Source: an uncultured archaeon (lineage in GTDB: Archaea > Thermoplasmatota > Penumbrarchaeia > JASLWR01). From it: a stretch of DNA of 34,627 nt. A program made the position numbers and the translations under genes. The notes under the pieces are model-generated. The model was not told the origin of the DNA. It worked only from the letters and a program-made list of their open reading frames with translations, and searched no databases. The stretch spans positions 33,948 through 68,574 of the forward strand of contig CAYFHS010000022.1 in the NCBI GenBank assembly GCA_964342815.1, given 5' to 3'. Shown here piece after piece: positions 1 through 34,627 of this stretch. Every line of letters starts with the position of its first letter. Position 1 is the stretch's first letter.

Positions 1-141
1 TCCTTCCTTCTTCTTTTCCTTTTTCTCTTTTTTCTCCGCCTTTTTCGCCTTTTCTACTTTCTTTTTATCCTTTTTGCTTGTTTTTTTTCCTTCCTTCTTC
101 TTTTCCTTTTTCTCTTTTTTCTCCGCCTTTTTCGCCTTTTC
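1..141 (-). repeat. 87-bp (29-aa) direct repeat at the window edge, encoding EKAKKAEKKEKKEKKKEG...
   Basis: Positions 1-54 are repeated at 88-141. Confidence 0.85.
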
Positions 142-1203
142 TTTTTTCTTAACTATTTCCTTTTTTGGGGCGATTATATCCTTTACAACTTTTGCCCTAC
201 GCGTTCCGAAAACCTTAATTAAACCAACCCATCCTCCGTCTTTATAAGCTGCTTCAGCATTATTCAGATCCTTTTCTGAGGGTATCCAATTAACTTTTAT
301 TCTCTCTTTTTTCCCCGTCTTTTTAACTTTATCTTTTTTTGGCCGCCCGCGCTTTTTTTTCTCCGCCTTTTCCGTTTTCTTTTTCTCTTTCTTTTCAGCT
401 TTTTTAGTTTTTTCTTCTTTCTTTTTATCCTTTTTGCCGGCCTTTTTTATCTTTTTTTCTTTCTTTGCTTTTTCCTTTTTGGGCCGCCCGCGTTTTTTTT
501 TCTCTGCCTTTTCCGTTTTCTTTTTCTCTTTCTTTTCAGCTTTTTTCGTTTTTTCTTCCTTCTTTTTTTCCTTTTTACCGGCCTTTTTTATTTTTTCTTT
601 CTTCTTAACTTTTTCCTTTTTGGGCCGCCCACGCTTTTTTTTCTCTGCCTTTTCCGTTTTCTTTTTCTCTTTCTTTTCAGCTTTTTTCGTTTTTTCTTCA
701 TTCTTTGTTTTTTCTTTTTTAGGCCGCCCGCGCTTTTTTTTCTCCACCTTTTCCTCCTTTTTTGGGGCAATTATATCCTTTACCACTTTTGCCTTACGGG
801 TTCCGAAAACCTTCATAAGGCCCCTCCATCCGCCATCTTTATAAGCGATCTTACCCTTTTTGATATCATCCTCGGATGGTTTCCATTCTTCCTTTTTCTT
901 ATCTTCCCTTTCCTTCTTTTTCGATTTCTCTTTTTTCTCCTCTTTTTTTACCTTTTCTTCTTTAGAATGTTTGCTCTTTTTCTTTTCCTTTTTTTTCTTC
1001 TTTTCATCTCCAGACCAGGACACACTAATGGTTACTTTCCCATCTTTTCCGGAATCTTTTCCCTTTACCTTTACTTTGAAAATATCATTTGATTCTATGA
1101 TCCAACCGTGTTCACCGAAATAAGCGTTCAATGTCCCCTCAAAAAATGGTATCAATGCTTTTCTATTCATCTTTTTTTCGATTTTCATCTCGCTTTTTGC
1201 CAT
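1..1203 (-). CDS. Lys-rich, AT-hook-containing repetitive protein, putative nucleic-acid/chromatin-binding; 3'-truncated by the window edge; not in the supplied ORF track
   Basis: Manual translation of the minus-strand frame whose codons coincide with + triplets 1-3, 4-6 and so on. No stop between ATG 1203 (alternative ATG 1209) and position 1. Begins MAKSEMKIEKKMNRKALIPFFEGTLNAYFGEHGW..., then K/E-rich tracts, four KKKRGRPKK motifs and two copies of a 44-aa module. Lys 161/401 by manual count. A purine-rich AAGGGA lies just upstream of ATG 1203. Confidence 0.9.
   Translation of the reverse strand, partial: MAKSEMKIEKKMNRKALIPFFEGTLNAYFGEHGWIIESNDIFKVKVKGKDSGKDGKVTISVSWSGDEKKKKKEKKKSKHSKEEKVKKEEKKEKSKKKEREDKKKEEWKPSEDDIKKGKIAYKDGGWRGLMKVFGTRKAKVVKDIIAPKKEEKVEKKKRGRPKKEKTKNEEKTKKAEKKEKKKTEKAEKKKRGRPKKEKVKKKEKIKKAGKKEKKKEEKTKKAEKKEKKKTEKAEKKKRGRPKKEKAKKEKKIKKAGKKDKKKEEKTKKAEKKEKKKTEKAEKKKRGRPKKDKVKKTGKKERIKVNWIPSEKDLNNAEAAYKDGGWVGLIKVFGTRRAKVVKDIIAPKKEIVKKKEKAKKAEKKEKKEKKKEGKKTSKKDKKKVEKAKKAEKKEKKEKKKEG
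157..885 (-). repeat. Two copies of a 132-bp / 44-aa module (754-885 and 157-288; 597 bp apart)
   Basis: WKPSEDDIKKGKIAYKDGGWRGLMKVFGTRKAKVVKDIIAPKKE vs WIPSEKDLNNAEAAYKDGGWVGLIKVFGTRRAKVVKDIIAPKKE; 33/44 identical by manual count. Confidence 0.9.
340..732 (-). repeat. Intragenic tandem repeat of AT-hook units (RGRP codons at 721-732, 622-633, 481-492, 340-351; spacings 99, 141, 141 bp)
   Basis: Near-identical DNA units such as ggccgccc(g/a)cg(c/t)tttttt recur. Spacings are multiples of 3 (33, 47, 47 aa). Confidence 0.9.
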
Positions 1204-1579
1204 AAACATCCCTTCATTAAACTTTTATTATTAATAATAATATAATTGTGGGTAATCTATCGAATTTATATTAATATTTTCATTACTTTATTTTCGGATT
1301 TATTATTAATAAAATACATTTTTTAATGAGAGTTTACATTATTTCAAACATGGCCAGTATCTTCTTTATTCCTAGATAAAAGGTAAAATAGATCATAAAA
1401 ATAATGAAACTAAAAATTATGATTATTTTAATAATATTAATTATTATTAATTATCCAAAAATAAATTATCCTTTCGTATTTCCCAAATGAAAAAAAATAA
1501 GTAAAAGGATTAATACGATAATATGAAATAGCTACTGGTAACTGATATACTCCTGAATCCGCAAAGAGCAAATTGTCCC

Positions 1580-1585
1580 GGAGGA
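1580..1585 (+). promoter_or_regulatory. Shine-Dalgarno site for mutS
   Basis: GGAGGA 7 nt upstream of TTG 1593, which supports the TTG start (TPLMKQY matches the usual MutS N-terminus). Confidence 0.6.
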
Positions 1586-1592
1586 TCTTGAA

Positions 1593-4292
1593 TTGACAAA
1601 TTTGACCCCCCTTATGAAACAATACCTTGACATTAAAAAGGATTATCAAAATTGCGTACTGTTCTATCGCATGGGAGATTTCTACGAAATGTTCTACGAT
1701 GATGCCAAGGTGGCATCCAAAGAGCTTGATATAGTCCTCACATCCAGGGGTTTAGATAGGAATGGAAAAAAAATACCCCTGGCAGGAATTCCTTATCACG
1801 CGGTTGACAGTTATTTAACTCGAATGGTGAAAAGGGGCTATCACGTAGCAATCTGCGAGCAGGTGGAGGACCCGAAGCTCGCCAAGGGTATTGTCAAAAG
1901 GGAGGTGATCCGGGTGGTAACACCCGGTACGGTACTCGAGAGCAATCTCCTTTCGGACAACAGCAACAATTATCTGATCGGGATAACCAGAAGCGGAATG
2001 AATTATGGTATCGCAGTGGTGGATGTTTCAACTGGTGAATTCTTTACAACACAACTCGAGGGAAACGATGCCGAAAGCAAATTAACTAGTGAGATATTGC
2101 GCTTCGATCCCGCCGAATGCATTCTCCCAGAGAGCCTGGTCAATGACTCAGATTTCCTGAAGAAACTGCAGAACATCTCAAAGGTTGCTGTAACCCCTTT
2201 CAGCGACCAGTTTTTTGAGGCCACCATTGCATACAAGAATCTCGTGGATCATTACAACGTTATAAGTCTTGAGGGCATGGGATGCGAGAACATGCCTCTC
2301 GCAATCGAAGCCGCAGGCGGGGTCCTCTCCTATTTGAGAGATACTCAAATGTCGGGTTTGGAGCATCTTCATGTGCTTTCCACGTATTTTATGAATGATT
2401 ACATGGTACTGGACGGAGCAACCTTGAGGAATCTTGAACTGGCGAAGAACATAATCGATGGAACGAAGAAAGGGACTCTCCTTGACATTCTCGACAGTAC
2501 CGTATCGGCAATGGGTGCGCGTTTGCTGCGAAAGTGGCTCACCCGCCCGCTTCTGGACTTGGACAAAATAAAACAGCGCCTGGATGCAGTGGAAGAACTT
2601 GGAACAAATAATTTTTTACGCCATGACCTGAGAGAACAGTTGAACAAGATACTGGACCTCGAAAGACTGATCGGAAGGGTGGTGTACGGATCTGCTAATG
2701 CAAGAGACTTGGTAGCCATAAAGTTGTCACTGAAAAAGATACCCCGTATAATATCACTGCTGGATGAATGCAAACCACCTCTAGAGGGATATTTGCTTCG
2801 TAACATCATGCACAACCTTGACCCATTAAGTGATCTGGTGGATAGTATTGACAGAGCCATTGTCGATGATCCCCCATTGACGGTTAGGGAGGGTGGTATG
2901 GTGGAGACCGGCTATGACGAATATCTCGACACCTTGCGGGATATTACAAAAAAAGGGCGAACCTGGATTAAGAAGCTTGAAGAGGACGAGAGGGAACGGA
3001 CGAAGATCCCGAATCTCAGGGTCAAATACAACAAAATATTCGGGTACTTCATTGAGATTACCCAGACACACAAGGAGCTGGTCCCCGAGGACTACAATCT
3101 CAAACAAACGCTGAAGAACAGAGAACGGTACGTCACCCCCGAGTTGAAACGGAAAGAGGAAGAAGTAATTTCGGCAAAAGACAAGATCGAAACATTGGAA
3201 TACGAGATATTCTGCCGCATCCGGGATGAAGTAGCGTCCAAGGCTGTGAAGATACAGCATGTTGCTGCCATCGTCGCAAAGCTCGATGTCCTAGCAACTT
3301 TCGCCCATGTTTCCGTGCTAAACGGATATGTTAAGCCAAACCTATACAACAATGATGAACTGCATATCAAGGGTGGCCGGCATCCCGTGGTGGAGAGCAT
3401 GATCGAGGATTCCTTCATACCTAATGATACAGACCTTGATCTCGATGACAACCAATTAATAGTTATAACCGGTCCCAATATGAGCGGCAAATCGACCTAT
3501 ATGCGCCAGGTGGCACTGATAGTCATCATGGCGCAGATGGGATGTTTCATTCCGGCGGAAGAAGTTCATATTGGATTATGTGACAGGGTTTTCACCAGAG
3601 TTGGAGCTCATGATGACCTGGCCAGGGGGCAGTCAACTTTCATGGTTGAGATGATAGAGCTGGCAAATATTCTCAATTCCGCCTCATCACGATCCCTGAT
3701 AATTCTGGATGAGGTAGGACGGGGAACATCCACATTCGACGGCCTATCCATTGCCTGGGCAGTGTCCGAATATATTCATAACAGGGATTCTGTGGGAGCA
3801 AAATGCCTCTTTGCCACTCATTATCATCACCTGACTGAACTGGAAAAGGCACTTTCTAGGGTAAAGAATTTTCATCTCACTGCCAAACATATGGATGATG
3901 ACATTATCTTTATTAGAAAGATCAAGCCAGGTGGAACCGACAAAAGTTATGGAATAGACGTGGCAAAATTGGCTGGCCTCCCTATTTCCGTCATCGAAAG
4001 AGCAAAGGAAGTACTCCTGAAGATCGAGGAGGCAAACGTATTGGGGGTTAATCGTGAAGAAAAACTCGTTAAAGTCAGAAAGACCGACCGGGTGAGGTTC
4101 ACCGATGAGATTACAAAAGCCAAGGCCGGATTTACCCAGACATTACTTTTCTCCCCCAAGGAGGAAAAAGAACCGGATGCAGTTGTTGAAAAGATAAAGA
4201 CACTGGATCTGGATCATTTAAGACCCGTTGAGGCGCTTCTGGAACTTTATCAGCTTCAAAAAGAAATATTCAAGAGAGATAAGACCGGTTAA
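1593..4292 (+). CDS. mutS: DNA mismatch repair protein MutS (MutS1)
   Basis: TPLMKQY, FYRMGDFYEMF mismatch-binding motif, Walker A GPNMSGKST, STFMVEM, LDEVGRGTSTFDG, FATHYH, SYGIDVAKLAGLP; 899 aa. Confidence 0.98.
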   Translation: MTNLTPLMKQYLDIKKDYQNCVLFYRMGDFYEMFYDDAKVASKELDIVLTSRGLDRNGKKIPLAGIPYHAVDSYLTRMVKRGYHVAICEQVEDPKLAKGIVKREVIRVVTPGTVLESNLLSDNSNNYLIGITRSGMNYGIAVVDVSTGEFFTTQLEGNDAESKLTSEILRFDPAECILPESLVNDSDFLKKLQNISKVAVTPFSDQFFEATIAYKNLVDHYNVISLEGMGCENMPLAIEAAGGVLSYLRDTQMSGLEHLHVLSTYFMNDYMVLDGATLRNLELAKNIIDGTKKGTLLDILDSTVSAMGARLLRKWLTRPLLDLDKIKQRLDAVEELGTNNFLRHDLREQLNKILDLERLIGRVVYGSANARDLVAIKLSLKKIPRIISLLDECKPPLEGYLLRNIMHNLDPLSDLVDSIDRAIVDDPPLTVREGGMVETGYDEYLDTLRDITKKGRTWIKKLEEDERERTKIPNLRVKYNKIFGYFIEITQTHKELVPEDYNLKQTLKNRERYVTPELKRKEEEVISAKDKIETLEYEIFCRIRDEVASKAVKIQHVAAIVAKLDVLATFAHVSVLNGYVKPNLYNNDELHIKGGRHPVVESMIEDSFIPNDTDLDLDDNQLIVITGPNMSGKSTYMRQVALIVIMAQMGCFIPAEEVHIGLCDRVFTRVGAHDDLARGQSTFMVEMIELANILNSASSRSLIILDEVGRGTSTFDGLSIAWAVSEYIHNRDSVGAKCLFATHYHHLTELEKALSRVKNFHLTAKHMDDDIIFIRKIKPGGTDKSYGIDVAKLAGLPISVIERAKEVLLKIEEANVLGVNREEKLVKVRKTDRVRFTDEITKAKAGFTQTLLFSPKEEKEPDAVVEKIKTLDLDHLRPVEALLELYQLQKEIFKRDKTG

Positions 4293-4337
4293 GGTGGTGA
4301 TACCTTCTTTTTTTCCAGATCCGATTTCATAGAAGCA

Positions 4338-5375
4338 ATGGATCGTTTACCTCGATATTTCAGGATCCGAAAAGGGAAATCTACTGCCCGATACATTCAA
4401 GCAAAGATGATATATTTTTTACGTGGAAAGGCGGAGATTAGCGAAACCGATATAGATATATTGTGGAAGATGCACGAGGAAGGTCTTTTCCGCCAAGGCC
4501 AACTCACTAATAGTAATCCGAAATATATGAAATCCCGCAAATCGGCCGATGTGAAAGTATCGCTATTGGATGTGAAACACGAGTTAGCTCGACGCATGTT
4601 CATGGATTGTACCTTTTGCGAGCATCTGTGTCATGTTGATCGAACGAAGACTTTAGGATGGTGTAAGGTAGGAACACCTTATCTGTCTTCTGAGTTTATT
4701 CATATGGGAGAGGAGACCGAATTGATACCTTCTCATACCTTCTTCTTCTCCGGTTGCACCCTAAAATGCGTTTTCTGTCAGAACTGGGATATTTCTCAGA
4801 ATCCCGAGGCAGGTATTTCACTTAGTTCCGATGATTTTATAAAAAGGATCGAGAAGAACTCTAACCGGTCGGTTAATGTGAACTGGGTTGGAGGCGATCC
4901 AACGCCCAATATTCCGTTCATTCTGGAGGTTCTGTCGAAAGCGAATATGAACATTGCTCAAGTCTGGAATTCGAACATGTATCTCTCTGACGCTTCGATG
5001 CGGTTATTGGAAGGGGTGGTGGACGTTTATCTCACTGACTTCAAATATGGAAATAACGACTGTGGACAAAGGCTTTCAAAGATCGATCATTATTGGGATA
5101 TGGTAAAACGCAATCATATGGATGCTGGCAAACGGGGGGAGCTAATAGTACGCCACCTTGTAATGCCAGGTCATGCGGAATGCTGCTCTGAGCCGATACT
5201 TCATTTTTTAGGAGAAAATCTCGACAAAGGAAGGCTTCGGCTCAACGTTATGGGACAATACCGGCCGGAATACAAGGCTGGAGAGTACAAGGAGATTTCG
5301 AGAAGACCCACTATTGAAGAAATAAATTTGACTAAAGAATTGGCAACGGAGCTTGGACTGCCCTTATGCGATTAG
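4338..5375 (+). CDS. Radical SAM protein, PflX-like family (pyruvate-formate-lyase-activating-enzyme-like), function unknown
   Basis: FSGCTLKCVFCQNWDISQ (CxxxCxxC), N-terminal CTFCEHLCHVDR...C, VGGDPTPN, WNSNMY, DFKYGN, RHLVMPGH, MGQYRP. Confidence 0.85.
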   Translation: MDRLPRYFRIRKGKSTARYIQAKMIYFLRGKAEISETDIDILWKMHEEGLFRQGQLTNSNPKYMKSRKSADVKVSLLDVKHELARRMFMDCTFCEHLCHVDRTKTLGWCKVGTPYLSSEFIHMGEETELIPSHTFFFSGCTLKCVFCQNWDISQNPEAGISLSSDDFIKRIEKNSNRSVNVNWVGGDPTPNIPFILEVLSKANMNIAQVWNSNMYLSDASMRLLEGVVDVYLTDFKYGNNDCGQRLSKIDHYWDMVKRNHMDAGKRGELIVRHLVMPGHAECCSEPILHFLGENLDKGRLRLNVMGQYRPEYKAGEYKEISRRPTIEEINLTKELATELGLPLCD

Positions 5376-5399
5376 AAAATAAAATAAACCTCGTTAGAA

Positions 5400-5591
5400 T
5401 CAGTCGAGAGATTTTCTCATTTTCCGCGTTACGTATCCAGCAACCCGGTTCCTTAGAGTTTTCGTGCGTATGTCCGACAATTCCTGGACCATCTTCTTAT
5501 TGAATTCAAAATCATGTTTGAACTTCCGCCCGTGTTTTTCCAGCAACTCCTGACCCAGTCGTTTGATATATGTCGGTTTGATATTTCCCAT
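5400..5591 (-). CDS. rps17e: 30S ribosomal protein S17e
   Basis: MGNIKPTYIKR...F..DFEFNKKMV...TKTLRNRVAGYVTR is the S17e signature. Start placed at ATG 5591 rather than 5600. Confidence 0.96.
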   Translation of the reverse strand: MGNIKPTYIKRLGQELLEKHGRKFKHDFEFNKKMVQELSDIRTKTLRNRVAGYVTRKMRKSLD

Positions 5592-5644
5592 ACGAATCAC
5601 AGTTTTTCCTTCAGCTTGGTACGGAGGCCGAATGTAAATTACAG

Positions 5645-5659
5645 TATTTTAAATTTTTC
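5645..5659 (-). promoter_or_regulatory. Putative BRE + TATA box for rps17e
   Basis: Minus strand reads GAAAAA-TTTAAAATA about 54 nt upstream of the start codon, fitting the archaeal promoter consensus. Confidence 0.5.
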
Positions 5660-5966
5660 TGAAAAGTCTTAAGGAAAGGAATCGTCTCGAAAATCGTCCA
5701 TTTGTACCTGTTCCATATGACTTTGTTATGAGCAATATACACTTCATCCAAGGAAAAAATAGAAACACGTTCACAAAAGACATAAATTTCTGTAAATATA
5801 TTCTCCTGGATGAGATAAGCTAATACTCTGGATACAAACGACCATAAAAACTAAATATCACACGAGTCTACACCTTGGTTTGAAACGGGAAAATTGTAAT
5901 TATTTTCAAAAACGCTGACTGCCGCACCATCATGATCAATGAATTAAATGGAACCTGGGATTATCT

Positions 5967-7622
5967 ATGTATGGAAAATTTATTTTATTTGGTCTAATAA
6001 TTTTGGGCATTGCTTTTGTCAGGGTCATCAGACCGAAATCTATGAAATATTTAACATTTCTTGAAGTATTCAAAAGGGTACCATTAGTCCTAAAAAAATA
6101 CAAATGGCACATGTTCTTCTTTGCCGTAATCTACTTTGAGAAGAATTACGTGGATAAATTGAATGATCCCATAAGATATGGTCTGAACCTGGATTTCACT
6201 AATTACATATACTATTTGGAAAAACCCTTCATACATTTGCTTCAAAAAGGAATCTTAAATACCAACACTGTTTTCGCGGTGTATTTTACTTACATAGTCG
6301 GGTCTCTTTATCTCCTTCTATATATCTTCATAAATTATTTCTCAGTGACATATTTTGCCTTTATCGATCGCAGGAAGCTTGCCAATACCATGGTGTTGAA
6401 TTACATGGTAATATACCTGATCTCAATACCTTTTTACCTGTTCATGCCGGTGGATGTCACTGGTCAGGTTCACCCAAAGATGCAGACCCTTCTATACGAT
6501 CTTTCCCCCTGGTATCACAATTTCTTTGTCTCTGTTGACCCATTTGACAACTGCATGCCATCTTTGCATATTGCCATACCCCTTGGAATGTTGATATTTA
6601 TCATGATGGAACGAAAAAGAACGAGGACCAAGGAATACAACCGATTCATTGGATTGCTTGTGGCAGTAAATGTATTTTTTACGTTTGCGATAATATATCT
6701 GGGCATACATTGGTATATCGACATCCTCGGAGGAGTGCTGATAGCTCTATTCGGTGTATATATCATTAAACGGATCGAACCCGGATTGTGGAAAAAAATA
6801 AATACCATCGAGTTTGAATTGAGGATCTATCTCGATATGGTTCAACCCAGGAATACATCGAAAATGATACATTTAAGGCGCATTTTAGCCTTCTTTATCG
6901 ATGTTATTCTGATCGGCATACCAGCGGTGCTTATCTATGGATTTCCCGGATCGTACATAGTGCCCGACGAACCTTCTCTGATATTCTTTTTCATACTTTT
7001 ATTCATTTACTGGACCTCCATGGAATATGCCGTACATACCACTCTTGGAAAGATGCTCTTTGGTATGAAGATCACTGACCATTTTAATACTCCGAAAGAT
7101 GAGCTTCCCAAAAAACTGCTGATGGTATGGAATGAAATGGATACTAAAAGAGAAAAACTAAAGGTAATCAAAAGCACGCGATCTTTGCTTGCAATAATGT
7201 TCGACTTCTCGTTTGTATTCATGCCTTTATTCCTTTTTGTGGGGATCATCCCGTCTATATCCGGAAACATACCCATCGTCTTTCTAATATCATGTGCTCT
7301 CTTCTTCAGTTACTTTTTTATTTCGAGAATCTTCTTCTCCTCCGGACTCGGCGGATTCATAGCGAAGAAATTGATTTCTAACATTGGCATCGAATATCAG
7401 AGACGATACGGACACGTAATGTTCCATGCTAAGAGGATAATTTATAAGACATTTACTTTCCTGATTGTTGCGGACGCTCTTGCGGACTTACTGATAAAAT
7501 GGATATTCAAAGGCAAGGAAAGCGATATTCATCGATTACATAGGATTAAACGAAGAGGTTCAGCTCGAAAAATAATTAAAGGAAATGATGGGAGTTTATC
7601 CGGAACTGAAGGACAGGATTAA
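5967..7622 (+). CDS. Membrane protein: PAP2/inositol-phosphorylceramide-synthase-like domain fused to RDD-like domain(s)
   Basis: MPSLH and YLGIHWYIDILGG (Aur1-type PAP2 motifs), then RRILAFFIDVIL...TLGKMLFGMKI (RDD signature) and a degenerate second RSLLAIMFDF; many TM segments. Confidence 0.75.
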   Translation: MYGKFILFGLIILGIAFVRVIRPKSMKYLTFLEVFKRVPLVLKKYKWHMFFFAVIYFEKNYVDKLNDPIRYGLNLDFTNYIYYLEKPFIHLLQKGILNTNTVFAVYFTYIVGSLYLLLYIFINYFSVTYFAFIDRRKLANTMVLNYMVIYLISIPFYLFMPVDVTGQVHPKMQTLLYDLSPWYHNFFVSVDPFDNCMPSLHIAIPLGMLIFIMMERKRTRTKEYNRFIGLLVAVNVFFTFAIIYLGIHWYIDILGGVLIALFGVYIIKRIEPGLWKKINTIEFELRIYLDMVQPRNTSKMIHLRRILAFFIDVILIGIPAVLIYGFPGSYIVPDEPSLIFFFILLFIYWTSMEYAVHTTLGKMLFGMKITDHFNTPKDELPKKLLMVWNEMDTKREKLKVIKSTRSLLAIMFDFSFVFMPLFLFVGIIPSISGNIPIVFLISCALFFSYFFISRIFFSSGLGGFIAKKLISNIGIEYQRRYGHVMFHAKRIIYKTFTFLIVADALADLLIKWIFKGKESDIHRLHRIKRRGSARKIIKGNDGSLSGTEGQD

Positions 7623-7685
7623 CAAAATAAATATCTATATAAAGGATTTCATATGTTCTTCTTTGAATAATAAAGAAATAATTAT

Positions 7686-8387
7686 ATGGCAGATAATAAT
7701 TTCAGGGTAATTATTTATACTATCATATTTCATTTGATGCCGACTTTTAATTGGTTGGAAAAAAAAGAACTGGTGTGCATTTTGAATCCCGATTTTGAAT
7801 CAAACATTACATTTGATAGGATAATCGTCATCATGACCGTTCTCTCCATAATCCTTCTGTCTTTAACATATACGGTCGAAGGAGTAAGGTCATTTACCCT
7901 AAGTGAGGGAGAGATTGAGACAGAAGCCCTGGGGGGGCATGATGTCATAAAGGTATACATAACGGTGTTGACGCCAAATGCATCCATAGACGTGTATGTT
8001 CTTCCTACAGAAATATATTCGGAGAACCGTAAACTTCAAAATGATTTTTTCCCGCTTGAAAATTACACGAGATTGAACCTGACAACAAATATCACCTACT
8101 CATTTCGGTTTTTTGAAGATGAATTTCCGACTTATGAAATAATCCTGGATAATTCGGACAATATTCACGAAAATGATACCGTACCTGTGGAGAATCTCAC
8201 CATAAAGGTAAAGGTAAGAATGAGTTTTCCCGAAAGAGGTGATTCTGCGATCTATAAGGGAATAATCGCATCGTTTCTAGTATTCCTGTTTTGTGGTTCA
8301 GTAGTTGCGAAGAGCATTCGCAACCGATTACGAAAAAAGAAATCATCATTGGGAAAATCGGGGAAAGATGCAGAGAAGGGGGATTAG
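7686..8387 (+). CDS. Hypothetical membrane-anchored/cell-surface protein
   Basis: N-terminal hydrophobic segment, beta-rich middle (IDVYVL...TYEIILDN) with several NxT sequons, C-terminal TM plus basic tail (RNRLRKKK). Start uncertain. Confidence 0.6.
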   Translation: MADNNFRVIIYTIIFHLMPTFNWLEKKELVCILNPDFESNITFDRIIVIMTVLSIILLSLTYTVEGVRSFTLSEGEIETEALGGHDVIKVYITVLTPNASIDVYVLPTEIYSENRKLQNDFFPLENYTRLNLTTNITYSFRFFEDEFPTYEIILDNSDNIHENDTVPVENLTIKVKVRMSFPERGDSAIYKGIIASFLVFLFCGSVVAKSIRNRLRKKKSSLGKSGKDAEKGD

Positions 8388-10012
8388 AATATTATTTCCT
8401 TCTTTTCCATCAGATGTTTTATTATCTCATCGGCGCCGAGTTTTTCCGGCCAAATGTAATGATCAAAAATATTTCGGTCCTTGCACTTGTCAAGAAGCCG
8501 CATGGAGTGTATCTTGACAATAACGTAACATTCCGGATTAAGCCTCTTTATGCGACAAGCCACCAAGAAGAGTTCGTGTTCGTCGGGAACCGTTACAATG
8601 GCAGCCTTGGCATGCTGGATATCCGCTTTATTCAGGATATTCAGGTCAGCGCCGTTTCCCAATATGGCGTTGATCCCTCCCCGCCGGAGGTATTCAATCT
8701 TCTTCATGCTCCGGTCAATTACAGCTATATCCTTGTTATAGCTGTCCAGAAGATGGGTCAATTTGGCAGAGGTCCTTCCATACCCTACGATAACGGTATG
8801 GTTGTATAGAATTGGTTTCTCTCTCTCTTCGAAATGGAAAGCCTGAACCAGGATGGGGGTACCAAGGGCGGTAATTATGGTCATCACCACTACAGCATTG
8901 AAAAGAGGTTCATCTATAATCTTTGCATCAAATGCAATGGCGCTTGCTGCTATTGCTGCGCTTACCTTGGGTAGAAGAATTGCACCGATTGTAATTCCAT
9001 CCATTGACTTCAAGCGTTCCATCTTTGCGAATAATAAACCTCCGATTAACCTCGCTGCCAGCAGGGTCACCAGCAGCGAAACGGTCAGTAAGATTCCAGT
9101 TGATTCCTTGTAGAAAACCGTGATGTCCATCTCCATACCCAGGATTATAAAGAAAATCGGAATGAAAAAACCGTGCCCCAGTCCTTGTAATTTATGGTAG
9201 GTCTTTTCATCGGGGATATGCTGACCGAGGGTCATTCCAACTAGAAAAGCGATGAGAATTCCGTGAATTCCTATTAGCTCACCAATACCGATAATACCGA
9301 TCAGCAATGCAAGTACGAATTTGAAGTCACCCTCCTTCTGCTTTCTTTTCTCCCTTGTAAAGAAATGCGAAGCCAATTTCGGAAGTATTACCAGTATGGC
9401 CAGGATAATTGCAACTGTGCCAAACATGAAGAAAATAAGCCATAGATAGCTTTTGTCCAGTTGAACTATGAATGAGATGATAAAAAGCGTGATTGCGTCC
9501 AGTATAATAACAGCTGGTATCAAAAAGCTTGCGAATTTTTCCCTGAGGTATAATGAGGATTTTACCATGGGAATTATTTCACCCACCGATGCAGACATCA
9601 TAACGGTTCCCAACAATAACGAAGCCAGTATAATCTTCTCCGAAATAAGTCCCAACTCACCCAATGCAAGTCCAAGGGCAAAACCGAATATGAAGCAGAT
9701 TGAGGCACTTATTACCGTTAATTTCAATGATTTTCCGAAAGATACATTCGTGTACTCATGGATCTCCAAACCAGCTTCGAAAACGAGAAAGAAGATACCG
9801 ATCTCAGCCAACAGCTCAAATGCCTTGTGAAATTCGATACCTATAACCGAAGGGCCCAATATGATTCCTACAATAATATACAATGGGACAATAAGTATCC
9901 GGTACTTTCGGAAAAATTCCGGTATGAGTAGTGAAATCCCCAGTAGGACAGAGAATATTATCAGTGGATCCAAATGCTGCAGATAATCCATTCGATGGGC
10001 AATGGCCTCCAT
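8384..10012 (-). CDS. Cation:proton antiporter (CPA2/Kef-like) with C-terminal KTN/TrkA-N domain
   Basis: About 12-13 TM, LAEIGIFFLVFEAGLE, ILDAIT, FFIPIFFIILGMEMD; C-terminal VIVGYGR...IDR...GNGADLNILNKADIQHAKA. Confidence 0.9.
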   Translation of the reverse strand: MEAIAHRMDYLQHLDPLIIFSVLLGISLLIPEFFRKYRILIVPLYIIVGIILGPSVIGIEFHKAFELLAEIGIFFLVFEAGLEIHEYTNVSFGKSLKLTVISASICFIFGFALGLALGELGLISEKIILASLLLGTVMMSASVGEIIPMVKSSLYLREKFASFLIPAVIILDAITLFIISFIVQLDKSYLWLIFFMFGTVAIILAILVILPKLASHFFTREKRKQKEGDFKFVLALLIGIIGIGELIGIHGILIAFLVGMTLGQHIPDEKTYHKLQGLGHGFFIPIFFIILGMEMDITVFYKESTGILLTVSLLVTLLAARLIGGLLFAKMERLKSMDGITIGAILLPKVSAAIAASAIAFDAKIIDEPLFNAVVVMTIITALGTPILVQAFHFEEREKPILYNHTVIVGYGRTSAKLTHLLDSYNKDIAVIDRSMKKIEYLRRGGINAILGNGADLNILNKADIQHAKAAIVTVPDEHELFLVACRIKRLNPECYVIVKIHSMRLLDKCKDRNIFDHYIWPEKLGADEIIKHLMEKKEIIF

Positions 10013-10077
10013 ATCTATAAAAATATTGCCATGAGTGAATTTAGTTCACTTCTTGAAGTGTTTGATATAAAAAAAAG

Positions 10078-10686
10078 TCATCCCATAAACGATTTCTTCT
10101 TTTTCCTAAGAATAACAATAATAACAATTGCAATTACTATGATTCCAACACCGATCAGAAGCCACGTAAAACTGTCAAGCAATATTCCATTATTATTCTC
10201 TCGCGCGAACCTCACACGTTTGTTGTTATTGGGATAGCTGTACTCCAGCATGTCAGGAGTTCTCGAAATATTGTTTTCATAAAAACGACCAAATCGCAGC
10301 GAGATGTAATAAGTCTCATTATATATTATCTCCACCGTTTCGCTCTTTGACGAATAATTGGTCCAAGAGCAGGAATGAACGTTATTTTCTTTATCGTACA
10401 CATTGAAATATACCGATTTTATGGGCAGTTTTGTGAAATTATTATTCGTCATAATTATATCGAGCTCCAGTCGGGTGCCGTTCTCCCTCCAGTCAACAAT
10501 AACAAGATCTCCAACACTATCACTGTCCCATCGACCAACCGTTTTCTTCAAGCATCCTGTCGTAATAATTGAGGAAAAAATTATACATGAAATAATTGAA
10601 TAGCAGAGAAACCCCGGGATTCGTATATTATTAGAATCCCGTGACCGGTTTGTTTTATATCGGTCCATTGACATGGACATAGTCAA
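10078..10686 (-). CDS. Hypothetical membrane protein; possible lipoprotein with Ig-like core and C-terminal TM
   Basis: Hydrophobic stretch ending IITTGCL (lipobox-like), beta-rich middle, C-terminal TM followed by RKKKK. Confidence 0.6.
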   Translation of the reverse strand: MTMSMSMDRYKTNRSRDSNNIRIPGFLCYSIISCIIFSSIITTGCLKKTVGRWDSDSVGDLVIVDWRENGTRLELDIIMTNNNFTKLPIKSVYFNVYDKENNVHSCSWTNYSSKSETVEIIYNETYYISLRFGRFYENNISRTPDMLEYSYPNNNKRVRFARENNNGILLDSFTWLLIGVGIIVIAIVIIVILRKKKKSFMG

Positions 10687-10770
10687 AAGGATAATTTAAT
10701 TCTTTTCGCTATTTTTGTATTTTTCGGTGTAGGATGTACAACCTGTATTTCCATTCTTGTACAATTTCAA

Positions 10771-12663
10771 TTAACTGATAATTATAATGTTGTCGGAATT
10801 CTCCTTGAGAACGGTTACAATCTTCTTGACGCTGGGAAAACGTTCCAGGTCAGTGTGAGGGATGAAGGAAGCCGAAGAAAATTCATCGAAAAAATCCTTG
10901 TTGACACTGAGTTCGACATAGGTTAATTTCTTGTTGATCTCAGCTGCACGGTCCATCATTTCACACGACAAAAGTACCGTCTTTGCACCTGTGAGAGAAC
11001 CATTCCCGATAAATACGAACTTGTCAACCGACATGTCGGGTAGAAGTCCCAATAAAATCGCCTTACGCAGATCGATATAGTTACCAAAGCCACCTGCGAT
11101 GTAAATTTTGTCCATATCATCGAAATCCAAATTCACCGTCTTTAAAAGAAGTGCCGTTGCTGCATACACTGCTGCTTTGCTTCTGATAATGCTTTGTATG
11201 TCGATCTCCGTGATAACGATATCCGTGTTGTTCCCGGTTGAACCCTTTTCAACAACTACAAACTCTAGACCATCATTTCCATTCCTGATACGCTGTGGGT
11301 TCACTTCTTTCTGCAGGTTACCCTTCCTATCAATTAGGTTGTGGGTGAAAAGTTCCGCAAGAAGATCGATTAGACCTGATCCGCATATACCAACCGGTGG
11401 AACATTTCCTATGGTCTTGTAATCTGAATCGCCGGACGGATTGATATCGATTTGCTCTATGGCGCCAGTGGTAGCGCGCATCCCCGAATCCACCTCACCA
11501 CCTTCGAACGCTGGTCCCGCTGAACAGGCGCATCCCACGAGCCAATCCTTGTTTCCGACGACGACTTCACCATTCGTTCCTACATCTATCATTATGGATA
11601 TCTCAGACTTTTCGTACATACGGGCTGCGATTATATCAGCAGTAATATCTCCTCCGACATACCCCGCTCTGCTCGGAAGTGAATGCAGGATCGCCCTATT
11701 GTTTACCTTGATGCCTAGTTCTCTTGCGTAGACCAAAGGCATGGTATTCGAAACCGGAATGTATGGTTCCAACTTGATGAACCGGGGGTAGATACCGTAG
11801 AGAAGATGCGTCATCACGGTATTCCCGGCAATAACCATTGATCGGATTTTTTCTGGGGCGATCCCCAATTTTCCTATCAGAGAATTGATGGTTTTTACTG
11901 CCAACCCCTGCATGGTCCTCAGTCCCTTTGCATCTGCACTGAAATCGATTCTCGTGAGAACATCTTCACCGTGAACCATCTGTTTGTTGTAATCAGCGGC
12001 CGAACCAACTATTTCCCCCGTACCCAGATCCACGAGATTGGCCACGATGGTGGTAGTTCCGAGGTCAACGGCCAATCCAAGGTATTCTCCCGACATGTCA
12101 CCGGATTCGATATCAATCAATTCATATCCAGGATCCCTGCGGGACAGGGATAGCGTTATATCCCAATTAGCATCCCGGAGTTTTTTTCCAAGGTACTGTA
12201 TCCTGTCCAGGGAGATATGACTCAATTGGATTTTTCGTGATCGAAGTTCTCTTTTTATCCTTTCGATATCGGATATGTTATCATCGAGGGTCGGCGATGG
12301 AAGCTGTATATGATATTTTATTAGGAGAGGGTCAATTTTTTCGTGGTAAGAATCTTCACATCGAGTGAGAACTTTCATTTTTTCGGTAACACTGCTTGGA
12401 GGAATGAAAACTTCAATAGTGGAATCCACAGTAGTCTGGCAGGCCAGTTGAAACTCAATTTTTGAGTAATCTCCTTTGAGAACGGATTCTAGAACCCCCT
12501 CATTAATGGATTCTTTGACATAGACCCTACATTTTCCGCATTCCCCCATACCCCCACATACTGCATTTATGGGAATCCCTGCCTCAACAATCGCATCCAT
12601 CAGGCAGCTTCCTTCCACAGAGTTTATGGAAATATAATAGGGATATAAGGTCACTCGGTGCAT
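10771..12663 (-). CDS. RACo/RamA-type ATP-dependent reductive activator of corrinoid proteins ([2Fe-2S] ferredoxin + ASKHA ATPase; DUF4445-like)
   Basis: CGGMGECGKC...LACQ; AVDLGTTT; HGEDVLTRI; IDVGTNGE; CSAGPAFEGG; GICGSG; AGGFGNY; GNGSLTGA. Start moved to ATG 12663 (MHRVTLYP), which matches the usual ferredoxin-domain start. Confidence 0.9.
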   Translation of the reverse strand: MHRVTLYPYYISINSVEGSCLMDAIVEAGIPINAVCGGMGECGKCRVYVKESINEGVLESVLKGDYSKIEFQLACQTTVDSTIEVFIPPSSVTEKMKVLTRCEDSYHEKIDPLLIKYHIQLPSPTLDDNISDIERIKRELRSRKIQLSHISLDRIQYLGKKLRDANWDITLSLSRRDPGYELIDIESGDMSGEYLGLAVDLGTTTIVANLVDLGTGEIVGSAADYNKQMVHGEDVLTRIDFSADAKGLRTMQGLAVKTINSLIGKLGIAPEKIRSMVIAGNTVMTHLLYGIYPRFIKLEPYIPVSNTMPLVYARELGIKVNNRAILHSLPSRAGYVGGDITADIIAARMYEKSEISIMIDVGTNGEVVVGNKDWLVGCACSAGPAFEGGEVDSGMRATTGAIEQIDINPSGDSDYKTIGNVPPVGICGSGLIDLLAELFTHNLIDRKGNLQKEVNPQRIRNGNDGLEFVVVEKGSTGNNTDIVITEIDIQSIIRSKAAVYAATALLLKTVNLDFDDMDKIYIAGGFGNYIDLRKAILLGLLPDMSVDKFVFIGNGSLTGAKTVLLSCEMMDRAAEINKKLTYVELSVNKDFFDEFSSASFIPHTDLERFPSVKKIVTVLKENSDNIIIIS

Positions 12664-12837
12664 AACAGCAACGAGAGCCACATTATAAATGATAAATGTT
12701 TTGAGAGAAAAAACATTTTTTTTTGACAGAAAGCATTCCGATGAGTCCAACCACAATCGGTCATCAATAGCAAATCAAGCAATAAAGTAGAAAATACATG
12801 ACCGGTTTTACCCGGCAATCGCACAATTTACGGAACT

Positions 12838-12844
12838 AGGAGGA
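12838..12844 (+). promoter_or_regulatory. Shine-Dalgarno site for the carbamoyltransferase gene
   Basis: AGGAGGA 5 nt upstream of ATG 12850. Confidence 0.65.
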
Positions 12845-12849
12845 ATATA

Positions 12850-13803
12850 ATGAGAAGCTTTAATGGAAGAGATATAGTATCGCTGAAGGATATTGAAAGA
12901 GCAGAGTACATGAGAATTTTTGAAATAGCGGATGAACTGGCCCCAATAGCCAGGAATCGAAATAACGATGATTTGCTATCTGAGAAAACCCTGGTAACGG
13001 CATTCTACCAGCCCAGCACCCGGACGAGACTTGCCACGGAAGCAGCCATGCACAGGCTTGGCGGTCGTGTTGTGGGCTTCTCCGATGCCAAAATGACACG
13101 GGCAGGTGATTTTTACCAGGAGTCAATCAAGGATACTGTTAAGATGCTCGAGTATTACGGTGACGTGATCGCAATGCGTCATTTTCAGCAGGGTGCACCA
13201 CTTGAGGCTGCAAAATGGGCCAGCGTGCCAATAATCAACTGCGGTGACGGCTGGGGCGAACATCCGACACAGGTACTTACCGATCTATATACGATTTTGA
13301 AGGAGAAGGGCACGCTTGACGGATTGAATTTCCTCTGCGTCGGGGACGGAAGAATGAGGACGATGCATTCCATGGCTCATGCCATCACCCAGTTCGATAT
13401 CGAAGCGAATTTTGTATTTCCTCCCGATATGGGAATGACTGACGAATACGTGAAGTTTATGGAATCTCGGAACGCTCGCTTCAATTTCACGGATCATGTG
13501 GACAAGGTCATTGCCGAAGCGGATGTCATATACATGGAGCCCGTGGTGCAACCCGATTATACGATGTCTAGACAAGAAGCCACCGAGGATAAAGGATTGA
13601 CCCATGCAAATTACAAGATAACGAGAGAACTTCTTAGAAACAAAGCGAAGAGCGACTCGATAATTCTCCACTCTCTGCCGCGTATGGACGAACTGCCCCC
13701 TGATGTGGATGAGACTAGGCATTCAAGATACTGGCCCGAAGCGTTCAACGGTGTGGTTATGAGAATGGCACTTCTTGCATTAGTATTAGGCGCAATGGAA
13801 TAA
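12850..13803 (+). CDS. Aspartate/ornithine carbamoyltransferase family protein, ATCase-like but probably not canonical PyrB
   Basis: Carbamoyl-phosphate motifs PSTRT, MRH, HPTQ and HSLPR are present. The aspartate-site motifs are altered (see findings). Confidence 0.85.
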   Translation: MRSFNGRDIVSLKDIERAEYMRIFEIADELAPIARNRNNDDLLSEKTLVTAFYQPSTRTRLATEAAMHRLGGRVVGFSDAKMTRAGDFYQESIKDTVKMLEYYGDVIAMRHFQQGAPLEAAKWASVPIINCGDGWGEHPTQVLTDLYTILKEKGTLDGLNFLCVGDGRMRTMHSMAHAITQFDIEANFVFPPDMGMTDEYVKFMESRNARFNFTDHVDKVIAEADVIYMEPVVQPDYTMSRQEATEDKGLTHANYKITRELLRNKAKSDSIILHSLPRMDELPPDVDETRHSRYWPEAFNGVVMRMALLALVLGAME

Positions 13804-13810
13804 TTGTGCC

Positions 13811-13818
13811 TTTTTTTT
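13811..13818 (+). terminator. Oligo-T tract, putative archaeal intrinsic terminator
   Basis: T8 run 8 nt after the stop at 13803, between convergent genes. Confidence 0.4.
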
Positions 13819-15298
13819 AAAAACCAAACAATTCCGCAAGGGAACCAAACATTTCAGCCAGGCTGAGACCAGCCCATCCTCGCAGTATTGCGTATGTGAG
13901 AAACAGTGCATACATGCCCAATAATATCACAGCTTTTGCGCGAGTAAGCTTCATCTTTATGGCCAGTATGATCAAAGTAATTGTTGACAATACAAGCAGA
14001 ATTATCCGCACCTCCTGCACCCCCTCACTGTTCTCCAGGTTCACAGTCCCCTTCCACAATCCGTATATCAGAAGAGGCAGTCCCAGGCATATGTTGATAT
14101 CGAATATATTGCTCCCGAAAGCATTTGAAACAGCTCCACTGTCATCGCCTTTTCGCGCTGAAAGCATAGAGAGAAATGTGTCCGGCACAGATGTGGCTGC
14201 AGCCGCTATTACCACTGCTACGAAAAAAGGTTTTATGTCAAGACTAACGGATATCTCCTTGCAGCTTAATGTTAGGAAGTAACATGCTCCCCCGATTATC
14301 GCGGTAGTCGCGAGAATAATTAGCCAAGCCATACTTTTCGTATGTTCGTATTTCACGCCGTCGTGAATGAACCATTTATCATCCTTTTCATCGATATTCA
14401 GACGGAGCATCCCGGAGTGTTTCGTACCGATATAGTCCACAGTGAACTCATCCGCGCCCTGGGCTCTCAGTACGACGCTGCACCCGTCCAATCGGCACCC
14501 ATCGATCCCTTCCTGCTCCGGCATATGGTCCTGAAGACACTGCCAGAACTCATCAGGATCTTCCTCCAGCTCCTCAGCCATATCCGAATCGGGAAAATCC
14601 GGCCAGATTTTCAGCAATTCTTCGTAATCCTTTGTGTGAACTACCCGATACAAATCCTTCGTTATCCTGTCTATTGCTACTCTCTCGTTCTCCTTGAGAA
14701 CACGCATGTGTCTCTTGGCATCCATCCAGAGCCACAGAGCATATCCGCCGTATAGTCCAAGGAATACAAGCCCCATCCACCAGGTCAGCTCACCCGTGGT
14801 GATAAATGATATAAGAACTATTTCGGAGAACAGGAAATACAGGCCGTCCCGGTACAACACCTCCTTTTCCACCACCAGGTTTGTATCCAGTCCCTTCAAT
14901 TTACGAACGTTATAGATGAAGAACACACATACTGCGGGTATAACGATCATGTTGTAGATGGCACTACCCGCGCAGGTTGCTATGCCGGATTCATAGGTTC
15001 CGAAGAAGAAAAGAAAGAACATCACCGTGAAAAACTCGGGCATGGAACTGGCTACGGCATCAATGGTGGCCCCCCGCACCGATCCAGGTATGTTTCGTCC
15101 CAGAAAGAAAGAAGCATCGGAAAATGGCTCGCAGGCCTTCCATATCACTATGGAGATCAGTATGACGAGAAAGAACCAGAACCAGACGGGAAAATTACCC
15201 CAGTAGGCGATTATAGCGAAGATAAGGCTTGCAAGAAGAAGCCCAAGTAGCGAATAGCCTACAAGGGTTTTACGGTCAAAATTACCAATGCCCGACAT
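13817..15298 (-). CDS. Ca2+/cation antiporter (CaCA family, NCKX-like alpha repeats) with an inserted soluble domain
   Basis: Alpha-1 GATIDAVASSMPE...GSAIYN; alpha-2 AAATSVPD...AVSNAFGSNIFDI; about 125-aa hydrophilic central loop. Confidence 0.9.
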   Translation of the reverse strand: MSGIGNFDRKTLVGYSLLGLLLASLIFAIIAYWGNFPVWFWFFLVILISIVIWKACEPFSDASFFLGRNIPGSVRGATIDAVASSMPEFFTVMFFLFFFGTYESGIATCAGSAIYNMIVIPAVCVFFIYNVRKLKGLDTNLVVEKEVLYRDGLYFLFSEIVLISFITTGELTWWMGLVFLGLYGGYALWLWMDAKRHMRVLKENERVAIDRITKDLYRVVHTKDYEELLKIWPDFPDSDMAEELEEDPDEFWQCLQDHMPEQEGIDGCRLDGCSVVLRAQGADEFTVDYIGTKHSGMLRLNIDEKDDKWFIHDGVKYEHTKSMAWLIILATTAIIGGACYFLTLSCKEISVSLDIKPFFVAVVIAAAATSVPDTFLSMLSARKGDDSGAVSNAFGSNIFDINICLGLPLLIYGLWKGTVNLENSEGVQEVRIILLVLSTITLIILAIKMKLTRAKAVILLGMYALFLTYAILRGWAGLSLAEMFGSLAELFGF

Positions 15299-15484
15299 TA
15301 TAAGCGCACCTTTAGCTCCAAGATACTGTGCTTAGAGAACTGAGTACCCGAGAGTTTATGGTAAAAGTTGATTTAAAATATATAATTTGTTAGCTATTTG
15401 GCATTAGCGAGAATTGCCCTCGCAATGAACAATGTTGAAAGATGTTTCAACCTTCCCCGGCTCTGCAGTAGAGTAACGAGATAT

Positions 15485-17005
15485 TTATCTGAGAAACACG
15501 TCTCTGAATATCTTGCCAATACTTACGAAGACTACGAAGAATTCCAAGCGGCCCAGGAACATTCCTATTATCTCGGTCCAAAGAAGAGGCAATGGTGCGT
15601 TTGGTAACGTTATATTCCCGGCAGAAAGGCCTACCGTTCCCAGCGCAGATGCGAACTCGAAAAGCGATTCCTTCATTCCATGCCCGTATGCGGAGATCAC
15701 CATGGATCCCGCAAGAAAGGTAAGGAAATACAGAAAAACGTAGTTTGCCGTGTGTTTTATATGAATGTCGCGGATGAACTCTTTCTGATCGTCCTTCCAT
15801 ATGTAATTATGGATGATGGCTGAACGGGGACGGAACGGCCTTTTTATCTGCCATATGATGGATTTGAACAGAAGATGAACCCTGTACTGCTTCAGACCGC
15901 CGGACGTTGAGCAAATCCCTCCACCTATTATCATGAGAATGATCATTATCAGCCAACCCAGGCCGGACCAATTACCGTATTGCGTAATTGAGAATCCGGT
16001 ACCGGTCAGGGCAGAGACCGCTTCGAACAGACCAGTTCGGAAAGCCATTCCCTTGCTGGGGGATATGGAGCTTGTCACTTTGAAGAAAAGAACTACCGAG
16101 GATATCGATATGGCTGCGAAGAATAACCTAATCTCACCGTTCCGAAAGAAGGATTTGAGTTTACCCCTGAAAAGCCAGTATGCAGTAAGGAAATTCAGAT
16201 TACCAAGGAACATCAGCATCAGGGTGACTGTTTCTATTCCTATTGAAAAAGGCAGTCCGCTCCAATGCCCGATACTTGCGTTCTTGGTTGAAAAACCTCC
16301 AGTAGCCACAGCGGTAAACGTATGGTTCACAGAATCGAAGAAGGTGAATTGATTTCCGCTTCCAACCCCTCCGTTGAACTTCCATGCAACCAGCGTATAA
16401 GCAAGGATTCCAAGAACAACGTAACCAAGATACAGCTTGACCACTAGTTTGGCTGATTCTCGAACGTGTGGAGCAAGCTGTTCGGTTCTACCTTCGGCCT
16501 CTGTAAATCCCAATCCCACAGGACCTGTTATAGCAGCTAGCATCATGATGGCAAAACCCGCACCACCACCCAGCTGCATGGTACTCCTCCATAGCAAGAG
16601 CATATGTGAGTAATTCTCCACGTCCGTGACCATGGTAAGGCCAGTGGTGGTCCAGCCGCTGACAGCTTCGAATACCGATTGGGTGAAGGTCATCCTTGCA
16701 ATGATCATAAAGGGGATTGCGGAGAAAAGGGATATTAGCGTCCAGGTCAGGAAAACTATTATTCCGCCGTCCATTACGGTTAGAACCCTTTTCTTTCTTG
16801 GTTCGAAGAACCTCCACATGACCATACCTATTCCAGCTGATCCCAGGGCGGGTAAAAAAAATCCTATGGAATCGCCCCATTCCTCGGGCCAGCCGAAAAG
16901 GGCAAAGAGCGGGAAGAGCATGAGGGTACTGACCAAGATAAGGTTGAAACCCGTAAATGACAGTATCGTCCAGTATTTTTCCCGCAATCCGGTTTCTCTT
17001 TGCAT
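15485..17005 (-). CDS. trkH: Trk-type K+ uptake membrane subunit
   Basis: Four P-loop Gly motifs: SGWTTTG, ATGGFS, TGTGFS, GTVGLS; MFLGRLE near the C-terminus. Confidence 0.95.
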   Translation of the reverse strand: MQRETGLREKYWTILSFTGFNLILVSTLMLFPLFALFGWPEEWGDSIGFFLPALGSAGIGMVMWRFFEPRKKRVLTVMDGGIIVFLTWTLISLFSAIPFMIIARMTFTQSVFEAVSGWTTTGLTMVTDVENYSHMLLLWRSTMQLGGGAGFAIMMLAAITGPVGLGFTEAEGRTEQLAPHVRESAKLVVKLYLGYVVLGILAYTLVAWKFNGGVGSGNQFTFFDSVNHTFTAVATGGFSTKNASIGHWSGLPFSIGIETVTLMLMFLGNLNFLTAYWLFRGKLKSFFRNGEIRLFFAAISISSVVLFFKVTSSISPSKGMAFRTGLFEAVSALTGTGFSITQYGNWSGLGWLIMIILMIIGGGICSTSGGLKQYRVHLLFKSIIWQIKRPFRPRSAIIHNYIWKDDQKEFIRDIHIKHTANYVFLYFLTFLAGSMVISAYGHGMKESLFEFASALGTVGLSAGNITLPNAPLPLLWTEIIGMFLGRLEFFVVFVSIGKIFRDVFLR

Positions 17006-17021
17006 CCCGCATACCCGTAAA

Positions 17022-17684
17022 TCAGTATTCCATTGTCAGCATTTTGAGGGCTTCGTCGTGATTCGTGGGAAGGGAGACCAGAATTATACGATCACCCGGT
17101 CTCAAACGGGTCTTTCCCCGGGGAATGATGGGTTTGTTCCTCCGGATCAATCCGGCAATAAGGCAGTCGGCCGGAAGTTTCAGATCCTCGAGAGGGATGT
17201 TCACCATCTTTGCGCTCTTTTTCAAAACCACCTCGGTAAGATTGAACTTCCCATCACCTACCGGCGTAAGGTGAACTATATCCTCGAAGATCGCTTTCTG
17301 CTCGATAAGACCCGTTAGGATATGCGTGGTTGATATGGCATCAGCGATACCCAGGTTCTTGAACACTTTTTCGTTGTCCGGATCGTTCACAAGGGCTAGG
17401 ATACGGGGGACCTGAAAGTAAGCATCCGCCATCTGGCAGATGGTGAAATTATCCTGATCGAAGGAAGTAAGGGCGAGCAATACATCGCTGTAGAAAGCCC
17501 CGGCGTCCTCCAGGACCTCGGGATCGCTTCCGTCACCATAAACTATATTGATCTTCAACTGTTTTGCCAGTCTGCTTCCGCCTTCCCAGTTACGGTCTAT
17601 CACCGTGACCTTGTGTTTTTTCGATATCAAGGCCCTTGAAAGGAAATATACCAGTTTACCGCCTCCGACAATAAGAACTCTCAT
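17022..17684 (-). CDS. trkA: TrkA-type regulatory subunit (RCK N + C domains)
   Basis: MRVLIVGGGK, GDGSDPEVLEDAG, DQDN, C-terminal IIPRGKTRLRPGDRI. Confidence 0.9.
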   Translation of the reverse strand: MRVLIVGGGKLVYFLSRALISKKHKVTVIDRNWEGGSRLAKQLKINIVYGDGSDPEVLEDAGAFYSDVLLALTSFDQDNFTICQMADAYFQVPRILALVNDPDNEKVFKNLGIADAISTTHILTGLIEQKAIFEDIVHLTPVGDGKFNLTEVVLKKSAKMVNIPLEDLKLPADCLIAGLIRRNKPIIPRGKTRLRPGDRIILVSLPTNHDEALKMLTMEY

Positions 17685-17703
17685 TTAGTCATCTCCATAT
17701 AAA

Positions 17704-18174
17704 CTAAAGCCATCCCTTCAGGGGCGATCGGTTCTTCTCGAGAGCCAATTTTTCCAGGAACACGTCTGCCGATATGGCTGTTGGGCAAACCGTTAGCAGT
17801 CCTAATTCGGAATATGCCTCATCCCTTTTTGGGTCCGATACCCTAGCAATGACCTGCCGGACCGTAAACATCCTCTTAGCTACTTGAGCTGACATTATGT
17901 TGACATTATCCTCCCCAGTGGTTGCAATAAAAAAATCCGCTTCACCGAGTTTCGTACGTTCCAGTACCTTGAACTCCGTTACGTCCCCGATGATGTGAAA
18001 ACCGCTGAACTCCACGGAGAGATTCCTGAACGCTTTCTCGTCGATATCCACGATCATAATGCTGTAACCCAACGCACTCAGCTTGTTTGCGAGGTACGAA
18101 CCTAGACGACCGCATCCGGCAATTACCCCCAGCCGCTGTTTTTTGATAGGCAACAAAGATACCTCCTTACGCAT
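17704..18174 (-). CDS. TrkA N-terminal (NAD-binding RCK) domain-only protein
   Basis: IAGCGRLG, IVDID, GDVTEFKVLERTKL, TGEDNVN, IARVSDP; ends without an RCK-C domain. Confidence 0.85.
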   Translation of the reverse strand: MRKEVSLLPIKKQRLGVIAGCGRLGSYLANKLSALGYSIMIVDIDEKAFRNLSVEFSGFHIIGDVTEFKVLERTKLGEADFFIATTGEDNVNIMSAQVAKRMFTVRQVIARVSDPKRDEAYSELGLLTVCPTAISADVFLEKLALEKNRSPLKGWL

Positions 18175-18458
18175 TCAATTTCTCATTTAGCACATCCAAC
18201 GATTCTACTATGATTGGCCAATTACTGTAATTCACAGGTTCACAGGGAAATGATAACCCAATGTAATATTTATGTTTACTTATATAACTTTCTACGGCAT
18301 TGGATGGCCCTTAATACGTCGGATTATCCATATCTGAACGGGATTTCCAAACACGGACGGGTATTTGGAATCAAGGCAGAAGGTTTAAAATGAATGGTTT
18401 GTATAATTGAATTTATTTAAGATACTGCATCACGCAAAGAGATATTATTCGTACAAAA

Positions 18459-18464
18459 AGGTGA
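18459..18464 (+). promoter_or_regulatory. Shine-Dalgarno site for the surface protein
   Basis: AGGTGA 5 nt upstream of ATG 18470, supporting that start over 18407. Confidence 0.6.
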
Positions 18465-18469
18465 AATCA

Positions 18470-20470
18470 ATGAAAAGAACAATTGTTATTATTCTTGTAC
18501 TAGCAGTACTGTTTCCGGCAGTTGGCCACCTCCACGCATCGTACACGTTTTTGGAATATTCCCGGACCGATGATAATGATATGAGCAATGCCACAGTGAT
18601 CGCGCTGAACGGAAGCGTCCAGGATACTTTACACAATGAAACGGATTTCGTGGACTGGTACAAAGCGGAGGTGACTGCAGGGGACATTATAATCATCAAC
18701 CTCACGGTCCCCGACACAGGGGATTTGGACCTTTCGGCATACAATACGAACTCAGAGCTGGTTGGTAAAAGCTGGACCTACCGGACCGGCGGCTTTGAGG
18801 AGACAACCTTCATGGCGAACATGACTGGTTATTACTATATTGCAGTCTCGACATTTGAAGGGAACGGAAATTATACGCTTTTCGTGTTGAAGGATAGCGA
18901 ATATGTTCACGACGGAAATGATTTTCGATACACGGCAACGGAAATTACCGAGTTGGTAACGATAAACGAGAAACATGAAATGATCGAAGGTATCGATGAT
19001 AATGATTTTTTCAAAATATACCTGGGTGTGAACGATCAGCTCACAGCATCTTTATCCTATCAACCGGGCCAGAACTTCAATCTGTACTGCCTGGGACCTG
19101 ACGGTACCATATTGAACGAATCGGCCAACTTTACCGGGAGTGAGGAAGCCGCCATAACTGCAGCAAGCGAAGGGTGGTATTATGTCCAGGCATCCGTGTT
19201 ATGGGGTTCCGGTGATTATTATCTTTCCATTATCGTTGTGCGGGCGAACAGCCCTCCCGTAATAACAGAGGCACTCCCTCAAGGGACCACAATTACGGTG
19301 GACGAAGGTGTTTCGGTCATTTTCAGTATAAATACCAGCGATCCCGAGTTAGACATACTGGATTATACCTGGGAGGTGGACAACATAGTTGTGACGGGCG
19401 AGAACACAGGTGAATACAATCTCTCGACCTCATACGAAGATACCTACTCTGAGGGAAATTACCGGGTAGTGGTTTCTGTGGATGACGGCTACAATTCAGT
19501 CTCTCATGGGTGGAATCTCATTGTGGTGGATCGGAATCCATCGCCTGTTATGAAGATAAAATGGCCCCTGGAAGACGAAGTAAACATATCCGAGAACGAA
19601 AACGTTCTTTTTGTCACGGATATAGAAGATCCTGATGGAACGATTCCGGTAATAAGATGGTTGGTCAACAACGTCCAGCAGATTGGTGAGGCAGATGAAA
19701 GTTTCAACTTCAGGGCGAATTACAGCATGGCAGGGACCTACAAGGTTGAGATCGAGGTTATTGATTCCGCCGACCAGACTATGAGGCTCGTTAAGATGTG
19801 GACAATAACTGTAACCGATATCGACAGAGAGCCTGTAGTAACCGAGATTATTCCGATTCTGAACGGCCAGACTGACGAGGAAACGGCCCTTACCCTTAGC
19901 TTCAATTTCACCAATCCCGACGGCGATGCAGTTACGTACCGATGGTATTTCGACGGTGTATTACTGGGTGGGGAGGAGATATACCGATATATTTACATTC
20001 CGAGCTATTCCAGCTACGACGGGAATAAACACATGGTTCGTGTGGAAGCAACTGTAGGTCTACACGAACTGAATAACAGCTGGGTGCTTACGATTACAGA
20101 CGTAAATCGTCTCCCGCAAATAGATAATACTACCCAGTCGCCAAAGGCCGGGCTGAAGTTCAAGGAAGATAAGAAGATAGCTTTTTCTGCAGAAGCGGTG
20201 GATCCGGACGGTGATAATATCACCTATTCATGGGTGAATATCGTAACAGGTGAGGAGTTATCCACCGGAAAGTCGTTTTCCAAAAGTTTCACGGCAGGAA
20301 TGCATACGATTATGCTCACGGTTACAGACGGAAAAGGCGGGAAAGACACGATGGAATTTATCCTGGAAGTAAAAGCGGAGGAAGATTCTCCGGGATTCGG
20401 TCTCGGTACTATTATTTTTGTCGTTAGTTCCATCGTGCTTGTTGGTTACCGCAGGTTCCGCAAAAGTTAG
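18470..20470 (+). CDS. Secreted cell-surface glycoprotein: two PPC-like domains, Ig/PKD-like repeats, PGF-CTERM-like sorting signal
   Basis: Signal peptide MKRTIVIILVLAVLFPAVG; DWYK...DLDL...GYYYIAV and DFFKI...NFNL...GWYYVQ (PPC-like); NSPP/NPSP/NRLP-initiated beta repeats; HTIMLTVTDGKG (PKD-like); SPGF-TM-RRFRKS; 16 NxS/T sequons by manual count. Confidence 0.85.
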   Translation: MKRTIVIILVLAVLFPAVGHLHASYTFLEYSRTDDNDMSNATVIALNGSVQDTLHNETDFVDWYKAEVTAGDIIIINLTVPDTGDLDLSAYNTNSELVGKSWTYRTGGFEETTFMANMTGYYYIAVSTFEGNGNYTLFVLKDSEYVHDGNDFRYTATEITELVTINEKHEMIEGIDDNDFFKIYLGVNDQLTASLSYQPGQNFNLYCLGPDGTILNESANFTGSEEAAITAASEGWYYVQASVLWGSGDYYLSIIVVRANSPPVITEALPQGTTITVDEGVSVIFSINTSDPELDILDYTWEVDNIVVTGENTGEYNLSTSYEDTYSEGNYRVVVSVDDGYNSVSHGWNLIVVDRNPSPVMKIKWPLEDEVNISENENVLFVTDIEDPDGTIPVIRWLVNNVQQIGEADESFNFRANYSMAGTYKVEIEVIDSADQTMRLVKMWTITVTDIDREPVVTEIIPILNGQTDEETALTLSFNFTNPDGDAVTYRWYFDGVLLGGEEIYRYIYIPSYSSYDGNKHMVRVEATVGLHELNNSWVLTITDVNRLPQIDNTTQSPKAGLKFKEDKKIAFSAEAVDPDGDNITYSWVNIVTGEELSTGKSFSKSFTAGMHTIMLTVTDGKGGKDTMEFILEVKAEEDSPGFGLGTIIFVVSSIVLVGYRRFRKS

Positions 20471-20543
20471 GTACTTTCTGAACGAAACAAGATCAAGAAA
20501 ATCACCGATATGATTAATACCCCTGTAAACTATAAGAGTAATC

Positions 20544-21329
20544 ATGCAAAGAATCGGTTTGGCACTTGGAAGCGGAGGTGCAAAGGGTCTCGCCCACATT
20601 GCTTTTCTAAAAGTATTCGATGAACTTGATATTAAACCCTCCATCATTTCCGGGAGCAGCATGGGTTCGGTTATTGGCGCTTTGTATGCTTCAGGTCTTT
20701 CCGCTTCCCAGATCGAAGAGTTATACTTCAATATGACGCTCTTCAAGGTCACAAACATGATCGACCTTTCCTTATCGAGAAAAGGGTTGACGATACGGGG
20801 AAAGAAGATAATGACCTGGCTGCGAAAAAGAATGAAATGTCGGGATTTTGCCGATCTGAAAATACCTTTGAAGATAGTTGCCACCGATTTTTGGAATCGA
20901 ACGGAAGTAGTTTTCGAAAAGGGAGATGTTGTTGACGCTGTCAGGGCCAGCATTTCGCTTCCAGGTATATTCCAGCCATACGTGATAGACGACCACATCT
21001 ATATTGACGGCGGTGTCGTGAACCCGGTTCCCTATGATCTTATCCGGGACGACTGCGACCTGTTGGTGGCCATTGACGTTTATAATTATCCTTCGGATGA
21101 CGCTAAACGAACTGTCCCGAACACCTTTGAATCCATTTTCTATACTTACGATATAATGTACAATATACTCATGAAAGAGAAAATTAACATATCTCAACCG
21201 GATATCCTTGTTCAAACCTCCCTTCAGGGCATCAATCTTCTCGATTTTCAAAAGATTCGTGAGGTATACGATTGTATCGAGGACGACGTTTCGAGATTCA
21301 AGCAGGAATTGATCTCGAGGTTGGATTGA
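20544..21329 (+). CDS. Patatin-like phospholipase family protein
   Basis: LGSGGAKG, GSSMG (GxSxG), DGG. Confidence 0.93.
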   Translation: MQRIGLALGSGGAKGLAHIAFLKVFDELDIKPSIISGSSMGSVIGALYASGLSASQIEELYFNMTLFKVTNMIDLSLSRKGLTIRGKKIMTWLRKRMKCRDFADLKIPLKIVATDFWNRTEVVFEKGDVVDAVRASISLPGIFQPYVIDDHIYIDGGVVNPVPYDLIRDDCDLLVAIDVYNYPSDDAKRTVPNTFESIFYTYDIMYNILMKEKINISQPDILVQTSLQGINLLDFQKIREVYDCIEDDVSRFKQELISRLD

Positions 21330-21429
21330 TTTTTTATTCTCATGGGAATCCGGATTGTATTCTAACCAGCTCAAGGACTGAAGAGTTAGAACCAAATAAT
21401 AATATAAAATAAATCCGGATAGACCCGCC

Positions 21430-23064
21430 ATGGATATTTTTGACTGGTTGATCACCCGTTTAATTGACGGTACCATAAAAAAGAGAGAGGACCTTCAGCG
21501 CCACAAGATAATGGCGGCAAAAGAGTTCAATATCCCCAATCTGTCAGCCAACTCAGAAATACTTAAGGCGGTTCGAGAAAGGATCCATGATCCGGCTACG
21601 TTAAAAAGAATAACAAAACTTCTCCGCAGAAAGGTGACTCGAACAATATCCGGAGTGGCTCCCGTGGCCGTTATGACCTCACCTGCAGATTGTCCCCACG
21701 GAAGATGCAAGTGCTGCCCGGGAGGTGTGTCAACAAACACCCCACAGAGCTATACCGGTCACGAACCTGCTGCTCTAAGAGGAGCGACATATGATTTCGA
21801 TCCGTATCTCCAGACTGTAAACCGTATCAACCAGCTCGAGGCAATCGGACATACCACTGCAAAAATAGACCTTATTGTTATGGGTGGGACCTTTCCGGCT
21901 AGGGATACTGATTACCAGGAAATGTTCATCAGGAGATGTTTCGACGGCATGAACAAAGCAGGAACCTTGCTTCAGAAAGATTTTGAAATTAGAGGATCGG
22001 GGACACTGGAGGAAGCCCAGATGGAAAACGAGGGGGCCGCTCATAGGTGTATTGGGCTCACCATCGAAACCCGGCCGGATTGTTGTTATGAAGACCATGT
22101 TGACCGAATGCTTTTGCAGGGTTGTACGAGAGTGGAACTGGGCGTTCAGAGCATTCATGACAGGGCTCTTCTATCCATCTCCAGGGGCCACGATGTGAAT
22201 TCGATTATAAAGGCAACCCGAACATTGAAGAACCGCGGTCTGAAAGTATGCTACCATTTGATGCCCGGGCTTCCGGGTGAAACCCCTGAGGGTGATCTGG
22301 AAATGTTTGCGAAGATATTCACCGACCAGAGTTTCAGGCCGGATATGCTGAAAATATACCCCGTTGTGGTTGTTGCCGGTACCGAACTGTATAACATGTG
22401 GAAAAGGGGAGAGTATGCTCCGTATGAACTGGGAACAATCACGGAACTGGTCGCAGAAATGAAGGCTCTTACTCCACGATACACCAGGATACAAAGGATA
22501 CAGCGGGATATTCCGGCAAAAATGATTGATGACGGTGTAAAATATTCCAATTTAAGGCAAATAGTTAGGGACTACATGAGCCTAAATAATATGAAATGCA
22601 GCTGTATAAGGTGCAGGGAGTTCGGTCATAACGCCCCTGAAAATATAGATGTGGATTTGGATCGAATTTTGTACAAGATCACCGAATACAAAGCCAGCGG
22701 ATCGATGGAATTCTTTATCGAGGGAACGGAATCGAACTCCGGGCTTCTCTGCGGATACTTGAGATTGAGATATCTATCTGGTAATGAGACCGACCTTCGA
22801 AGTGAAATTGCAGGTACCCGAACAGGAATAATCAGAGAGATAAAGGTGGTGGGTCCGCCTTTGGATATTGGAGAACGGGATGACGAACATATCCAGCATC
22901 TGAAGCTGGGGGATGCCTTGTTAAAGAAGGCAGAGCGTATCTCCAATGACCAAGGGTGCAGGCAAATACTGGTGACCTCTGGAGTGGGGGTAAGAGGATA
23001 TTACAAGGCCCGCGGCTATGACCCAGAGGGCCCCTATATGAGAAAAACCCTTCATGGAGCATAA
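21430..23064 (+). CDS. elp3: Elp3 tRNA uridine(34) carboxymethyltransferase (radical SAM + KAT domain)
   Basis: RTISGVAPVAVMT, CPHGRCKCCPGG, MGGTF, ETRPD, RVELGVQS, HLMPGLPG, PDMLKIYP, RIQRIQRDIP, CSCIRCRE, YLRLR, SGVGVRGYY. Confidence 0.96.
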   Translation: MDIFDWLITRLIDGTIKKREDLQRHKIMAAKEFNIPNLSANSEILKAVRERIHDPATLKRITKLLRRKVTRTISGVAPVAVMTSPADCPHGRCKCCPGGVSTNTPQSYTGHEPAALRGATYDFDPYLQTVNRINQLEAIGHTTAKIDLIVMGGTFPARDTDYQEMFIRRCFDGMNKAGTLLQKDFEIRGSGTLEEAQMENEGAAHRCIGLTIETRPDCCYEDHVDRMLLQGCTRVELGVQSIHDRALLSISRGHDVNSIIKATRTLKNRGLKVCYHLMPGLPGETPEGDLEMFAKIFTDQSFRPDMLKIYPVVVVAGTELYNMWKRGEYAPYELGTITELVAEMKALTPRYTRIQRIQRDIPAKMIDDGVKYSNLRQIVRDYMSLNNMKCSCIRCREFGHNAPENIDVDLDRILYKITEYKASGSMEFFIEGTESNSGLLCGYLRLRYLSGNETDLRSEIAGTRTGIIREIKVVGPPLDIGERDDEHIQHLKLGDALLKKAERISNDQGCRQILVTSGVGVRGYYKARGYDPEGPYMRKTLHGA

Positions 23065-24115
23065 GTGTGCCGGTGCTATAATGGAATCACACTCCCGTCT
23101 AATAACGACCATGGCCCTTGAGGTCACGAAACGATGTCCGCTGAGTTGCTTTTATTGTTATAATGTGAACGATAATGACCGTGACACAGTCGAGATAACT
23201 ACTGCTCAGTGGGTACAAATCATCGAAAATCTCCCCAAACTGAAAATGGGAATAATTACCGGCGGCGAGCCGCTTCTTCGCAAAGACATTTTTACAATAA
23301 TTCGGAAATTGGCCACTATAACGGAAAATCAGATACTTCTCACTTCCGGGCAAATAATGAGCGATGAGATCGCCTCAAGAGTAACCGATGCTGACATAGC
23401 ACTGCAGGTCCAGGTTTCCGATATTGGTGCGAGGTATGACGAAAATTCCCGCTCAAAGGGAGCTTTTAAAAGATTGGAGAGATCAATAATCACTTTTAAT
23501 AAACACAATTTACTTTTTACCACATCAATTGTTATATCTAAATCGAACCTTAATCGGCTTGAATCTATTTTATCATTTCACATGGCGGCGGGCAGTTCCC
23601 ATGTGCTTGCCATCAGGTACATTCCGCAGATAGGTCAAAAGGATCTGGGTGAAAAAGGTTTGACTATATCGGATTACAAGTATATGCTAATGCGGCTTAA
23701 CCGCTTTTCGAAAAAGAATAATTTACCTATCTCGCTGGGTATTCCCAATCTACCCTGCGTGGCTCTCATTGAAGACTATAAGGAAATAAACATGCCGCAC
23801 TGCAATGCGGGGAACGATTATTATGCCGTTGACGAACTTGGTCGTTTGAAGATCTGCCCTCATCATATTACTCCCGGACTCTCGTTACTGGACGTTTCCT
23901 TTGAAGAAGCCTTGGAAGGTCTTAGGGAGGTAATAATTAAAAATAAAAAACTTCCAGGAAAATGTGAAGAATGTTCATTCGTTAACAAATGTCGTGGAGG
24001 GTGCAGGAGCGGTGCGCTCTCCAGTGCCAGGGTAGGTGACCCTGTTTGTTCAGTTCAAAGTACAAATAAATCCAAAGCAAGTTATAGGGATCCAGACCCA
24101 CTGCTTCGGAAGTAG
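23054..24115 (+). CDS. Radical SAM protein with C-terminal SPASM domain, substrate unknown
   Basis: CPLSCFYC, TGGEPLLR, SPASM cysteines CNAG...ICP...CEECSFVNKCRGGC. Overlaps the elp3 3' end by 11 nt; alternative start ATG 23081. Confidence 0.88.
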   Translation: MEHKCAGAIMESHSRLITTMALEVTKRCPLSCFYCYNVNDNDRDTVEITTAQWVQIIENLPKLKMGIITGGEPLLRKDIFTIIRKLATITENQILLTSGQIMSDEIASRVTDADIALQVQVSDIGARYDENSRSKGAFKRLERSIITFNKHNLLFTTSIVISKSNLNRLESILSFHMAAGSSHVLAIRYIPQIGQKDLGEKGLTISDYKYMLMRLNRFSKKNNLPISLGIPNLPCVALIEDYKEINMPHCNAGNDYYAVDELGRLKICPHHITPGLSLLDVSFEEALEGLREVIIKNKKLPGKCEECSFVNKCRGGCRSGALSSARVGDPVCSVQSTNKSKASYRDPDPLLRK

Positions 24116-24203
24116 AAAAGGTGATCTAGGGCCGGAATTCTCCATAATAGCAAAGAAGTATTTTTATACAATCCGAGCAATTGAATGATTCGTTATTGCG
24201 AAA

Positions 24204-25076
24204 TTGAGTGTTCAAATGGATGCCGAAGACGAATTACCCAGTACGAAGGAAGGGATAAAGAGTTCACCGAGAAATTTATTATCACTTCATTATATTGTGA
24301 TAATATGTATTATCTCAGTAATTGCCTATCCATTTCTTACTCCATCTTTCCTATCGGGGATATTACCCCTTCTATGCCTTCTTTCTGCCCTGGTCTATCC
24401 CTACTCTCCCCGTGGAGTTGAAAAGGATTACTACAAGCGTATCACAATTGGTTTTATCTTTTCGGTTTCACTTCTGATGTTGATCCACCTTGCCTCCGGT
24501 AAATTGACCACCAGGGCTTCCGAGGATCTATTTATATTATTATTTTCCGGCTTGATCGCTCTGGTGGGGCTTGTGATATTGGTCGATATATTCATTACGT
24601 TCGAGAAGATGAATCCCAAATTCTGGCTAAGACTGATACCCGCAATGCTGTATATTTCCATTGCTGCCCTTTTCGTTACTATAGATGATGGAACTCTTGA
24701 GGGTACATATCGGACCATTGCTCCTTACATCACTTTCTCTGTAGTTTTAGCCTCGGGTATCCTTCTTGCAATATACTCATGGATCGAAATAGAGCGTAAA
24801 AGAATGAACTGGTTCTATATTTACTGCTCCTTCGTATCTGTGGTGGCTTTTCCGGTAGTAATGATCATCATAACAAAACTCATCACACAACCAGTTCTCG
24901 TCTCGTCGAGCTGCCACGCCACTTACGTGATCAGTAGGCGTAAGAATTTTCTGGGGAGATATCTGGAAAAACGCCGACGAACCCAGCATCTCCGCCGTTT
25001 GAAAGAAAACGGCAGCATCTCCAAAGACTTCTATTCCGTGATGTCCGGCCTGATTACTGAGAAAAACAGAAAATAG
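24204..25076 (+). CDS. Hypothetical polytopic membrane protein
   Basis: About 7 hydrophobic segments and a basic C-terminal tail. Start uncertain (TTG 24204 or ATG 24216). Confidence 0.65.
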   Translation: MSVQMDAEDELPSTKEGIKSSPRNLLSLHYIVIICIISVIAYPFLTPSFLSGILPLLCLLSALVYPYSPRGVEKDYYKRITIGFIFSVSLLMLIHLASGKLTTRASEDLFILLFSGLIALVGLVILVDIFITFEKMNPKFWLRLIPAMLYISIAALFVTIDDGTLEGTYRTIAPYITFSVVLASGILLAIYSWIEIERKRMNWFYIYCSFVSVVAFPVVMIIITKLITQPVLVSSSCHATYVISRRKNFLGRYLEKRRRTQHLRRLKENGSISKDFYSVMSGLITEKNRK

Positions 25077-25094
25077 CGAAAAGGAGAAGCAAAA

Positions 25095-26069
25095 ATGAAG
25101 GAAAAGATATTCTTTACGAGAAGGATACCTTCCGCAGGAATTGAAATTCTCAGCAAGAAATATGAGCTGCTTATCAGGGAAGACGAAAGCATCCCCACGA
25201 AAGAGGAGATAATCGAAGGTATGAGGAGGTGCGAAGGTCTAGTTTGCCTCTTGACCGACCCCATCGATGGTGATGTTCTGTCCTCCCCCGCATTAAAGTA
25301 TGTCAGCACCTATGCCGCAGGATACAATAACATCGATGTGGCATTTGCGAGCTCGAGGAAGATTCCGGTTACAAACGCCCCGGGTGCGCTTACCGAGACA
25401 ACGGCCGATATTGCTTTTTCACTACTGCTCTCCGCCGGGAGACGAGTGGTTGAAGGAGACCGTTTCCTCAGAGAAGGAAGGTTTCACGGCTGGAGTCCAA
25501 TGCTGCTTCTGGGTCAGGATATTCACGATAAAACGCTGGGCATAGTTGGTGCAGGCAGGATAGGCGGCGCTCTGGCCAGAAGGGCCGTGGGATTCGGTAT
25601 GAAAATATTATATCATAATCGTACCCCTAATTCCGATATCGAAAAGGAGACAGGAGCTGTTTACACTTCCTTTGATGAACTTCTCCGGGAGAGCGATTTC
25701 GTATCGCTTCACACACCGCTGACCCCGGAAACAAAAAATATTTTTTCGGCTATGGAGTTCGGATTGATGAAAAGAAGCGCTGTGTTCATAAACACGTCCC
25801 GAGGCCCATGCGTAAACGAGAACGATCTCGCTGACGCGCTGGAGAAAGGGGAGATATGGGCCGCAGGTCTTGATGTGTTCGAAGAGGAGCCAATGGTGAA
25901 TGAAAGGCTCTTGAGGATGGACAATGTCGTACTGCTGCCGCATCTTGGTTCAGCTTCCTTCGATACGAGAACGGGAATGGCAGTGACGGCCTGCACAAAC
26001 ATGGCTATGATGCTTGCGGGAAAACGACCGCCGAATATCGTCAATCCCGAGGTCTTGAACGATATATGA
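25095..26069 (+). CDS. gyaR: Glyoxylate reductase / D-glycerate dehydrogenase (D-2-hydroxyacid dehydrogenase family)
   Basis: AGYNNID, TNAPGALTETTAD, GAGRIG, HTPLTPET, INTSRG, GLDVFEEEP, PHLGSAS. Confidence 0.9.
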   Translation: MKEKIFFTRRIPSAGIEILSKKYELLIREDESIPTKEEIIEGMRRCEGLVCLLTDPIDGDVLSSPALKYVSTYAAGYNNIDVAFASSRKIPVTNAPGALTETTADIAFSLLLSAGRRVVEGDRFLREGRFHGWSPMLLLGQDIHDKTLGIVGAGRIGGALARRAVGFGMKILYHNRTPNSDIEKETGAVYTSFDELLRESDFVSLHTPLTPETKNIFSAMEFGLMKRSAVFINTSRGPCVNENDLADALEKGEIWAAGLDVFEEEPMVNERLLRMDNVVLLPHLGSASFDTRTGMAVTACTNMAMMLAGKRPPNIVNPEVLNDI

Positions 26070-26105
26070 AAATGATCGGAGGCGACCGTTCTGGACGACA
26101 CTACC

Positions 26106-27662
26106 GTGGCTGAAGTGGAGATGCTCAAGTCATATGATAGCGGTTTCCGTCAGCGGCTTTCCGGAGTTCTGAGTCGGATTTTGGAAATCTGTGATCCTCG
26201 TACGCTGACCCGTGATAAATTATCATTTCTCGCATCCAAGCATCGGATAAAATGGGACGATCATGGCCCGTTAACGTTGATCGCGGTTGGAAAGGCCTCA
26301 CTGTTCATGGCCCTCGGTGCCATTGATTTCCTGCGCAGGGAAGAAATAACCGGCGGCATCGTGGTCGCTCCCGATGCTACTTTATCAACTGGAACGGGTC
26401 GGAGTATTGCTTCCGAACTCGAAGCCTTTGGATTGGAAGTGATGGGGGCAGAGCACCCTTATCCTGGAGAAGGAAGTTTTCGAGCGGGAAAAGCAGTTCT
26501 CGAAGTGGTCCGAAATTGCAGGGGAAGATGTTTATTTCTACTGAGCGGCGGCGCTTCATCTCTCATGGAGCTGAATTTAGAAAGATTTCCCCGGAAAGAC
26601 GTTTTTTCGATAAATAAGGCTCTGGTGAACAGTGGCGCGAACATATCTGAGATCAATACGGTGAGAAAACACATTTCTACCGTGAAAGGCGGACGGTTGG
26701 CGCAGGAGTTTTCCGGTAAGGCAATGTTAAACCTGATCATAAGCGACGTTACGGGCTCGGCGCTCGATACCATTGGGTCGGGCCCGACATACCCGGATTC
26801 GTTTGACTCGACGTTCGGGAGATGCAGGGATATATTGAGCCGTTATGATATTCTAAAGGTACTATCGGATGAAGGCCGGGATTTCTTTTACAACGGAGAC
26901 CCGGAGTATGAGTCACCAAAGGAACTGCCAAATAACGATAGAATGAATCACCCACAGATGAATCTGTGGGTTTCATCCTCGGAAACGCAGGAATCTGCTC
27001 CCCCTTCTCCTCCGCCACCAAACGGTGGCGATCCCCAAAGGGGATTCCTGCGGATAGAGCATCACATATTGATGTCGAACGAGATTCTCGTGGAGAAACT
27101 AAGCAGTGAATACAATTACGAATTATTATTGCCCACGACAGAACCTGTGGAAGGATTGTCTGATGAGTGGTTTACAGCGGACTCCCTCGCCACCCGTCTT
27201 CTGGATCTTTGCAGAAGATCACTATCGGCGAAACCGAATTCGGTTGGTTCTGTAGAAAAAAGCAGCAAATTCGTTATAGGCGGCGAACCAACTGTGAGGG
27301 TGATGGGGAAAGGAACCGGCGGTAGGGCGCAGCACACGGCTCTGTTGTTTCTCGTGGGGCTTATGACTGATGAAACACTATGGAAAAGGAGAAATGATAT
27401 AACCCTCGTAACATTCGCCACGGACGGGATGGATGGCAACTCACCGGCGACAGGTGCTATTGTGGATCGAATACTGTTCGAAAAATTTTATTCTCCTTTG
27501 GATGAAAGCGATGCATCCGTAAGGACGAAAATGCTTGAAGCGGTCAAAAAATACTTTTATAAATTCGATTCGCACGCGTTTTTTGAAAAATATGACTCGT
27601 CCATTCTGACGGGACCCACGGGGACGAACGTTTTGGATGTTTATCTGCTGGAAATCGCTTGA
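26106..27662 (+). CDS. Glycerate 2-kinase (class II, MOFRL family) carrying an unusual in-frame insertion
   Basis: GKAS, LLSGGASSL, RKHISTVKGGRLA, ISDV...IGSGPT, GGEPTV, GGRAQH, TDGMDGNS, TGPTGTNVLD. Confidence 0.9.
   Translation: MAEVEMLKSYDSGFRQRLSGVLSRILEICDPRTLTRDKLSFLASKHRIKWDDHGPLTLIAVGKASLFMALGAIDFLRREEITGGIVVAPDATLSTGTGRSIASELEAFGLEVMGAEHPYPGEGSFRAGKAVLEVVRNCRGRCLFLLSGGASSLMELNLERFPRKDVFSINKALVNSGANISEINTVRKHISTVKGGRLAQEFSGKAMLNLIISDVTGSALDTIGSGPTYPDSFDSTFGRCRDILSRYDILKVLSDEGRDFFYNGDPEYESPKELPNNDRMNHPQMNLWVSSSETQESAPPSPPPPNGGDPQRGFLRIEHHILMSNEILVEKLSSEYNYELLLPTTEPVEGLSDEWFTADSLATRLLDLCRRSLSAKPNSVGSVEKSSKFVIGGEPTVRVMGKGTGGRAQHTALLFLVGLMTDETLWKRRNDITLVTFATDGMDGNSPATGAIVDRILFEKFYSPLDESDASVRTKMLEAVKKYFYKFDSHAFFEKYDSSILTGPTGTNVLDVYLLEIA
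26943..27052. repeat. Cluster of short inverted repeats (palindromic element) inside the glycerate kinase CDS
   Basis: ACCCACAGA-tgaa-TCTGTGGGT (26950-26971), CGCCACC-aaac-GGTGGCG (27013-27030), ATCCCC-aaa-GGGGAT (27031-27045), and CGCAGGAATC / GATTCCTGCG (26986-26995 / 27043-27052). Confidence 0.85.
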
Positions 27663-27667
27663 AAATA

Positions 27668-30600
27668 TTATTTGCCCTTGCACTCCAAAATCTTTGCATG
27701 CAGTCGGTCCGCCTGCAGGCAGAACGTCTCGAAATTCGCTTCTATTATCTGCGGAAAAGGTCCCCCGTCGCTCTCAATGGATAGGAATGGGAGCACTGAA
27801 ACCTCGTCGAGAACACGTTTCACCATCTTGTCGCCCTTGCTTATGTATTTTTTTCCTTCGGCGTTCATGGTCTCGGATAGAATTGCCTCGCAAACCCTGG
27901 AAGGCATGCAGCCAAAAGGACCGATGGATATAATACCGCAGGAATTGTTCACTATCTCGGTCATGGCCACCCCTGTTGTCAGTATCGCTTCGCCAAGGAA
28001 TTCCGGGGGTATTAGGTGTTTTGCATTATTGATGATATGGCCGATATCGCATTCCTCGTATTCGTAGAGACCGCTAGTAGCCAGGATTTTCTTTATACGT
28101 TTTTCATATTTTACCTGGATCTTGTGCTTAGCCTTATTCTTCAATATTTCAGTAAAGGTATGCGGGATTGTGTTCAATTTATTCTGAAAGATATAATCGA
28201 TATAATACATCCACTCGTGGGTGGGGCTCACCTTTGTTACGAATCCCCTTTGGGCCAGCCTTTCATTGATGTAACGCCTCGAGATCCCGTCGTGCCTTAC
28301 GAATATCTCCCCTATCAGGAAAACCACCTTCGCCTTGTCTAGGGTGGTGCTTAGAGGGATCTTTGAAAGAACCGCCGCCGACTCTTTCAATGCCCTTTTC
28401 AACAGCTTCCAGTCTCCTTTCATGGCTCCGATGGTCTTTGAAATCTCCCCTTTCCCCTGGATCTTTCTTTTAGTTTTCCGGAATGCATCGATTATCCTTT
28501 CGTACTCCCTGTCGAATATCTTGATGGCGGTTTCCTTGTTCCTTGCGTTGGCAAGAAGCATGTTCCTGATATCATCCATTACGTCGGAAATGATCACCAC
28601 GAACCATGCTTTCAGAAGAACGCTGTTTCCAAGACCTCCGTAACTGTCCTCGGAGGTGAGTGCCATTACCGCAACGTTTTCCAGTTTCAGTTTCTTGATG
28701 AGAAGTTTCAGGAACACGTGGTACTGGCCGAAGCGGCAAGGTCCGTTTGCCGTGGGCATGAAATAAACCAGTATCTCATCACTACCCGGATCTCTATATT
28801 TCAAATATTTTAGCATGGTCCCCGTGGTGATGATCATGGGAAGGCATTCCTTGCCCGTGGTGTGTGCCTTCCCCAGCTTCAGGGCTTCATCGTCACCCGG
28901 CTCGCATGACATGCCGTTCACGCCAACCGCTTTGAGAATCTCGGCTGCTCCCGTACTGGCAAGGTCCCCCATTGAAGGGACCAGGACCTTCACCCAGGGA
29001 TCGAACATGTTCATCTGCTCGCCGGATGACGCGGTAATTACCAGCTCCCCATCCACCATTTCGGCTTTTGCGGCCTGGAATTTCGACCTTTTTTTACGTA
29101 TTTTCTTGAACTCATGCAGCTCCTTGTAACCCCTGAATATGTCTATGGCCGCCTCGATCCGCGTTTCGAGACCGGCATCAGCGGTATGGCTGTCCAGTTC
29201 AAGGGTCAATGAAGGTTTGATACCCATGATATCTCTGAAATAGGTAATGATGAAGGAGTCCGGGCCGCAGCTGAAATTCGAAATAAAAGTTCCGAACAGC
29301 TGTGAATGTCTCTCCACAAACCTCGATCCCTTGAGTATCATCTGCCCCATGGCCCAGAACATGTGACCGTACATGTCCTCTTTCTCGTAAGGAAGAAAAT
29401 CAAAAGGTATTATATGGAGCCCCCTCGAAGTGAACTTCTGGGGAATTCCCATATTAGCCTCTTTAACGAATGCATTGTAGGGGCGTCCGAACAGAACGAT
29501 GCCGATCCGGTCAGGGTCCTCTTCGACCACCTCGAGCGTTTCCTTCCCCCGTCTCTTGAACTCCCGGAACATCTCCTCCAGGCGACCTTTGGCGAATTCG
29601 TAAGCTTCATTCACCTTCTTCTTTGAATACCCGAGCCGTTTGCCGATCTTTATCATCGTTTCCTTGCTCTGATCTATGCCTTCCATGAAATTAAGTGTAT
29701 CGGTTATCAACTCCACCTTTTTATTGGCGATAATCTGCTTGAAGGTCTGGCGAAGGTAGAATGCTTCGCACTGGGTGAGAGGGCAGGCCTGGCAGGCGAC
29801 ATAGCCGTTCTCTACCGGAACTCCCCTTATATGAGGTAGAAAGATATAATCAGGTTCTTTGTTCAAGAGGTCCATGAACATACCATGCGCTATCTCCCCG
29901 GGATAACAGAACGGTGCCCCTACCTGATCGATCCCCTCGCTGTTGACCTTATCGGAGCGGATAACCCTCATGCCCAGTCTTGAAAAGAAATTATAGAACA
30001 GCGGGTAATATGTACTCATTAAAAAGGTCCTGTTGATCCCGATGCTCTTTGCATTTTCCGGTAGTTTAGCTTTGTAATCCGAGAACGTTTCATATACGAG
30101 TTTCTCACGCATGGCAACTAGATCCAGTTTACCCATGTTAAATTTCAATGAGTGACGCAAATTATAGTATCGGTTACAGGCACCTCCGAAGGGATGGATC
30201 GCTCCTTCGATACGTATCCTGGCAATCTTGCATCCCCGGTCGCACTTTTCTCGGCCCCCTTTACATATGAAAGGTTTGAGATACTCCACTTCACGGGTGG
30301 CCAGCGTGGTCAGATCGAATTTTTTTTCGTTCATCAATCCCTGCTCTATACGTTCCTTGATAGCAAGAGCAACACCAAAGGCCCCTGCCATCTCGGGATT
30401 TGGGGGAACAATGATCTTCTTTCCCGTGAGAGCAGCCATTGCAATGGGCACCGCACGATTCAGACAAACCCCTCCCTGCATGAATACCTTTTTACCCATG
30501 GGCCTGCTGCCCTTGACCCGGTTGGCATAGTTCATGCAAATGGAATACACCAGACCCGCAACGATATCTTCTCTCTCTATACCCTCGTGGAATGCCCTTT

Positions 30601-32050
30601 TTATATCGCTGGATATAAAGGCCGCACACTGGTCGCTGAAATTAGGGGGTTTAAGACCCTTCATGGCAATATCAGCGATATCCTCCATCTTTATTCCAAG
30701 GGTCTCCCTGGCCGATTCTTCAAGAAATGAGCCCGTACCGGCACTGCACGCTTCGTTCATGGCATAATCGGAGGGAACTCCTCCAGTAATATAAGTGTAC
30801 TTTGCGTCCTGACCTCCTATCTCGAAAATGGTGTCGACGTCCTTGTCGAAATAGACTGCCGCCGTAGCATGGGCGATGATCTCGTTTATTACTCCTTCAG
30901 TAAGTGCGTGAAGCCCTGCTATCTGCCTGCCGGATCCGCATACTCCCAGACCTATCACTTCCACGGGAACTTCGAGCTGCTTTATAAGCGCTTCATAACA
31001 CTCCCGAGATGCCTTTACGGGATCTCCCAGAGTGCGTAGATAGATGGAAGCCAGCACAGCATCGTCCCCGGTCCTGACCACAACTGCCTTGGTGGTGGTT
31101 GAGCCGACGTCCAGTCCTATGATGCATCTGTCGTCCCGGCGGGCTTTGCCTAGTGACGCGCTCTTGAAGGATACCAGATCCTCGAAATCATGGAGACGGG
31201 AGTGGTAATCGAAAGACGACCTTTCCTTTATATACAGTTTTTTGATTCCTTTAAATGGTTTGCATTTATTTCCGGTGGCCCAGAGTGCAGCACCCAGAGC
31301 TTCGAAATAAGGAGCGGATTTGGGTATGTCCAATCCCTGGAACTCCTTTTTGAGATAGTCAACCATTCGTTGGTTCTGTGAAGTGCCGCCTATCAACATA
31401 ATGTCCTTTTTCGGAACCTTTTTCATCAGCTCCACTATCTTCTGACCCATCATCTCGCATAAACCCGATACCACTTCTCCCTTGGGTATACCCTTGTTCA
31501 TTGCATGGGTGCAGTCGCTCTTGCAGAACACTGTACACCTGCTAGATAATCGGTGTGGCGTCCCCATTTTGGTGCTATCCATGGCCTCTTCCATAGTCAG
31601 CCCCATTCGTCGGATCTGCTGAAGAAAAAATTCACCGGTACCCGACGCGCATTTGCTGCCGGTGTGAACCGTACTTATCTTTCCTCCCTTATCGAGAACG
31701 TAGACCATGAAGGTTTCTCCACCGGCGCTTACAATGGCATTATGGGCTTTGGTTCCTCTATTTGTATAGTCGTATGCATACTCTACCGCTTCAGGTTCAC
31801 TAATGGAGGATAGATTTAAGAATTTTCGAAAACGTCTACCTGTCACTGCAATTGAATCGAATTTATCCATATTCATCTTTTCAAGTTTTTGCCGTAAGAC
31901 TCTTTTTGGATTACCTTCGTGAGCCTGAACGTGAAAATTTGTAATTACAGGCCGTCGCCTGTTGTTCTTTTCATCAGTGGATATCTCGACTATGGACACT
32001 GTCGAAGCACCAAGACAAATTCCCAATGAGTTCATAATATTATTCTCCAA
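27668..32050 (-). CDS. Multidomain acyl-CoA dehydratase activase-related protein (2 x BadF/BcrAD-type ASKHA ATPase + DUF2229-like + dehydratase-like domains)
   Basis: KCASGTGEFF / RCTVFC; GLDVGSTTTK, EIGGQDAK, NEACSAGTGSFLE, CAAFISSD; FCYP, NFSCGPDS, KECLP, GPCRFGQY, GPFGCMP; 1460 aa. Confidence 0.9.
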   Translation of the reverse strand: MENNIMNSLGICLGASTVSIVEISTDEKNNRRRPVITNFHVQAHEGNPKRVLRQKLEKMNMDKFDSIAVTGRRFRKFLNLSSISEPEAVEYAYDYTNRGTKAHNAIVSAGGETFMVYVLDKGGKISTVHTGSKCASGTGEFFLQQIRRMGLTMEEAMDSTKMGTPHRLSSRCTVFCKSDCTHAMNKGIPKGEVVSGLCEMMGQKIVELMKKVPKKDIMLIGGTSQNQRMVDYLKKEFQGLDIPKSAPYFEALGAALWATGNKCKPFKGIKKLYIKERSSFDYHSRLHDFEDLVSFKSASLGKARRDDRCIIGLDVGSTTTKAVVVRTGDDAVLASIYLRTLGDPVKASRECYEALIKQLEVPVEVIGLGVCGSGRQIAGLHALTEGVINEIIAHATAAVYFDKDVDTIFEIGGQDAKYTYITGGVPSDYAMNEACSAGTGSFLEESARETLGIKMEDIADIAMKGLKPPNFSDQCAAFISSDIKRAFHEGIEREDIVAGLVYSICMNYANRVKGSRPMGKKVFMQGGVCLNRAVPIAMAALTGKKIIVPPNPEMAGAFGVALAIKERIEQGLMNEKKFDLTTLATREVEYLKPFICKGGREKCDRGCKIARIRIEGAIHPFGGACNRYYNLRHSLKFNMGKLDLVAMREKLVYETFSDYKAKLPENAKSIGINRTFLMSTYYPLFYNFFSRLGMRVIRSDKVNSEGIDQVGAPFCYPGEIAHGMFMDLLNKEPDYIFLPHIRGVPVENGYVACQACPLTQCEAFYLRQTFKQIIANKKVELITDTLNFMEGIDQSKETMIKIGKRLGYSKKKVNEAYEFAKGRLEEMFREFKRRGKETLEVVEEDPDRIGIVLFGRPYNAFVKEANMGIPQKFTSRGLHIIPFDFLPYEKEDMYGHMFWAMGQMILKGSRFVERHSQLFGTFISNFSCGPDSFIITYFRDIMGIKPSLTLELDSHTADAGLETRIEAAIDIFRGYKELHEFKKIRKKRSKFQAAKAEMVDGELVITASSGEQMNMFDPWVKVLVPSMGDLASTGAAEILKAVGVNGMSCEPGDDEALKLGKAHTTGKECLPMIITTGTMLKYLKYRDPGSDEILVYFMPTANGPCRFGQYHVFLKLLIKKLKLENVAVMALTSEDSYGGLGNSVLLKAWFVVIISDVMDDIRNMLLANARNKETAIKIFDREYERIIDAFRKTKRKIQGKGEISKTIGAMKGDWKLLKRALKESAAVLSKIPLSTTLDKAKVVFLIGEIFVRHDGISRRYINERLAQRGFVTKVSPTHEWMYYIDYIFQNKLNTIPHTFTEILKNKAKHKIQVKYEKRIKKILATSGLYEYEECDIGHIINNAKHLIPPEFLGEAILTTGVAMTEIVNNSCGIISIGPFGCMPSRVCEAILSETMNAEGKKYISKGDKMVKRVLDEVSVLPFLSIESDGGPFPQIIEANFETFCLQADRLHAKILECKGK

Positions 32051-32268
32051 AATTAATCAATCATTATTCTCGTGATCTTATGACTGTGTACATGTATGCC
32101 GCTATTAAAACCCGCTCACCCAAATAATCGTATGGTAATAATATTTTTTACCAGATTAATCGAATAATTCATTAATTATTTAGATCGATTTTATCATTTC
32201 AATTGTTTGAATATGCACATTTATTTAAGGATTCATATATGAAAACTAGGCAAATTCCCCTATATTAT

Positions 32269-33675
32269 TCACAAGTGCGAGAGAAATCCGGTTCCGGTTC
32301 TTTCCGTAGCCCTTCTCACCATCTCATTTGCCAATTTGTTCTGTTTATGGATTAATTTCTCCACATCGAGTCCATCAATTTTTCCATCGGTAACTCTGAC
32401 ATAACCGTTTATAATAGAGAGGTCGACATTCACGGGACCGCACAACACAACCGACGCAACAGGATCGTGCAGACCTCCAGCGAAGGGGAGTCTTAAAAGA
32501 GGGAATCCCACAATATCCGCAGCCATCCCCTCTTTTATCGATCCAATATCATCTCTGCCCAAAACTTTTGCTCCTCCCACTGTACCGCATTCAATTGCTT
32601 CGTACGGCGAAAATGCGTCTTCTCCCAGCGAAACCCGTTGCAGCATCATTGCCATTCTCAACTCGTTAACCATATTGGAGGAATCATTGGAAGCACTCCC
32701 ATCCACGGCAAGAGAAACATTAACACCTCGATCACACATCCTCCGGATTGGAGCGATTCCCGATCCGAGCCTCATATTTGAAGTGGGACAATGGGCAACC
32801 CCGGTTCCCGTTTCAGCCATTTCCCCTATCTCACGGTTATTTAGATGAACACAATGCGCGAACCAAACGTCCCGACCTACCCATGAAACCTCTTTCATGT
32901 AATCGAAGGGCCGCTTACCGTGAGTTTCCAGGCAGAACTTGTCCTCATCACGGGTCTCGGCGAGATGCGTATGCAGGTATACTCTATATTTGCGGGCCAG
33001 TTCAGCGGATGCTTCCATTAGTTCAGCTGTGACGGAGAAGGGGGAACATGGTGAAACAACCATTTGCAGCATCGAGTTTCGTGAATCATCATGATATTTT
33101 CTGATGGTATTTTCAGTCTCTCTGAGAATTACGCCCTCTTCCTGGACTACGTCGTCCGGCGGAAGTCCCCCATTTGACCTCCCTCGGGACATGGAACCCC
33201 TGCACGGATGAAAACGTATTCCCATTTCACCTGCGGCCTCGATCTCCGCTTCCAACAATCCACCTTTCCCTTCGGGAAAAACGTAATACTGGTCACTGGA
33301 CGTCGTACATCCGGTTAGCATCAGCTCTGCAATAGCCACCTCGGCCGATATCTTCACAGCTTCCGGGGTGATCTCGCGCCATATTTCATAAAGGTTGATC
33401 AACCAGTCGAACAATTTGGAATCCTGCATTCTGGGGACAGCCCTCTGCATGGTCTGATACATATGGTGGTGTGTGTTTATGAAACCAGGCATAACCACCA
33501 TTGAACTGCAGTCGATTACCCTCTCTGCTTCCAGGGGAATTTTTTTTGAAGATACTTCCTGTATCTCCGGTCCTTCCGTATACACGTTGGCATTCTTAAG
33601 AATCCTTTTATTGGGGAGATCCACTGCCAGCGTATGTATGTTTTTCAATAATATCGAAGATATCATCGGTTTCAT
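32269..33675 (-). CDS. 8-oxoguanine deaminase-like amidohydrolase (AtzB/SsnA-related)
   Basis: PGFINTHHHMYQT, LFDWLINLY..W, GCTTSSD, RGSMSRG..NGGLPPD, PCSPFSV, HTHLAET, HCPTSNMRLGSG, VDGSASND. Confidence 0.85.
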   Translation of the reverse strand: MKPMISSILLKNIHTLAVDLPNKRILKNANVYTEGPEIQEVSSKKIPLEAERVIDCSSMVVMPGFINTHHHMYQTMQRAVPRMQDSKLFDWLINLYEIWREITPEAVKISAEVAIAELMLTGCTTSSDQYYVFPEGKGGLLEAEIEAAGEMGIRFHPCRGSMSRGRSNGGLPPDDVVQEEGVILRETENTIRKYHDDSRNSMLQMVVSPCSPFSVTAELMEASAELARKYRVYLHTHLAETRDEDKFCLETHGKRPFDYMKEVSWVGRDVWFAHCVHLNNREIGEMAETGTGVAHCPTSNMRLGSGIAPIRRMCDRGVNVSLAVDGSASNDSSNMVNELRMAMMLQRVSLGEDAFSPYEAIECGTVGGAKVLGRDDIGSIKEGMAADIVGFPLLRLPFAGGLHDPVASVVLCGPVNVDLSIINGYVRVTDGKIDGLDVEKLIHKQNKLANEMVRRATERTGTGFLSHL

Positions 33676-33852
33676 TCTCCGGTTTGTAACGTTGATTTAT
33701 TGAACCAAGGCTATTAGGAAGCCGTTATAAAATGCTTTCGTCAGAAGGATTACAACCGGAATTATATTCATTTCGTATTTAAAAAACCACCTCAAAACTT
33801 AAATTACTAATATTCATTAAATAAAAAAAACTGTCATGAGAAATAGATCTAT

Positions 33853-34389
33853 CTATAACTTTTCTTTAATGTCCAAGTACAGCTTTTCAACTTGTTGAAT
33901 GTCCCTTGATCCCGAGAATGCGATCTTGCCACTTGGAAATATAAGACATGTGATACCTTCCATAGGGGGTCGGTATATAAGTGCTTCCAGACCGTCCGTA
34001 GCCAATTCAGCATTTCTTAAGCTACGATTGTTATAAATCTCTCTTACCGACACTTTTTTATCTAATTCCGCCGAAGCAATTATTGATTGAATTTCAATTT
34101 TAATATTATCCATAATAAATGCACTGCAATCTCTCAATTTGTCGATGAATTCTATTATTGCATCTTTCGTCATTTTTACTCCATTCAATCCTGTGCAGAT
34201 CATTTTACCGTTGTTAAAAAGTAATATCATGAATCTTGGATATTTCTTTTGATAAATTAGGGCCGGGAATTTATCAGGATCATATTCGGTTTCGCTTAAT
34301 AACCCTTGTATCTTGCCAAGGTCAAGGTAATGACTGATAATTGAAGAGGCCACAACATTTTCTATAGTTATTTTGGATTGTGTTTCCAT
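33853..34389 (-). CDS. tbp: TATA-box-binding protein, divergent paralog
   Basis: Two TBP repeats: IENVVAS...YDPDKFPALIY...LLFNNGKMICTG and IQSIIAS...ALIYR...LIFPSGKIAFSG. Start placed at ATG 34389 (alternative 34422). Confidence 0.85.
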   Translation of the reverse strand: METQSKITIENVVASSIISHYLDLGKIQGLLSETEYDPDKFPALIYQKKYPRFMILLFNNGKMICTGLNGVKMTKDAIIEFIDKLRDCSAFIMDNIKIEIQSIIASAELDKKVSVREIYNNRSLRNAELATDGLEALIYRPPMEGITCLIFPSGKIAFSGSRDIQQVEKLYLDIKEKL

Positions 34390-34627
34390 GGTAATGACTC
34401 TGAATAATTTTCGATTTATCATGCTGCTATAATATTGTATAATAGATTTTTCTCTTATGTATGATTATCTATAATTTTTCATCAATTGTTTTTGCATGGA
34501 AATGTTATTGAAATGCTTTTTTAATTCGCTTCTGAAGCTCAAATTATACCTATATCGATAATTTACTTTTAGAAGAAAACCTACAAACCAAAAGTATTAT
34601 AAGTAGGAAGCTCGTTTAGAAATGGTT

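Follow-up and report, generated by a model that had tools for sequence, protein, structure and literature searches.

The gene at the edge of the window

The window analysed here, 34,627 nt of a contig (C22) from an uncultured marine archaeon, begins with a frame of 401 residues that contains no stop codon (window 1-1203, minus strand). In the list of open reading frames (ORFs), it appears as 1..1209 on the minus strand with its 3′ end open. The remaining minus-strand frames of the same interval contain 21 and 31 stops, and none of 5000 mononucleotide shuffles of the interval was stop-free. An earlier note on this DNA had described a stop-free minus-strand ORF of at least 401 aa that leaves the window, and both points were borne out: a 100-N scaffold gap directly to the left of the window interrupts the ORF, and beyond the gap the same frame resumes with 57 further lysine-rich codons and ends with a TAA at C22:33674-33676. 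Because of this interruption, the copy numbers of the AT-hooks and repeats described below are uncertain in the C22 assembly. Following the contig beyond the window, as the earlier note had proposed, yielded these 57 codons. A closely related metagenome contig (locus L033) has a complete, ungapped gene, whose product, P0012, has 497 aa. The P0012 gene occupies the same position as the gene in the window, divergent from mutS, and the MutS proteins of the two loci are 93% identical.

Compared with its syntenic orthologue, the coding sequence (N-terminal 401 codons, 1..1203, minus strand) has a dN/dS of ∼0.12 over the N-terminal domain and the modules (MutS: 0.03) and is under purifying selection. 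Two related organisms have the gene beside mutS, two others have it beside a PAS/DUF835 gene, and no integrase or viral genes were found around the copy in the window. This is a real, conserved and syntenic protein-coding gene of an archaeon, as the earlier note had claimed. A chance ORF in purine-rich DNA is ruled out by the stop counts of the three frames, the shuffling test, the orthologues and the dN/dS ratio. Eukaryotic contamination is ruled out by the chromosomal synteny with prokaryotic genes, which is kept in a second organism.

Word-based homologue searches returned only P0011 and P0006 for the whole protein and only P0011 for residues 1-165 of P0012, and a scan of the genome collection returned only the contig of genome G003. 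No match was found in G001, a genome of the same genus. Since the N-terminal part of the neighbouring mutS is missing there too, we attribute this absence to an unassembled region.

Upstream of the ATG at position 1203, a Shine-Dalgarno-like GAAGGGA (1210..1216, minus strand) lies at a distance of 6 nt and is identical at the orthologous locus. Further upstream, ∼60-80 nt from the start, is a conserved A/T block, AAAATATTAATATAAATTCG (1261..1283, minus strand), which is identical in L033 (alignment A6) and is a candidate TATA/BRE promoter element. The block is part of a spacer of ∼380 bp to the divergent mutS; this spacer is ∼80% A+T and contains conserved blocks.

AT-hooks, lysine-rich regions and predicted folded units

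The 401 residues consist of 40.1% lysine, 14.5% glutamate and 6.0% alanine, with a net charge of +103. We recovered all four of the KKKRGRPKK motifs that the earlier note had reported alongside ∼40% lysine, with RGRP at residues 158, 191, 238 and 285 (spacings of 33, 47 and 47 aa). The suggested search with the Pfam AT_hook model (PF02178) gave 20.6 bits in four stretches, above the cut-off of 17.4. Hook 1 (715..741; all features of the protein are on the minus strand) immediately follows the first of the three-helix modules described below. Hooks 2 (616..642), 3 (475..501) and 4 (334..360) are held, together with their K/E-rich spacers, in a 141-nt (47-codon) tandem repeat of 2.8 copies that are 91% identical (318..706); its units 2 and 3 differ by 8 synonymous and 4 non-synonymous codons. 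A first K/E-rich linker (residues 67-103; 895..1005) is predicted to be disordered, with pLDDT <50 over residues 63-103, and differs in sequence and length among orthologues. The lysine-rich C-terminal tail (1..159) contains an 87-nt repeat that runs on across the assembly gap.

The KRGRPKK coding pattern occurred four times here and one to two times each in seven other genomes among the 401 of the phylum; the counts in these other genomes were about at the level of a reversed-pattern control (5 matches). EKKKRGRPKKE-type hooks follow the module at equivalent places in P0012, P0011 (three), P0006 (two) and P0003 (two), and the position of hook 1 is kept in all four. By sequence, the AT-hooks are canonical, and all four of the closest relatives keep them. 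Two more distant orthologues, P0004 and P0002, from genomes G003 and G002 of the same family, contain no RGRP in their assembled parts, so hooks are not a requirement of the family. Among close relatives, the number of modules is 2, 3, 4 or more, and that of hooks ranges from 0 to 4. Lysine-rich tails are also present on ribosomal protein S3, GrpE and other proteins of the same genome, and because they are so widespread, lysine content alone is weak evidence. A K/A/P tail that is truly H1-like belongs to another protein of the genome (C29:21422-22321).

The earlier note had suggested an intrinsically disordered protein. A purely disordered chain is at odds with the models, which predict an N-terminal beta/alpha domain and two three-helix modules. 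The N-terminal domain (residues 1-66; 1006..1203) is predicted to be beta-alpha-beta4 and amphi-Trp-like (alignment A5, AF2), with strands at 7-13, 27-30, 33-36, 42-50 and 54-63 and a helix at 14-24, at a low pLDDT of 50-67. Throughout alignment A5, W34 and W63 are invariant, a conserved Trp pair as in the ∼70-aa amphi-Trp domain. Neither the N-domain of the window nor those of its closest relatives, P0012 among them, matched the amphi-Trp HMMs (TIGR04354/PF20068). The orthologue P0002 scored 36.8 bits against TIGR04354 (cut-off 31) and 23.1 bits against PF20068 (cut-off 27), and P0004 reached 16.8 bits against PF20068. A profile built from the close N-domain copies recovered the N-domain of P0002 over its full length with 21.5 bits. 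A shallow profile-profile comparison of the N-domain with three canonical amphi-Trp members (hhalign) gave a weak probability of 2.8%. As a word-based query, the N-domain alone returned no relatives. Amphi-Trp domains of the related genome G005 have extensions, namely a poly-Lys tail and a helical C-terminal tail that looks HhH-like by eye.

The two module copies (residues 107-149, 757..885; residues 306-348, 160..288) matched the module profile with 81.7 and 78.8 bits, and differ from each other by 12 synonymous and 14 non-synonymous changes across 48 codons. Copy 1 has the pattern W-x18-W followed by FGTR-K/R-A/G-K. Its W107 and W126 are 19 residues apart; the second is invariant, P0002, P0005 and P0009 lack the first, and a third position is Ile, Leu or Val. 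Module residues W23, G31, K36 and K39 are invariant. AF2, run on 14 sequences, predicted the module with a pLDDT of 85 (85-90 for copy 1) as three helices at approximately 8-21, 23-30 and 32-42 (two DSSP readings combined), an HTH-like arrangement.

In structure comparisons with VIA-align, the top rows were dominated by DNA-binding HTH domains (Myb/SANT/homeodomain/Tc3/Hin); among the best 50 rows were more than 20 Myb/SANT domains, at Z of just 3.0-4.1. Several weak fold rows of the module were ribosomal proteins. Small three-helix bundles are a common arrangement; Foldseek gave E above 6, and a fold search of the Atlas returned generic small HTH or helical proteins. The predicted fold of the module is thus nearest to Myb/SANT/homeodomain HTH domains, a weak resemblance at Z ≤4.1. 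At the sequence level, the best Myb/SANT profile result was Myb_DNA-bind_6 for 1 of 14 module copies (E 0.09-0.12), short of a profile match, and no PDB sequence matched. The module had no match in Pfam, profiles A1, A2 and A3 gave only chance-level rows among PDB sequences, and neither kind of profile search linked it to any DNA-binding family.

A small, patchy module family shared with mobile elements

Among 1.84 billion proteins, the module family has nine representatives, and it occurred in three of four genomes of one archaeal family and in none of the 33 other genomes of the class. Mapping the taxonomic spread, another proposal of the earlier note, outlined a tiny and patchy family, in which hooks are present in the four closest relatives and absent from the assembled parts of P0004 and P0002. 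Four of the nine representatives lie in settings of DNA handling: one module is fused to ParB_N and HTH_ParB on a contig carrying an integrase, three copies are fused to a ResIII/Helicase_C helicase beside PLD, BrxA and BrxB, another is fused to SSB, and a further module protein is encoded on a virus-like contig that carries MCM and a DNA methylase. Viral collections added nothing to this set: IMG/VR contigs searched with A1 contained no relative, PHROGs gave nothing for the N-domain, the module or P0009, and a fold search of BFVD with the module gave nothing at E ≤0.001. Feature searches of the Protein Atlas returned no usable match for the N-domain or the module.

The module is thus a conserved unit, confidently predicted to fold, that is common to DNA-handling proteins of mobile elements. 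These 43 aa make up a new small domain family linking a chromosomal protein with the ParB, helicase and SSB proteins of archaeal mobile elements, and the family offers a way into how virus and host interact on DNA.

Possible roles and known systems

In our view, this strongly basic protein of a small archaeal lineage is probably a multivalent binder of AT-rich DNA that acts, in association with the nucleoid, as an architectural or silencing factor. Most likely, judging from its sequence features, it would coat or bridge AT-rich DNA. The RGRP hooks would insert into the minor groove at A/T tracts, and the HTH-like modules, with their invariant Lys-rich third helix, could provide extra DNA contacts. 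The Lys-rich linkers and tail would neutralise phosphates and allow one molecule to span or bridge several sites, while the amphi-Trp-like N-domain may serve as a point of anchoring or self-association. The net result would be AT-rich DNA that is coated, bent or bridged. We infer DNA binding, AT preference, an architectural role and abundance. The genome has a GC content of 45%, and only 1.2% of its 200-bp windows fall below 30% GC, so very AT-rich targets would be limited; given this composition, we propose that the targets are mainly intergenic and promoter spacers. The same genome encodes Alba and a single weak, atypical histone-fold match, and HU was not found in it.

A more far-reaching reading, which is possible and which we put forward tentatively, is that of a lineage-specific archaeal chromatin protein of new architecture, a functional analogue of bacterial xenogeneic silencers or of eukaryotic HMGA/H1 that uses its hooks and a new HTH-like module to target DNA that is AT-rich, foreign or part of promoters. 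The same module would then be used by viruses and plasmids of these hosts on their ParB, helicase and SSB, perhaps as a means of gaining access to this DNA or competing for it. If true, Archaea would have their first nucleoid protein based on AT-hooks, together with a new DNA-binding domain family. In agreement with the earlier note, which had suggested that such a protein may be undescribed in archaea, we found no account of one in the literature searched. The protein is short enough for expression, and the complete P0012 sequence (L033) is available, although the organism is uncultured.

Several features could also be accommodated by other roles. The composition, with 40% K and 14.5% E, is similar to the KKE/D-type tracts that nucleolar proteins carry, and extended AT-hooks, which have long basic flanks, also bind RNA and even prefer it. 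Together with the ribosomal proteins among the weak fold rows and the Lys tails on translation-related proteins of this genome such as S3, this would fit a protein whose ligand is structured RNA and not DNA, such as an RNA chaperone, a ribosome-assembly factor or another ribonucleoprotein-associated protein. We regard this as unlikely: the fusion partners of the module handle DNA (ParB, ResIII helicase, SSB), the module is otherwise encoded on the MCM/methylase virus-like contig, the hook core and its immediate KK flanks are of the canonical DNA type and score above the Pfam cut-off, and domain searches revealed no RNA-binding domain. The fusions would also fit a different role, in which the host took over a mobile-element factor, or a mobile element a host factor, and the module is a protein-protein adaptor that docks onto a shared replication or partition hub. 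The protein would then serve to maintain plasmids or viruses, or serve in defence, and would not be part of general chromatin. The ParB/integrase, MCM/methylase, helicase/Brx and SSB settings of four of the nine representatives, the extremely small and patchy family and the fast-changing copy numbers of hooks and modules are all in keeping with such an origin. It is nevertheless improbable for the gene in the window, whose chromosomal synteny is stable (next to mutS in two organisms and the PAS/DUF835 gene in two others), whose neighbours include no integrase or viral genes, and which is under purifying selection.

The fold rows of the module consist mostly of sequence-specific Myb/homeodomain factors, and eukaryotic transcription factors are known in which AT-hooks accompany tandem Myb-type repeats. 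The protein might accordingly be a sequence-specific transcription regulator whose modules read a defined operator while the hooks add affinity, and it might autoregulate through the AT-rich spacer with conserved blocks ahead of its own gene. A charge of +103 and a varying number of modules and hooks, however, fit a fixed operator geometry poorly, and we think this role quite improbable.

The preferred reading of an AT-rich DNA-binding nucleoid factor can be set against several known systems. Typical amphi-Trp proteins (TIGR04354/PF20068), a family with unknown function, share with the ∼65-aa N-domain the predicted order of strands and helix and two conserved Trp, and other members in a related genome also carry charged low-complexity tails; they differ from the protein here in their short length and in having neither modules nor hooks. 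The Myb/SANT and homeodomain-like repeats of c-Myb (R1-R3), TRF1/TRF2, Cdc5 and Reb1 are likewise tandem three-helix units, and the ∼43-aa module, with its two Trp 19 residues apart and its basic third helix, is reminiscent of them. The module differs in its lack of a profile match, its low structural scores, a first Trp that is not always kept and the aliphatic residue at the third Trp position. Myxococcus CarD is also prokaryotic, and its folded N-terminal domain is likewise joined to a basic region containing four RGRP hooks, but this domain is the RNA-polymerase-interacting CarD_TRCF, followed by an acidic stretch, and a Pfam search of the protein described here found no CarD_TRCF domain.

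Histone H1, chlamydial Hc1/Hc2 and AlgP-type tails resemble the protein in their extreme lysine content and long basic tail, and condensation of DNA by charge neutralisation would be expected by analogy. The likeness to H1 drawn in the earlier note extends to composition only: the linkers are K/E-rich rather than K/A/P-rich, and Pfam at E up to 10 revealed no GH1 winged-helix (PF00538) or Hc1/Hc2, with AT_hook as the only match. Similarly, its comparison with HMGA (HMG-I/Y) holds for the hooks alone. HMGA proteins have several canonical R-G-R-P hooks with basic flanks in flexible, charged surroundings, and multivalent minor-groove binding to A/T tracts would be expected of both; they are, however, wholly disordered proteins of ∼100 aa whose three hooks are followed by an acidic tail at the C-terminus, whereas the archaeal protein has ∼500 aa, a folded amphi-Trp-like domain, two or three modules and, in place of an acidic tail, a lysine-rich C-terminus. 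Nothing beyond the hook motif indicates common descent. The xenogeneic silencers H-NS, Lsr2, MvaT and Rok bridge or coat AT-rich DNA with an 'AT-hook-like' minor-groove element, a linker and a second domain; the likeness is by analogy, not homology, and we know of no silencer of this type in archaea. Accounts of archaeal chromatin usually centre on histones, Alba and a handful of small lineage-specific proteins. A long, multivalent protein in which canonical AT-hooks are joined to a previously unnamed module of three helices would represent a distinct design, with a logic nearer to that of HMGA/H1 or of the bacterial silencers of AT-rich DNA.

The lysine-rich gene and its locus

Translation of the minus strand over window positions 1-1203 gave 401 stop-free residues, 40.1% of them lysine and 14.5% glutamate, with a net charge of +103 and four KKKRGRPKK motifs, three of which lie within a 141-nt tandem repeat (2.8 copies, 91% identity). 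Pfam AT_hook matched four stretches of the product (20.6 bits, cut-off 17.4), and the Pfam search returned no family besides it. Stops number 21 and 31 in the other two minus-strand frames of the same stretch, and shuffling its bases 5000 times never produced a stop-free frame; the ORF list carries the frame as 1..1209 (minus), running open to the edge of the window. The description in the earlier note, of a minus-strand ORF of at least 401 aa that runs off the window, is about 40% lysine and bears four perfect AT-hooks, was accurate, and that this is a real gene is close to certain. The accompanying interpretation, an H1/HMGA-like, intrinsically disordered archaeal nucleoid or chromatin protein, was partly supported.

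The window (C22:33948-68574) is immediately preceded by a scaffold gap of exactly 100 N (contig C22:33848-33947 of the window's own assembly; 9849-9948 of L006, a stretch that includes this side), which lies inside the lysine-rich repeat, the repeat occupying both flanks. Beyond the gap, the frame continues for 57 codons to a TAA. The gene therefore encodes at least 460 aa, and its repeat copy numbers are uncertain in this assembly (4.35 Mb, 116 contigs, 88.9% complete). Three scaffold gaps of the same kind interrupt the orthologue in G003, another genome of the family. Short-read assemblies systematically break up the repeat-rich genes of this protein family, and this may account for the small number of recorded relatives. 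Further left, L006 2584-6354 (+) encodes a 1256-aa protein that, read by eye, has WD40 repeats at its N-terminus, together with Ig-like repeats, a transmembrane segment and a cytoplasmic tail rich in proline and glutamine; by the same reading, the next genes encode a 573-aa membrane protein whose tail is charged and a formylglycine-generating-enzyme-like protein.

The JGI metagenome contig L033 holds a complete, ungapped orthologue of 497 aa (P0012). It is divergent from a MutS 93% identical to that of the window, and thus occupies the same chromosomal place: in the window, the lysine-rich gene is transcribed divergently from a complete bacterial-type MutS (1593-4292, +; 899 aa, domains I-V). 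Upstream lies a very AT-rich spacer of about 380 bp, which between window and L033 keeps a TATA-like block and a Shine–Dalgarno-like GAAGGGA, 6 nt before the ATG at 1203. Across the N-terminal domain and two 43-aa modules, dN was 0.114 and dS 0.92 (dN/dS 0.12), compared with 0.038 and 1.17 (dN/dS 0.03) for MutS; in the linkers, the differences are indels and changes in the number of repeats. Judging from these aligned sequences, the lysine-rich gene is under selection.

Predicted folds and predicted disorder

The two modules of the window's protein (residues 107-149 and 306-348) had no sequence match in Pfam, NCBIfam, PHROG or the PDB. From 14 aligned copies, AlphaFold predicted a compact helical unit (pLDDT 85; about 90 in a longer model); its sequence has two tryptophans 19 residues apart and invariant lysine in the third helix. 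Compared with 48,161 PDB representatives, the model had no strong match (best Z 4.1); among the best 50 structural matches, more than 20 were Myb/SANT domains (Cdc5, Reb1, c-Myb, TRF1/2, ARR1, PHR, LUX) and most others were homeodomains or Tc3/Hin-type HTH domains. Foldseek also ranked Myb domains best, with E >6. The predicted fold is best called three-helix and HTH-like; its possible likeness to Myb/SANT is a weak one of structure, with no sequence match that would extend it to homology. Linkers and tail are predicted to be disordered (pLDDT <50), in keeping with the proposed intrinsic disorder for these parts; the modules and the N-terminal domain have predicted folds.

For the N-terminal domain (residues 1-66), a beta-alpha-beta4 order was predicted, at a low confidence that reflects the mere four sequences behind the model; both W34 and W63 are kept without exception across five relatives. 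The corresponding domain of P0002, a relative from family genome G002, matched NCBIfam amphi-Trp TIGR04354 (36.8 bits, cut-off 31) and fell just under the cut-off of Pfam PF20068 (23.1 bits, cut-off 27), and the window's own domain reached neither. A profile from close copies of the domain found that of P0002 over its full length at 21.5 bits, and a shallow profile-profile comparison scored weakly against three canonical amphi-Trp domains. On these scores, we file the domain as amphi-Trp-like, a possible member of that family. The sole paper found naming amphi-Trp is a proteomics study. Canonical amphi-Trp domains occur in G005, a genome of a related family (L044 1171-1731 and L047 1099-1887, both minus); one such protein continues into a (KKKD)n / K-E tail and another into a helical C-terminal tail, HhH-like (DUF4332-like) by eye. 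These examples suggest that nucleic-acid-binding tails are often joined to amphi-Trp domains.

Distribution of the module and of the AT-hooks

An exhaustive HMMER search of 1.84 billion representatives with the module profile found only nine proteins. Five have a window-like architecture: P0002, P0004 (G003), P0006 and the fragments P0003 and P0008, with AT-hooks directly after the module in P0006 and P0003, as in the window's protein. Four are fusions to DNA-handling proteins or lie in mobile contexts. One is a ParB_N+HTH_ParB protein, whose contig also carries an integrase and numerous small ORFs without known identity; another, a ResIII/Helicase_C helicase, bears three module copies at its end; a third, encoded on a contig of 573 nt, is a short SSB fusion that calls for caution, since the SSB profile is matched over its second half only; and the fourth shares a 31-kb contig with MCM, a DNA methylase and a faint tail-tube match. 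At L028 3354-5794 (+), the helicase comes after a PLD-family nuclease gene, and both adjoin BrxA and BrxB genes, a defence-island-like context for the module.

In a set of 37 species genomes from the class, the module was confined to the window's own family, where three of the four genomes have it; its absence from the fourth is uninformative, as part of the neighbouring mutS is missing too. Hooks and modules number four and two in the window, two and three in P0012, and three and two in P0011 (392 aa, found by word search); between its assembly gaps the G003 orthologue shows no hook and at least four modules, and that of G002, which runs off its contig end, no hook and two modules. In the phylum (401 genomes), the coding pattern for KRGRPKK was found four times in the window's genome and once or twice in each of seven others, about the level of a reversed-pattern control.

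P0011 also carries one extra C-terminal domain of about 60 aa (residues about 285-350) after its second module. At 43% identity, this domain recurs in the window's genome at C1:322401-322580 and C23:22094-22276, where it closes the cytoplasmic tail in each of two giant surface proteins with PKD repeats (open frames 1159 and 2084 aa long), and could link the DNA-binding protein family to membrane proteins.

A probable multivalent DNA-binding protein compared with known ones

The protein is best read as a multivalent DNA binder. Minor-groove insertion at A/T tracts is established for the AT-hook motif, and the four hooks would act likewise; the modules, given their fold and the company they keep in fusions and contexts, may supply extra DNA contacts. 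Lysine linkers would neutralise charge and provide reach, and the N-terminal domain is a putative anchoring or self-association point. In this genome (45.4% GC), 1.2% of 200-bp windows fall below 30% GC, so strongly AT-rich targets would mostly be spacers such as the gene's own.

Against reading too much into this stand the weak fold evidence, the lack of universal hooks in the family and the frequency of lysine-rich tails in this genome. Lysine-rich proteins or extensions are encoded at C38:33652-34653 (−), C18:52218-53627 (+) and C7:70985-71773 (−); ribosomal protein S3 and GrpE-like proteins, named by eye, have lysine-rich extensions, and a 263-aa K/E-rich protein is without evident domain. 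Such low-complexity tails appear to be commonplace in the lineage. As for chromatin proteins, the genome encodes Alba (C10:27054-27236), which supports its archaeal origin, and HU was not detected. Its only PF00808 histone-fold match is weak (22.7 bits), to an atypical 218-aa protein on C20 (L007 1111-1767, minus) whose two halves both look histone-fold-like; ordinary short histones of the HMf type were not detected. This complement leaves room for an extra architectural protein and does not prove one. Overall, we consider it probable that the protein binds DNA, and put a general nucleoid or architectural role at slightly less than an even chance.

By Pfam, the protein lacks the defining domains of HMGA, CarD, H1 and Hc1. 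The proposed H1/HMGA likeness comes down to the hook motif and its logic, shared with HMGA and also with CarD, and to a composition resembling H1 and Hc1. Another protein of this genome, encoded at C29:21422-22321 (−), has at its end a long tail rich in K/A/P, with KPxKK/AKK repeats, and looks more like the histone H1 C-terminal domain than the window's protein does. Searching the literature on AT-hooks in archaeal chromatin or nucleoid contexts yielded no description of such a protein, in line with the suggestion that it is undescribed in archaea. AT-hook DNA binders are already known; the novelty lies in how this protein is built, in its archaeal setting and in the family of 43-aa modules.
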